The notes below the pieces were generated by a model. That model worked only from the letters and a program-made list of their open reading frames with translations. It was not told where the DNA came from and searched no databases. DNA of 64,000 nucleotides from Octopus vulgaris (lineage: Eukaryota), in the NCBI GenBank assembly GCA_951406725.2, contig OX597826.1, positions 71,486,001-71,550,000 on the forward strand, given 5' to 3'. Position 1 is the stretch's first letter, and each line of letters opens with the position of its first letter. This document shows, one piece after another, positions 1-64,000 of this stretch. Both the position numbers and the translations under genes were made by a program.

Positions 1-1095
1 AATCGAAGATACTGTACTCGATATGGGCGGTAGTGCCTTGTCGGTCTATGGCCTACCTTCAACAAACCGGGAAGGCACAAACACTCTATCTTCACATTTG
101 CTGCGTGAGACATGTTTTAATGTTGACGAGCTTGCCGAGTACATAGCCGACAATGAGCCAAAGCTCCTTCCAGAACAGAAGTTCGCTTACAACTCCGTTG
201 TTAATTCAGTCCAGGCCAAAGCTGGGGGGATTTTTTTCCTGGACGCTCCTGGGGTCACTGGGAAAACTTTTGTCAACAAATTAATATTGGCTGAGATTAG
301 GTGAACACAAGGCATTGCCCTAGCTGTGGCATCATCTGGAATTGCGGCTACTTTGTTGCCAGGCGGCAGGACAGCTCACTCTACTTTCAAGCTCCCACTC
401 GACTTAGCGAAGACTGAGACACCAACTTGCAACATCAGTAACAGCTCCGATCAGGCAGAAGTCTTCAGACGATGCAAGCTTATCGTTTGGGATGAATGCA
501 CGATGGCCCACAGAGGTGCTCTTGAGGCACTAGATAGATCTCTCAGAGACATCAAACACTCTTCAGCTCCCATGGGAGGCATAACACTTCTTCTTTCAGG
601 GGACTTCCGACAAACACTTCCCGTTATTCCCAAAGGGACTAGAGCTGATGCAGTAAGTGCGTGTCTTAAGTCATCCACATTGTGGCCACTGGTGAAGACT
701 CTCAAACTTCACACCAATATGCGTGCTCATATGCGACGTGATATCACATCAGCAGCATTTTCTCACACCCTCCTTGCACTTGGCGAAAGCAAAATACCAG
801 GGGATGAAAATGGTAATATTGCCATCAATTCCATTTGTACCATTGTTAACACGCCTTCTGATCTCAGAGATGCAGTGTTCCCAGATCTACAAGCTAATTA
901 TCAGAATATGGATTGGATTGGCCAAAGGGCTATTCTGGCCCCGAGGAATAAAACTGTTCACCATATTAATGATGAAATGCTAAAACTCATTCCTGGGGAT
1001 GTCTATGTATATAAGTCTATCGATACAACTCCTGACCCAGAGGACGTCATCAATTATCCAATAGAGGTACTCAATTCCTTTGAGCCCCCCGGACT
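1..1095 (+). pseudogene. Helitron Rep/Hel Pif1-family helicase fragment with in-frame stop, truncated by microsatellite
   Basis: ORFs 23-304 and 326-1213 are in one frame, split by TGA at 302-304. Motifs: FLDAPGVTGKT (Walker A-like), ASSGIAATLLPGGRTAHSTFK, IVWDECTM, GDFRQTLPV, AILAPRN. Reading degenerates into (TATG)n at about 1095. Confidence 0.9.
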
Positions 1096-1126
1096 ACGTA
1101 CGTACGTATGTATGTATGTATGTATG

Positions 1127-1151
<25 letters not shown>

Positions 1152-1158
<7 letters not shown>

Positions 1159-1859
1159 GTATAGAAGCCATCTTATCATGGCTAACCACATAGGGGAGGG
1201 TATGTTACTGTAGCTTTAAAGCCCCAAGAGATCGTCGTCTCTAGCTGGCTTTAGACACCATATCAGTGCCCTTGAAGTATTTGCAAAGGGAGGCCATCCC
1301 TTCCTCGCAAGCCTGAATGATACACTCGGACTAGTTTCGGGATTTTTGTCCCTTGTCAACGGGCGGTAACCACCAGGTTGCGATGAAAGTGAAGGCCTCC
1401 TTCACTTTCATCCAAAATATATAAGAGTTTTTCTAGTGGCGTCTGCCACTGATTTCGAAAAACTAACAGTAAGCATAATTAAATCTCAGAATGAGATTGA
1501 AACAGTAATCGTTCGATAATGTAAAGTATAGAAGCCATCTTATTATGGCTAACCACATTGGGGAGGGGGTGTTACTGTAACTTTATAGCCCCAAGAGATC
1601 GTCGTCTCTAGCTGGCTTTAGACACCATATCAGTGCCCTTGAAGTATTTGCAAAGGGAGGCCATCCCACCATGTGGTTAGCCATGATAAGAAGGCCTCTA
1701 TACTTTACATTATCGAGCGATTACTGTTTCAATCTCATTCTGAGATTTAATTATGCTTACTAAAGCCAGCTAGAGACGACGATCTCTTGGGGCTATAAAG
1801 CTACAGTAACACCCCCTCCCCAGTGTGGTTAGCCATGATAAGATGGCTTCTATACTTTA

Positions 1860-1860
<1 letters not shown>
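1152..1860 (-). mobile_element. Non-autonomous PLE-like pLTR remnant: 367-bp-period partial tandem plus inverted segments
   Basis: 1152-1300 is repeated at 1519-1667, and inverted copies of the same sequence occupy 1670-1860. Flanked by (TATG)n and (TA)n. Contains a hammerhead motif and a 14-bp perfect hairpin (1382-1412). Confidence 0.65.
1323..1365 (-). ncRNA. Minimal type I hammerhead ribozyme motif (U3-A8 variant)
   Basis: Minus strand: CGCCCG-TTGACAA-GGGA caaaaa TCCC-GAA-ACTAGT-C-CGAGTG. Palindromic stem III, GUC cleavage triplet. Confidence 0.7.
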
Positions 1861-2132
<272 letters not shown>

Positions 2133-2133
2133 A

Positions 2134-2330
2134 GTTAATCCAAACAAGAAAACACAAAAAAACACAACAATGCGAGGACGTGGAACAAATATAGTATTAT
2201 TGAACGCTCAGGGAAGAAGGAAAGAAGGAGGGCTTAACGTTTCGAGCGGAGCTCTTCGTCGGAAACATCAGAGAAGGGAAGACAGAGGGAAAAAATCGCC
2301 AACGGTACACACGAGGTCACATTTTGAAAG
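2134..2330 (-). mobile_element. PLE pLTR-like remnant with hammerhead-like motif at 2232-2266
   Basis: Homologous to 13356-13570. Minus strand: GTTT-CCGACGA-A-GAGC tcc GCTC-GAA-ACGT-T-AAGC. Confidence 0.6.
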
Positions 2331-2764
2331 ACACGCATAGTTATGTATATATACATACATATATTTACTCTGTGCGGTACTTTCTGTAACTCAATAAAAG
2401 TACATTGACTCACGCATCAGTGATTTATCGACCCTTGCATTTTTTTTACCTCTTTCTATTTTAAGGTTGATTCGAATAAGTTGCTCATATTACCTGGCAT
2501 AACTTCTCCATATAACTTGTTATATATGCGAGCAATGTAGGTCACACTTGACAATTAGACATAGAGCTCAGGCATTATCTGTAAGAGTGACAACTTCCCT
2601 TTCAATAATTTAAGCTGGAAAGACGGGATGTAACGGTAACAGTAGCAGCCTGAAAGTTAGGATAGCCAGTATTTTGTTTTGACTACAGTTTCTGGGCACT
2701 GTTGTACTGTTTGTTTTGAAAGTCAAGGTGCGCGAACATGAGAAAATGTAGATAAGATACGAAC

Positions 2765-2808
<44 letters not shown>

Positions 2809-2914
2809 ACGTAGTACATACGTAACTACATATTCATTTATGGATACACACACATATCCACAGACACACATCGCAGCAAAAGAACAAAAAGAAGCAGGTT
2901 AAGTCCACAATCAA

Positions 2915-2920
2915 AATAAC

Positions 2921-2982
<62 letters not shown>

Positions 2983-3110
2983 CAACAACAATAATAATAA
3001 ATAATAATAATAATAATAATAATAACAACAACAACAATAATAAATAATAATAATAATAAAAACAACAATAATAATAAATAACAATAATAATAATAACAAC
3101 AACAATAATA

Positions 3111-3181
<71 letters not shown>

Positions 3182-3195
3182 TAATAATAATAATA
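2915..3195. repeat. (TAA)n/(CAA)n microsatellite
   Basis: Directly visible. Confidence 0.95.
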
Positions 3196-3199
3196 TTAA

Positions 3200-3392
3200 T
3201 ATTTTTCAGTTCTATATTTAAGAGATGAGGAATTGTGTACATTATTTATGTTATTTACATTCGACGGATTTTTGTCCTCATCTTGTTTGTTGTTAACACA
3301 ACCTTTCGGCTGATATACCCTCCAGCCTTCATCAGGTGTCTTGGGGAAATTTCGAACCTGGGTTCTCAATCCTAAGGTATTCTGCGATGCTA

Positions 3393-3453
<61 letters not shown>

Positions 3454-3535
3454 TCACATATTATTATTCAGGTTAACAACAAACAAGATGAGGTCAAATA
3501 TCCGTCGAATGTAAATATTGTAAATAATGTAAATA
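3200..3535 (-). mobile_element. Hammerhead-bearing, (TAA)n-associated non-autonomous element with short inverted segment
   Basis: Reverse-complement homolog of 35045-35320. Segment 3473-3535 is an inverted copy of about 3240-3297. Confidence 0.7.
3295..3340 (-). ncRNA. Minimal type I hammerhead ribozyme motif
   Basis: Minus strand: GACAC-CTGATGA-A-GGCTG gagggtatat CAGCC-GAA-AGGT-T-GTGTT. Canonical CUGAUGA/GAAA core. Confidence 0.75.
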
Positions 3536-3540
3536 ATATT

Positions 3541-3658
3541 TTTCTCTGGGACTTCGCGTGTACATACCGACAAAACTATAAAAGCTCATAAACCGGATAT
3601 TATTATAAAAGGTCAGACAGAAAAGGTGTGTTTATTAATTGACATGAGTATTCCTTGC
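3541..3658 (+). pseudogene. Restriction-like endonuclease (RLE) fragment of an R4/Dong/NeSL-type non-LTR retrotransposon
   Basis: Translates as FLWDF, then a frameshift, then VHTDKTIKAHKPDIIIKGQTEKVCLLIDMSIP, matching the WDF..TD.....RPD....IDV..P RLE pattern. Confidence 0.65.
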
Positions 3659-3677
3659 GTTCATAAGTATTCCTTGC

Positions 3678-3950
3678 GATTAAATAAGTACCAGTTACGC
3701 ACTGGGGTCGATATAATCGACTTAATCCGTTCGTCTGCCCTTGTTTGTCCTCTCTGTGTTTAGCCCCTTGTGGGTAGTAAAGAAATAGGTATTTCGTCTG
3801 TCTTTATGTTATGAGTTCAAATCCCGCCTAGGTCGACTTTGCCTTTCATCATTTCGGTGTCGATAAATTAAGTACCAGTTGTGTACTGGGGTCGATCTAA
3901 TCGACTGGCTCCTTCCCCCAAAATATCGGGCCTTGTGTCTAGAGTAGAAA
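3678..3950 (+). mobile_element. SINE family A fragments
   Basis: Contains the recurrent core gtcgactttgcctttcatc..gtcgataaattaagtaccagtt. Confidence 0.8.
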
Positions 3951-4037
3951 AGAATATTTATACGTGCAATAACTGCAAAATTCAACATTAGGGAGAAAAA
4001 AATTCTTGCCTTGAACGCATGGTATATATATATATAT

Positions 4038-4419
4038 AGGAGCACTCCGTCGGTTACGACGATGAGGGTCCCAGCTGATACGATCAACGGAACAGCCTTC
4101 TCGTGGAATTAACGTGTTAGTGGCTGAGCACTCCGCAGACACGTGTACCCTTAACGTAGTTCTCGGGGAGATTCAGCGTGACACAGAGTGTGACAAGGCT
4201 GGCCCTTTGAAATACAGGTACAACAGAAACAGGAAGAAAGAGTGAGAGAAAGTTGTGGTGAAAGAGTACAGCAGGGTTCACCATCACCCCCTGCAGGAAC
4301 CTCGTGAAGCTTTAGCTGTTTTCGCTCAATAAACACTGACAATGCCCGGTCTGGGAATCGAAACCGCAATCCTACGACCGCGAGTCCGCTGCCCTAACTA
4401 CTGGGCCATTGCGCCTCCA
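4038..4419 (-). mobile_element. tRNA-derived SINE (family C)
   Basis: Minus-strand head ggaggcgcaatggcccagtagttagggcagcggactcgcggtcg..ggtttcgattccc carries A/B boxes. Homologous to 33668-33970 and 32480-32825. Confidence 0.85.
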
Positions 4420-4424
4420 CGAAC

Positions 4425-4680
4425 GCATGGTAGTGCACGGAACAATTAGAGATGATGATTCATTTCAAATGGTTAACTCAGCTTTGAAAGATTTTGATTT
4501 ACCATATGAAGAAATTATTGGTTTTGCTATAGATGGCGCTCCATCTATGGTAGGTCGTGAAAAAGGGTTCGTATCTCTGATTAAGAATGAATTTAAGAAG
4601 CGTCTTTTTGGATCCAAAAACTTTGTGTGTTACTGCTTTATTCATATAGAAAGCTTATGCGCAAAATCTCTCAAGATTTT
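4425..4680 (+). pseudogene. hAT (SPIN/Buster, GTF2IRD2-like) transposase fragment
   Basis: IIGFAIDGAPSMVGREKGFVSLIK and CFIHIESLCAK match the hAT TDGAxxM and CxxH motifs. Confidence 0.8.
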
Positions 4681-4842
4681 TTTACCGATGACCAGAGTTC
4701 CTTCGAGAATGACGTCGCTCTTGCCCACCACTAATTCTCGTCTGAGCGACAAGGTGGATCGTTCACTGACCACGTTATCCAACTGTCTGGGATCTGTGAG
4801 CGGCCTAAAGGCATTCAATAATAATGAATTTTATTGTAGCTG

Positions 4843-4997
<155 letters not shown>

Positions 4998-5280
4998 ATC
5001 GAGACAAGCTACAAATAATGGTCTTTACATATTCTTTTATTGTTTCAAATTTGACTTACAACCTGTTTCCGATAATCATTATAAGTTCGTTCGTTCATTG
5101 ATCGGTTTAGTCAATGAACCACTTGACTGGTTGAGAAGAAGTGAACGACATTACAGAACTAATGCTATCTTTTCTTTAGAATGTCCTGACTCCGACGAAG
5201 ATAGCATTAGTTATTTAATGCCGTTCGCTTTTTCTCAACTTATCGATGACAATGATTATCAGAAAAAAAGCTGTAATAAA

Positions 5281-5516
5281 GGCGGCGAGCTGGCAGAAAC
5301 GTTAGCACACCGTGCAAAATGCTTAGCGGTAATTCGTCTGTCGTTACGTTCTGAGTTCAAATTCTGCCGAGGTCGACGTTGCCTTTCATCCTTTCGGGGT
5401 CGATAAATTAAGTACCAGTTATGCAAAGTCGACCACGGCGGAATTTGAACTCGGAACGTAACGGCAGACGAAATACGGCTACGCATTTCGCCCGGCGTGC
5501 TAACGTTTCTGCCAGT
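5281..5516 (+). mobile_element. SINE family A 5' part followed by an inverted copy of its own head
   Basis: ggcggcgagctggcagaaacgttagcac.. (5281-5424) is followed by its reverse complement (5425-5516). Confidence 0.8.
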
Positions 5517-6103
5517 GTGTGTGTGCGTGTGTGTGTGTGTGTTTGTGTGTGATAAGAAGTCTATAAAACTATTATATAATCACATGGCATACCTCCTGAC
5601 CTTAACGTTTTAGATACATACTGTAGATGTGTCGTTAGGTTTATTTTACTGGGATACTCATGAGAGATATAAACCTTTGTACTTTGATGTGTTAGCTTGT
5701 AGACAATGCAGCTTTAAGGCTTCACAAAAGAATGTAAATAAGTGATTAAGTTTTCGATGGTTTTCTTTGCTTCATGTTGGTGCTATTTTAGATATTTCAC
5801 CTGTTTGTATTCGGAAAATAGAGGTTATCAGTTGAGCATGTTATGATGTTGTTACTACGGAAAATTGTTTAACTATATAAGGGCTCTAGTCGAATGAATC
5901 AAATCCGTTACTTACTTTAATCATTTTTCTTAAAAGCTGGGCATATTCCATCGTTCTCTTTTGCTGAACTGCTAAGCTACGTGAACGTAAAAACAACAAT
6001 AACGGATGTCACGCAGGGGAGGGGTACAAATGCACACACACACACACATACATACATACATACATACATACATACATACATACATACATACATACACACA
6101 CGT

Positions 6104-6157
<54 letters not shown>

Positions 6158-6170
6158 GATACATAGATAC

Positions 6171-6244
<74 letters not shown>

Positions 6245-6406
6245 GTGTGTGTGATTGTGTATAGAAGAATATATTAATAAAAAGAATTCCAACCTTGTCT
6301 GATTTTCACGTTTTATTTACAATCTTATAATGATATATTATAAGATAATATATTATAATTGAATAAAATAAAATGAAATAGTAGAATGTTAAATATTCAT
6401 TCTGAT

Positions 6407-6451
6407 TGAACTAGTACTTTCATGCATTGAATTCTGCAATCTTCGGGTTCA
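6407..6451 (-). ncRNA. Hammerhead ribozyme motif in the inverted pLTR
   Basis: Reverse complement of 11995-12039. Confidence 0.8.
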
Positions 6452-6945
6452 TGTAGTAGTGTTGACAGTCATGCTTCACAATTTTTGACTGTAGCAAGAT
6501 GAGTGATTCTGTGCTATAAATACAGCTGGGTAGGCTCCAGAGTGCTAGGTTTTGCAAACTGTATTCTGACCAATCAGTGTGTAGTATCACTCAATTACTT
6601 AAGCTGATTGGTTGGTTGAGCTGATTGGTTTAGGCATCACGCTTTGTTGGACAGGTCAAGAGTCCTGTATCTTGACCCTGGCCGAAGCAGCAATTGTTGG
6701 GTTATTTTTAGAAATGTTGTAAATATCCTTTGTCAGAGATTTTTATATTTTTATATTTCAATTGTCATCATCATCATTGTCAGCACCTTAATTATTGTTG
6801 CTAGTGGTGATGGTGGTGGCAATAGAACTTTTAACCCTAAATAAGATAATTTTCCTGCTATCTTCGTCTTGATCACCTTTAGTATTGTTGTTGTTGTTAG
6901 TGGTCATGGTCGTAGCAGTGGAAGTAATACCTCTAAGTATTATTA

Positions 6946-7631
6946 TTATTGCTTATTTAGCTTGGGTTCGAATTTATCAATAAAATTCTTTTCTCTGATT
7001 TTCCTCTCGATTTCACTTGGGCTGTGTAATTTGTAGAATGGAAATATTATATATATTTTCCGACCACATGTTGCTAGGTGGTTACTCAAAGGTATCTGAC
7101 GGACCTCTGGGTCTCTAATCTGTTGCCGGTGTACACGTGAGCGTTCTAATAGTGCGTTTCCCGTCTGACCTACATATATTTCTTCACAATTTGGGCATTT
7201 GATGCAGTAAATTAAATTTCTGCTTTTGCAGTTCATATTCGCGTTTGTGAATATTTTCCCGGTTTTTGTGTTTATATATTGACCGGTATGTATGAATTGG
7301 CATGTGCCACATCGGCTATCATTGCATTTAGATACCGTGAATGTTTGGTCTTTGTTGCTGAGGTCAAATTTTGCCTTTGTTAGTAATGTTTTCAAGTTTT
7401 TAGGCTGTCTTTTACTAAGCACCATAGCTCGATCCTTGATTATGTCTTTTAATTCATTACTTTGGGCAATGATTGGAAGGTTTGCTTTGGCAATGTTGAA
7501 GATATTCTGGTGACATGGGTTGTGTGTCACTATGAATGGTATGACTTGTTCTTGTTTTCCTCTTCCTTGGGTCGTCCTAAGTTGTTGTATAGGTATTTTT
7601 ATAGCCCGCTGTATGCCATTTTCTATAAGTA
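6946..7631 (-). CDS. Inverted duplicate of the PLE C-terminus (end of RT region, Cys linker, GIY-YIG endonuclease)
   Basis: Translation is identical to the C-terminal part of ORF 9590-11500 (LIENGIQRA..PKLNKQ). In-frame ATG at 7425. Confidence 0.6.
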
Positions 7632-7722
7632 CTCTGGAACCTACCCAGCTGTATTTATAGCACAGAATCACTCATCTTGCTACAGTCAAAAATTGTGAAG
7701 CATGACTGTCAACACTACTACA

Positions 7723-7767
7723 TGAACCCGAAGATTGCAGAATTCAATGCATGAAAGTACTAGTTCA
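7723..7767 (+). ncRNA. Hammerhead ribozyme motif in the 5' pLTR
   Basis: TGAAC-CCGAAGA-T-TGCA gaattcaa TGCA-T-GAA-AGTACT-A-GTTCA. Confidence 0.8.
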
Positions 7768-7972
7768 ATCAGAATGAATATTTAACATTCTACTATTTCA
7801 TTTTATTTTATTCAATTATAATATATTATCTTATAATATATCATTATAAGATTGTAAATAAAACGTGAAAATCAGACAAGGTTGGAATTCTTTTTATTAA
7901 TATATTCTTCTATACACAATCACACACACCCATATATATATATATCTATATTCCTATTGTGTATATGCCAAC

Positions 7973-9266
7973 ATGTCTGGAAAGCAACAAACAAAATTAA
8001 CAGAATCCGAAAGAATTCTAATGGAAATTTCATCGAAATTATCAACACTCATCACGATGATTGACACACAATCCTCTATTTTAAAGGAAATAGAAAAACA
8101 GTCTACAGACGGAAAACTTGGAAATGAACACATAAACTCTGAAATTAAGAATTTAGCTGAAATGATACCAACAATTATAAAATCTACAAGAGAAAGCCTA
8201 CCACAACCTCCTTGGATGTCAGAAATAAACGAAAGAAATCTGGAAAAAGAGGCACACCGAAAAAGAGAAGAGATACAGAAGACATGGAAAAAACTCCTTA
8301 ACATAAGAAAACAAAACTTCTGGAAGGCATATAAATGCGAAAAATATGCTGAAATACATTCGAAATGGATATCTTTAGCGGCACCCATACTTCCTCGGAA
8401 GTACCTAATTAAAGAAATTGCAGGGAGAACCAGAGGAAGAAACTAAACTTCGATGGGACCTTAGTTTGATAAAATTCAGGACCGACATCTCCATTACCCT
8501 GTCTAAACAATCCCGCTACAAAGCCAAATACGAAGCTATCGATGATCAAATCAGAGATGAAATATCCAAACTAACGACCGGCAATATAGCAGAAAAAATG
8601 CAAGAACTATGGATCAGAGATATCTCAAAAGAAGAAAGCAGATCAAGAAAGTTTTGGCAGCGGAAACAATTATTTCTCGACAAATATGCTACAAATTACG
8701 GTAAAGACACCAGAACTCCGAGAAATAGCATTAAAAGTGGACAACCTCACCAACGCAACATACACCAGAACACGTGGCAACATGAACACCCGTTTCACCA
8801 CGAATCGAAGACGAACTACGGTAAGAACTCTTCCCATTTTGTATGCAAACACCCTAATGCACACAACATGAACAAAAAGCACAAACAAAATAGATATTGT
8901 TTTGAACAGACCATTAGCAGTAGAAATAACAGGAGATCATTTTCAAGACCTCAACAGAGATTACCCACAAGAAACTGGACAAAAAACCGATCTAGATCTA
9001 GAAGTAAACCCAGATCATTTCTCCAGGTGGTTAAAAACAATGCTAACAAGAAATTGAAAAGTAGCATACATAATACCAAAAACAAGACAGAAAACATAAC
9101 GAAACCAAGTAAAGTACCACAACCAAAACGCAAAATTCATCAAGCAAACATCAACAGGAATATAAATCATAACCAGAAAAAAATCCATTTTTTTACGTCA
9201 GGACAACAAACACCGGAGAAAGAAAAAATCCAAGAGGAAACATACCCCAAACAACTGAACGTATAG
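7973..9266 (+). CDS. PLE upstream ORF1 (helical/coiled-coil-like N-part, basic Arg/Ser/Lys/Asn-rich C-part), broken by a +1 shift near 8420
   Basis: ORFs 7973-8446 and 8418-9266 overlap and lie directly after the 5' pLTR. The ATG has good context (gccaacATG). RSRSRSKPRS basic tract. Confidence 0.65.
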
Positions 9267-11500
9267 ATCCTAAAATAATTAATTTATCAAAAAGAGATCT
9301 TGACAATGATGAAATCCAACTTCTGTCAAAAGGACTGAAATTCACACCTACACCAACAGCCAACCACCAAGAATTAAAGGAGGATATCCAAAAATTCTGT
9401 CGAAAATTACGACTTGTAGAATTCTTCGCTAACAAAAGTAATGAGATTGATGAATCCCTAGTAAGGAATAAATCAAATTTCACCCCACCAAAAGGAAGAA
9501 ATAACTACCTTGACCAATACATTGATATCCTGTCTAAATTTCCCCTTAGACGCAATACCAATGTTAGGCCAAACATTAGCAAATCAGAGATGTCTGCATG
9601 TAAACGTATACAAAACGATCAAACAATAATAATTAAACAAGCAGATAAAGGTGGTGCAATTGTTATTATGGATACCGAATACTATAAGGATTTGGTTGAA
9701 GACCAACTGAAGGATACAACCTTCTATTGTGAAATACCCGCAAATATAGACCACCACATCATGAAAAAGATCAACAACCTGATTTCAACACACCACAACT
9801 CACTTACGGATAATGAAAAAGACTACATCACCAATTTTGAACCAAAACCCAGCAACTTCTACGGCTTACCAAAAATACACAAATCAAAAAACATTCAACA
9901 GGCAGTAAAAGAACAAGAAAGTGAGTACATAAAATTATTACATCCAAAAGACCTAAAACTTAGACCTATTATAGCTGGTCCAGCATGCCCTACACACCGT
10001 CTAAGCAATTTTATTGACATTGTTTTGAAACCACTATGTACTTACATACCAAGTTTCATCAGGGATGACATCGACTTCCTGTCCCATCTTCCCAAAACAA
10101 CAGAAACAAATTCAGTTTTGCTAAGTTTTGATGTGGTAAGCCTCTACACCAATATTCCACACGATTTAGGAATAAAGGCGATTAAATACTGGTTAGAAAA
10201 ACATAGAGAAGTGATTCCCAGCAGATTCACAGTGCCATTTATATTAGACACAGTCAAACTTATTCTAGAAAATAACACATTCTTCTTCAATGGAAAGAAT
10301 TACATCCAAATTAGAGGCACGGCGATGGGAACGAGGTTTGCTCCCGTTTACGCCAACTCTGTAATGGGATACTTAGAAGAACAACTCTACCAAGAGGTGG
10401 AGGTAAACTATGGCACTGGATTTAGAAAGTATATTGAAAAGGCATGGAAGAGATACCTAGACGACTGTTTCATAATCTGGACAGAATCTCTAAATACTCT
10501 GGAAGAGTTCAATATCCTCCTGAACAACCTACACCCATCTCTCAAATTTACAAAGGAGATGAGTAGTACCAAATTACCATTCCTGGATATAATGGTAATT
10601 AAAAAAGACACCACCATCACCACAGATATATACTATAAACACACAGACACACATCAATACCTAAATTTTAAGTCGTGCCATCCACCACATACAAAACGTA
10701 ACATCCCATACTGCCTAGCCAGAAGAATTTGTACTATTGTAGAAGATGCAAATATCAGGAACAAACGCCTAATAGAACTAAGAGAATTTTTGCTCAAACA
10801 AAAATACCCATCTCTACTTATAGAAAATGGCATACAGCGGGCTATAAAAATACCTATACAACAACTTAGGACGACCCAAGGAAGAGGAAAACAAGAACAA
10901 GTCATACCATTCATAGTGACACACAACCCATGTCACCAGAATATCTTCAACATTGCCAAAGCAAACCTTCCAATCATTGCCCAAAGTAATGAATTAAAAG
11001 ACATAATCAAGGATCGAGCTATGGTGCTTAGTAAAAGACAGCCTAAAAACTTGAAAACATTACTAACAAAGGCAAAATTTGACCTCAGCAACAAAGACCA
11101 AACATTCACGGTATCTAAATGCAATGATAGCCGATGTGGCACATGCCAATTCATACATACCGGTCAATATATAAACACAAAAACCGGGAAAATATTCACA
11201 AACGCGAATATGAACTGCAAAAGCAGAAATTTAATTTACTGCATCAAATGCCCAAATTGTGAAGAAATATATGTAGGTCAGACGGGAAACGCACTATTAG
11301 AACGCTCACGTGTACACCGGCAACAGATTAGAGACCCAGAGGTCCGTCAGATACCTTTGAGTAACCACCTAGCAACATGTGGTCGGAAAATATATATAAT
11401 ATTTCCATTCTACAAATTACACAGCCCAAGTGAAATCGAGAGGAAAATCAGAGAAAAGAATTTTATTGATAAATTCGAACCCAAGCTAAATAAGCAATAA
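9173..11500 (+). CDS. PLE reverse transcriptase plus GIY-YIG endonuclease
   Basis: Frame open from 9173; first ATG at 9590. Motifs: IINLSKR..LLSKGLKFTPTP, KQADKGG, FYGLPKIHK, LRPIIA, SFDVVSLYT, GTAMGT, RYLDD, LPFLD, CNDSRCGTC linker, LIYCIKCPNC..YVGQT, PKLN. Confidence 0.95.
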   Translation, partial: PEKNPFFYVRTTNTGERKNPRGNIPQTTERIDPKIINLSKRDLDNDEIQLLSKGLKFTPTPTANHQELKEDIQKFCRKLRLVEFFANKSNEIDESLVRNKSNFTPPKGRNNYLDQYIDILSKFPLRRNTNVRPNISKSEMSACKRIQNDQTIIIKQADKGGAIVIMDTEYYKDLVEDQLKDTTFYCEIPANIDHHIMKKINNLISTHHNSLTDNEKDYITNFEPKPSNFYGLPKIHKSKNIQQAVKEQESEYIKLLHPKDLKLRPIIAGPACPTHRLSNFIDIVLKPLCTYIPSFIRDDIDFLSHLPKTTETNSVLLSFDVVSLYTNIPHDLGIKAIKYWLEKHREVIPSRFTVPFILDTVKLILENNTFFFNGKNYIQIRGTAMGTRFAPVYANSVMGYLEEQLYQEVEVNYGTGFRKYIEKAWKRYLDDCFIIWTESLNTLEEFNILLNNLHPSLKFTKEMSSTKLPFLDIMVIKKDTTITTDIYYKHTDTHQYLNFKSCHPPHTKRNIPYCLARRICTIVEDANIRNKRLIELREFLLKQKYPSLLIENGIQRAIKIPIQQLRTTQGRGKQEQVIPFIVTHNPCHQNIFNIAKANLPIIAQSNELKDIIKDRAMVLSKRQPKNLKTLLTKAKFDLSNKDQTFTVSKCNDSRCGTCQFIHTGQYINTKTGKIFTNANMNCKSRNLIYCIKCPNCEEIYVGQTGNALLERSRVHRQQIRDPEVRQIPLSNHLATCGRKIYIIFPFYKLHSPSEIERKIREKNFIDKFEPKLNKQ

Positions 11501-11814
11501 TAATAATACTTAGAGGTATTACTTCCACTGCTACGACCATGACCACTAACAACAACAACAATACTAAAGGTGATCAAGACGAAGATAGCAGGAAAATTAT
11601 CTTATTTAGGGTTAAAAGTTCTATTGCCACCACCATCACCACTAGCAACAATAATTAAGGTGCTGACAATGATGATGATGACAATTGAAATATAAAAATA
11701 TAAAAATCTCTGACAAAGGATATTTACAACATTTCTAAAAATAACCCAACAATTGCTGCTTCGGCCAGGGTCAAGATACAGGACTCTTGACCTGTCCAAC
11801 AAAGCGTGATGCCT

Positions 11815-11932
11815 AAACCAATCAGCTCAACCAACCAATCAGCTTAAGTAATTGAGTGATACTACACACTGATTGGTCAGAATACAGTTTGCAAAACCTA
11901 GCACTCTGGAGCCTACCCAGCTGTATTTATAG
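11815..11932 (+). promoter_or_regulatory. Putative pLTR Pol II promoter
   Basis: CCAATCAG at about 11818 and 11835, reverse ATTGG at about 11872, TATTTATA at about 11924, and AATAAA at about 12129. Confidence 0.45.
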
Positions 11933-11994
11933 CACAGAATCACTCATCTTGCTACAGTCAAAAATTGTGAAGCATGACTGTCAACACTACTACA

Positions 11995-12039
11995 TGAACC
12001 CGAAGATTGCAGAATTCAATGCATGAAAGTACTAGTTCA
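11995..12039 (+). ncRNA. Hammerhead ribozyme motif in the 3' pLTR
   Basis: Stem I TGAAC/GTTCA, core CCGAAGA (U4C), stem II TGCA/TGCA, GAA, palindromic AGTACT stem III. Predicted cleavage after A12034. Confidence 0.8.
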
Positions 12040-12168
12040 ATCAGAATGAATATTTAACATTCTACTATTTCATTTTATTTTATTCAATTATAATATATTA
12101 TCTTATAATATATCATTATAAGATTGTAAATAAAACGTGAAAATCAGACAAGGTTGGAATTCTTTTTA

Positions 12169-12218
<50 letters not shown>

Positions 12219-12235
12219 GATACATATATATATAC

Positions 12236-12294
<59 letters not shown>

Positions 12295-12602
12295 AAATAG
12301 TGTACATTTAAACACAAGAGAAACTGCCTTCTACAAGCAGTTTTACACGCTAGAAGTAGTCAAAACGACCAAAACCACATTTAAGAGCAATCTTCAAAAG
12401 GAATGAAAAATAAACACTTTTACTTTGTTATTTTATTCCGGTCAGACCTAGGCTTCAAATTTTTTTTAGCAAATAAAATAATTTGCTTGGCGAATTTCTC
12501 ATCAGTGACCGCCCCATAACACTAACATATAATTAAGAGATGAATAACACGTGTCTCATCGTTATACTATGACAACAGTACGGATAACGTACTTACAAGA
12601 CC

Positions 12603-12689
<87 letters not shown>

Positions 12690-12722
12690 TGAGAAAGTTG
12701 GTGTGTGAAAGCACGTGGTTGG

Positions 12723-12996
12723 ATGTATGAAAAATAGAAAGGAGTGAAAAAACTACAGAAGGCTTGTTTTGTAAGGTTAAAGAATAAGTCGTTATGTTAG
12801 AAACATGTTAGAAAATTTTGTGTATTGTAGCATAGTTTTTGGAGAAAAGTTTACACGAAACCGGTTATTTCTCCAAAAACTATGTTACTATACACAAAAT
12901 TCTAAAACATTTTTCTAACATAACGACTTAAATATATTCTTTAACCTTATAAAAGAAGCTTCTGTAGTTTTTTCACTCTTTTCTATTTTATACATA
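12723..12996. repeat. Diverged palindrome of about 270 bp, probably a PLE inversion remnant
   Basis: Arms about 12723-12847 and 12868-12996 are reverse complements. The centre contains GAAACCGGTT. Confidence 0.75.
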
Positions 12997-12997
12997 T

Positions 12998-13322
12998 ACT
13001 CTTTTACTCTTTTACTTGTTTCAGTCATTTGACTGCGGCCATGCTGGAGCACCGCCTTTAATCGAGCAACTCGACCTCGGGACTTATTCTTTTGTAAGCC
13101 CAGTACTTATTCTATCGATTCTTTTGCCGAACCGCTAAGTAACGGGGACATAAACACACCAGCATCGGTTGTCAAGTAATGCTAGGGGGACAAACACAGA
13201 CACACAAACACATATATATATATACATATATACGACGGGCTTCTTTCAGTTTCCGTCTACCAAATCCACTCACAAGGCATTGGTCGGCCCGAGGCTATAG
13301 TAGAATACACTTGCCCAAGGTG
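12998..13322 (-). mobile_element. SINE family B (tRNA-derived, CORE-like), 5'-truncated
   Basis: Reverse complement of 54105-54501: ttgggcaagtgt.. core and (gtaaaaga)n tail. Confidence 0.85.
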
Positions 13323-13355
13323 ATATATATATATATATATATATGTATGTATAAG

Positions 13356-13570
13356 GTTAATCCAAACGGGAAAACAGAAAAAACAACAACACGTGGAACA
13401 ATTACAGTATTATTATTATTAGGCGCTCAGGAAAATGGAAGAAGGAGGGTATGACGTTTCGAGCGGAGCTCTTCGTCGGAAACATAGGAGAAAGAAAGAT
13501 CCCGAGACGGGAGGACAGAGGGAAAAAAAAATTGTAGGTGGTCTTCACGAGGTCACATACTGAAAAGACG
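13356..13570 (-). mobile_element. PLE pLTR-like remnant with hammerhead-like motif at 13449-13483
   Basis: Minus strand: GTTT-CCGACGA-A-GAGC tcc GCTC-GAA-ACGT-C-ATAC. Homolog of 2134-2330. Confidence 0.6.
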
Positions 13571-14416
13571 GAAGAGGTAAAAAAGGAGGAAAATGTTTTT
13601 TAAAAACAGGAGAGCTGAATCAAAGAGGGAATGGTAAAAAAGGTGTGCGAGAAAACGAGGGTGTGTGTGTGAGTGTGTGCGTGTGTGTGTATGTGTGTGT
13701 ATGGTGGACAGTGGCTAGTAGCAGGCAGTAGTAGAATTAAAGGAGTGTGTGGGGGTACCCTAGCAAGTCAGAAAGGCAGATCAGAAACAGGGAGGTATGT
13801 GTGTGTGCGTGTGTATGTATGTGTGAGTGTGTGCGTGTGCGTGTGTGTATGTGTGTGTGAGGCGAGATAAAAAAACAAAAAATATGTATATGTTAGTGCG
13901 TGCAGGGCGAACAGATGACATAGCAAGTCTCGAGTAAGTGGTCAGTGGTAAAAAAAAAGGGAGGAAGGAGGGAAGAAGGGAATATGCATACACACGCGCA
14001 CACAGAGAAAGAAAGAAAGAAAGAAAGAGCAACACCGTGAGTTTTCCAAAGTGTACAAGTCCCTGGTGACTTCGATCCTTCTGTATGTGGGAGCTGGATC
14101 CTTGCAGCTGACACAGAGTCCAGATATTTGAGCACGAGTGCTTTGTATGGCAGCAATTCAACAAATAAGCTGGCTGACAAGTGCCACTCTTTGCCCGGAT
14201 GAAAAGACGAAAGCTTGTCCGGCACGGTCACGTATCCCGCCACAACTCCCTGTCCAAAACCGTCTTTCAAGGTACAGTTGGGCATTTTTCTGTACCAGCC
14301 AACTGCAACTTTGTCGCTCACACAATCCTAACATCTCTAAAGTAACAGACAGCCATTCAAAATGTGATTCTCCAATTCTCTTTTGATCTGTCTATCTGTC
14401 TGTCTATCTCTGTCTC

Positions 14417-14451
<35 letters not shown>

Positions 14452-14462
14452 TCCTCTTTCTT

Positions 14463-14501
<39 letters not shown>

Positions 14502-14509
14502 TCTTAATC

Positions 14510-15635
14510 CTTGCACGTCTTAATGACCATCAGCACGGCTTCCGCAGAGCTAGCTTTGCTGGAAACCTACACTCACTAGGAGGCCTCTTGCTTATAGAAA
14601 TAGAAAAGTACAGTGTAAACATTGTTATCTCCCTAGATATCACAAAAGTCTTCGACCGTGTCTGACACACGAATCTCCTATCAAAACCTGAATACTTCGA
14701 ACCATTTCTCATCACTTTGATCAGTGGTTGTTTCTCTTTTATTTGTTTGTTTGTTTGTTTTTAATCAGGTCACGTCCTCGCAGCAGTTCAAAGAACTCTT
14801 TCTGTTTCATTCTCAAGCGAAATCGGCGTTCGGTTTCCCAGGTTCGATCCTGTTCCCTTACCCCTTTCCTTCTTATACATCAATAATATACTTGCCCCCT
14901 ACGACCTATAATGCTCACTCACCCTTATGTAAATTATTGGCCTTTTATTCGTCCCTAATCTCCCCCAACCATGAATCATCTCCTCGAAGCCTGCACCACG
15001 CATAAAACCTGTACAGATTTCATGAACGGAAACTTTCAGAGCACCCTTCTCTCTCCTTGGAGAGCATGTCCATCTTGTCTCCTTTAACAGCAAAATATCT
15101 CTATCACCACTCGGATTGAGAAATGGGTGGCACTACAACCTCCTAAACATAAACAACACTCGTTCAGACCCCTCGGGATCACTGCAAATGTTGTGCCTCA
15201 TTGGCAAAAGCACATCGTTTACAAAGATTAGAACTTCTCTTCAGAGACAGAAGATATTTCATCTTCCAACAGTTGCTGACACTTCAAAGCTGAAGCGGAG
15301 CCCACAATGTAATACTTCTCACATAATTGATACGGTGCTCTCTTCTTCCTCTTTTCTACTGGTCTCTGTTACTCGGAATTGGCTGATCTTGGATATCCTC
15401 CACTCAGACGATTCTGTCACAGAATCATATGTCCACATTTCGTCACCTTCATATCCTCCTCCAGGCCCAACTCCCCCCCCCCACTCGCCACCAGTCTCAC
15501 CCGCCACCAGCCCAGAACATCGGCCCTCTGGAATTCCCAACCCGCTGATGTCTTTACTGCAGGTGCAGACTTGCATCAGTTTAAACGTGAAATTAACGGC
15601 ATCAAACACAATAGTCCCAGAGAGACTTCAAAAGT
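14510..15635 (+). pseudogene. Degenerate non-LTR (CR1/Jockey-like) RT and 3' end
   Basis: Fragmentary motifs LNDHQHGFR, LDITKVFDRV*H, G(F)P-GSIL-P-(L)FLLYIN, and C-terminal LWNSQPADVF..DLHQFKREIN. Confidence 0.65.
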
Positions 15636-15657
15636 GATGGACACTACCTTTCCATGA

Positions 15658-15888
15658 AGGCGGCGAGCTGGCAGAAACGTTAGCACGCCGGGCGAAATGC
15701 TTAGCGGTATTTCGTCTTCCGTTACGTTCTGAGTTAAAATTCCGCCGAGGTCGACTTTGCTTTCCATCCTTTCGGAGTCGATTAAATAAGTACCAGTTAA
15801 GCACTGGGGTCGATATAATCGACTTAATCCGTGTGTCTGTCCTTGTTTGTCCTCTCTGTGTTTAGCCCCTTGTGGGTAGTAAAGAAAT
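15658..15888 (+). mobile_element. SINE family A, full length, with TSD
   Basis: tRNA-like head. Flanked by duplicated ggacactacctttcc (about 15639-15654 and 15890-15904). Confidence 0.9.
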
Positions 15889-15919
15889 GGGACACTACCT
15901 TTCCTTCATATTAGGAAGG

Positions 15920-15998
<79 letters not shown>

Positions 15999-16134
15999 AC
16001 AGAGAGAGAAAGACAGAGACAGACAGAGAGAGAGAGAGAGAGTAAACGGTAGGCACACATATTAAAATAGAATATATATCTAGGCTGGAGAGAATTATGT
16101 TTTCCGAGATAAACGCTAGATATATATATATATA

Positions 16135-16450
16135 TAACGTGGCTTAACGGTTAGGGTGTTCGGCCGACGACCGTCATGAGTTCGATTCCCGGCCTCGCAT
16201 TGTGTTCTTGAGCAAGACACTTTATTTCACGTTGCTCCAGTCCACTCACCTCGCAAAAATGAGTCGGACCTGCATTTCAAGGGACCAACCTTGTTACATC
16301 CTGCGGCGCGCTGAATCTTCCCAAGAACTACGTTAGGGGTACGCATGTCCGTGGTGTGCTCGGTCACTGGCACGTTAATATCAGGAAAAGGCTGTTTCGT
16401 TGGTTGGATCAACTGGAACGCTCGTCTTCGTAACTGACGGAGTACCAACA
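16135..16450 (+). mobile_element. tRNA-derived SINE, diverged
   Basis: gtggcttaacggttaggg..gagttcgattccc head and gtgttcttgagcaagacac core. Confidence 0.75.
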
Positions 16451-17228
16451 AAGCGAATACCAACAAGCGAATATGTATATATATTTATTCGTGGTAACCT
16501 GCCAAGCAAATGTAAACCCATAAACAGGCAGCTTACTTTTAACAGCAATTACATAACACCAGACAGAATGGCGTCAACATAAATGCAACGTCATCAACTA
16601 GTGTATCTACTTCATTAACATAAAGTGCCTACGTCATCACTTTCCTAAACCAATCAGTAATCCAAGTTGAATGCTACATCAACGAGCGTGGCTGTTAATA
16701 CGTGGTATCGTGGACGATCCTACCAACTGCAATTGTTGACACTGGTTGTCCATCTTGCAGTTTATAGGGGGCAGCACCAAGTCGTAGAGTATGTACCAGA
16801 GATACGACGAAAGTATCCCTTTTCATATTGTTTCTACCAACTGTCATGCAGTGGTAGTTATAGCAGGCGATGGACATCAGACCAACTATTAAATATCAGG
16901 ACAAGACTATGGTGGACAATAGACCTGCCAGCGAAGACGACACACAATCATTCATTTATACACAGCTTTTAGCTGCAGCCTAGACACCACCTTACACAAC
17001 GGAAAGCATCATAATTACAATATTCTAAAAATAGAAAAGCTGCGACAGGACTTAGACATGAACTCTCGTGTGCTCCTCAAATTACATTTTACCAATATCT
17101 CAGAACGCAACGGTTTTATAACCAACAATTTTTTTGTTTCAACGATACCAAAATCTCCTAACAGTATGCAGGGTTACTTCCCCACACCGTTTAGAAGCAC
17201 TACATACACACATACACATAAATATATA

Positions 17229-18498
17229 TTAGGTTGTCAAGAAGGTTCTTGCGGAATGTCTAATTTGATTTTAAATGATGTATTTTCAAGTTAATTTTCC
17301 TTATATTACTTTGACTTTATATATCATTTTAAAGCCCGTTTTTTGCTCTATTTAATCGCGTTACTCTTTTTCTTTTTGAATAATTAGGCCATTTTTTCCG
17401 GAACGTTGAATACAACATGGACAAAAAGCAAATTCGCACAATTTTCTCATTCCAGTTCAAGCTAAGCCGAAAAGCTGCTGAAACAGCTCGCGATATCAAC
17501 GAGGCGTTTGGCCCAGGAACCACTAATGAACATACAACACAATGGTGGTTCAAGAAATTTCGTAGCGTTGACGAAAGTCTTGAAGATAAGCGTAGTGGTG
17601 GCTATCGGATGTTGACAACGAGCCTTGGTGGAAGCCAATCCACGCACAACTGTTCGAGAGCTTGCTTCTGAATTAGACGTAACGTATACGATAATTTCCA
17701 ACCACATGAGATAGATTGGAAAAGCAAAAATACTTGTATAATGGGTGCCGCACGAATTGAACGACAAAAAAACCCCGCCGTTTTGAAGTGTCGTCTTCCC
17801 TTCTTTTACGCAACAAGATCGACCCGTTTCTCGGCTGGATTTTGACTTGCAATGAAAAGTGGATTGTTTACGACAACCGGCGACGCTCAGCTCAGTGGTT
17901 GGACGCTGACGAAGCTCCACAGCACTTTTCCCGAAGCCAAAGTTGCACCAAAAGAAGGTCATTGTGGCTGTTTGGTGGTCTGCAGTCGGTCTCATCCATC
18001 ACAGCTTTTCGGATCCAGGCGAAACCATTACAGCGGAGAAGTACTATCAGCAAATGGAAGAAATGCATAAGAAACTCCGACAACAACAGTCAGTATTGGT
18101 CAACAGAAGAGGACCAATTCTTCCCCTTGACAACGCTCGGCCACATGTCGCACAACTGACACTGCAGAAGTTGAACGAATTGGGCTACGAATCTCTGCCT
18201 CATCCGCCATATTCACCAGACCTCTCGCATACCGACTACCACTTTTTCAAGCATCTTGACAACTTCCTGCGTGAGAAATGCTTCAAAAACCAAGACGATG
18301 CTAAACAAGCTTTCAACGACTTCATTGCCACCAGAAACAGGACTTTTAAGCTACTGGCAATAATAAACTTGTTTCGCGTTGGCAAAAGTGTGTTGATTCG
18401 GATGGTGTTTATTTCGATTAATAAAATTTTGTTTGAGTCGAGATATGTGCATTTGAATATAGTGGTTAAAAACCGCAAGAACTTTCTTGACAACCTAA
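17229..18498 (+). mobile_element. mariner (DD34D, Hsmar1/cecropia-like) transposon with decayed transposase
   Basis: TIRs ttaggttgtcaagaa.gttcttgcgg at both ends with TA TSD. Transposase from 17417 with frameshifts; motifs WVPHEL, TCNEKW, DNARPH, PPYSPDLSHTDY. Confidence 0.93.
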
Positions 18499-18614
18499 TA
18501 TAATTCAATTTTGGAACGGAGAAACCCGAAGCTATGAATAATAATATGTAAATATTGGATTAAAAAAAACTTTAGGGGTTGAAAAAGTCGAAGGCTGTAC
18601 GTGGAACGTCAACA

Positions 18615-18681
<67 letters not shown>

Positions 18682-19764
18682 TACAGACACACACACACAC
18701 AGACATACACACGCTCAATTGCTGTAATCTTATAAGTTTATAAGACAGTATGCCTTGAAAACGGAAATAATTCTCTGATCCACAAATTGTTGTCGAGAAG
18801 TTCTGTTTTGGTGGAATGAAAACTACTTCAAATTTAAAAAGAATATAATTTTGGACTTAACCGAGATTTGATAGATACCCAAGAAGGTATCACAAAAGCA
18901 AAACAACTGCTTTGGGTCCGAAATTATTCTTCTCACAGTGAAGTTTGACTGCAGGGCAGACATATTCGACGATGCATTCAGTGAACAAATTCCGTGTAAC
19001 CCAAGCAGAAAAGATTCGGAGTCGCCTTTCGTTGCTCTCTGACAATCTTAGTGATAAATAATCAGTGACTTAAATTACAAACCTCATGTGGGGTTTACTC
19101 CTAACAACAATGTGAAACAATCTCTTGGTGTTTTATACCCCAGCGCATTTTCGTCTCCTTTGAGATATGAATTTTAGAGAGTTAACGTTTCCGAAAACAG
19201 CATAACTTTATCAACATTAGAAACTTGATCCGATGAATATTCACCTCTTTTTTTCTTCTTCTTCGTTTTAGTATTATTATTATTATTACTTCTAATACTC
19301 TTCATTTGCTAGACATCCCGATACGGCCTGAATGTCAGCACTTGCTGATTCCCTTGTTATTAGAATGAATTAGTAATGAAACAGTTTACTTGAATTATAC
19401 GGAGCAAAAATACGGAGCAACAAATATTTTGAGTGAGTTCCTCGGTTTCGTTTTCCAATTGATTTCATAAATTTAACGCCTTTTGCTGAGTGGTGTAGCT
19501 AGATAAACTGGCGAGTGACACTGTAGCACATCGCCAATACAAACACTTAAGATTTTCTCTATATTTTCCATGATTTTATTGCATATACGTGCCTCTTTAG
19601 AATGAGCTTCCTTGAATTTTACACGACACCTGTATTTGGTTAAGATGCACTTCGTGCATCTACGGTCGAAAACTAAGATTTTATTGTGCCTGGATTTTGA
19701 ATATCAACAAAGTATTCTTTCCACTTCTCCAGAATGCTCGTCTATTTATTCCTCGATCTGTAGA

Positions 19765-20220
19765 GCTCGAGAAGATACATGACCGTGTGTTGTAGGACAT
19801 GTTGTGGAGGGTTTTACCGAAGTTTGGAATTAACGGGCAACTTCTGGAAGCTGTGAAGTCCCTGTACGAATGCCTACATGTTTGGGTTCGAGTAAATGGT
19901 ACTAAGCCGGAACTTTCCAACGTGGGTATTGGACTTCGGCAGGGATGTGTATTGTCACCCAACCTTTTCATAATTTTTATGAACTGGATAGACAAGCGCA
20001 GCTATTGTGGAAGTGATATCCCCACAATCGGTGGGGTTATGATCGGTTAGCTGATGCAGACGACAAGACGACGCTCTGACAACACGCAGACGTCATGCGG
20101 GATCAAATAATAACATGCAGGCGATATGTTACATGATTCATCAGAAGGTGATCTCACACATGCACCGAATGGGTCTGGTCACAAGGCAGGAATGATAATT
20201 AGTGCTGTGAAAACTGAGAC
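19765..20220 (+). pseudogene. RTE-clade LINE RT fragment
   Basis: LWRVLPKFGINGQLLEAVKSLY..GLRQGCVLSPNLFIIFM. Confidence 0.8.
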
Positions 20221-20395
20221 ATTGATCTTCTTTAGGTATCTTATTTGCTAGTAAAGCAATGAGATGGTATCTGTATATAAAGGTTGAAATTTAAGCGGGA
20301 AGTTCTGGCTCCGACCAAGAAGGATACTTTTCCTTTCATGATATTGGGTGTTTGTAACTGCTGCGAAGATACAAAAGAGAGGAAAAGAAAACGAA

Positions 20396-20426
<31 letters not shown>

Positions 20427-20495
20427 TATCGCATATATACATACACAAATACACACACACATGCAGACAGGCAGACAGATAGACAGACAGACAGG

Positions 20496-20559
<64 letters not shown>

Positions 20560-20572
20560 TAGACAGACAGAC

Positions 20573-20655
<83 letters not shown>

Positions 20656-20939
20656 CAAGCTTCTGTACGCACATACATTCATAAAATAAGACGGATATAT
20701 CGCTGCAAACATGTCAAATGCATTTTACATGCATTTTATTGCTTTCACTAGGCACCAAACCCCTAAAAACAACTTTAAAGGTTTGCCCGTATTCTCCACT
20801 CTGTTACTGACGAAGTTTGAACAGTAACTCTTAGGATTTTTACTTACCTGTCCAGGTTGAACCAAAGCGAAGGACTACTCGAATTCTTCTCTGTCTCATC
20901 AGTGACGTCACAATATCAATTCTAAGAGTTTATACCTTT

Positions 20940-20973
<34 letters not shown>

Positions 20974-20974
20974 A

Positions 20975-21208
20975 AATGCGCCCTTTTAAAGCCTAGCCAG
21001 GTTCATGGGCCCGGTTTCCCGGTTTCTATGGCGTATGTGTTCCCCAGCTGGACGGGACGCCAGTCCATCGCCGCGTTACTCATTTTTGCCAGCTGAGTTG
21101 ACTGGAGCTACGTGAAATAAAGTGTTTTGCTCAAGAACACAACGCGTCGCCCGGTCCAGGAATCGAAACCAGAATCTTACGATCATGGTGCTGACACCCT
21201 AACCACCA
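20975..21208 (-). mobile_element. tRNA-derived SINE
   Basis: Minus-strand head gtggttagggtgtcagcac..ggtttcgattcctggacc, gtgttcttgagcaaaacac core, (TTTA)n tail. Confidence 0.8.
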
Positions 21209-21330
21209 ACTGTAAGGTTTTAATATTTTGCCTAGGCATTGCAATACTAATAAACTGGTGTAGAACTCAACGTCCAAATGCTTCAGAACGAAGCGTTAGT
21301 CGAGAAGACAGCGGTAATAAGAAAATAAAG

Positions 21331-21750
21331 GGCGGGTGCGCTGGGAGAATCGTTAACACACCGGGCGAAATGCTTAGTGGTATTTCGTCTGCCGTTACGT
21401 TCTGAGTTCAAATTCCGCCGAGGTCGATTTTGCCTTTCATCCTTTCGGAGTCGATAAATTAAGTACCAGTTAAGCACTGGGGTCGATATAATCGACTTAA
21501 TCCGTTTGTCTGTCCTTGTTTGTTCTCTCTATGTTTAGCCCCTTGTGGGTAATAAAGAAATAGGTATTTCGTCTGCCGTTACGTTCTGAGTTCAAATTCC
21601 GCCGAGGTCGACTTTGCCTTTCATCCTTTCGGGGTCGATAAATTAAGTACCAGTTAAGCACTGGGGTCGATATAATCGACTTAATCCGTGTGTCTGTCCT
21701 TGTTTGTTCTCTCTATGTTTAGCCCCTTGTGAGTAATAAAGAAATAGGTA
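21331..21750 (+). mobile_element. SINE family A with tandem duplication of the body
   Basis: A unit of about 183 bp occurs twice. Confidence 0.85.
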
Positions 21751-21865
21751 ATAAGAAAATAAGGGATCACAAAGGAATAAGTGATTATCTTATCAACATC
21801 ATTACCTTACAACTGTTTCTGCCATAGCTGTAAGCTAATGAAGTTCATAAGATAATCGTAAGATA

Positions 21866-22141
21866 GGCGACGGAGTGGCTGTGTGAAAAAAATTTTTTCA
21901 CTTATCATCCGAAACTGTTTTTTAATCGATTAACCTTTTTATGTTTGTTTGTCTATGTTCGTCCCCTCTTTGTAATGCCGTCATGGTAAATTTGAAATAA
22001 AGTAGCTTGCTTACGAACCACATAGTTCCGGGTTCAGTCCTACTGTGTGGCACCTGGGGGCAAGTGTCTTCTACTATAGCCTCGGGCCGACCAAAGCCTT
22101 GTGAGTGGATTTGATAGACGGAAACTGAAAGAAGCCCGTCG

Positions 22142-22195
<54 letters not shown>

Positions 22196-22200
22196 TGTGT
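21866..22200 (+). mobile_element. SINE family B, head interrupted by an insert of about 115 bp
   Basis: ggcgacggagtggctgtgtg, an unrelated insert, then aagtagcttgcttacgaaccac... Confidence 0.75.
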
Positions 22201-22485
22201 CTTTCATCCTTCTATTTTTTTTTTTGTGGTGGGCGTGTCGAGTATTGGAGCTTATCTTTCCCTCACCCATATTGATATCCGAAGCTTATGATAAAAAAAA
22301 AGAAAGAAACCCAATATGTTTATTGTTTTCTTTTAACTTAATACTATTTCGACGACGAAGATAATAATCGTGATCATAATCATGATGATAATGATGATGA
22401 TGATGACAGTTATGGTATTTTCATTGTTGCTAAAGTTTTATTCCTTGTTTTTTGTTTTTTTTATTATTCTCAATGACAGCCATTC

Positions 22486-22890
22486 GGATCTTTTTACTTT
22501 GACCGGCAGATTTTTAAAATATTTTCTTTGTAACTAAACACTTTTAAACTTCGTATACTGGTAGAATGTGTTACATAAAACCTCTTTTTCTCTTGGCATT
22601 CTTGAGAAAATTATGTAGTTTGTAAGCTATTTCTTGCATTTCGGCAATTTCAACCAATCAATGACGTCTATTGAGGTGAATACAATTATTGCCGTACTTT
22701 GTCAACAACAATTTCCTGCGGTCTATACTCAGTTTGTCACTGTTATTTATGAGAAAAAAGATACCCTTCCCCTCAAAAGCCAAGAGAAAAAGAGGTTTTA
22801 TGTAACACATTCTACTAGTATACGAAGTTTAAAAGTGTTTAGTTACAAAGAAATTATTTTAAAAATCTGCCGGTCAAAGTGAAAAGATCC
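22486..22890. mobile_element. MITE with TIRs of about 110 bp and 8-bp TSD (Merlin-like)
   Basis: Termini ggatc..gatcc. cagccatt on both sides. Related copy at 54977-55121. Confidence 0.8.
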
Positions 22891-24143
22891 CAGCCATTGT
22901 AATTGTTAATTTTTTGTATTATTTTATGTTAATTGGTGGTGGTGGTGGTGGTGGTGGTGGTGGTTGGAGTGTGTACACCGCAAGAATATCATTTGGCCTG
23001 TACTTAAGCACCAAATTAGATATTTACCTGCATTAAGATGTTAGGCTTGATTGACGAGTGACTACGCAGTGGTGTGTAAGTCTTTCATTTTACTCTATAT
23101 TTTATTCGTTCCTCTCTCCGCTTGTTTTGTTTTTTATTCTATTTATTTGTTTATGTTATATTGTTATTTATTTATTTATCTATGTATTTATTTATTTTGC
23201 CTTCTCTTATTCTTTCTTTTCAAAATAAAAGGTCCTGTTCTCCATTTGTTTTATACAAGACTTCACTGTCCCCTGGCCGTGCTGTCTTAAAATAAAACAG
23301 GGAAAATTGGAAATAAAAAAAAGTTTATTATAAAAGAAAAGTTAGATATCTAAATAATATTGTTGTGTGTGTATATTATTCCGACCTAACGAGGACGAAG
23401 TTGATGTTGACTCCAAATTTTTATTTACTGTTACTTTATATATAGCCACACACGACAGCGGGGGGGGGGGGTAATATAAGTGGAAAAGCATGCTAGGTTG
23501 AAGAGAGTTAATTTCTACTTGTATAAGTGTGTGCATGTTCTCGTCATTGTCGTAGTCGGCCAAAGATAGTGATAGAGTGATGTCGTAGAGAAGGGAAATG
23601 AGTTGGTGAGAGAAAGTGAGAGTGGTGGGACGAGACAACTGCTTCGTTGATGAGTTACCATAGTTGTCCCTCTGTGACCTTTCATTCAGGGACGGCGTTT
23701 CGTTCAGCCGGTCAGCCAACTCCCCTATTAGTCGGTTCTCGCTAATTTTTTTTTTTATTCGGCACACAGGCCATGACACAGAGGGGACAGCACAAAGACA
23801 AAACAAAAAACAATTAGAAGGCTGGGGTTATACATTAGTTAAAAATCGAATATATTATAGAATTCTAGTATTTATAACTCTACAGGCTAGCTAGAAAAAA
23901 AGAGAAGTATTGCCGAAAATAATGAGCAGTTGATGTAGGCCGCCCTTATCTAATTTCAATTTTTGGTGGCATAGAAGAGGTCAAGAGTTAAACTGAAAAT
24001 ACATAAATTGTCTTGACAAAACCATATGTTGAATGTGGCTGCTGTCAACCATTGTTTTTCGGTGAGAAAAATGCAGTTGCAATGTTAAGGGAAATTGGTA
24101 GATTCAGGCTCGAATCTACTTTATGTCTAAATGAAGTCACTTC

Positions 24144-24174
<31 letters not shown>

Positions 24175-24189
24175 CATACATACACACGT

Positions 24190-25814
<1,625 letters not shown>

Positions 25815-25985
25815 ATATATATATATATATATATATATATAGGAATATATGTGAGAAAAGTTGAGTTCTATTTCATCTTTAATTTTGGTGGGTTCCGAAG
25901 GTCGATTTATAATATAAAGATTCTTCATATTCCGTTGGTAGTTTACTGTTGTAAGTATTTTTCGAATATGAAAATGTTACAAGTA

Positions 25986-26704
25986 TAAGGTGTGTTATGA
26001 GCATTTATAGAACACGTATCCTATAGAAACTCAACAAACAATTAAAGATGGAGAAGAGAAGATGTTAAAAGTTTTTAAAAAAATTTAATCCATGCATACG
26101 ATCGTTTCGAACAGTAATATTAAATTACGCATTACTGTTCTCCTCAGTGCGAATAAAGAAATACATCAAAAAGAGTACATCAGCAGAATGTTATGTTGTT
26201 ACAGAAGACTAGATGGAATGAGTGTCGCATCATATATTCGGATATACATAATATCCTTATTAAAGATTTTAAAAACATGCTAAAATAGTGTCACACTATC
26301 TTAAAAGATAAAAAAAAAACATGCAAAGATAGTGTAACACTATCTTAAAAGGTAAAATAAACACATGCTAACATTATCTTAGTATGCATTTTATCTTTTA
26401 TAAGGATATTATGTATATCCGAATATTTTATGTGACACTCACTCCATCTAGTTTTCTGTAACAATATAACATTCTTCTGGTGTATTCTTTTTGATTTATT
26501 TCTCTTTTCACACTGAGGAGACCAGTAATGTGTAATTAATTTAATTATAACTATAATTAAATTAATTTCTAATTTTTACCATGCTATTCGAAACGATCGT
26601 ATGCATGGATGAACTTTTTTTAAACTTTTAACACCCTTTCTTCTCCATCTTTAATTGTTTATTGAGTTTCTGTAGGATACGTGTTCTATAAATGCTTATA
26701 ACAC

Positions 26705-26710
<6 letters not shown>
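25986..26710. mobile_element. Inverted pair of diverged pLTR-like arms, each with a hammerhead motif
   Basis: Arms about 25986-26310 and 26385-26710. Motifs at 26094-26150 (-) and 26510-26604 (+). Confidence 0.75.
26094..26150 (-). ncRNA. Type I hammerhead ribozyme motif
   Basis: GCA-CTGAGGA-GAACAGTAATG cgtaatttaa TATTACTGTTC-GAA-ACGATCGT-A-TGC. 11-bp stem II, palindromic stem III, GUA site. Confidence 0.8.
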
Positions 26711-26766
<56 letters not shown>

Positions 26767-26771
26767 GTATG

Positions 26772-26851
<80 letters not shown>

Positions 26852-26923
26852 AATATATAAAAATGTATATATTTATATATATGTATATATACGTATATAT
26901 ATATGCATATATATGTGTGTGTG

Positions 26924-26956
<33 letters not shown>

Positions 26957-27155
26957 TATATATAAATATATAAAAATGTATATATTTATATATATGTATA
27001 TATACGTATATATATATGCATATATATGTGTGTGTGTTTATATATATATGTATGTATATATATATATGTGTATATATATGTATATATATATATATATGTA
27101 TATATATATGTATATATATATACATATATGTATGTATGTATGTATGTATGTATAT

Positions 27156-27684
27156 GGTGCGTCAGTTTCTTTGAGGTCATTTGTATGAATTTTAAAAAAA
27201 AAGTCGTATAACTTATCAAAGAAAAGTTGTATTTGAAAAGAAATTAGTAGAGATAATCTTGAGAAGCCTTTTATCACAGCTATTCAACGAATCCATTGTA
27301 GCATCAACAGCTGCTTCAATACGGGACTGGAAGCCCTGACATGCCCGAATCATTTGGTTATGGAGGACTTGAGAGACTATGGTGTATGGTGTTGATTGAC
27401 CTCTTTCTCTCGACCACGCCTCATGCATAAAAGTCCAGTGGATTGAGATCTGGTGAGCTACGAGGCTTTGTATCTGGAAGAACATGACCATAGGAATTGA
27501 CACGCATCCATGCTTGGGTTGTGGGACAATGCAGAGTTTAACTTGAAGGCGTACGGTCTTCCGTTGCATACTCTCTTTATCCAGGGCCTCACAATTTTCT
27601 CCAGCACTTCGTTGACAGCAATATAAAAAAAAAGTTAGAAATTAGAACTCTTGAAAGAGGTGCCTTCAAAAAATTGATGCACCC

Positions 27685-27685
<1 letters not shown>
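27156..27685 (-). mobile_element. Tc1/mariner internal-deletion derivative
   Basis: TIRs ggtgcgtcagtttctttgagg / ccttcaaaaaattgatgcacc within (TA)n. Minus strand encodes SPDLNPLDFY.. and IRACQGFQSRIEAAVDA. Confidence 0.75.
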
Positions 27686-27717
<32 letters not shown>

Positions 27718-28416
27718 ATACATAGATACACACAAGCACACACACACATTCCCACTCCCACATACGTATTTAAACAATGGTCTTGTATTTACAAAACCAG
27801 AATGTTCGACTACTTGTGTGGGAATACACAAAAGGGAGCGAAGGACTCCGCGTGGGTGGCATAGCATTAAAGCTGACCATATAACGCCCAAATACTCTAC
27901 GTTTTAGTTGAAACTATCCTCCCAAACTAATCCTACTATGTCATTCTCTAGAATAAACAATTACATCATCGAAATCTCAAAGCTGTGTGAAAATGCTTGA
28001 CTAATTCAAAACAATTTGAATTTTAAAAAAAAGCATTATCTTTGAATGAGTAATGTCAATGCTAAAGAGTTGAATTAAGAAAGGGAAATGAAAAAATCGT
28101 CAAGAAGCAAGTCATTCTGAAATGGTTGTTGACTGGCGTTGTTTCCCTGCACTTTCCGTTGAGTTGCAAATGAGCAGGCCTTTTATCTTCCACTTATTTC
28201 AGTCATTGGACTGCGGCCATGCTGGAGCACCACCTTGAAATGTTCATTCGAACAAATCGACCCCAGTACTTACTTTTTTTTTTGTTCAAGCCTGGTACTT
28301 ATTCTAATGGTCACTTTTGTCGAACCGCTAAGTAACAGGGACATAAACAAACCAACACGTGTTGCCAATCAGAGGTGGAGGACAAACATAACATAAATAC
28401 AAAGCCAGACTCCTAG

Positions 28417-28456
<40 letters not shown>

Positions 28457-28728
28457 TAACTGGACAAGCTATACCTGGGCCCTCAACTTTACACACTATC
28501 CAAAAAATAGCCTATATGGCACAGCCCACATCCCACGTAGGACACTATCAATTCAATGATACAACCCAAACAACACAATCCACAAACACAAGGCACACTC
28601 TATTCAGTAAATCTCCAATAAAATAAACAACCACCACAACATGTACTCTACAGGTTGGATACCCAACGAAAGATCACTTTGAAGGGTGCAGTTCGATTTT
28701 TACAGTGTTTTTTTTTTTTAAATCTATA

Positions 28729-29833
28729 ATGAAAGTGATAAAGGAGCATGTTCGGCATATTTTGCTTTATGAGTTCAATAAAGGCAACAACGCAACGGAA
28801 AGTGCAAGGAATACTAATGCAGTGTATGGGGATCGGATAATAAGCGTAGGCCAGTGTCAATGGTGGTTCCAGAAATTCCGAGCCGGAAACTACAGCCTAG
28901 AAGACGAACCTCGTCCTGGAAGATCTGTAGAGCTCGACTAGGACGTCCTGCAAACCCTGATGGAACAGAACCCCATCGTAACTGTTGGGGAGCTAGCAGT
29001 GAAACTTGAATTTGGTCATTCAACCATTCATCGACACCTGAATGCCATCGGAAAAGTGAGCAAATTGGGTCAATAGGTTCCTCACAAACATTCTGTGTGC
29101 AATCGCGCGCAGAGAGTGAATGTGTGCTCTTCTTTGCTGTCACTTCACATGAATAAACCTTTTTTTTTTTTTTGGACTGAATAGTGACTGGTGATGAGAA
29201 ACGGGTTCTCTATAAAAATGTCAAGCGCCGAAAATTGTGGGTAGGAAAAGGAGAAACACCGGCTCCCCAGGTTAAAGAAGGTATTCACTCACGTAAGGTG
29301 TTGTTATCTTTTTGGTAGGATATGAAAGGTTTAGTCCGCTTTGAACTCTTTAAACCCAAACCAAACGATAACAAAGATCTACTGCGAGCAGCTTCAACGG
29401 CTTAAGTCAGCGCTGGAAGAAAAACAACCATCTTTGGTTTCAAGACGAAAGGTGTTCTTCCATCAGGATAATGCTCGGTCACATAGAGCGAGGATGACAT
29501 TCCAAAGGCTGGAGCAGTTTGAATGGGAAACGATGCCCCGCCCACCATATTCGCTAGACATTGTCCCATTTGATTGTCATTTATTCTGTAGTCTTCAAAA
29601 TCATTTGGGCGGAAAAAATATGAATTCTGTAGACGAGGTCAGAAGAGGACTGGAGGAGTATTTTTCGTCACAGACAAGTGGATTTTGGAAAAGGGGCCTT
29701 ACAAGTCTACCAGGTAGATGGAAGAGTATTGTATAAAATGAAGGAGAGTATATTTTAGATTAAAAAAGAACTTTATATTAATTTTGAAAAATGAAGGTAT
29801 AAAAAAAAACGCATTATTTATGGGATGATCCAA
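28729..29833 (+). mobile_element. mariner (DD34D) pseudogene with 3' TIR
   Basis: MKVIKEHVRHILLYEF..LEDEPRPGR, IVTGDEK, FHQDNAR, PPYSLDIVPFD. Stops and frameshifts. 3' end ..tttatgggatgatccaa-TA. Confidence 0.9.
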
Positions 29834-29837
29834 TATA

Positions 29838-29912
<75 letters not shown>

Positions 29913-30023
29913 CATGTGTGTGTGTGTTGTGTACATCTGAATTATATATATATATAGTAATATATATATATATTGATATATATATATATATATATATAGA
30001 TAGATACATACATACATACATAC

Positions 30024-30071
<48 letters not shown>

Positions 30072-30074
<3 letters not shown>

Positions 30075-30275
30075 GGAGACATGTGTGCGTCTGTACAAGT
30101 ATGTACATAACTTGAGTAGTAGTAAATATTTTTATGCGTAGACAGAAGCTACCAACAACAGTGTGTAATAACAGAATATGCCATGAAGAATTCACAAGTG
30201 TATGGCCATCGAGGTTGTTCTTTTACCTCCCCATCGCCAATTGTTATCAAAATGCGTGCGCGCAACGAAACTGTG

Positions 30276-30345
<70 letters not shown>

Positions 30346-30480
30346 GGCCACACACTCGTGAATTCTTTATGGCATATTCTGTAATTACACACTGTTGTTG
30401 GGAGCTTACTTATTTACGCATAAAAATATTTTCTACTACTCAAATTATGTACATACTTGTACAGACGCACACATGTTTCC

Positions 30481-30483
<3 letters not shown>
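30072..30483. repeat. Inverted repeat (arms of about 140 bp) around a (TA)n tract; MITE or PLE remnant
   Basis: 30072-30209 is the reverse complement of 30343-30483. Confidence 0.75.
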
Positions 30484-30536
<53 letters not shown>

Positions 30537-30789
30537 AAAAATGGAAGTTGAAAATGCACTGAGAATAGTTGAGACATTTTTTTAAAGTATTTCAACTATT
30601 CCCAGTGCATTTTCAAACTTCTATTTTTTCTACATTTCTACAAGTGTGGGATAAAATAATTGTGTGTGTGTGTGCGTTTATTTAATACATACATCCATCC
30701 ATGCATGTGTGTGCGTGTGTGCGTCTGTGTGTGTGTGCGTGTGTGTGTGTGTGTGTGTGAAAATTTTATAATTATGAGCATAATTATAA

Positions 30790-31160
30790 TTAGGGTTCAG
30801 CAAAATTTGCTTCACCACATACCGAAATTTAGAAATAGCAGTTAAACTACTATTCTACTACCATAAAATATTTCCCAGACAACAATACTCTACAACTCAC
30901 GCAAGTAAAAAGAAAAAAATAACGAATCCACCAGGCTTTTATTAACTACATACGCGTTTCGGGGTTAAAGAGATGTAAATCTTATTTCTATTCACTTATT
31001 CCCTTCCTCAGTGCAATATTTCAAGTTTTAAAGTTGAGAGCACTGATAATTAAAAAATTTTTGTATAAGTTCACCGATAATGGTTCTTTTAATATACCGA
31101 ACTACTTGGTAAAATTGTTAATTATTAATTGATTAATTAATTTTACTCTTTATTATTATT
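30790..31160 (-). mobile_element. pLTR-like remnant with long-loop hammerhead motif at 30946-31016
   Basis: Shares gctt.acc.cataccgaaa..tagaaatagcagt with the 617-bp repeat. Minus strand: TTGCA-CTGAGGA-AGGG..CCCC-GAA-ACGCGT-A-TGTAG. Confidence 0.65.
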
Positions 31161-31172
31161 GATATATATATA

Positions 31173-31683
31173 CTAGCAGTATCGTCCGGCGTTGCTCGGG
31201 TTTGTAAGGGAAATAACTATATAAGCATTTTTAGAGAGTTACTTTCCTTATAGATGCCAATTCGGGCTTTCTTAGCCATTTCTGTTTTGGTGTCTTCAAG
31301 CCATGAAGTCGTTGTTCTAAAAGAACGTTGGTCTCCTTGACAACGCTTTACGACGTTGATTTCCTTACACTCCCTTCCCCACAGCGTCACGAGGGAGGGT
31401 AGAAGGGGGAGAAGCAAACAGGTGCAGGTGTGACCATGGACGCCAACTCCGCCGCCATCGACACACGAAAAATTATGCATTAAAATGGAATAAAAAATTA
31501 TGTTAAATTATTTTTAAAATCGTAGACTCATCGTACGCGCGCTAATACTCAGACGGGCTCGATATGAATCACGACTATAAGATACCCGAATTTGGTTAAA
31601 CTGCACTGCAAAATGTGGGAGTAGTTAGGAATCTAAATCGAAGGGGACAGACACTCACACAACTACAGTTTTATATATATAGA
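31173..31683 (-). mobile_element. Non-autonomous Helitron
   Basis: Minus strand begins TC(tatatatataaaactg) and ends with a CCCG-agcaacgc-CGG hairpin followed by CTAG. Confidence 0.85.
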
Positions 31684-31996
31684 TATATATCTTATTATTT
31701 ACTTTCTCAGTCATTAGACTGCGGCCATGCTAGGGCACCGCCTTGAAGAATTTTTAGTCGAATGGATCAACTTCAGTAGTTATTCATTCTATCGGTTTCT
31801 TTTGCCGAACTGCAAAGTTACGAGAACGTAAACACACCGGTTGTCATGCGGTAATGGGGGGGGGAAGCACAGACACAAAAACACAAACACACACAAATAC
31901 ACACACACACATATACGCATAAATATATAAATGTATATAAGTATAAATTGTCTGTGGTGGTGTACAAAGATATTATTTATTAAGAAAAAGGGAGGC

Positions 31997-32129
31997 AGTC
32001 AGAATTTTGGATAATCTGGCAATACCGCTTTCGTTCGTTCACAAACTCGTCAAAACAAAATCAAGAATTTTGTCTTGAATTCGTAAACGAACTAAAGCGC
32101 TAATAACGGATTATCCAAAATTCTGACTC
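31997..32129. repeat. Diverged palindrome of about 130 bp
   Basis: agtcagaattttggataatc .. gattatccaaaattctgact. Confidence 0.7.
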
Positions 32130-32140
32130 CTTCGTTTCTC

Positions 32141-32193
<53 letters not shown>

Positions 32194-32228
32194 CTATCTC
32201 TCTCTCTCTATCTATCTATCTCTGTCTC

Positions 32229-32328
32229 NNNNNNNNNNNNNNNNNNNNNNNNNNNNNNNNNNNNNNNNNNNNNNNNNNNNNNNNNNNNNNNNNNNNNNNN
32301 NNNNNNNNNNNNNNNNNNNNNNNNNNNN
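32229..32328. other. Assembly gap (100 N)
   Basis: Run of n. Confidence 1.
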
Positions 32329-32479
32329 CACCATCCCCACCACTTCCATCTCTATTCCCTGCCACCATTTCTCTTTCAATATTTGGATTCCACTGAAATG
32401 TAATTTGGTTGTCAATCACAGATGTTACTATTGTCCTCTGGAAACTGAAACAGTAGCAAAGTTGAGGATATACGTTGCA

Positions 32480-32825
32480 CTCCATCGGTTACAACGACAA
32501 GGGTTCCTGTTGATCTGATCAACGGAACAGCCTGCTCGTGAAATCAATGTGCAAGTGGCTGAGCGCTCCACAGACACATGTACTCTTAACATAGTTCTCG
32601 ATGAGATTCAGCATGGCCCTTTGAAATACAGGTACAGCAGAAACAGGAAGAAAGCGCGAGGGAAAGTTGTGGTGGAAGAGTGCAGCAGGGTTTGCCACCC
32701 TGCCAGAGCCTCGTGGAGCTTTAGGTGTTTTCACTCAATAAACACTCACAACGCCCACTCTGGGAATTGAAACAACAATCCTACGACCTCAAGTCTGCTG
32801 CACTAACCACTGGGCCATTGTGTCT
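32480..32825 (-). mobile_element. SINE family C, diverged
   Basis: Homologous to 4038-4419. Confidence 0.8.
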
Positions 32826-33011
32826 CAATACACACACACATTTATATATAGATATATATTTCGTTTTTGGATTAGGTTTGCAAGATTCTTTATGTGAGTT
32901 TGTGTGTTGAAGCATATTCTGTTGCGTCTGGGGAGAGTCATTTTCTTTTTGTACCTTATAATTTAACACATTCACTGTTAAGATTTCCACTTATTTCTTA
33001 TTTTTATTTTC

Positions 33012-33048
33012 CTAAAATTTTCGTTGCGTCTTGCAACCTTTTCAATAG
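33012..33048 (-). ncRNA. Minimal hammerhead-like motif (U3-A8 variant)
   Basis: Minus strand: CTA-TTGAAAA-G-GTTGC aagac GCAAC-GAA-AATT-T-TAG. Confidence 0.55.
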
Positions 33049-33588
33049 TCTTCACTCTGTCCGTTATTTACACTGCGTTCCTTTTTGTTTGTTTGTGCAC
33101 ATGTGTGTGGGTCAGTGTGTTTGTGTGTGTGTGCCTATGCATTCATGCATGTATGTATGTATGTATGTATGCATGTTTGTGTATGTATATATGTGTGTAT
33201 ATGCATATGTATATATGTATGTATGTGTGTGCATGTCTGTGTGTGTGTGTGTGTGTTTTGCAACCATGTACCATGTTTGTATGTATGGATGGACATCTCT
33301 ATATTTGTGGACATGCGTCTCCATGTGTCCTTGTGTTGCATAAAGTGTGTGTGTATATATGGTCATGCATTTCAGTCTCCATTTGCGTATGTGTGCTTGT
33401 CTGTTCATATAACGTATGTACCTATCCGTCAGTATGTTGATTTGTTTATCTTCATATCCATATGCTTACATACATGTGCATATACACATATATACCCACA
33501 CACACACACATATATATATCTATCTACATAACAGCCCACTAACTCTTCTACTCTACCTGTGTAAACTGTATATATATATATATATACA

Positions 33589-33665
<77 letters not shown>

Positions 33666-33667
33666 GT

Positions 33668-33970
33668 GGAGGCGCAATGGCCCAGTGGTTAGGGCAGCGG
33701 ACTCGCGGTCGTAGGGTCGCGGTTTCGATTCCCATACCGGGCGTTGTGAGTGTTTATTGAGCGAAAACACCTTAAAGCTGCACGAGGCTCCGGAAGGGGG
33801 TGGTGATCCCTGCTGTACTCTTTCACCACTCTTTCTCTCACTCTTTCTTCTGTTGGCCTGCTCGCTTAGCCAGCGGGGTGGTGTCATTCAAAGGCTAAAA
33901 CAATGCGAACGCATTGTGACCAGCGATGTGTAGCAACATCTGATAGTCTGGTCGGTCACGTGATCACGTG
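33668..33970 (+). mobile_element. tRNA-derived SINE family C
   Basis: A box tggcccagtgg, B box gtttcgattcc. Inserted in (TA)n. Confidence 0.88.
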
Positions 33971-34995
33971 ATATATATATATATTTAACCATAGTTAACA
34001 GTTCCGTCCATTGAGGTAGTGGTTCCGATCAAGGGGCCCCTTCACTTCTATTTAGAAAAATCCTTCCATGGACTCCTGAGAGAATTCTTCTTTTATTTCT
34101 TTACAGTTTAAATCCCGTTAAGATCTGCTTTGCCTTTTTTCCTTTCAGGATCCCTAAAATAAGATATCAGTCCAGTGTAATGGGTGGGTGGAACTGGTAG
34201 AGTGTTGCACAAAATACTTTTGCAGGATTTGTTTTGGGTCTTCACATTCTAAGTTCCCAAGGCAGATGTGACGGACTTACCTACGTCTAGCCAATATTGG
34301 GTCTGCTACTCTGTACCCACCCCAACATTGCCTTTGTGGACCCCACCACCAGAGTGGGAACCACTTAACCCTACTGATGCAAACCCACCTAAAACTGCCT
34401 CAGCTTCTATGATACAAACTTCCTGTTTTAAATTAATCGAAATTAAAGCCTTCCTTGAAAATTTCATATTGATCTCTCTTCAAGGCACCAGCTTAATAAT
34501 GGTTTCAAATTTTAGCAAAAGGCCAGCAATTTCAGGGGAGGAGTAAGTTAATTTCATTGACCCCAGTGCTCAACTGGTACTTATTTTATTGGCCCCATAA
34601 ATTCCTTGATGGAATTTGAACTCAAAAGGTAAAAACAGATGAAACGCTTCTAAGCATTTTCCTCAACACCTTATACCAGTTTAATAATAACAAGATTATT
34701 TTATTAAAATATTTTATTATCTTTACAGTCAATTGAAACAAAAGTAGAGTATCTTAACAAAAATAACAAAAGGGTTGTTAGTTCTTAGTAGGTACGAGCA
34801 TAACGCACCCCACCCCCACCCCCGGTCCAATTTCTACTACACGTACGTGAGGAGATATTGATAAATCGGGTATGGCTGATCATGTGTGGCAAAACAGAGA
34901 CCACAGATATAAATAGCATATGGTAACTGGTATTAAGGAAGGATAGGAAAATATTAGATTTATAAAGCCCTAAAATTCACAACATAATTGCTTAC

Positions 34996-35047
34996 GGGCA
35001 TATGGTGTAGTGGTTAAGAGCACGGGCTTCTAACCCCAAGATTCCGA

Positions 35048-35143
<96 letters not shown>

Positions 35144-35320
35144 TAATAATAATGATAGTGATAATAATAATAACATTGGAAAAAATACCTTAGGAATGAG
35201 AACCCAGATTCGAAATTCCCCCAGGACACCTGATGAAGGCTGGAAGGTATATCAGCCGAAATGTTGTGTTAACAACAAACAAGATGAGGACAAATATCCA
35301 TCAAATGTAAATAATGTAAA
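34996..35320 (+). mobile_element. tRNA-headed, (TAA)n-containing, hammerhead-bearing non-autonomous retroelement
   Basis: gggcatatggtgtagtggttaagagcacgggcttctaacccc (tRNA-like 5' half with A box), (TAA)n at 35052-35172, hammerhead at 35225-35270. Confidence 0.7.
35225..35270 (+). ncRNA. Minimal type I hammerhead ribozyme motif
   Basis: GACAC-CTGATGA-A-GGCTG gaaggtatat CAGCC-GAA-ATGT-T-GTGTT. Confidence 0.75.
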
Positions 35321-35962
35321 TCATTTTTGCTAATAGTGGAGTCTCAAGCCCTCAACACATTTTAGCTTGGACTGGCATACTACACTGCAAATTCTCCCCA
35401 CTGACAATTCTCTAATTGGGTCCCACACATCCTAGCACCGGCCCTGTCAGTAATATATTGAGAAATGATTCAGCAGAGTCAAGTGGCTATATGAAAGATG
35501 TTTTTGCTTATTCTAAAGCAGCAGTTCTTAACTGGGATCCATATGGGCCCTGAGGGTCCACATAAGATTTTCGGGGCTCCGTGCAACAAAATAGTAGTAA
35601 ATTGAGGATCCACAATAGTATTTTAAGAGCCCCCTAAAAAGATTTTGCGTTAGATGTATGTATTGGTATGTATTGCAAGAAGCAACTCAGTTTCTTTCTC
35701 CAACATTTTACAGAGTTCAATCAACACAAGTTGATGAGTGAAAAACAAAACAGGAATTTCGAAAGAAGTTTCTATAAAACTAGTGTTTAAACATTAAATG
35801 GCTATGGGGGTCCACCAGAATAAAAAAATAATCAAAGAGGTTCATGGATAAAAAATATTCTTAGGTGAACTGTGACTGAAACAGAGGGTCATTGAACTAC
35901 AGAATATTTCATATTGAATTTTTTTTTTATCAATATGGAGGTCTAAATCCCACGATATTGAT

Positions 35963-36306
35963 GGAGTCTGAGACCCCCTTTGGTCACAACACAGACCATG
36001 GGATTGCACCTAGAAAGTTACCCTCCCAGGCACAAGTCTGGGCAAGGTTGTTTATGGAAGACCAGCAGTCGCCCAAGCATACCGGCCACCCCTCTTCACG
36101 CCACTGATGTTATCCAAGGGAAAGGCAAAGGGGTCGATACAGCTTGGCACCTGTGACGTCGCAACTCATTTCTACAGCTGAGTGAACTGGAGCAACGTGA
36201 AATAGAGTGTCTTGCTCAAGAACACAACACACAGCCCAGTCCAGGATTTGAGCTCACAACCTCACAATCGTAAACTCGACGCTCTAACCACTGAGCCATG
36301 CGCCTT
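35963..36306 (-). mobile_element. tRNA-derived SINE
   Basis: Minus-strand head ggcgcatggctcagtggttagagcgtcg.. and gtgttcttgagcaagacac core. Confidence 0.8.
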
Positions 36307-37504
36307 CATGGAGTAATTCCTAGTAATATATAAATAAGCACCATGGCAAATTTTCCTTTTCTTCTTACCTTGTGGGTTTGATGAAATAAAATACTAGTCA
36401 AGTATAGTAGTTGATGTAATTGACTGCACCCAATCCACCTCTAATTTCATGGTAATGGAACGACCCATTGAAGGCCTCAGACTAAGGAAGATCTGGTGGT
36501 GAAATAGTGAGGTTGACAGGATTATAGAATTGGAAAGACTGGAGAAATTGTAGCACCAAATAATTATACCAGATAACTAGAAGGAAAGCTAGGCTTCATA
36601 TTTACATAGCAAAGGGAGAAATAGAAAACGTTTGCCAATGTTCTAAAGGCATAAAGTGTTTCAGATTGCAAGCCAGTGTATCAGAGAAAGTCGAGACGTT
36701 GTATGCTAGAAACGTGTACTGATAGGTATTGATGCACTTGAGCTTAGTGATTGTGAAAAGATAGAGGCATGGTAGTGCTACTACGAAAGGTTCTTAATGT
36801 GGAGAATGCATGGGAGAAAGAATGTCTTTCCAATGTGAACCCAGCAGAGGGTCCAGCTGTCCTAGCTTTGCAGCAGTAAATAAATAGTGCAAATGTAATT
36901 GACTTGTCCCCTCTCCCAAAACTGCAGGCCTTGTGCCAAAATTTGAAATTAGTATGTATATCTCTTTAGACCTGGTGTTGAGGCAAATATTAAAATATTT
37001 TTAAAACCCTAAAGCTAAAAGCAAGAGTTTAAAAAATTATGATCTTATAAACAACAACTCTTCTCAGGGAATTAGACAGCAATATACTGCAGCCCATACA
37101 ATTAACTCTACTCCTCCCCTTGAATTATTATTCTCGTGTCTGGGAACAAATTCATTAGCAAATTTTCTAAATGAACTTTATTCCATAGATTATCTCCTAA
37201 TGATTTGGATTTTCACTCTTAGTGGTGGCCACTTCACTTCACTTACATCTTTTAATGCATAAACATTATAGGCCACTCTTTCACTCATTGATAATATATC
37301 AGTTATTATCATTCTGCCACTAATACTCCGACTCATACCAGCATAGAACACGAATGTGAAATGATGGTGATGGTGATAATGATGATGAAGAGGGAAGGAT
37401 GGAGGAGGAGGAGGAGGAGTTGCTTAATCTAAAGAATTTGTTTCAAGTTGCACTATTGTATTATATATTTTGTATAATATATATTTTGTATTTACTGTAC
37501 TAAT

Positions 37505-37545
37505 TGCTAATTAAATTAACTGGAATGCGTTACTTCCGCTTCCAG
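37505..37545 (+). promoter_or_regulatory. Putative branch point and 3' splice acceptor upstream of the GT31 coding exon
   Basis: tgctaat at 37505 and tacttccgcttccAG ending at 37545, after an AT-rich intron-like tract. Confidence 0.6.
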
Positions 37546-37653
37546 GTTACACTCAAAGATGTGGAATTACTGCTTTATATAAACTGGACACTAACAACCA
37601 ATTGAAGGAAAGGTAACCAATTCTTTACCTGCACTGCATGATATTCTTCAATC

Positions 37654-38862
37654 ATGGCAAATGCTTTATGGATTTTTAAATTATTATTGTTGCTCGGACT
37701 TTCAGTGCTACTATACACAGTATTTCTATTGGTTCCTAGACCAAGCGTCTCACAAAAACTCCACAAATTCAAAGAAGACTTCGTTTCTGTATACAAAAGT
37801 AGACTTCAACAGAAAATACCAGAAGTGGAAGTATTACCAATTCCAACAGAACATAATGTTTTCTCTCAGAGTTTTATTGAACCTAAAACAAACCCAGTTA
37901 AGGAAAATTTGCCAAAAGAGCATCTTGATCAGTGGTTAAGACGTTTCCATCCACAACCTACAGACAAATTTGACCATTCAAAACATAAGCATTTCCAAAA
38001 AACACTTATTTCTAATGACAGTCTGTGTCGTAATTCAGCTGTTGATATCTTGGTATATATTCAGAGTTCTCCAGAGAACCATGCACGACGTCAAGCAATC
38101 CGTGAGAGTTGGGGAAATGGGGCGGTTTTTCTAGATATATATATGAAACTTGTGTTTGTGGTTGGTAAATCAACCAATAAGGAAAGCCAACACAAAATAA
38201 AAGCAAGCATTACTTACGAAAGTATACAATACAAAGATATTCTTATGCTTGACATTGTGGACACCTTCCAAAACATAACTTTGAAAAGTATAAATGCTCT
38301 TCACTGGATTTACAATATTTGCCCACAGGCAAAATACATTCTCAAGACAGATGATGATATTTATGTAAACATTTTTCAACTTATCGAGTATTTTATGCCT
38401 CAAGTGTGGAATAAAGAAAAAGCAATAATTTGCCATTATAAAACTGAAGGAACAAGTCCAATTGTTCGGGCCTCAAATAGTAAATGGTATATTCCTAACA
38501 ACGTCTTTGTTGGAAAGCAATATTATCCTTTTGGTTTCTGCACTGGTTATGCCATTCTCTTCACATCAAATCTTCTCCCAGAAATGTACCACATGTCTCT
38601 CAGAGTGCCTTACATTGGAATCGACGATGTCTATGCTTTCGGTCTGTTGCTAAAAGACATAAAAAATATTACTGTTATCAATGCACAACGCAACTTTACT
38701 CTTAACCAAAATGCTGCTCTTTCTGAATACGAAGGTTCGAAACCAATATCACACGTTGTGGCAAGTGCCTGGGCCCAAAACAGTATGAGCCGCTTCTGGT
38801 ACGCTACCATCCGCAAACTTTCTAATTGGGGAAAATTACATTGTAAATTGAGCACCAAATAA
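37654..38862 (+). CDS. Beta-1,3-galactosyltransferase-like protein (GT31, type II Golgi membrane), 402 aa
   Basis: N-terminal TM (LLLLLGLSVLLYTVFLLV). Motifs RRQAIRESWG, DTFQNITLKS, CPQAKYILKTDDD (DxD), SKWY, YP-FCTGYA, IDDVY. Uninterrupted ORF. Confidence 0.93.
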   Translation: MANALWIFKLLLLLGLSVLLYTVFLLVPRPSVSQKLHKFKEDFVSVYKSRLQQKIPEVEVLPIPTEHNVFSQSFIEPKTNPVKENLPKEHLDQWLRRFHPQPTDKFDHSKHKHFQKTLISNDSLCRNSAVDILVYIQSSPENHARRQAIRESWGNGAVFLDIYMKLVFVVGKSTNKESQHKIKASITYESIQYKDILMLDIVDTFQNITLKSINALHWIYNICPQAKYILKTDDDIYVNIFQLIEYFMPQVWNKEKAIICHYKTEGTSPIVRASNSKWYIPNNVFVGKQYYPFGFCTGYAILFTSNLLPEMYHMSLRVPYIGIDDVYAFGLLLKDIKNITVINAQRNFTLNQNAALSEYEGSKPISHVVASAWAQNSMSRFWYATIRKLSNWGKLHCKLSTK

Positions 38863-39402
38863 AAAAAAACAGCATAATTGAGTGAGTGTAGTATATGTGT
38901 GTGTGTGTGTATATTTGTCATATATAATGTGTTATTTGTTCTTCTTTTTGCTAACTTTTCCACATTCAAAAAAAAAAAATAAAATATACAGAAAGAGAAA
39001 GAAAATATTTTTAGTGAAAACAAAAATCTCTCTTTAATTTTCTTTGTGACACCAGTTTCAAATTTGAGGCCGTTCTCTAAAGGACTTTAAGGATTCTGGT
39101 TATGCTCAGCTCATGAGTATGTTTCTGTAAAGTTCTATACATTTCAAGGATTAAAAAAAAATTTGAACATTTTAATTTTATATTTTGTTTTCATTTTTAT
39201 TTTATTTTTTTCTGCAAAGAGTGCTGGAATTTAAAACTTGTTACCATCATCATCATCGTCATTGACATTTAATGTCTGCTTTCTATGCTGGCAAGAGTTG
39301 GCTGGTTTAACAGGAACTGGCAAGGCCAAGCACTGCACCATGTTCTTTAGTCAGTTTTGGCTTGGTTTCTATGGTTGGATGTCCTTCCTAACACCAGCTA
39401 CC

Positions 39403-39867
39403 TATTTCTTTACTACCCACAAGGGGCTAATCACAGAGGGAACAAACAAGGACAGACAAACGCATCGACCCCAGTGTGAAACTGGTACTTAATTTATCGA
39501 TCCTGAAAGGATGAAATGCAAAGTGGACCTTGGCGGAATTTGAACTCAGAACGTAACAGCAGACAAAATACGGCTACGCATTTCGCCCAGCATGCTAACG
39601 TTTCTGCCAGCTCTCCGCCATCCTAACACCAGTGACCTATTTCTTTACTACCCACAAGGGGCTAAACACAGAGGAAACAAACAAGGACAGACACATGGAT
39701 TAAGTCAATTACATCGACCCCAGTGTGAAACTGGTACTTAATTTATCGATCCCAAAGGATGAAAGGCAAAGTCGACCTCAGCAGAATTTGAACTCAGAAC
39801 GTAACAGCAGACGAAATACGGCTATGCATTTCGCCTGGCGTGCTAACGTTTCTGCCAGCTCGCCACC
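39403..39867 (-). mobile_element. Two tandem SINE family A copies inserted in an RTE-like 3' end
   Basis: Reverse-complement SINE A twice. cctaacaccag recurs at about 39387, 39622 and 39870. Confidence 0.8.
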
Positions 39868-40212
39868 ATCCTAACACCAGCTACCTTACAAAATGTACAG
39901 GGTGCTTTTTACATGGCACTATCACCAGTGTTTTTGACATGGCACCAGCACCCACACCAATACTTTTTGCATGGCACCGTGGTTTTAGAATCCCAATTCT
40001 ATTGTGGTGGATGAATCTTCTCAAGTATTGCAACATGGCACATATCTCGGTCTTCTGTCATCTTCTTCATAAGGTTTGGTGTTTTGTCCCATGGTTTCCT
40101 GATACTCTCTGTGTATGTGTGTGTATGGAAGAGAGAGAGAGAGAAAGATAGGAACAAATAGTTAGTGTAAAGTGGCTGTATTCTTATCCTTTACATATAA
40201 ATTATACATTAA

Positions 40213-40434
40213 CCCTTTAGCTTTTAAACCGGGCCATATCCAGCCAAAAGTACTCTGCCTGTTTTATGTTCAAACTGACCAGATCTGGTCTCTCACACCA
40301 ACCCTACAATATCATTTTAAAAGTTAACAGTTACCTCATCAAAATCTCAAAGCTACAACATAATGCATGATTAGTTCAAAACAATGTGGATAAAAAAGGA
40401 TTAATTTTGGCAGAATAATGCAAACACTAAAGGG
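40213..40434. mobile_element. piggyBac-type MITE
   Basis: TTAA-ccctttag .. ctaaaggg-TTAA. Confidence 0.8.
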
Positions 40435-40857
40435 TTAAAGACAACATATGCTCCCATGAACTTATGCTGGATTTCCTAACTACACAAATGTATAAGTATA
40501 GCACATATTCATGACATGATTCATAGGAAAAACATATGCATATGAACTTATGAATTTATGACTCCATGGGCCCAGTTTGGTGTCAAAAATCTATGAAATC
40601 TTATTAATTAAATCAATGAAAGCCATGAAATCCCAAACATGGGCAAAACAGATAACAATTAAGATATTCCTATAAGTTACTTCCTGTAATCTGTGTATTC
40701 ATTTTGAAATCTTGTTCACTCTCATGTAACCACATGTATTCTTATCCAAAATGGAAATGAGTTCAACTACCCTACTTTCAGGTGGGATAGTTGAGGCTTG
40801 TTGGCTTTTAACCCACAAAGTATATATTATTTATATATATTCATATATATTCCTGAA

Positions 40858-41010
40858 GGCGCAGGAGTGGTTGTGTGGTAAGTAGCTTGCTTACCAACCA
40901 CATGGTTCCGGGTTCAGTCCCACTGGGCAAGTGACTTCTACCATAGCCTCAGGCCAACCAAAACCTTGTTAGTGCATTTGGTAGACAGAAACTGGAAGAA
41001 GCCTGTCATA
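40858..41010 (+). mobile_element. SINE family B 5' half; the 3' half is at about 45300-45515, separated by nested insertions
   Basis: Head ggcgcaggagtggttgtgtggtaag. The internal (TA)n holds Helitrons and an LTR. The tail resumes tgtttgtccctccaccatc.. at about 45310. Confidence 0.7.
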
Positions 41011-41022
41011 TATATATATATA

Positions 41023-41417
41023 TCTTTATATATGAAAGTCAAGTTGTGTGTCTGTCTCCTACAATTTAGATTCCTAACTACTCCCACATTTTGCGGTGCA
41101 GTTTAACCAAGTATCTTATAGTCGGGATTCATATCGAGCCCTTCTGGGTATTAGCGCGCGTCTATGATGAGTCTACCATTTAAAAAAAAATTTACCATCA
41201 TTTTTTTCCATTTTAATGCATTTTTTTTCCTTTATTATATAAGGGAAGTAACTCTCTAAAAATGTCTACGATGAGTCAACGATTTCTAAAAAAATTTACC
41301 ATCATTTTTTTTTCCATTTTTAATGCATTTTTTTGCTATTTTTTGGCTATAACTCTCTAAAAATGCTTATATAGTTATTTCCCTTACAAACCCGAGTAAC
41401 GCCGGGCGATACTGCTA

Positions 41418-41418
<1 letters not shown>
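41023..41418 (+). mobile_element. Non-autonomous Helitron (related subfamily)
   Basis: 5' TC. 3' cccgagtaacgccgggcgatactgCTAG. Confidence 0.8.
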
Positions 41419-41458
<40 letters not shown>

Positions 41459-41950
41459 ACCAAGTAAGTTAGGAGTTGTGGATCCAACCCACTAAGGGAT
41501 AATACTTATCAAATATACTGTTGGTATAATACCCAAATTATTAATACACAAGTGTTTTCAATTGCAATACAATAAACTTACTTATTTTATTAAATGGGTG
41601 AAGGTAAAGAAATATTTTATCATTAATTTGTATTACAAATAAGAAGATAGAGAAACACATTAGTTGGTTTATCAGCTTTTAGGATATTAGAATGTTGACT
41701 TATTTATTTATCAAAACGACAACCATAACATATATACATATAGTATATTATTCAATGTATATAAGATAAGAATACAAGTAGGTATTAAAAAACATTAATA
41801 TAATTTGTTAAAATCATTTAACAATTTATGTTGTTGTATGTTGTTAAGGTTGTCGTTTTGTTAAATAAATAAGTCAACGTTCTAATCTCCTAAAGCTGAT
41901 ATACCGTCTAATGTATTTGTCCATTTTCTTATTTGTAATATATATATATA

Positions 41951-42400
41951 CTAGCAGTATCACCCGGCGTTGATCGGGTTTGTAAGGGAAATAACTATAT
42001 AAGCATTTTTAGAGAGTTACTTCCCTTATAGATGCCAATTCGGGCTTTCTTAGCCATTTCTGTTTTGGTGTCTTCAAGCCATGAAGTCGTTGTTCTAAAA
42101 GAACGCTGGTCTCCTTGACAATGCTTTACGACGTTGATTTCCTTACACTCCCTTCCCCACAGCTTCACGAGGGAGGGAAGAAGGGGGAGAAGCAAACAGG
42201 TGCAGGTGTTTGAGCGTGGACGCCAACTCCGCCGCCATCGACACACGAAAAATTATGCATTAAAATGGAATAAAAAATGATGTTAAATTATTTTTTAAAT
42301 CGTAGACTCATTGTAGACGCGCGCTAATACTCAGACGGGCTCGATATGAATCATGACTATAAGATACCCGAATTTGGTTAAACAGTTTTATATATATAGA
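41951..42400 (-). mobile_element. Non-autonomous Helitron
   Basis: Same family as 31173-31683, with an internal deletion near the 5' end. Confidence 0.85.
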
Positions 42401-42404
42401 TATA

Positions 42405-42917
42405 TCTATATATATAAAACTGTAGTTGTGTGAGTGTCTGTCCTCTTCGATTTAGATTCCTAACTACTCCCACATTTTGCGGTGCAGTTTAACCAAATTC
42501 GGGTATCTTATAGTCGTGATTCATATCGAGCCCGTCTGAGTATTAGCGCGCGTCTACGATGAGTCTACGATTTTAAAAATAATTTAACATCATTTTTTAT
42601 TCCATTTTAATACATAATTTTTCGTGTGTCGATGGCGGCGGAGTTGACGTCCATGGTCACACCTGCACCTGTTTGCTTCTCCCCCTTCTTCCCTCCCTCG
42701 TGAAGCTGTGGGGAAGGGAGTGTAAGGAAATTAACGTCGTAAAGCGTTGTCAAGGAGACCAGCGTTCTTTTAGAACAACGACTTCATGGCTTGAAGACAC
42801 CAAAACAGAAATGGCTAAGAAAGCCCGAATTGGCATCTATAAGGGAAGTAACTCTCTAAAAATGCTTATATAGTTATTTCTCTTACAAACCCGAGCAACG
42901 CCGGGCAATACTGCTAG
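42405..42917 (+). mobile_element. Non-autonomous Helitron
   Basis: 5' TC at 42405. 3' hairpin followed by CTAG at 42914-42917. Confidence 0.87.
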
Positions 42918-42952
42918 TATATATATACATATACATATATATGTATATATAC

Positions 42953-43018
<66 letters not shown>

Positions 43019-43031
43019 GTATATATACATA

Positions 43032-43104
<73 letters not shown>

Positions 43105-43117
43105 GTATATATACATA

Positions 43118-43205
<88 letters not shown>

Positions 43206-43748
43206 AGATAAATAAAAATATATGCATACATACAAACATATATGTACGTACCTACATCTACATGTATATATACATGCATATATAAATAATTATACGGGAG
43301 TACAGGACATCACAAAAAGACGTAGAAACGGAAAAAGCCAAAAAACAAGAAAACGGAAAACGAAAAACAAGAAAACGAAAAACAATTACAGGACGAGCTA
43401 CACAAGGACAAAACCCCCGTCATCAGCTGTCGCTAGAGGAGTCAGGCATGTTTCGAAGGCATAACAGAACACTAATCCAATAGGCCTTCCTGCGAGAGAA
43501 TTAAAATAAAATTCTAAGCAGCGGGGCAAAATAAGTACGAACATAAACAAGACGTAACAATAAGACTGCAAAATTAAAATACATGTACAAAAACAAACAC
43601 AAGAGGACGAATGAAAAAGCCTTTTTTTCTGGCATAGACAAACGATAAAACTGCAAAAATAAAAATACATGTACAAAAAGTACAATTAGTTACAAAACGA
43701 GAAAATAACAAGAATACTATACAGGAAATATATATATACATATACATA

Positions 43749-43811
<63 letters not shown>

Positions 43812-43830
43812 GTATATATACATATACATA

Positions 43831-43977
<147 letters not shown>

Positions 43978-43987
43978 ATATATATAT

Positions 43988-45221
43988 TGTTACGGGTTTA
44001 GCTAGTGTAGTATGTCCCAGTGACCTACTTTAGGATAAACCCATTGTCCTGTCAGATTCAGGTGAATTAAGGGTCAGTGAAGAAGTGAAGAGGAGGACAG
44101 ATTAAGGGAATCTAAGAGCAGATGGAGAGGGTATTGACAGTAGGAGAGAAGGACAGGCAGAGAGTTTGGTAGAGCTGTCATGAGAGAGATAGTGTATAAG
44201 ACTAAGGGACAGATAGAGAGGCTAAGGGACAGTAGGCGATATAGATAGAGTAAGGAATCAGATAGCAAATAGAAAGACTATAGGTGGTAGAACAGAGGGA
44301 GATGAGGGAGTGGAAGAAGCATAGAGACGAAGTGAGGTCTTGGCAGTTGGGAGTTGGTCGTCAGGAAGGACGGATCTGGGCAGTCGTTGAGCGGTCGTCG
44401 AGGAGCACAGACGGATCTGGCAGTTGGGAGTTGGTCGTCAGGAAGGACGGATCTGGGCAGTCGTTGAGCGGTCGTCGAAGAACACAGACGGACTCTGGAG
44501 GTCAGAGCGAGTGGATGGAACCTTGGATTTAAGGAGCAAGCGTTGGAATTCCTGGGAGCGAGCTGGGATGCGAGGAGGCCTAGGGGCAAGCGATTGGAAT
44601 ATGCACAGAGGGGAATTAGCAGAGTATTCAGAGGATTTGGCAGTATTCAGAGATGAGTGCAGAATGGGACACTGGCGATTCAGTTAGGAATTGAGGTATG
44701 TGTTTTGTGCATTGATATGTGTCACGGTGTAAAGAACAGTGGTGTTTAAAAACAAGGACTCTGTCGATATAGTCGATAAAGGACATTGTGAATTGAAGAG
44801 TAAAGGACTTGTTGATGTGACGTTATTTGTGATGTTTAGAAAAAGAGACTTTAGAGAACTGTGTCTTCGGACGTGTACCTTTGAAATACTGTATATGACT
44901 TGTTGCGTCTCCGGACTGATATATTGTTACATGATGTTGTATTATGTATTGAGTAGTCACGTGCATGCTTTGATGTATCTTGATGTTGTAACATTGTAAT
45001 TGTCGTATAAACTGTTGTTTGAATATAAGCCAGTGTTGCCAGTTGTTGCCTTGCCTCTTTGGGTTGTATCTCGGGTTGTGCCTCTGTATCTCTGTGCTGT
45101 TGAGGTTGTGGCAGTATCTATCTGTATCTCCTCTCTCCGCCTCTTTGGGTTCCGTGGCGGAACTTGTGTGTGAGCCGTTCGGGACGGGCGACGACGGGTG
45201 ATTCCGCTCCGTTTCGTAACA
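43988..45221. mobile_element. Solo LTR of about 1.23 kb, probably Gypsy-type, inserted in (TA)n
   Basis: TGTTACG..CGTAACA termini, ATAT on both sides, internal tandem duplication of about 77 bp (about 44338-44492), no credible coding frame. Confidence 0.7.
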
Positions 45222-45236
45222 ATATATATATGTATG

Positions 45237-45275
<39 letters not shown>

Positions 45276-45914
45276 GTGTGTGTGTTTGTATGTATATGAT
45301 TGTGTGTCTGTGTTTGTCCCTCCACCATCACTTGACAACCTGTGTTGGTGTGTTTATGGCCCCCGTAACTTAGTGGTTCGGCAAAAGAGACAGTAAAATA
45401 AGTACCAGGCTTACAAAGAATGAAATCCTGAAGTCCTGGGGTCGATTTTACTGACTAAATATGGCACTCCAGCATGGCCTCAGTCAAATGACTGAAACAA
45501 ATAAAAGAATAAAAGAACATATGTATGTATATATATATAATATATGTCTGTGTGTGTGTGGGCAGGGAGTGGGGAAATGTGTGTATATGTATGTATGTGT
45601 ATGTGAGTATTTATGTGTGCTCTTGTCTAGACACCAAGTGATGGTTGTAAGTAGTCATCGTTGTCATACAAACATGTCTGGCCATGAGGGAAATTTTGTT
45701 TGGAAACAGATGAAGGTTAGCAGCAGAAAGAGCATCCAGTCATAGAAAATCTGTTTCTATGAGTTCCATGTGACCCCTTGCAAGCATGGAAAACTGGATG
45801 TTAAATGATGATGATGATGATGAAGTATATACAAAGGTGTATGTCTGTGTGTGTGTGTGTGCTTGCATTGTGTGTAGTGTGTGTGTTTCTATATATATAT
45901 GTATATCAATATAT

Positions 45915-46143
45915 ATTTCTTTATTGCCCACAAGGGGCTAAACATAGAGGGGACAAACAAGGACAGACAAAGGGATTAAGTCGATTATATCGACCCAGTG
46001 CCAAACTGGTACTTTATTTATCGACCCCGAGAGGATGAAAGGCAAAGTCGACCCCGGCGGAATTTGAACTCAGAATGTAACGACAGACGAAATACAGCTA
46101 AGCATTTTGCCCGGCGCGCTAATGTTTCTGCCAGCTCGCCGCC
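45915..46143 (-). mobile_element. SINE family A
   Basis: Full reverse-complement copy. Confidence 0.85.
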
Positions 46144-46823
46144 TTTTGTATATCAATATATGCTTGTATGTATATGTATGTGTGATGTGGGCATGTGTAC
46201 GTGTGTGTCTATACGCACACATGTAAATGGAGAATGTACCTCATACAGTGTGAAAGTTAAATATAAACAGTCTTGACTTAATCCCGCATTACTCGATGTT
46301 TTGTAGGCATAAATCTATGCATCTGGTTTTGAAAACCCTTTAAGAATAAAAAGACTAAGTGGAAAGCAGTGGGTTCGGAGTAAAAATAGTTGGGATTCAG
46401 TTCAAGTCACTTGCTGAAGTTGACAGTTCAGCAACAAGGGATTCTCGTTGTTGTTCCTCGTGGCTTAACAGACAGCCTAGCAACACTAACTTGTCTATCA
46501 CCTGTAGAAGTTGACAGGTCAGAAATGCTAAGTGTAGCATTAGGGAAACTGTTTCACTGGTAACAGAATCACCCGATGAAACCAGAGAAGGGAAGCTCCT
46601 GAAGAAGTGAATTACTGTGTTGAAATCACTGATCGTTAGGTTCGTATAATTTTATGGGATCATCTAGTTTGACAAATGGCTCTACAGAATATAATTTGTA
46701 AGGAGAGGGGCCAGAGAAAATTCAAAGGGATTTCAGCTGTTGACGAATGTGGTGTCGGTGGAATCTGAGTAGCTATAATGTCTTCTTTTCAGTAGTTGTG
46801 CTGTCCAGTTTTGGAAGCAATGA

Positions 46824-46892
<69 letters not shown>

Positions 46893-47030
46893 GTCTATCT
46901 ATCCAGGCTCACACTAGGTAAAAAGTTGGAAATTGTTTTGGTGGCCCATAATACTCCATGGATCCTAAGCAAGGCATGTGTAAAATTTGAATGAAATTAT
47001 TTGGGTAGTTCTCAAGTTTTAGTGATGCAC

Positions 47031-47067
<37 letters not shown>

Positions 47068-47459
47068 AAAAATGAGAATGTGGGTGTGTCTGTCTCTTTA
47101 TCTATGAGTGAGTGTGTGTGTGTGTGTGTGTCGTGTGCGTCACTAAAACTCGAGAACTACCCAAACGATTTCATTCAAACTTTACACCTGTTTTACTTAA
47201 GGATCCATGGGTACCTATGTTTTCTATGGGGCTTTTTCATGAGCAGCCCTCAAACATCTCCTCCTTATTGAAGATTAAACAGTGTTGATTTCTTTTGGGG
47301 TTTTTTCCCCTCTTTTATAACTTTGTTAGTCTTGTTTACACACAAAACCCTCACAACAACAACACACTCACATACAAACACACACATTCTTTGCTTTGTC
47401 CTGTACTGTCCATAATGTTTTTCTTCATGTGGTTTAATAAAGAAATCATTATTATTATT

Positions 47460-47499
<40 letters not shown>

Positions 47500-48019
47500 A
47501 TGCCAACATTGATTATAATGATTATTATTACATAAACGTAAAATTTAGCCTTGTGAAAAATTGATTAATTCACTGACGATAAAATCTCAGTGTTGTTGGC
47601 TGGATGGTTTTCCACATTTCCATATAAATATATACATTAGCACACGCATGTGTATAAATGCATTTAATATGCATGTAATATATACATACATACATAGAAG
47701 GCGGACATTAAACGATGACGATGATGACATACATAAGCATGTGTGTGTGTGTGGCTGAGTAGGCTGACTGACAACGATTGATTGAATGTTGTTAATTATT
47801 GAAATAGACATGGTAATCAATTGTATTAACTGTGATGCTTGGTGCAGCGGTGGGCGGGGACTAAAGTGAAGGACAGTTTGTTTCCATTCTTTATTTCTTT
47901 GCTCAGTTGTCTATTTCCCTGTATCACAGCCAAATTACAATTCATATAGTGTTGTTTGGTTATGTTGATGTTTTTTCACTCCTAGATGAAATGCCTTTCC
48001 GTAAATGTGCATGTTTTAC

Positions 48020-48818
48020 TGGGCGAAATGCTGAGCGGTATTTCGTCTGCCGCTACGTTCTGAGTTCAAATTCCACCAAGGTCGACTTTGCCTTTCGTCT
48101 TTTCGGGATCGATAAATTAAGTACTAGTTATGCACTGGGGTCGATGTAATCGACTTAATCCGTTCGTCTGTCCTTGTTTGTCCTCTCTGTGTTTAGCCCC
48201 TTGTGGGTAGTAAACAAATAGGTATTTCGTCTACTGTTACGTTCTGAGTTCAAATTCCACCAAGGTCGACTTTGCCTTTCATCCTTTCAGAGTCGATAAC
48301 TTAAGTACCAGTTACACACTGAAGTCGATGTAATCAACTTAATCCCTTTGTCTTTGTTTGTCCCCTCTGTGTTTAGCCCCTTGTGGGTAATAAAGAAACA
48401 GTTACGTTCTGAGTTCAAATTCCGCCGAGGTCAACTTTGCCTTTCATCTTCTCAGGATCGATAAATTAAGTACCAGTTATGCACTGGGGTCGATGTAATC
48501 GACTTAATCCGTTTGTCTGTCCTTGTTTGTCCCCTCTATGTTTAGCCCCTTGTGGGTAATAAAGAAGCAGTTACATTCTGAGTTCAAATTCCACCGAGGT
48601 CAACTTTGCCTTTCATCCTTTCAGGATCGATAAATTAAGTACCAGTTATGCACTGGGGTTGATGTAATCGACTTAATCCATTCGTCTGGCCTTGTTTGTC
48701 CCCTCTATGTTTAGCCCCTTGTGGGTAATAAAGAAACAGTTATGTTCTGAGTTCAAATTCCACCGAGGTCAACTTGGCCTTTCATCTTTTCGGAGTCAAT
48801 AAATTAAGTACCAGTTAT
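48020..48818 (+). repeat. Tandem array of the SINE family A body (about 165-185 bp, about 4.5 units)
   Basis: gttctgagttcaaattcc..gtttagccccttgtgggt..aaagaaa recurs at about 48057, 48241, 48406, 48576 and 48745. Confidence 0.88.
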
Positions 48819-48831
48819 GGAAGATATTTAA

Positions 48832-48898
48832 ATCACCTGAAGAATGACTGTAACCCGAAATTTTAAGAATTGGACAGCCATGAAACGATCGTAGTGTT
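48832..48898 (+). ncRNA. Type I hammerhead ribozyme motif
   Basis: ATCAC-CTGAAGA-ATGACTGT..ACAGCCAT-GAA-ACGATCGT-A-GTGTT. Confidence 0.75.
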
Positions 48899-49236
48899 AT
48901 ACTAATTATCTTTTTTTAATAATTTTGATATATATTTAAAATAATATAAATTAATTATCTTATGTATTGGCTTGAGTTTTTCATTGTATGATTTGCCTAA
49001 TAGTGGTTTTATCTCTAATTTAATATAATATATATATATATATATATACGATGGGCTTCTTTCAGTTTCCATCTACCAAATCCATCACAAGACTTTGCTC
49101 GGCCCAAGGTTATAGTAGAAGACACTTGCCCAATGTGTCACACAGTGGGACTGAACCTGGAACCATATGGTTGGCAAACAAGCTTCTTACCACACAGCCA
49201 CGCCTATGCCTGTATACATATCTGTGTGTGTGTGTG

Positions 49237-49274
<38 letters not shown>

Positions 49275-49609
49275 TGTCATCATCATCCATCCACTTGCTA
49301 CTTCAACATCTTAGCTATGTTCACAACTTTTCTACCATTTTCAACTTTTCTAACCTGTACTTAACAAATTGTATTTCATTGACTTGGTTCTGCAATTTTT
49401 TTCTTTTTTTTTGACTTGGTTCTGCATTTTTTTCCTTTTATTTTCTTTTTATTTATTTATCTATTTATTTATTCATTTTTGCTGTAATTCTTTTAAAGAG
49501 TTTTGAGCGACAGGGAAGTAGGCAGGTATGCAAATAGATATATAAACAGACACACAGACAGACAGGCAGGCAGAGAATCAAACAGGTAGGTAGGTGGATA
49601 GACAGACAT

Positions 49610-49642
<33 letters not shown>

Positions 49643-49870
49643 GACGGAGGGACGGGCGGACGGATATACGGGTAGATTGGTATGTAGGTATGTAGACAGG
49701 TAGTTAGGTCAAACATTTTGAGTAATTGTTTTTGCTACATAAACGTATCATTTATGAAAATAACATTTAATATTAAAATCATCAGCGTTCGTTCGTTCTT
49801 TTGTTTTGATAATGGCATTAGTTGTACAACTTGTTGATCTATCACTGTCCATGTATATATATATATATAT

Positions 49871-49947
<77 letters not shown>

Positions 49948-50212
49948 TATAATGGCCTACTTCCTTTCTGTCTCTTTGCCTTTCGTTTTTTGTCGCCTGC
50001 TATTTTAACTTTGTACTACTTTTCTTGTTGCTTCTACTTCGAACAAAGCTCCTGTCCCTTTATTCTCCTTTTTTTTTACCTACCCCTTACTCTTGCAGCA
50101 TTCTTTCATATCCGGTTCCCTTTTCTTTCCTATTTTCCACTGGCTCTCTTTCCCCTTCCCCATCAATAGATAGATAGATAGATAGATGGATGGATGGATG
50201 GATGGATGGATG

Positions 50213-50355
<143 letters not shown>

Positions 50356-50450
50356 GGATATGTTTCTTTATTAGCCACACAGGGCTGCACACAGACAACA
50401 AATTACAAGGTAGAGCTTTTCTTTTGAGGGTAAAAAAAAGGGTAAAATTA

Positions 50451-51286
50451 CAGATTATCACCCCCACGATTTTCACAAAAAAAAAAAAAAACTCGGATTT
50501 TTTGCGTGGAATCAAATACCCTGACCTCCTAATATGCTGCAAATCCCGTATTTTGGTCCGGAATTCCTCCGGAAAGGGGGGGGGTATTACCCCCCACGGA
50601 ATTTTCACAAGGAAAAAAAAAAATCAGATTTCTAGCGTGGAATCAAGTACCCTGACCTCCTAATATGCTGCAAATCCCATATTTTGGTCCGGAAAGGGGG
50701 GTAACACCCCCCCCCCTGGAATTTTCACAAGAAAAACAAAATCAGATTTTTTGCGTGGAATCAAGTACCCTGACCTCCTAATATGCTGCAAATCCCATAT
50801 TTTGGTCCGGAATTGCTCCGGAAAGGGGGGGTAACCCCCTCCCCCGGAATTTTCACAAGGAAAAAAAAATAACATATCAATAATTTAGAAAAGAAACATT
50901 TCTAGAAAATAGTAAATTGAAGTGTCAACAAATTATTGGGCAAAATTGAAGTGTGAACAAATCATTGGGCAAAAGAAGATTTGGCATACTGTCATGCTTT
51001 TTAGCTGTCAGAAGTGAAAGTCGTCAACTTCGTGTATTTGCGTCAGGTTCGCTGTTAGGCTTATAAAACAATAGAAGTTCAGTTTAAAGTTTATAAATAA
51101 ATACATTTCATTCCATGTTCTGTTTAAACTTTATAAATAAATATATTCTTGCAGTGTGTGTATATGTGGCTATATGTCTGACTAATGTGTGTATAAGTAG
51201 TTATATGCTTATATTATCCATTATAGTAATATTTGTCTGTTGAAACCTGTTTTAAGGCGGTCAATAGTTTAATTAGAGATGTATAT

Positions 51287-51317
<31 letters not shown>

Positions 51318-51338
51318 CAGGTGTATATATACATGTGT

Positions 51339-51398
<60 letters not shown>

Positions 51399-52512
51399 TA
51401 TATACACATGTCTATATATATACACATGTATATATAAATATATATATACACATGTATATATATATACATGTATAGACACATCTTTAATTAAACTATTGAC
51501 CGCCTTAAAACGGGTTTCAACAGACAAATATTACTATAATGGATAATGTAATGGATAAAATTCAGACAAACTTACCTCTTGCTGTCAAAAAAAGTGGATT
51601 AATTCTCAGCAAAACATACTGTTATGCTAGACCAGTGGTTTTCAACCAGGGTTCCGCAAGAAGTTGCAAAACTGCTAAAATCGGCAGTAATTTTTAATTC
51701 TCCTGTGCAGATATGTGTGCATAAGACTATTAAATTATTGTACAGGGGTTCCTCGAGCCAGTGGAATGTTTGAATTACGCTCTGTGATAGTGTCAGGTTC
51801 TAATTTTTACTTCTGATCTCTCTCTGTGCCGCCCTCTCTATCTCAAACTAATTTTTGTGTGGTGGGGAGACAGATGAACAATGTCTCATGAACCATTTCT
51901 TAAACATACACGATATAGTCTATAAATTCGGTATGTTTTTGAAAGATAATATATTTTATCATCAGAATATATATACTTTCTCACACTACAATTAAGGTAT
52001 ATTTATTTTAAATCGTTCATCTTTTCCCGCCCACAACAAAACTTGGCGCGAAAACTTTTCTAAATATCAGCAGAATGAACAACTGAGATAGAGAGGGGGG
52101 GCAAAGAGAGATCAGAAGCAAAAATTAGAAACTGAAACCACACAGCGTAATTCAAACATTCCACTGGCTCGAGGAACCCCTGTACAATAATTTAATAGTC
52201 TTATGCACATATATCTGCACAGGAGAATTAAAAATTACTGCCGATTTTAGCAGTTTTGCAACTTCTTGCGGAACCCTGGTTGAAAACCACTGGTCTAGCA
52301 TAACAGTATGTTTTGCTGAGAATTAATCCACTTTTTTTGACAGCAAGAGGTAAGTTTGTCTGAATTTTATCCATTACATTATCCATTATAGTAATATTTG
52401 TCTGTTGAAACCCGTTTTAAGGCGGTCAATAGTTTAATTAAAGATGTGTCTATACATGTATATATATATTTATATATACATGTGTATATATATAGACATG
52501 TGTATATATATA

Positions 52513-52553
<41 letters not shown>

Positions 52554-53434
52554 ACACATGTATATATACACCTGTATATATATATATATATATATACATG
52601 TATAGATACATCTTTAATTAAACTATTGACCGCCTTAAAACAGGTTTCAACAGACAAATATTACTATAATGGATAATATAAGCATATAACTACTTATACA
52701 CACATACAATAAATACAGACACACACATTAGTCAGACATATAGCCACATATACACACACTGCAAGAATATATTTATTTATAAAGTTTAAACAGAACATGG
52801 AATGAAATGTATTTATTTATAAACTTTAAACTGAACTTCAATTGTTTTATAAGCCTAACTGCGAACCTGACGCAAATACACGAAGTTGACGACTTTCACT
52901 TCTGACAGCTAAAAGCATGACAGTATGCCAAATCTTCTTTTGCCCAATAATTTGTTGACACTTCAATTTACTATTTTCTAGAAATGTTTCTTTTCTAAAT
53001 TATTGATATGTTATTTTTTTTTCCTTGTGAAAATTCCGGGGGAGGGGGTTACCCCCCTTTCCGGAGCAATTCCGGACCAAAATATGGGATTTGCAGCATA
53101 TTAGGTCAGGGTACTTGATTCCACGCAAAAAATCTGATTTTTTTTTCTTGTGAAAATTCCGGGGGGGGGGGGTGTTACCCCCCTTTCCGGACCAAAATAT
53201 GGGATTTGCAGCATATTAGGAGGTCAGGGTACTTGATTCCACGCTAGAAATCTGATTTTTTTTTTTTCCCTTGTGAAAATTCCGGGGGGGGGGGTAATAC
53301 CCCCCTTTCCGGAGGAATTCCGGACCAAAATATGGGTTTTGCAGCATATTAGGAGGTCAGGGTATTTGATTCCACGCAAAAAATCCGAGTTTTTTTTTTT
53401 TTTTCTTAGTGAAAATCGTGGGGGTGATAATCTG
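50451..53434. mobile_element. Foldback-type DNA element of about 3 kb with arms of about 1.4 kb
   Basis: TA-cagattatcacccccacg .. cgtgggggtgataatctg-TA. Each arm has three subrepeats of about 120 bp and a nested palindrome (51214-51548 and 52378-52678). Confidence 0.88.
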
Positions 53435-53591
53435 TAATTATACCAAAAAAAGGGGGTTGGTTTTCGATCAAAAGGGAACGTAAAAGGAAAGAAAGAGGAC
53501 AAAAAAAGGGGAGGATTTTAAAAAAAAGGGGGGGGAGAAAAGGGGAGACGAAAAAAAGTTGATCAATAGGGATCGTAATCACAGAAATGTC

Positions 53592-53661
<70 letters not shown>

Positions 53662-54104
53662 TACACACAGTTAATGAACCTACTCCTACCCCTGTAATCT
53701 TTCTTCCTCTCCTTTCTACTCCTTTACTCCTTGCTTCTCTTCTTTTCCTTTATCACTTTCACATAGCACAATCACTCCACTACTCCGATCACAATCACCA
53801 CACACACACACACACACACACACGCACGCACAGTATACTAAAACCCCGACCAGCTTTACTACTTTCAGTATTGTTTGTCCTCAACACACAGAACATATTA
53901 CTAATGCTAGACGTTAGTTAACAAGCAGAACAAAGAGCAGAATGGTTCATCTGACCGTAACCTGGTCCTCCTACTTTTAACTAACTCAACACCTACCACC
54001 CGCTTGACATAAACCCTGCTACCCCAAATGACACAGCCCATTTTCCCTTCAATAACTGACACGACAAACTTTTCATTTTCTTTTCTTGTAACTTTCTCAA
54101 CATA

Positions 54105-54501
54105 CAGGAGTGGCCGTGTGGTAAGTAGCTTGCTAACCAACCACATGGTTCCGGGTTCAGTCCCACTGCGTGGCATCTTGGGCAAGTGTCTTCTGCTATA
54201 GCCTCGGGCCGACCAAAGCCTTGTGAGTGGATTTGGTAGACGAAAACTGAAAGAAGCCTGTCGTATATATGTATATATATATATAAGTGTGTGTATATGT
54301 TTGTGTGTCTGTGTTTGTCCCCCTAGCATTGCTTGACAACCGATGCTGGTGTGTTTACGTCTCCGCCACTTAGCGGTTCGGTAAAAGAGACCGATAGAAT
54401 AAGTACTGGGCTTACAAAGAATAAGTCCCGGGGTCGGTTTGCTCGACTAAAGGCGGTGCTCCAGCATGGCCGCAGTCAAATGACTGAAACAAGTAAAAGA
54501 A
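54105..54501 (+). mobile_element. SINE family B, near full length, flanked by direct repeats of about 145 bp
   Basis: Head, CORE-like segment and tail present. 53958-54106 is repeated at 54502-54644. Confidence 0.88.
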
Positions 54502-54976
54502 TAACCTGGTCCTCCTACTTTTAACTAACTCAACACCTACCACCCACTTGACATAAACCCTGCTACCCCAAATGACACAACCCATTTTCCCTTCAATAAC
54601 TGACACGACAAACCTTTCCTTTTCTTTTCTTGTCCCAACATACATTCACGTTCACGCTGTCTACACTAAATACTAGGTTCAATACAAACAGCTCTCGCTA
54701 TTAATACGTACCATGCCTCTTGCTAGAACCTAACTGGCAGTTGCATTGAACATTTCGTTGTGCAGTGATGCACAATCTAAGAGAATACGTTTTGAATGTT
54801 ATATTCTCTCACCACCACCGTCCTGGTTACATTGTAGGTTTGTAGTTTCCAGTGATGACCGACAAAGAAGGTGGAGACAGAATGCATTCTGTCAGCTGGG
54901 CTGGAGTGAACGTGTGGGTGGATGAGGGCAACGAGTTAGTCTTTCAGCTAATATTGAGGCTAAGGCAAAATATTGG

Positions 54977-55121
54977 GGATCTTTTCAGTTTGAAGGCCAG
55001 ATTTTCCTAGTTAACTAAACAATTTGAAACTTCGTATGCTGGTAGAATGTGTCAAAAGAAAACATAATTGTAAACCAAAATGAAAACGGAATTGTAATTT
55101 CTAAGTTTAACGAAAAGATCC
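54977..55121. mobile_element. Merlin-like MITE, short copy
   Basis: aatattgg-GGATC..GATCC-aatattgg (8-bp TSD). Confidence 0.8.
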
Positions 55122-55152
55122 AATATTGGCCAAGGTAATGCACTGAAAAAAC

Positions 55153-55383
55153 TATTTCTTTACTACCCACAAGGGGTTAAACACAGAGAGGACAAACAAG
55201 GACAAACAAACGGATTAAGTAGATTATATCGACCCTAGTGCGTAACTGGTACTCAATTTATCGACCCCGAAAGGATGAAAGACAAAGTCGACCTCGGCAG
55301 AATTTGAACTCAGAACGTAACGGCAGACGAAATACGGCTACGCATTTCACCCGGCGTGCTAACGATTCTGCCAGTTCGCCGCC
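55153..55383 (-). mobile_element. SINE family A
   Basis: Full reverse-complement copy. Confidence 0.85.
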
Positions 55384-55948
55384 TAAAACCGAAGTAAAGT
55401 TAAGAACAGAAATAATGATATTGGGGGAGAGTAGAATAATGTATTCACTACAGTAAGGGTATGGTAGACTAAGGTAAGGAAGGTCAGGTTAAGATCCATG
55501 GAAGCCCTAAGCACTTAAAAATATTTTGATGCCCCCATTGTCGTCGTCATCATCATCATCATCATCATCATTTAATATCTGTTCTCTATGCTAGCATGGA
55601 TCGGACGGTTTGAAGAGCATAATTTATATTCAGTGTGAAAGTAGTTACAGAGTCGGGCTTATAATCATGAGGTAGTTGCACGTCGGACTCACACTCCACT
55701 CGTGAGTTCAGTTCCCAGACAGGGCGGTGTGTTGTGTTCTTGAGCAAGACACTTTACTTCATATTGCTCCAGTTCACTCAGCTGTAGAAAATGACTTGCA
55801 ACATCACTGATGCCAAGCTACATCGTCCTTTCCCTTGGATAACATCGGTGGCGTAGAAAGAGGGGAGCTGGTATGCATGGGCGATTGCTGGTCTTCTATA
55901 AACAACACTGCCTGGACTTATGCTTCGGAAAGTATCATACTAGCTTTA

Positions 55949-56180
55949 GGCAGCGAGCTGGCAGAAACGTTAGCGCGCCAGGCGAAATGCGTAGCCGTAT
56001 TTCGCCCGCCGTTACGTTCTGAGTTCAAATTCCGCCAAGGTCGACTTTGCCTTTCATCCTCTCGGGGTCGATAAATTAAGTACCAGTTACGCACTGGGGT
56101 CGATGTAATCGACTTAATCTCTTTGTCTGTCCTTGTTTGTATCCTCTGTGTTTAGCCCCTTGTGGGTAGTAAAGAAATAA
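55949..56180 (+). mobile_element. SINE family A
   Basis: Full copy. Confidence 0.85.
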
Positions 56181-56534
56181 TTATTCTAGCTGCAATCCCA
56201 TGGCCATTCATGACCAAAGGGGGTCTTTACCCTTTTATTTATGTTCAAAAAGTTTCCTCCTACGTTTTTTTAATTGCAAGGTCTTTGATCAGATCCTCAA
56301 AATTAATCTTGCATAACACATTTGATAAGTATATTTTTGATCATATAAACCACTTTGAATATTATTTTAGCAAGTTTAAAGAGATTTCTTTCATGCCATA
56401 AACCATTTCTCATTTCTGTGGCGCTTCTCCTTCCCTAGATGCCCAAAGTGCATGCTTATTTTACTTAATGGTTAATCTAGCTCTGGAAGTAATGTATAGG
56501 GGGAAAGTAAAGTATAGAAAAACATACAAATATA

Positions 56535-56920
56535 GGCGCAGGAGTGGCTGTGTGGTAAGTAGCTTGCTTACCAACCACATGGTTCTGGGTTCAGTCCCAC
56601 TGCATGGCACCTTGGGCAAGTGTCTTTTACTGTAGCGTGGAGCCAACCAAAGCCTTATGAATGGATTTGGTAGGCAGAAATTGAAAGAAGCCTGTCACGT
56701 GTTTACGCGCGCGCGCGCGCGCGTGTGTGTGTGTGTCCACTTGGCAACCAGTGCTGGTATGTTTATGTCCCTATAACTTAGAGGTTCGGCAAAAGAGACC
56801 AATAGAATATGTACCAGGCTTAAGCAAAAAATAAGTACTTTTGACTAAAATTTCTTCAAGGGGGTGCCCCAGCATGGCCACGATCCAATGATTGAAATAC
56901 GTAAGAGATAAAAGGTATAA
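56535..56920 (+). mobile_element. SINE family B
   Basis: Head ggcgcaggagtggctgtgtggtaag. Confidence 0.85.
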
Positions 56921-57017
56921 GCACGAAAGTGTGCAAACATCCTTTGTAAGGATAATTCCTGTCATATCAACAACTGATGGAAATCTTCATATTTCAAATG
57001 AAAACTTTCAACAACCA

Positions 57018-59300
57018 ACATCATCATCATCATCATTGATTAACGTCTGTTTTCCATGCTGGCATGGGTTGGACGGTTTGACGGGGGACTGACAAGCCAG
57101 TAGGCTGCACCAGGCTCCAATCTGGTCTGGCAGACTTTCTGCAGCTGGATGCCCATCCTAACGCCAACCAATCTGAGAGCGTAGTGGGTGTTTTTTACGT
57201 GCCACCGGTACAGGATCCATGAAGGTGGCTCTGGCAACGATCACATGCGGATAGTGTCTTTTTACGTGCCACCGGCACAGGATCCAGTAGGCCGGGCCTG
57301 GCAACGACCACGTGCGGATGGTGTTTTTTACGTGCCACCAGCACAGGAACCAGTAAGGGGGTACTGGCGTCGGCCAATATCGTTTGGTGCTTTGATATAA
57401 ATTGTTGCATTAGTCGTGGGACAAATGGAGCAAATAATTTTAGTGGGTTACATAACACAGTGTTGATGAGATTCAGAAACATAAACCCAAAAATTGCATT
57501 TGTCAAAAGAACATGCCACAATTTGGTATTATGCTGCCAAAAGGCATTGGCATGTTCTCCTTCTAAATTAACTTTCCTGATACCAGAAATTGCTAATTGT
57601 TTTAGCAGTAGCACCCTTCGTTGGGGGGGGGGATTACAAGAAAAGTTATTTAGTAATGAATGGTGGAAATATATGCTGGTACAAGTTTGTCAGCCCTGTC
57701 GTGATTGGTCTGTCAGAGGGAAAATGTACAAGGATAATCTTACAGCAATGGGAGGTTCTCAAAATGTATAAATGTCAATTATTGAAAAGGAAAAGAATTT
57801 TATGGTGTGTACTTTAAATTATATGCTTTGAGACAAACCTAGTAAACTACTTTCTGTTTGTTTGCTTAATATCTAAAATCACAAGTTTATACATGCAACT
57901 TTTTTGTACCCTTTCGATACCAACTGGCTCTGGCTCTGAAGTACAAATGTCACGTTTTCATAAGTTTTGAATCAAAATATTCCAGCAAACCTTAGCAAAC
58001 CGCGATATGGAGAGGGATTACTGTATTTAGATAATCCACAACCATCCATCATGTTTAAATGTGCTTTATCTCTGTTGCATTTAAAGTGGCCGTATCCAGC
58101 CTAAATACGTGATGTCGCTTTGCATTTATACTAAAATAAATGCAACTTAAGACGAAAATTTATCATTAAGCTAAATTTTGACTAAGGTTTGCTGGAAGAT
58201 TTTAATTCAAAACTAAATATTCACACCTAACCTATAATGTCATCATCATCATCATCATCGTTTAACGTCCGCTTTCCATGCTAGCATGGGTTGGACGATT
58301 TTGACTGAGGACTGGCGAACCAGATGGCTGCACCAGGCTCCAATCTTGATCTGGCAGAGTTTCTACAGCTGGATGCCCTTCCTAAAGCCAACCACTCTGA
58401 GAGTGCAGTGGGTGCTTTTTACCTGCCACTGGCACAGGGGTCAGTCAGGCGGTACTGGCAACGACCTCGCTCGAATCTTTTTACACATGTCACTGGCACA
58501 GGTGCCAGTAAGGCGACGCTGGTAACGATCACGCTTGAATGGTGCCTTTTACGTGCCACCGACACGGAAGCCAGTTAGCCGCTCTGGCAACGATCACGCT
58601 TGGATGGTGCTCTTGGCACTCTACTAGCACGGGCACAAGTGTCAGTAAGGCGACGCTGGTAACGATCACTGCTGATTCTAAAGATAGCCAATCACATCAT
58701 CAGAATCACAAAGCTACAAAATAATTCGAAGCAATGTGAGCAAATAATCATTACGTTACATGTGACAAAGGAAACTGGATACTAAAGGGTTAAGATATAT
58801 GTGAATGTGTGTCTGCCTAAATGTTTGCTCGTGAAATCGAAATCAAACTCGGTGACTGGCATCCGTTGCTAGGGGAGCACTGAGTGTACCATACGAGTGA
58901 GATGGTGGCCAGAGCAACAAGCTGGCCTTCGTGTCGATGGCACGTTAAACACACCATTCGAGCGTGATCGTTACCTGCGTCACCTTACTGGCACTTGTGC
59001 TGGTGGCACATGAAAAAAAAACATTCGAGCGAGGTCGTCGCCAGTGCCGCTGGATTGGATCCTGTGCAGGTGGCACGCAAAAAGCACCATTTGAGCGTGG
59101 CCGTTGCCAGTACCACCAAACTGGCCCTCGTGCCGGTGGCACGTAAAAGCATCCACTACACTCTCGGAGTGGTTGGCATTAGTAAAGGCATCCAGCTGTA
59201 GAAACTCTGCCAGATCAGATTGGAGTCTGGTGCAGCCATCTGGTTCGCGTCCAACCCATGCTATCATGGAAAGCGGACGTTAAATGATGATGATGATGTC
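57018..59300. mobile_element. Cluster of three (CAT)n-tailed RTE-like retroposon 3' ends with internal minisatellite
   Basis: catcatcgtttaacgtccgctttccatgctagcatgggttggacg.. at about 57020 (-), 58240 (-) and 58830-59297 (+). Internal repeats of about 60 bp (ttttacgtgccaccggcacagg). Confidence 0.7.
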
Positions 59301-59586
59301 TTTTTGTGTTTATTTCTCACAGCCTGACAACTAGTGTCACTTTGTTTTCATCCTTCTCACTTGGTGATTTGGAAAAATAAATAAAAGAAATCAGGTAGAA
59401 TAGATTCAGACTTAAAAATATACATAAGTGGCACAGCCTACTGGCTTGCCAGTCCCCCAGTCAAACCGTCCAACCCATGCCAGCATGGAAAACGGACATT
59501 AAACAATGATTATGATAATGATGACTGCCACTATACGACCACAGTCTAATATCTGATGCACGCAAAGGAATAAATGAATATATATT

Positions 59587-59618
<32 letters not shown>

Positions 59619-59689
59619 ATCATCATCATTTAACGTCCACTCTCTATGGCAGCATGGGTTAGGTGGTTTGACTGGAACTGGTAAGCCGA

Positions 59690-60275
59690 AATTTGGGGGA
59701 GGGGTATAGTCGATTAAATCAACCCCAGTACGCACTGGTACTTAATTTATCGACCCCGAAAGGATGAACGGCATAGTCGACCTCAGCGGAATTTGAACTC
59801 AGAACGTAACAGCAGAGGAAATACTTATTTCTTTACTACCCACAAGGGGCTAAACACAGAGGAGACAAACAAAGACAAACATAGGTATTAAGTCGATTAG
59901 ATCGACCCCAGTGCGCAACTGGTACTTAATTTATCGACCCCGAAAGGATGAACGGCATAGTCGACCTCAGCGGAATTTGAACTCAGAACGTAACAGCAGA
60001 GGAAATACTTATTTCTTTATTACCCACAAGGGGCTAAACACAGAGGAGACAAACAAAGACAAACATAGGTATTAAGTCGATTAGATCGACCCCAGTGCGC
60101 AACTGGTACTTAATTTATCGACCCCGAAAGGATGAAAGGCAAAGTCGACCTCGGCGGAATTTGAACTCACAACGTAACGCAGACGAAATACGGCGACGCA
60201 TTTCGCCCGGCGTGCAGAGGAAATACTGCTAAGCATTTCACCTGACATGCGAATGTTCCTGTCAGCTCGCCACCT
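59690..60275 (-). mobile_element. Tandem SINE family A array
   Basis: Units of about 184 bp repeated three times. Confidence 0.85.
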
Positions 60276-60817
60276 TGAGAATCAAAATAGATATTGCAAG
60301 AACATCCTGTCTAATGGTCTACATTTCTTTCTTTAGCAATTACATCTATATATATATATATAAAATTCCTTGTCTGTCTGTTCTCAATACATTTTCAAAG
60401 AGCTCAACCAAATCAAATCAAATTTTACATAGTAATAGTATCAGACTCCATGAGTGCCAACATGCAATTTTTTTTCATTTGGATTAAAACAATATAACGT
60501 TGGCACTGGTTCGGTATTACATGTCAAAAGTGAAAAAATAACATCTATATTGTAATGTGATATAATAATGTTTCACTTTTATTCTTTCACTTTTAATTCT
60601 ATTGTGAACAACATTACACATTGGCAACTTTCCATCTTTATGGCCATGAGAGCGAAATGGTGTCAGTGTATGTGTGTTGACTGACATAATGAACAGCTGG
60701 AGGAGAAACTCTTGACAAAAAACAATGAGGTAGCAGGTTCGAGGTATATAAAAATACACATTTACCGTTCAATTACCAGTTAACAATTACCACAACAGTT
60801 GCAAATTTACCATTAAA

Positions 60818-61125
60818 CTAGCAGTATCGCCCGGCGTTGCTCGGGTTTGTTTCGACCCTTTAGAATTGGAATTTTTGAAAAGTAAAAATTTTGTATTATG
60901 TAGCTTGTTATTCTCTATTAGTGAACATTTTTCTGGTTGAAATACACCAAAAAATGGCGACACAGCAGTCAAAAGATCGTAAAAAATAGGGATTTTCATA
61001 GAAAAAAAGCACCTTTTTGATGTAAATAATTTTTGGTGTTAACTTGGTCCGATTTGAACTTTTTCTTCTACGGAAGGAAGAGCAAGCCTTCTTCTATCAT
61101 ACTCTCAATTTTGGTCAACTTTCAG
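60818..61125 (-). mobile_element. Non-autonomous Helitron 3' part
   Basis: ctagcagtatcgcccggcgttgctcggg is the reverse complement of the hairpin plus CTAG end. Confidence 0.7.
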
Positions 61126-61281
61126 AAAATTCACACGATCCGATTTTTCCCTTATAACTTTCAGGAAAATGGATATATATATTGATGAAATTTTATAGAA
61201 ATACCATTCAAACAGCACAAATTTCGATTATAAAGAAATATTGACAGCAAAATAAGTACGTGCTTAGCACATCAAGAAAAA

Positions 61282-61851
61282 TGGGGCACCACAGAAATAG
61301 TAAATGGTTTATGATACAAAAGAATCGCTTTAAACTTGCTAAAATAATATTCGAAGTGGTTTATATGATCGGATATATAAGTAACAGATGTGTTATGTAA
61401 GATTAATTTTGAGGATCTAATCAAAGACTTTGCAATTAAAAAACGTAAAAGAAAACTTTTCAAATATAAATTGGGGCACCACAGAAATAGTAAATGGTTT
61501 ATGATACAAAAGAATCGCTTTAAACTTGCTAAAATTATATTCGAAGTGATTTATATGATTGGATATATAAGTAACAGATGTGTTATGTAAGATTAATTTT
61601 GAGGATCTAATCAAAGACTTTGCAATTAAAAAACGTAGGAGAAAACTTTTCAAATATAAATTGGGGCACCACAGAAATAGTAAATGGTTTATGATACAAA
61701 AGAATCGCTTTAAACTTGCTAAAATAATATTCGAAGTGGTTTATATGATCGGATATATAAGTAACAGATGTGTTATGTAAGATTAATTTTGAGGATCTAA
61801 TCAAAGACTTTGCAATTAAAAAACGTAGGAGAAAACTTTTCAGATATAAAT
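61282..61851 (+). repeat. 190-bp tandem repeat (3 units) containing a hAT transposase C-terminal fragment
   Basis: Units start at 61282, 61472 and 61662 and encode DVLCKINFEDLIKDFAIKKRRRKLF. A single reverse copy lies at about 56262-56425. Confidence 0.75.
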
Positions 61852-62044
61852 TAAGTCAAAGCATAGAAAAATAAACATTATTTTCTGTTTTACTGTTAGT
61901 TTTGTTTCGTTTTGGAAAATAAAAAATTATTTTATGGATTCTTATTGTTTATATTTTGAATTACGTGTATATGAGGGCACCAAAATCTTTTAAGAGCTTG
62001 GGTCTTCTATGGGTCTTAATCCGGTCCTGTTGATATATTAGTTG

Positions 62045-62275
62045 TTTCTTTATTACCCACAAGAGGTAATACCATAGAGGGGACAAACAAGGACAGACAA
62101 ACGAATTAAGTTGATTACATCGACCCCAGTGCGTAACTGGTACTTTATTTATCGACCCCGAAAGGATAAAAGGCAAAGTCGACCTCGGCGGAATTTGAAC
62201 TCAGAACATAACGGCAGATGAAATACGACTATGCATTTCGCTCGGCGTGCTAACGTTTCTGCCAGCTCGCCGCCC
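62045..62275 (-). mobile_element. SINE family A with TSD
   Basis: Flanked by ctgttgatatatta on both sides. Confidence 0.85.
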
Positions 62276-62589
62276 TCTGTTGATATATTAATTTTCATTT
62301 CCATCCAAATCGACTTTCTTGTCATTTGAAACCCTATTATTTAGTCTCGAAGGTATCCACAGTTAGAAAATATAAAAAAGAAAAAGAAGTAAAAAGAAGG
62401 AATTTTAACTTGGTGTCTTTTTGAGTGTTGTCTACCAAATAGAAATTGAAGTAATGTTTCTGTGTACATCAGGTAAAATAAAACTTTGTTGTCTTTTCTG
62501 CGGTTCGACATTAGAAATCTGCTCCTTCCTTAGCAAAAGATTTCAAATAATTAAATATCGTAGAACATGCAAAAATACTCATGTACATA

Positions 62590-63790
62590 CGGGGTTGGAC
62601 AAAATAATGGAAACACCTTCAAATTTCAAACAAATTTATTCTAATATGGTGTATGACCGCCTTTGGCAGGACTCGTACGAAGTTTGAATTGTTTCCAAAG
62701 GAATTTTTGTCTATTCTTCAGCTAAAACAGTCTCCAGTTCTTATAGTGATGATGGTGGAGGATATTGACTTCTTATTTGTTTTTCTAAAATGCACCATAA
62801 ATGTTCAATAATATTGAGATCTGGGGACTCTGGTGGCCAGATAAGATGTTCAACTTCACTAAAATGTTCCTCGTACCATTCAGTAACAATTTCAGCTGTG
62901 TGAATTGGTGCATTATCATCCTGAAAGATTGCGTTTCCACTCCGGAAACAGTTCCGCAATCATAGGATGAATTTGATCAGATAAAATGCTTAAATAGTCT
63001 TGACTATTAATTTTGCCATGAAGGGAAACCATTGGGCCAGCGGATTTCCAAGATATAGCCCCCATCCCCGATCATCACAGATCCTCCTCCATGTTTAACA
63101 GTTGGAAGAAGGCAGTCTGGGTCAGATGCCTCTTTTGGCTGTCTCTACACATATAATCGGCCGATGGTCGGAAATAAGGTAAAGAATGACTCGCCCGAGA
63201 AAATAACTTTCTTCCACTGCTCTAAGGACCAATTCTGTAGCTTTTACTCCACTTTAAACGCTTTGAAGCGTTTGTTTTTGAAAGTAGTGGTTTTCTGATT
63301 GCAACCCTCCAGTGAAATCCGGCTTTGTGCAGCTTCCAGCGAACAGTTTTTGCGGAAACTGGGTTCTCGAGGTGGTCATTAAGCTCTGCAGTAATTTTGG
63401 GAGCTGTACTTTTGTGATCTTTTCTAACAATTCGCGTAAGAATTCAATGGTCCCTATCTGAAAGTTTTGGTTTTCTTCTGGAGTTTTATTTCGACGAGGA
63501 GGTTTTTCCTTCTTTCTCAAAGGCTGTCATTACTTTCGAGACAGTACTTCTTGATACACCAAACAACCAAACATTTCGGCTGCTTTCGATACGCTAGCGC
63601 CTGCCATACGAGCACCAACTATTTGACCTCTTTGAAAGTCCGATAGATCTGTCATTTTAATGAATTTTAATTACCTTTTCCTGATGATATCTGAAAAGAA
63701 GCAGCAATTATAGCAAAACATATTAAGAAATACTAATAATAAATCAACAAACATAAAAAGAAACTAGCTTTTGGCGGTTTTATAGATATT
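62590..63790 (-). mobile_element. Tc1-type (DD34E) transposon pseudogene
   Basis: Minus strand MTDLSDFQRGQIVGARMAG from 63655, FQDDNAPIH, WPPESPDLNIIEHLW. One TIR at 62590 (cggggttggacaaaataatggaaacacc). Confidence 0.88.
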
Positions 63791-64000
63791 ATAAAAGACC
63801 TATGAAATGTAATCTTTGCCTCTCTGAAAAATTCTTCATCCTGTTCCAGGATAAAAACGCTTTGAACTAGAGACGCGAGCTCTTAAATTCCTACAGGTAC
63901 GCCACAAAATTTAAAATGTCAACCGACAAAATACCGTATGGGTAAAATGTTTTGACTTTCGGAATATTTTTTTACTGTCGCATCTGAATTTGACTTTACA

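Follow-up and report, generated by a model that had tools for sequence, protein, structure and literature searches.

An inverted Penelope-like retroelement insertion with two 3′ ends in (TA)n repeats of Octopus vulgaris: candidate asymmetric priming from both target strands

How can a retroelement insertion terminate in its own 3′ end on both sides, and why does each of these ends pass into a (TA)n repeat? This question is raised by an insertion in the window, i.e. the whole stretch of 64,000 nucleotides of Octopus vulgaris DNA analysed here (contig OX597826.1; Table 1). Papers cited by PMC number are represented by excerpts of their text.

The locus and its element

On the minus strand, positions 6269–7631 are the exact reverse complement of 10815–12177, over 1363 bp with no mismatch and no indel (position i corresponds to 18446−i). 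This bears out the mirror symmetry without indels described in the first-pass annotation, and its statement that the arms are joined at 7631 via one shared A likewise agrees with the sequence: the two arms meet head-to-head, with one A common to both. In the forward part of the insertion, a complete unit, which measures 4272 bp at this locus and 4271 bp in other copies, is preceded by the final 275 bp of another unit. Both outer ends of the insertion are element 3′ ends. The right one halts at ..TTAATATAT (site A, 12172–12177) and then merges into (TA)n. The left one carries a tail of 26 nt (6243–6268, the reverse of 7906–7931) and exits via an (AT)7 tract (site B, equivalent to 7932–7945) into (TA)n, so that the earlier picture of a right end at the element's own AT tract and a left end lying further on, both leading into (TA)n, holds. 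The left microsatellite contains CATAGATACA, in an orientation identical to that of the right flank.

Table 1. Features of the insertion and its flanks (positions refer to the window)
Feature	Position	Strand	Remarks
Left compound (CA/TACA/TA)n microsatellite	6034..6242	.	Likely target present before insertion; carries CATAGATACA
AC-rich 26-nt tail of inverted arm, leaving via site B into (TA)n	6243..6268	-	Reverse complement of 7906-7931
Inverted 5′-truncated arm (tailed arm)	6269..7631	-	Exact copy of 10815-12177, 0/1363 bp mismatched
Head-to-head junction	7628..7633	.	One A in common at 7631; palindrome AGTACT
Internal pLTR (3′ end of upstream tandem unit)	7631..7905	+	One private difference (7639) vs both terminal copies
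TATA-like box at 7652, presumed transcription start at 7682	7652..7691	+	Repeated at 11924 and 11954; from motif positions and arm 5′ ends; promoter role inferred
Priming region, internal copy	7900..7951	+	Site A 7900-7905, tail 7906-7931, site B (AT)7 7932-7945, site C CTATAT 7946-7951
10-bp inverted repeat around sites B and C	7911..7965	+	Halves 7911-7920 / 7956-7965; RNA stem-loop possible
Upstream ORF	7973..9266	+	430 aa from first Met in intact copy; studied copy broken by 1-bp insertion near 8424; candidate intron 8821-9266
RT and C-terminal GIY-YIG endonuclease frame	9173..11500	+	775 aa; CX4CxxC linker, CCHH motif
Terminal pLTR, short end at site A	11903..12177	+	Sequence read
Right (TA)n compound microsatellite	12178..12294	.	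Sequence read

Comparison of the element protein with Pfam returned a match to RVT_1 (residues 290–442, E 2e-6, under the curated cut-off) and a match to GIY-YIG (residues 687–773, E 3e-5, over the curated cut-off). Its relatives number 630 at E<=1e-50, the best named ones being bivalve. The CCHH motif that defines EN+ Penelope-like elements (PLEs) according to PMC8557442 is present, with two Cys between GIY and YIG (NLIY-CIKCPNC-EEIYVG, later H..H), and the linker before the endonuclease (EN), C-NDSR-C-GT-C, fits the CX2-5CxxC pattern given as a trait of the Neptune and Nematis clades (PMC8557442). Further traits of EN+ PLEs found here are the C-terminal position of GIY-YIG, tandem 4271-bp units forming pLTRs, an inverted copy and a tail. 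Judged by these sequence traits, the element is a Penelope-like retroelement, probably of Neptune/Nematis type, Neptune and Nematis not being told apart. Membership in Naiad or Chlamys was rejected, since those have an N-terminal EN whereas the EN of the studied element is C-terminal. Rfam and core-motif scans, which do not cover unusual wirings, returned no hammerhead ribozyme in the pLTR; Rfam matches to miRNA families are TA-repeat noise, under the gathering scores.

Most family copies are 99.5–100% identical to one unit, and a 36-nt 3′ anchor of the element occurs in 964 exact copies in the 2.8-Gb genome. The family is young and high-copy, and in view of the number of anchor copies the structure of the locus is not a matter of chance.

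End sites, target repeats and the pairing of ends

Exact patterns were counted over the whole genome: 305 ends lie at site A, 521 carry the tail and lie at site B or at an additional site named C (CTATAT), and 48 internal junctions match exactly. Together with the 964 anchors, these counts lack one common denominator. At three other AT tracts within the unit, one of them longer than site A, 1, 1 and 0 ends were counted. Clustering of family 3′ junctions at two AT tracts, as anticipated from the single locus, is thus found throughout the genome, with site C as an addition. Sequence reading covered 80 stretches of contig 1, which hold the first 100 anchors out of 964, and 20 further stretches. 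The contig 1 sample comprises 52 plain and 22 inverted insertions, and all of its 96 terminal ends exit at AT tract A, B or C. Of the 96, 8 were classed by eye; a single base separates one of these from an assembly gap, and another has a degenerate AT flank. The AT phase is kept into the flank in 40 of 43 site-A ends. The exact start cannot be placed within the AT letters shared by element and target.

In 47 of the 52 plain insertions, a repeat of at least (TA)4 is present no more than 40 nt from the truncated 5′ end, as compared to 7% of background windows, while 5 of the 52 have no (TA)n there. Because the repeat is found at the 5′ end as well, (TA)n is likely the pre-existing target, and not merely a tail added by the RT. 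Some 5′ junctions display short templated duplications mixed with TA, and slippage may lengthen the repeat. A TSD is not readable within (TA)n. The first-pass annotation took the insertion to be very recent; this accords with the lack of any difference between the arms over 1363 bp, and an empty-site allele is not among the displayed rows. Likewise, the displayed rows of four contig sets at one plain insertion (L078) include no empty-site joint.

In inverted insertions, the two types of end follow a strict rule. Ends were paired by coordinates within 20 kb, using 71 of the first 100 listed A ends (range-matched) and the first 100 listed B/C ends. All 27 outward-facing pairs combine a short with a tailed end (23 A+B and 4 A+C); there is no A+A pair and no pair of two tailed ends. 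Taken over distinct inverted insertions, one short end is paired with one tailed end in 39 of 39 cases (35 read as sequence, 4 by coordinates only), an outcome with a chance of ~2e-12 even at the most favourable 50:50.

These data argue with good probability for a recent inverted insertion in which both nicked (TA)n strands primed reverse transcription, one at site A and the other at site B or C. Two priming events on opposite strands, each at an AT tract of the element, had been proposed for this locus before; the family end sites and the 39/39 pairing strengthen that proposal, which is deduced from sequence.

A rather unlikely alternative is that the two priming events take place at positions fixed by protein or RNA structure, without pairing to the target, so that the AT tracts are incidental and the nuclease alone targets. 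PAc (Poseidon from Anolis), whose mechanism was described in vitro by Frangieh et al. 2024 (PMC11167929), is reported to start at sites non-homologous to the cut DNA, inside a stem-loop that is AC-rich. The tail of the studied element is also AC-rich and has a 10-bp inverted repeat; the fold of the stem-loop region at sites B and C is no better than that of shuffles (whole-region z 0.37, not significant). The unused AT tracts of the unit are in line with fixed positions too, and the Zn-finger linker has been proposed as a reader of (TA)n (PMC8557442). However, each of the three sites in use is an AT tract whose phase agrees with that of the flank, and none of the 96 terminal ends on contig 1 lies inside the AC-rich tail. 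Both rare off-site ends are located at AT tracts as well, which is weak since they were sought only at AT tracts.

AT pairing is available wherever priming occurs, yet priming is confined to places beside the tail, as follows from the confinement of the terminal ends to A, B and C and from the other tracts remaining unused. Since those other tracts, of equal or greater length, are almost never used, microhomology is insufficient for targeting. Hence, the suggestion that microhomology explains microsatellite targeting can be retained in part: microhomology likely sets the priming register, but alone it does not explain targeting, for which a position beside the tail, and probably the nuclease, are required. 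By analogy with the purified PLE that starts at a site without homology to the cut DNA (PMC11167929), AT pairing may also be incidental to a fixed-position start.

The two arms, their inner junctions and their source

A single cDNA that folds back (self-priming) and is trimmed at one end by the endonuclease would also yield an inverted arm and a one-sided tail. Self-priming from junction palindromes has been proposed in PMC3846280, and resolution of the tail by a nuclease in PMC8557442. An arm formed by fold-back is necessarily nested within the first cDNA and could not acquire a tail absent from it. However, among 23 inverted insertions (the 22 of the sample and the studied locus), the short-ended arm is longer in 13, to which the studied locus belongs, the tailed arm is longer in 6, and the arms are equal in 4. 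As either arm can be the longer one, simple fold-back is excluded, and fold-back is largely refuted for the class in which the tailed arm is shorter.

Sequence variants in the arms bear on the same explanation. Over 18,347 bp, 31 variants are common to both arms and 17 differ, as compared to ~56 differences expected between loci; the two arms come mostly from one source. Four of the shared variants were traced genome-wide. Two were found in the two arms and nowhere else in the genome, which, like the excess of shared over unique variants, would be in keeping with fold-back; the other two are present at other loci and are therefore derived from the source, which speaks against it. Also against fold-back, in 4 of the 35 inverted insertions read (L116, L121, L123 and L100) the arms differ at inherited variants, i.e. 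variants also present in other copies or segments; in the remaining ones the arms are concordant or uninformative. Overall, fold-back appears improbable as an explanation of the inverted arm.

An assembly artefact at the studied locus, by a fold-back read or by repeat collapse, is highly improbable: the arms are indeed 100% identical, and among the displayed rows of two public contig sets and two raw-read sets (0 and 12 reads) for positions 7000–8300, most rows being hidden, none bridges 7631, but the arms have unlike ends and unlike flanks, 38 other loci whose junctions differ repeat this asymmetry, and variants private to a locus speak against polishing towards the average of the family.

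Returning to two priming events on the two nicked strands, the question is whether one RNA or two served as template. Arm identity does not single out one RNA, because adjacent tandem units are equally alike (13 differences in 18,436), and gene conversion could add to the identity of the arms. In L116, both arms end at the presumed start site of transcription (see below), so that two RNAs (or later conversion) are needed, and the pairing is still that of A with B. The exclusion of two primings on one RNA therefore cannot be the sole cause of the pairing rule. Two RNAs, i.e. dual priming, probably occur at least sometimes. The one-RNA model, which appeals in that a single RNA offers any given site for priming only once, was demoted to a possibility, given that arm identity is not tighter than tandem-unit identity and that four loci are discordant. 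For the pairing rule, we infer an asymmetric complex of two RTs as the simpler explanation.

The inner junctions display an overlap of at least 2 nt in 11 of 19 insertions, as compared to 16% expected (p 4e-5), after four rows had been dropped (two with inserted bases, two disturbed by neighbouring mismatches); at the studied locus the overlap is 1 nt. The 5′ ends of arms fall at unit 4047–4058 in 17 of 98 cases, 30 nt past a TATA-like box (window 11924 / 11954), and this hotspot presumably represents the transcription start site (TSS). Ribozyme cutting was rejected as its cause in favour of the TSS, as the scans returned no hammerhead and unit 4048 is not preceded by an NUH triplet. Six insertions join two arms exactly at the TSS point, and the centre of the resulting near-palindrome reads ACAGT in 3 and ACTGT in 3, a split that is expected of two cDNA ends annealing over a mismatch (heteroduplex). 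Spread of whole inverted units was rejected as well, since junctions vary among loci and insertions sharing the TSS join differ in centre base, tails and variants.

Proposed mechanism and comparison with known systems

In the mechanism that we propose, the nuclease would cut both strands within (TA)n. A bound RNA region near the tail would limit the positions of priming, and AT pairing would set the register. Each of the two cDNAs would stop on its own, often at the 5′ end of the RNA; their 3′ ends would anneal over 0–6 nt and then be filled in. The fixed asymmetry of A plus B points towards one coordinated complex of two RTs, whose two templates would as a rule share a source and, at least in some cases, be two RNAs. 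More tentatively, we hypothesize for microsatellite-targeting PLEs in general that integration is carried out by two RTs in an asymmetric complex: one subunit would invariably prime at the AT tract that precedes the tail and its partner at the tract that follows it, by pairing with the two nicked (TA)n strands. If true, such a step would account at once for the inverted pLTR, for the tail on one side only and for the junctions with microsatellites, and would constitute a natural and frequent case of dual priming.

Inverted arms, a one-sided tail of 30–40 nt and a (TA)n bias are published PLE traits (PMC8557442, PMC3846280, PMC11167929). The architecture of the locus is itself already known, and the locus is a good example of it; what the studied family adds is the strict short-plus-tailed rule, start sites that match the target, and evidence by which simple fold-back is excluded, and these additions render an open question of mechanism testable. 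EN+ PLE insertions with inverted or tandem pLTRs and a one-sided tail (PMC8557442, PMC3846280, PMC2377424) have a kin architecture. In comparison to what the excerpts of these papers describe, one-sidedness in the studied family was counted and is strict (39/39), and both borders of the tail are AT tracts matching the target. The geometry of its arms speaks against explaining them by self-priming and nuclease trimming, as is done there.

PAc cuts and extends both strands in vitro, its cuts are AT-rich, and a dimer is predicted (PMC11167929). It resembles the studied family in having two adjacent internal RT starts that bound the tail, near the RNA 5′ end and in an AC-rich region (PMC11167929). 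However, PAc is reported to start at sites without homology to the target whereas those of the studied family match it, the two starts are not tied to the two ends of inverted insertions in the excerpts of that report, and PAc has a hammerhead whereas none was found in the studied element (PMC11167929).

For L1, Meyer et al. (PMC2837659) define twin priming and propose dual priming with two RNAs, without validation. Common to L1 and the studied family are the priming of cDNA by nicks in both strands and a head-to-head join with microhomology (PMC2837659). L1 twin priming, however, uses the poly(A) end and a variable upstream site on one RNA, with deletion of the sequence between the non-overlapping halves (PMC2837659), whereas in the studied family each start lies at a fixed 3′ site and the arms overlap one another. 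The label of twin priming, which the first-pass annotation had attached to the locus, therefore does not apply in its L1 sense; dual priming (PMC2837659) fits at least some loci.

A literature search for Penelope with twin priming listed nothing on PLE mechanism, and a search for second-strand microhomology in connection with inverted, tailed PLE pLTRs found only PMC11167929 and PMC2837659; Arkhipova 2006, subscription papers and supplements lay outside the scope of both. The excerpts of PMC12602865, PMC9977147, PMC13282606 and bioRxiv 10.64898/2026.07.22.740005 contain nothing further on mechanism. According to PMC8557442, the origin of tandem and inverted structures and the microsatellite bias are open questions of PLE transposition. 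The studied family is young and numerous enough to turn these questions into counts. The strict short-plus-tailed rule, the three start sites and the defined RNA 5′ end supply precisely specified substrates for the in vitro assay that already exists, and the target-matching starts of this family stand against the non-homologous starts reported for PAc.

A further likeness is found in the EN-minus PLEs Athena and Coprina, in which an element-encoded repeat complementary to the target assists attachment (PMC8557442). These elements have no nuclease and use telomere overhangs (PMC8557442), whereas the studied element has GIY-YIG and is located at internal (TA)n.

Reading frames of the Penelope-like element

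The copy of the Penelope-like element (PLE) in the window has an open RT-EN frame, and its upstream ORF is disrupted by a 1-bp insertion at about position 8424. In intact copies, the RT frame is overlapped by the upstream ORF, in −1. Removal of a phase-compatible candidate intron would, judging from the sequence, fuse the upstream ORF to the RT frame; the ORF runs open across this segment, and its stop codon is the acceptor TAG. Alternatively, the two frames may be joined by a −1 slip on a T7 run near 9190.

Coding features of the PLE (window coordinates)
Feature	Position	Remark
Upstream ORF	7973-9266	430 aa in intact copies
Candidate GT-AG intron	8821-9266	phase-compatible
RT-EN frame	9173-11500	

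Templates, 3′ ends and short insertions

At three other loci of the same family (L037, L042, L106), adjacent tandem units of one insertion have variants in common that are absent from other sampled loci, which hints that one template was copied repeatedly. The 5′ junction of another insertion (L115:5113-5204), in which two (TA)n runs enclose a 70-bp PLE fragment, apparently reflects template jumping between RNA and target. Site C, the CTATAT end site, is rarer among the tailed ends of inverted insertions (3/22) than among those of plain, non-inverted ones (15/32; Fisher p 0.018; contig 1 loci L031-L110).

Inverted insertions of about 460 bp, which are non-coding, recur at six loci (L068, L072, L116, L125, L127, L128). 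Both of their arms end at the inferred transcription start, and such insertions could pass for MITEs.

Other repeats in the window

A fold-back element unrelated to the PLE, with inverted arms of about 395 bp, lies at 51200-52700. Compound TA repeats occur on either side of it, and their outer flanks are likewise inverted copies of the arm ends. Another repeat, whose ACTAG end adjoins (TA)n, is present in inverted and dispersed copies (41938-42930 and 31163-31542). An assembly gap of 100 bases (32229-32328) is distant from the PLE insertion.

Follow-up and report, generated by a model that had tools for sequence, protein, structure and literature searches.

How is the reverse transcriptase (RT) of a retroelement translated when its reading frame offers no start codon ahead of its conserved N-terminus? 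This question is raised by a single retroelement copy in a 64,000-nucleotide stretch of Octopus vulgaris DNA (contig OX597826.1; hereafter the window). The copy runs from 7628 to ~12213, with (TA)n at both ends. It consists of a pseudo-LTR, ORF1, a frame encoding RT and a GIY-YIG endonuclease (EN), and a second pseudo-LTR, in that order, with an inverted, 5'-truncated copy upstream. Its features, in window positions, are:

6109 to 7631, minus strand: inverted, 5'-truncated second copy (RT thumb end, EN, 3' UTR, and pseudo-LTR), mirroring 10815-12299
7628 to 7951, plus strand: 5' pseudo-LTR, a repeat of 11900-12213
7973 to 8446, plus strand: first part of ORF1, 157 aa in the window copy (ATG 7973, stop 8444-8446)
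8409 to 9266, plus strand: second part of ORF1 (ORF1b), open from stop to stop, ending in TAG 9264-9266
8423 to 8425, plus strand: single extra G, private to the window copy, which breaks ORF1 at codon 151
9173 to 11500, plus strand: RT-EN frame, -1 relative to ORF1, 775 aa, with RT and EN motifs and domain matches
9188 to 9194, plus strand: slippery heptamer T TTT TTT in X XXY YYZ phase, in phase with ORF1
11900 to 12213, plus strand: 3' pseudo-LTR, a repeat of 7628-7951, continuing into the (TA)n run 12172-12294
11996 to 12039, plus strand: weak candidate for a degenerate type I hammerhead, with copies at 7724 (plus) and 6450 (minus)

The inverted copy begins inside a (TA)n run and self-aligns at 96.6% over 1523 nt, microsatellite included. 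The first part of ORF1 is only 157 aa long because the extra G ends the frame early. A preliminary description had attributed a +1 break near 8420 to mutation or sequencing error; we trace it to this one nucleotide, which none of 29 other copies has (the best 30 of 43 matches, biased to top scores) and which the contigs of three runs that cover the site lack as well. It may be either a mutation or an assembly error in the window copy, which, because of it, is incapable of making either full protein. Copy L003, which lies in a tandem arrangement, has an intact 430-aa ORF1. ORF1b had been placed at 8418-9266, overlapping an RT frame that opens at 9173: the overlap stands, and the start moves upstream, the frame being open from 8409.

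By its motifs rather than by an RT tree, the element fits a Neptune-like, endonuclease-bearing (EN+) Penelope-like element (PLE). The RT-EN frame carries INLS (9278), KGLKFTP (9329), ADKG (9641), and YLDD (~10454), followed by a CX4CxxC linker (11120) and a GIY-YIG domain with CxxC (11231). KGLKFTP and ADKG hold the GxKF and DKG motifs of PLE-type RTs. Domain searches returned RVT_1 (E 2e-6) and GIY-YIG (E 3e-5), the latter scoring higher than its curated cut-off. In the endonuclease, CxxC lies between both GIY-YIG motifs and two His lie downstream (a CCHH finger). Among named proteins, the one most similar to the RT N-terminus is from Octopus (74% identity across 37% of the query length). Pseudo-LTR repeats, together with tandem (L003) and inverted arrangements, are as in EN+ PLEs. 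The linker, also present in four relatives, fits the CX2-5CxxC of Neptune, which is common to Nematis, and its spacing is by eye nearer the Neptune rows than the Nematis rows of the supplementary alignment of PMC8557442. Canonical EN+ PLEs are described in that paper as single-ORF elements; here, two overlapping frames were found in 95 of the 100 copies listed.

Other PLE groups were considered for the element. Athena and Coprina are EN-minus and are excluded by the GIY-YIG domain, and Naiad and Chlamys by an endonuclease that is C-terminal rather than N-terminal to the RT. The Hydra clade (no CCHH, DKT for DKG, no GxKF) is excluded by the presence of all three canonical motifs. The candidate hammerhead was spotted by eye and then matched with a relaxed pattern written for it. 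Its core reads CCGAAGA instead of CUGANGA and is followed by GAAA and a palindromic stem III. Rfam gave no match there, returning microsatellite look-alikes only, and no canonical core was found.

At the junction of the two frames, ORF1 reads CAT TTT TTT (codons 405-407) across T9188-T9194, which agrees with the earlier view of this run as a correctly phased slippery heptamer. In-phase slippery heptamers occur three times in the 430 codons of ORF1, and only this one lies inside the overlap. The family ORF1 has 430 aa and, computed from the frames, a -1 slip at T9188-T9194 would yield a 1175-aa fusion, the sizes that had been estimated from the window. The RT frame has no ATG before 9590, which is 312 nt past INLS (about 300 nt had been given).

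The junction is the same in most copies. A junction-spanning pattern matched at least 192 copies in the Octopus vulgaris genome (2.8 Gb); among 100 listed, 95 had A7/T7, three A8, one T8, and one an additional G. Positions 9173-9266 were unchanged in 29 of 29 copies with 99.5-99.9% identity over 3 kb (the best 30 of 43 matches), and from this near-identity we conclude that the family is very young. It was recently active and recently multiplied. Contigs from runs X1, X9, and X13 span the junction and show neither gap nor joint there (their RNA status is guessed, they carry no information on expression, and contigs drop rare forms; those of X6 do not reach the junction). Contigs from X15 and X19, which are labelled as two other organisms, also run through it uninterrupted. 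The copies listed and the contigs of other organisms thus rule out that the junction is the product of a homopolymer error or of misassembly. The overlap of ORF1 and RT is a property of the family, and the expectation of one continuous frame, raised against it at the outset, failed.

The same layout recurs beyond this family. Six other families in the same genome (B-G) and two outside contigs have T TTT TTA or T TTT TTG, with RT in -1. Families B and C, which have the in-phase heptamer behind a homologous ORF1, were found with a pattern that contained the heptamer. Families D-G were found by ORF1 homology alone, with the heptamer not used; T TTT TTA is intact with RT in -1 at 26 of their 30 loci (18 of them hand-picked from 106 matches to span different frame lengths), and the other four loci have single-base indels. 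ORF1 identity is 40-62% among B and D-G and 25-34% between these and the window family; judged by such values, B and D-G are only partly independent of each other. The outside contigs, L081 with TTA and L082 with TTG, share the two-frame layout. Older relatives of the window family have T TTT TTA, and thus its T7 is a recent variant.

A profile search extended ORF1 to 645 clusters. We examined 152 ORF1 proteins (the best 150 clusters plus P0001/3/4/6), among which 91 homologues are separate proteins of 330-540 aa. FL or FF, the residues that the heptamer would encode, occurs in the last 60 residues of 80 of these 91, or in 79 of 90 (77 FL, 2 FF) once P0243 is removed as a false match whose FL/FF sits in the helical part. 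Two control windows further upstream gave 13/91 and 22/91. The pair is absent near the end in 11 full-length homologues. Q, K, E, M, and W never immediately precede the pair (0/79; background 18.6%), with P ~1e-7 if rows are taken as independent, which they are not fully. Codons for these five residues cannot end in U, and their absence therefore fits the X XXY YYZ requirement. In the five closest separate homologues (42-45% identity over the alignment), the basic tail is fully diverged, and the tails converge on IHF[LF] ~21-23 residues ahead of the stop. The first M of the RT frame falls at codon 13, 43, 44, or 139 in four relatives, and neither these nor the window family have a conserved ATG upstream of INLS. 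No relatives were found in viral contigs. Conservation of the heptamer, of its phase, and of the -1 overlap thus extends to 25-34% ORF1 identity and to 79 of 90 homologues, and the sequences place the two-frame layout in a large clade, beyond a single element.

ORF1 itself is predicted to form long helices at residues 11-241 (pLDDT mostly >90 from residue 81 to 240), followed by a disordered basic tail. No Pfam family matched the ORF1 query and none was common to more than one of 81 members; Foldseek gave no match at E ≤ 0.001. VIA-align found generic helical bundles only (best Z 9.6, rmsd 5.1, 146 aligned), hhalign against the N-terminal domain of single-ORF PLEs gave E 0.2 and a probability of 0.3%, and no zinc knuckle or capsid match was detected. 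By sequence clustering, ORF1 defines a protein family of its own without a Pfam match. By analogy with other ORF1 and Gag proteins, which package RNA, we infer that its helical part oligomerises and its basic tail binds RNA, and that the protein would package the element RNA.

Two frames, a -1 overlap, an in-phase heptamer, the lack of an ATG before the RT N-terminus, and clade-wide conservation are all observed. Programmed -1 frameshifting at 9188-9194 is probably the best reading of how RT-EN is expressed (probability about 0.8). Most ribosomes would terminate at 9264, yielding the 430-aa ORF1 protein, while a minority would slip back on UUU/UUU and produce the 1175-aa ORF1-RT-EN fusion. The slip would fix a high ratio of ORF1 to enzyme, like that of gag and gag-pol. 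A gag-pol-like arrangement had been proposed from the window alone. The conserved frames and heptamer bear this out; the arrangement is not singular, since it belongs to a large clade and since an ORF1 frameshift in PLEs has already been mentioned.

The main alternative, which we consider unlikely, is splicing. The U-run would then be the pyrimidine tract ahead of an acceptor site; the spliced message, with an upstream exon joined to the RT frame, would give RT and the unspliced one ORF1. Introns are known in PLEs according to PMC8557442, and a G follows FL/FF in 60 of 79 homologues (background 20%), creating TTTTTTAG; the same is seen in families B-G. We counted against frameshifting that TTTTTTAG, created by the G after the heptamer, can also be read as a splice acceptor. 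The window family has TTTTTTTACGTCAG at this point, but CAG/G lies 7 nt further on in the same RT-frame phase. Against this, the G is missing in 19 of 79 homologues, and L082 has no AG nearby. An acceptor needs no fixed ORF1 phase for its U-run, yet the phase is fixed. The phase-2 donors that would be required in the window ORF1 are all non-consensus, and the strong donors are in phase 0 or 1. The search for splicing into the RT frame yielded no joint in the bridging contigs of X1, X9, and X13 (with the limits given above) and spliced forms in 0 of 6 candidate genomic copies.

Less probable still is separate translation of RT, whether by termination-reinitiation or by leaky or near-cognate initiation past the ORF1 stop. 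An ATG overlaps the codons just before the ORF1 stop in family E, another lies at RT codon 13 in family B, and the window family has ATA/ATT codons at 9242-9278, but no such ATG exists in the window family, C, D, F, G, L081, or L082, and the conserved in-phase heptamer would be left unexplained. An ATG near the ORF1 stop in two sister families was counted against frameshifting. We give equally little credence to the idea that the two-frame majority is broken or non-autonomous and mobilised by rare single-ORF masters, or that polymerase slippage on A7/T7 restores the frame in the RNA. Among 150 ORF1 matches, seven have one open frame of >1000 codons, and indels do occur in the A7/T7 runs. However, inspection of all seven fused copies revealed four distinct indels on differing SNP backgrounds: three copies have +A in A7, two have +A at 9229, one has a 17-nt deletion, and one a 2-nt deletion. 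For this reason they look like sporadic slips and a single-ORF master lineage is ruled out. ORF1 is also a separate protein of 330-540 aa in the 91 homologues. Polymerase slippage would not need the fixed codon phase, and the usual run is T6. That single-frame copies could supply enzyme in trans was likewise counted against frameshifting.

What might stimulate programmed frameshifting here? A stimulator is the second critical element of a frameshift signal, according to the review PMC7618472. The preliminary description had seen no clear downstream hairpin and, in line with this, no stable stem was found 45-90 nt past the heptamer in 10 families (11 sequences; nested folds only). The window family folds at -6.9 kcal/mol over 70 nt (z -0.8), and the lowest z of any sequence folded, -2.3, came at merely -2.9 kcal/mol. 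The SGQQTPE motif hinted at a small UCnGG/CCnGA hairpin, but folding did not support it. The lack of a stable stem in any of the 10 families was counted against frameshifting.

The distance from the heptamer to the ORF1 stop has a floor. It is below 9 codons in none of the 79 homologues, exactly 10 in 24 of them, and 12-19 in 22. With shorter proteins added, it is exactly 10 in 25 of 87, and one 111-aa fragment has 2. The ORF1 frame has stops at 60 of 767 codons within the RT gene, a rate from which a single family would last 9 codons with a chance of ~0.48. In families D, F, and G the stop comes after 10 codons and is followed by C; in E it comes after 11. The spacing is 23 codons in the window family (TAG 9264-9266), 23 in C, 20 in B, 28 in L081, and 19 in L082. 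On a quick ORF1 tree the 9-11-codon class is clustered, yet it needs 13 changes, at least 7 of them forced by well-supported branches. The 10-residue tails are not contig ends (k=31), since cluster mates from other assemblies end alike, and they are real because D, F, and G, three families in the same genome, show a true stop there. A clean 10/20/30 periodicity has little support, given that the tree groups the members of the 20-24 class and of the 25+ class.

These spacings raise the possibility, which we hold only tentatively, of a natural termination-collision frameshift in a widespread EN+ PLE clade, with a ribosome paused at the ORF1 stop acting as the stimulator. Reporter work in E. coli showed that stalling at a stop favours a -1 shift of the trailing ribosome, with a peak at a 9-codon spacer (PMC6815119), and a preprint on human cells (bioRxiv 10.1101/710491) describes ribosomes queuing at stops with a 30-nt period and an enrichment of C after the stop at collision sites. 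A ribosome pausing on the ORF1 stop would block a trailing one on the heptamer 10 codons upstream, about one ribosome length; in the window sub-clade the distance would be about two ribosome lengths (20-23 codons). The collision would drive the trailing ribosome into the RT frame, coupling enzyme output to ribosome load. However, the window family, at 23 codons, as well as C, B, L081, and L082, are off 10, as are the 22 homologues at 12-19, and the same floor could come from a constraint on the ORF1 tail at the peptide or RNA level. In SARS-CoV-2, stop position is reported to matter through pseudoknot refolding instead (PMC8168617). If the collision reading is true, stop spacing as a stimulator would be a case of natural eukaryotic collision-driven recoding, which in the literature searched is shown only for engineered bacterial reporters. 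We found no description of natural stop-collision frameshifting in that literature; prior mention is possible.

EN+ PLEs have been held to be single-ORF elements, and little is understood of their particle or of how they transpose. The single-ORF view would change with a large EN+ PLE clade in which ORF1 is separate and a switch like that of gag-pol sets the ratio of products. The literature searched (Repbase and Dfam lying outside it) yielded no description of a frameshifting clade of PLEs with a C-terminal EN; prior mention is again possible. RT proteins of the clade in databases begin at scattered points, which this layout explains. The family is young and its copies near-identical, and it is thus a ready substrate for reporters.

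PLEs with an ORF1 separated by a frameshift reportedly belong to the EN-minus Athena/Terminon group, as Arkhipova et al. are said to have described in 2017. Unlike that group, the window element has an endonuclease and is spread over chromosomes. The likeness is a helical or coiled-coil ORF1 upstream of RT, joined to it by frameshifting (PMC8557442). The Fig. 1 legend of that paper, which leaves the clade unnamed, states that a frameshift with a pseudoknot can set ORF1 apart; no stem was found past the shift site of the window element. PLEs are otherwise summarised as being of two types, single-ORF elements that encode RT and EN and two-ORF elements that lack EN (PMC6431247), although an upstream Gag-like ORF1 appears in two Chara Chlamys families in the supplement of PMC8557442, and esterases are mentioned in Neptune-like PLEs (PMC5408684).

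With the Neptune clade as characterised in PMC8557442, the window element shares the RT, the CX2-5CxxC linker, and a GIY-YIG domain with CCHH, as well as pseudo-LTRs, tandem and inverted insertions, and (TA)n targets. It differs from canonical EN+ PLEs in its separate 430-aa ORF1, which overlaps RT in -1. The E. coli stop-collision reporter (Smith et al. 2019, PMC6815119) resembles the PLE clade in having a stop ~9-10 codons past the slippery site; that system is synthetic and bacterial, whereas the PLE case would be natural and eukaryotic, with 23 codons in the window family. Unlike HIV-1, the window element is neither an LTR element nor a virus, and, unlike gag-pol, its clade has no detected stem-loop stimulator, zinc knuckle, or capsid match. 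The HIV-1 shift site is U_UUU_UUA (PMC5009743, PMC7618472), and the clade has the same site (U_UUU_UUU in the window family), with, as in gag-pol, the structural gene upstream and the enzyme gene in -1.

The Octopus vulgaris genome holds at least six further families of two-ORF Penelope-like elements (PLEs) besides the window's own (families B to G; loci L102, L105, L140, L147, L153, and L156), together with single copies of two-ORF PLEs at L108 and L111. Since several of these families include near-identical copies, our results suggest that many PLE lineages have been recently active in this genome.

The position of the ORF1 stop, counted from the slippery heptamer, differs among these families. 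In family B, the stop lies exactly 20 codons downstream (L105 and L118). Compared with family G (L155 and L156), family B appears to lack the codon-11 stop through its loss, with TGG now standing in place of TAG. Copy L121 again has a stop after 10 codons. In two older copies of the window's element, L072 and L073 (95-96% identical), 10 nt are inserted at 9069 and the T run is one base shorter, so that the net change around the junction is in frame.

The following features were also recorded in the window:

11996-12039 (+), 7724 (+), and 6450 (-): hammerhead-like motif with a palindromic stem III, in which CCGAAGA replaces the usual core
about 11768-11796: strong inverted repeat, rich in G+C and spotted by eye, at the end of the 3' UTR immediately upstream of the pseudo-LTR
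3585-3920, 21360-21750, 48018-48835, and 59708-60191: SINE-like repeat of 170-300 nt, in dispersed and tandem copies

The hammerhead-like motif was not found in four relatives scanned with the same pattern. The SINE-like repeat is unrelated to the PLE frameshift finding.

Animal-type PLE contigs are placed within bacterial metagenome-assembled genomes (L082-L098), which likely represents host contamination. Mollusc gene models P0005, P0081, P0093, and P0096 incorporate fragments of the element's ORF1 or RT; the genes affected include one for a Toll-like receptor and one for an exocyst subunit. These composite models are likely annotation artefacts.

The RT itself carries ~25 additional residues between YGLPKIHK and RPII (9884-9961). 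This extension is also present in homologues of the clade; in the published alignment, the Neptune rows have a shorter stretch at this place.
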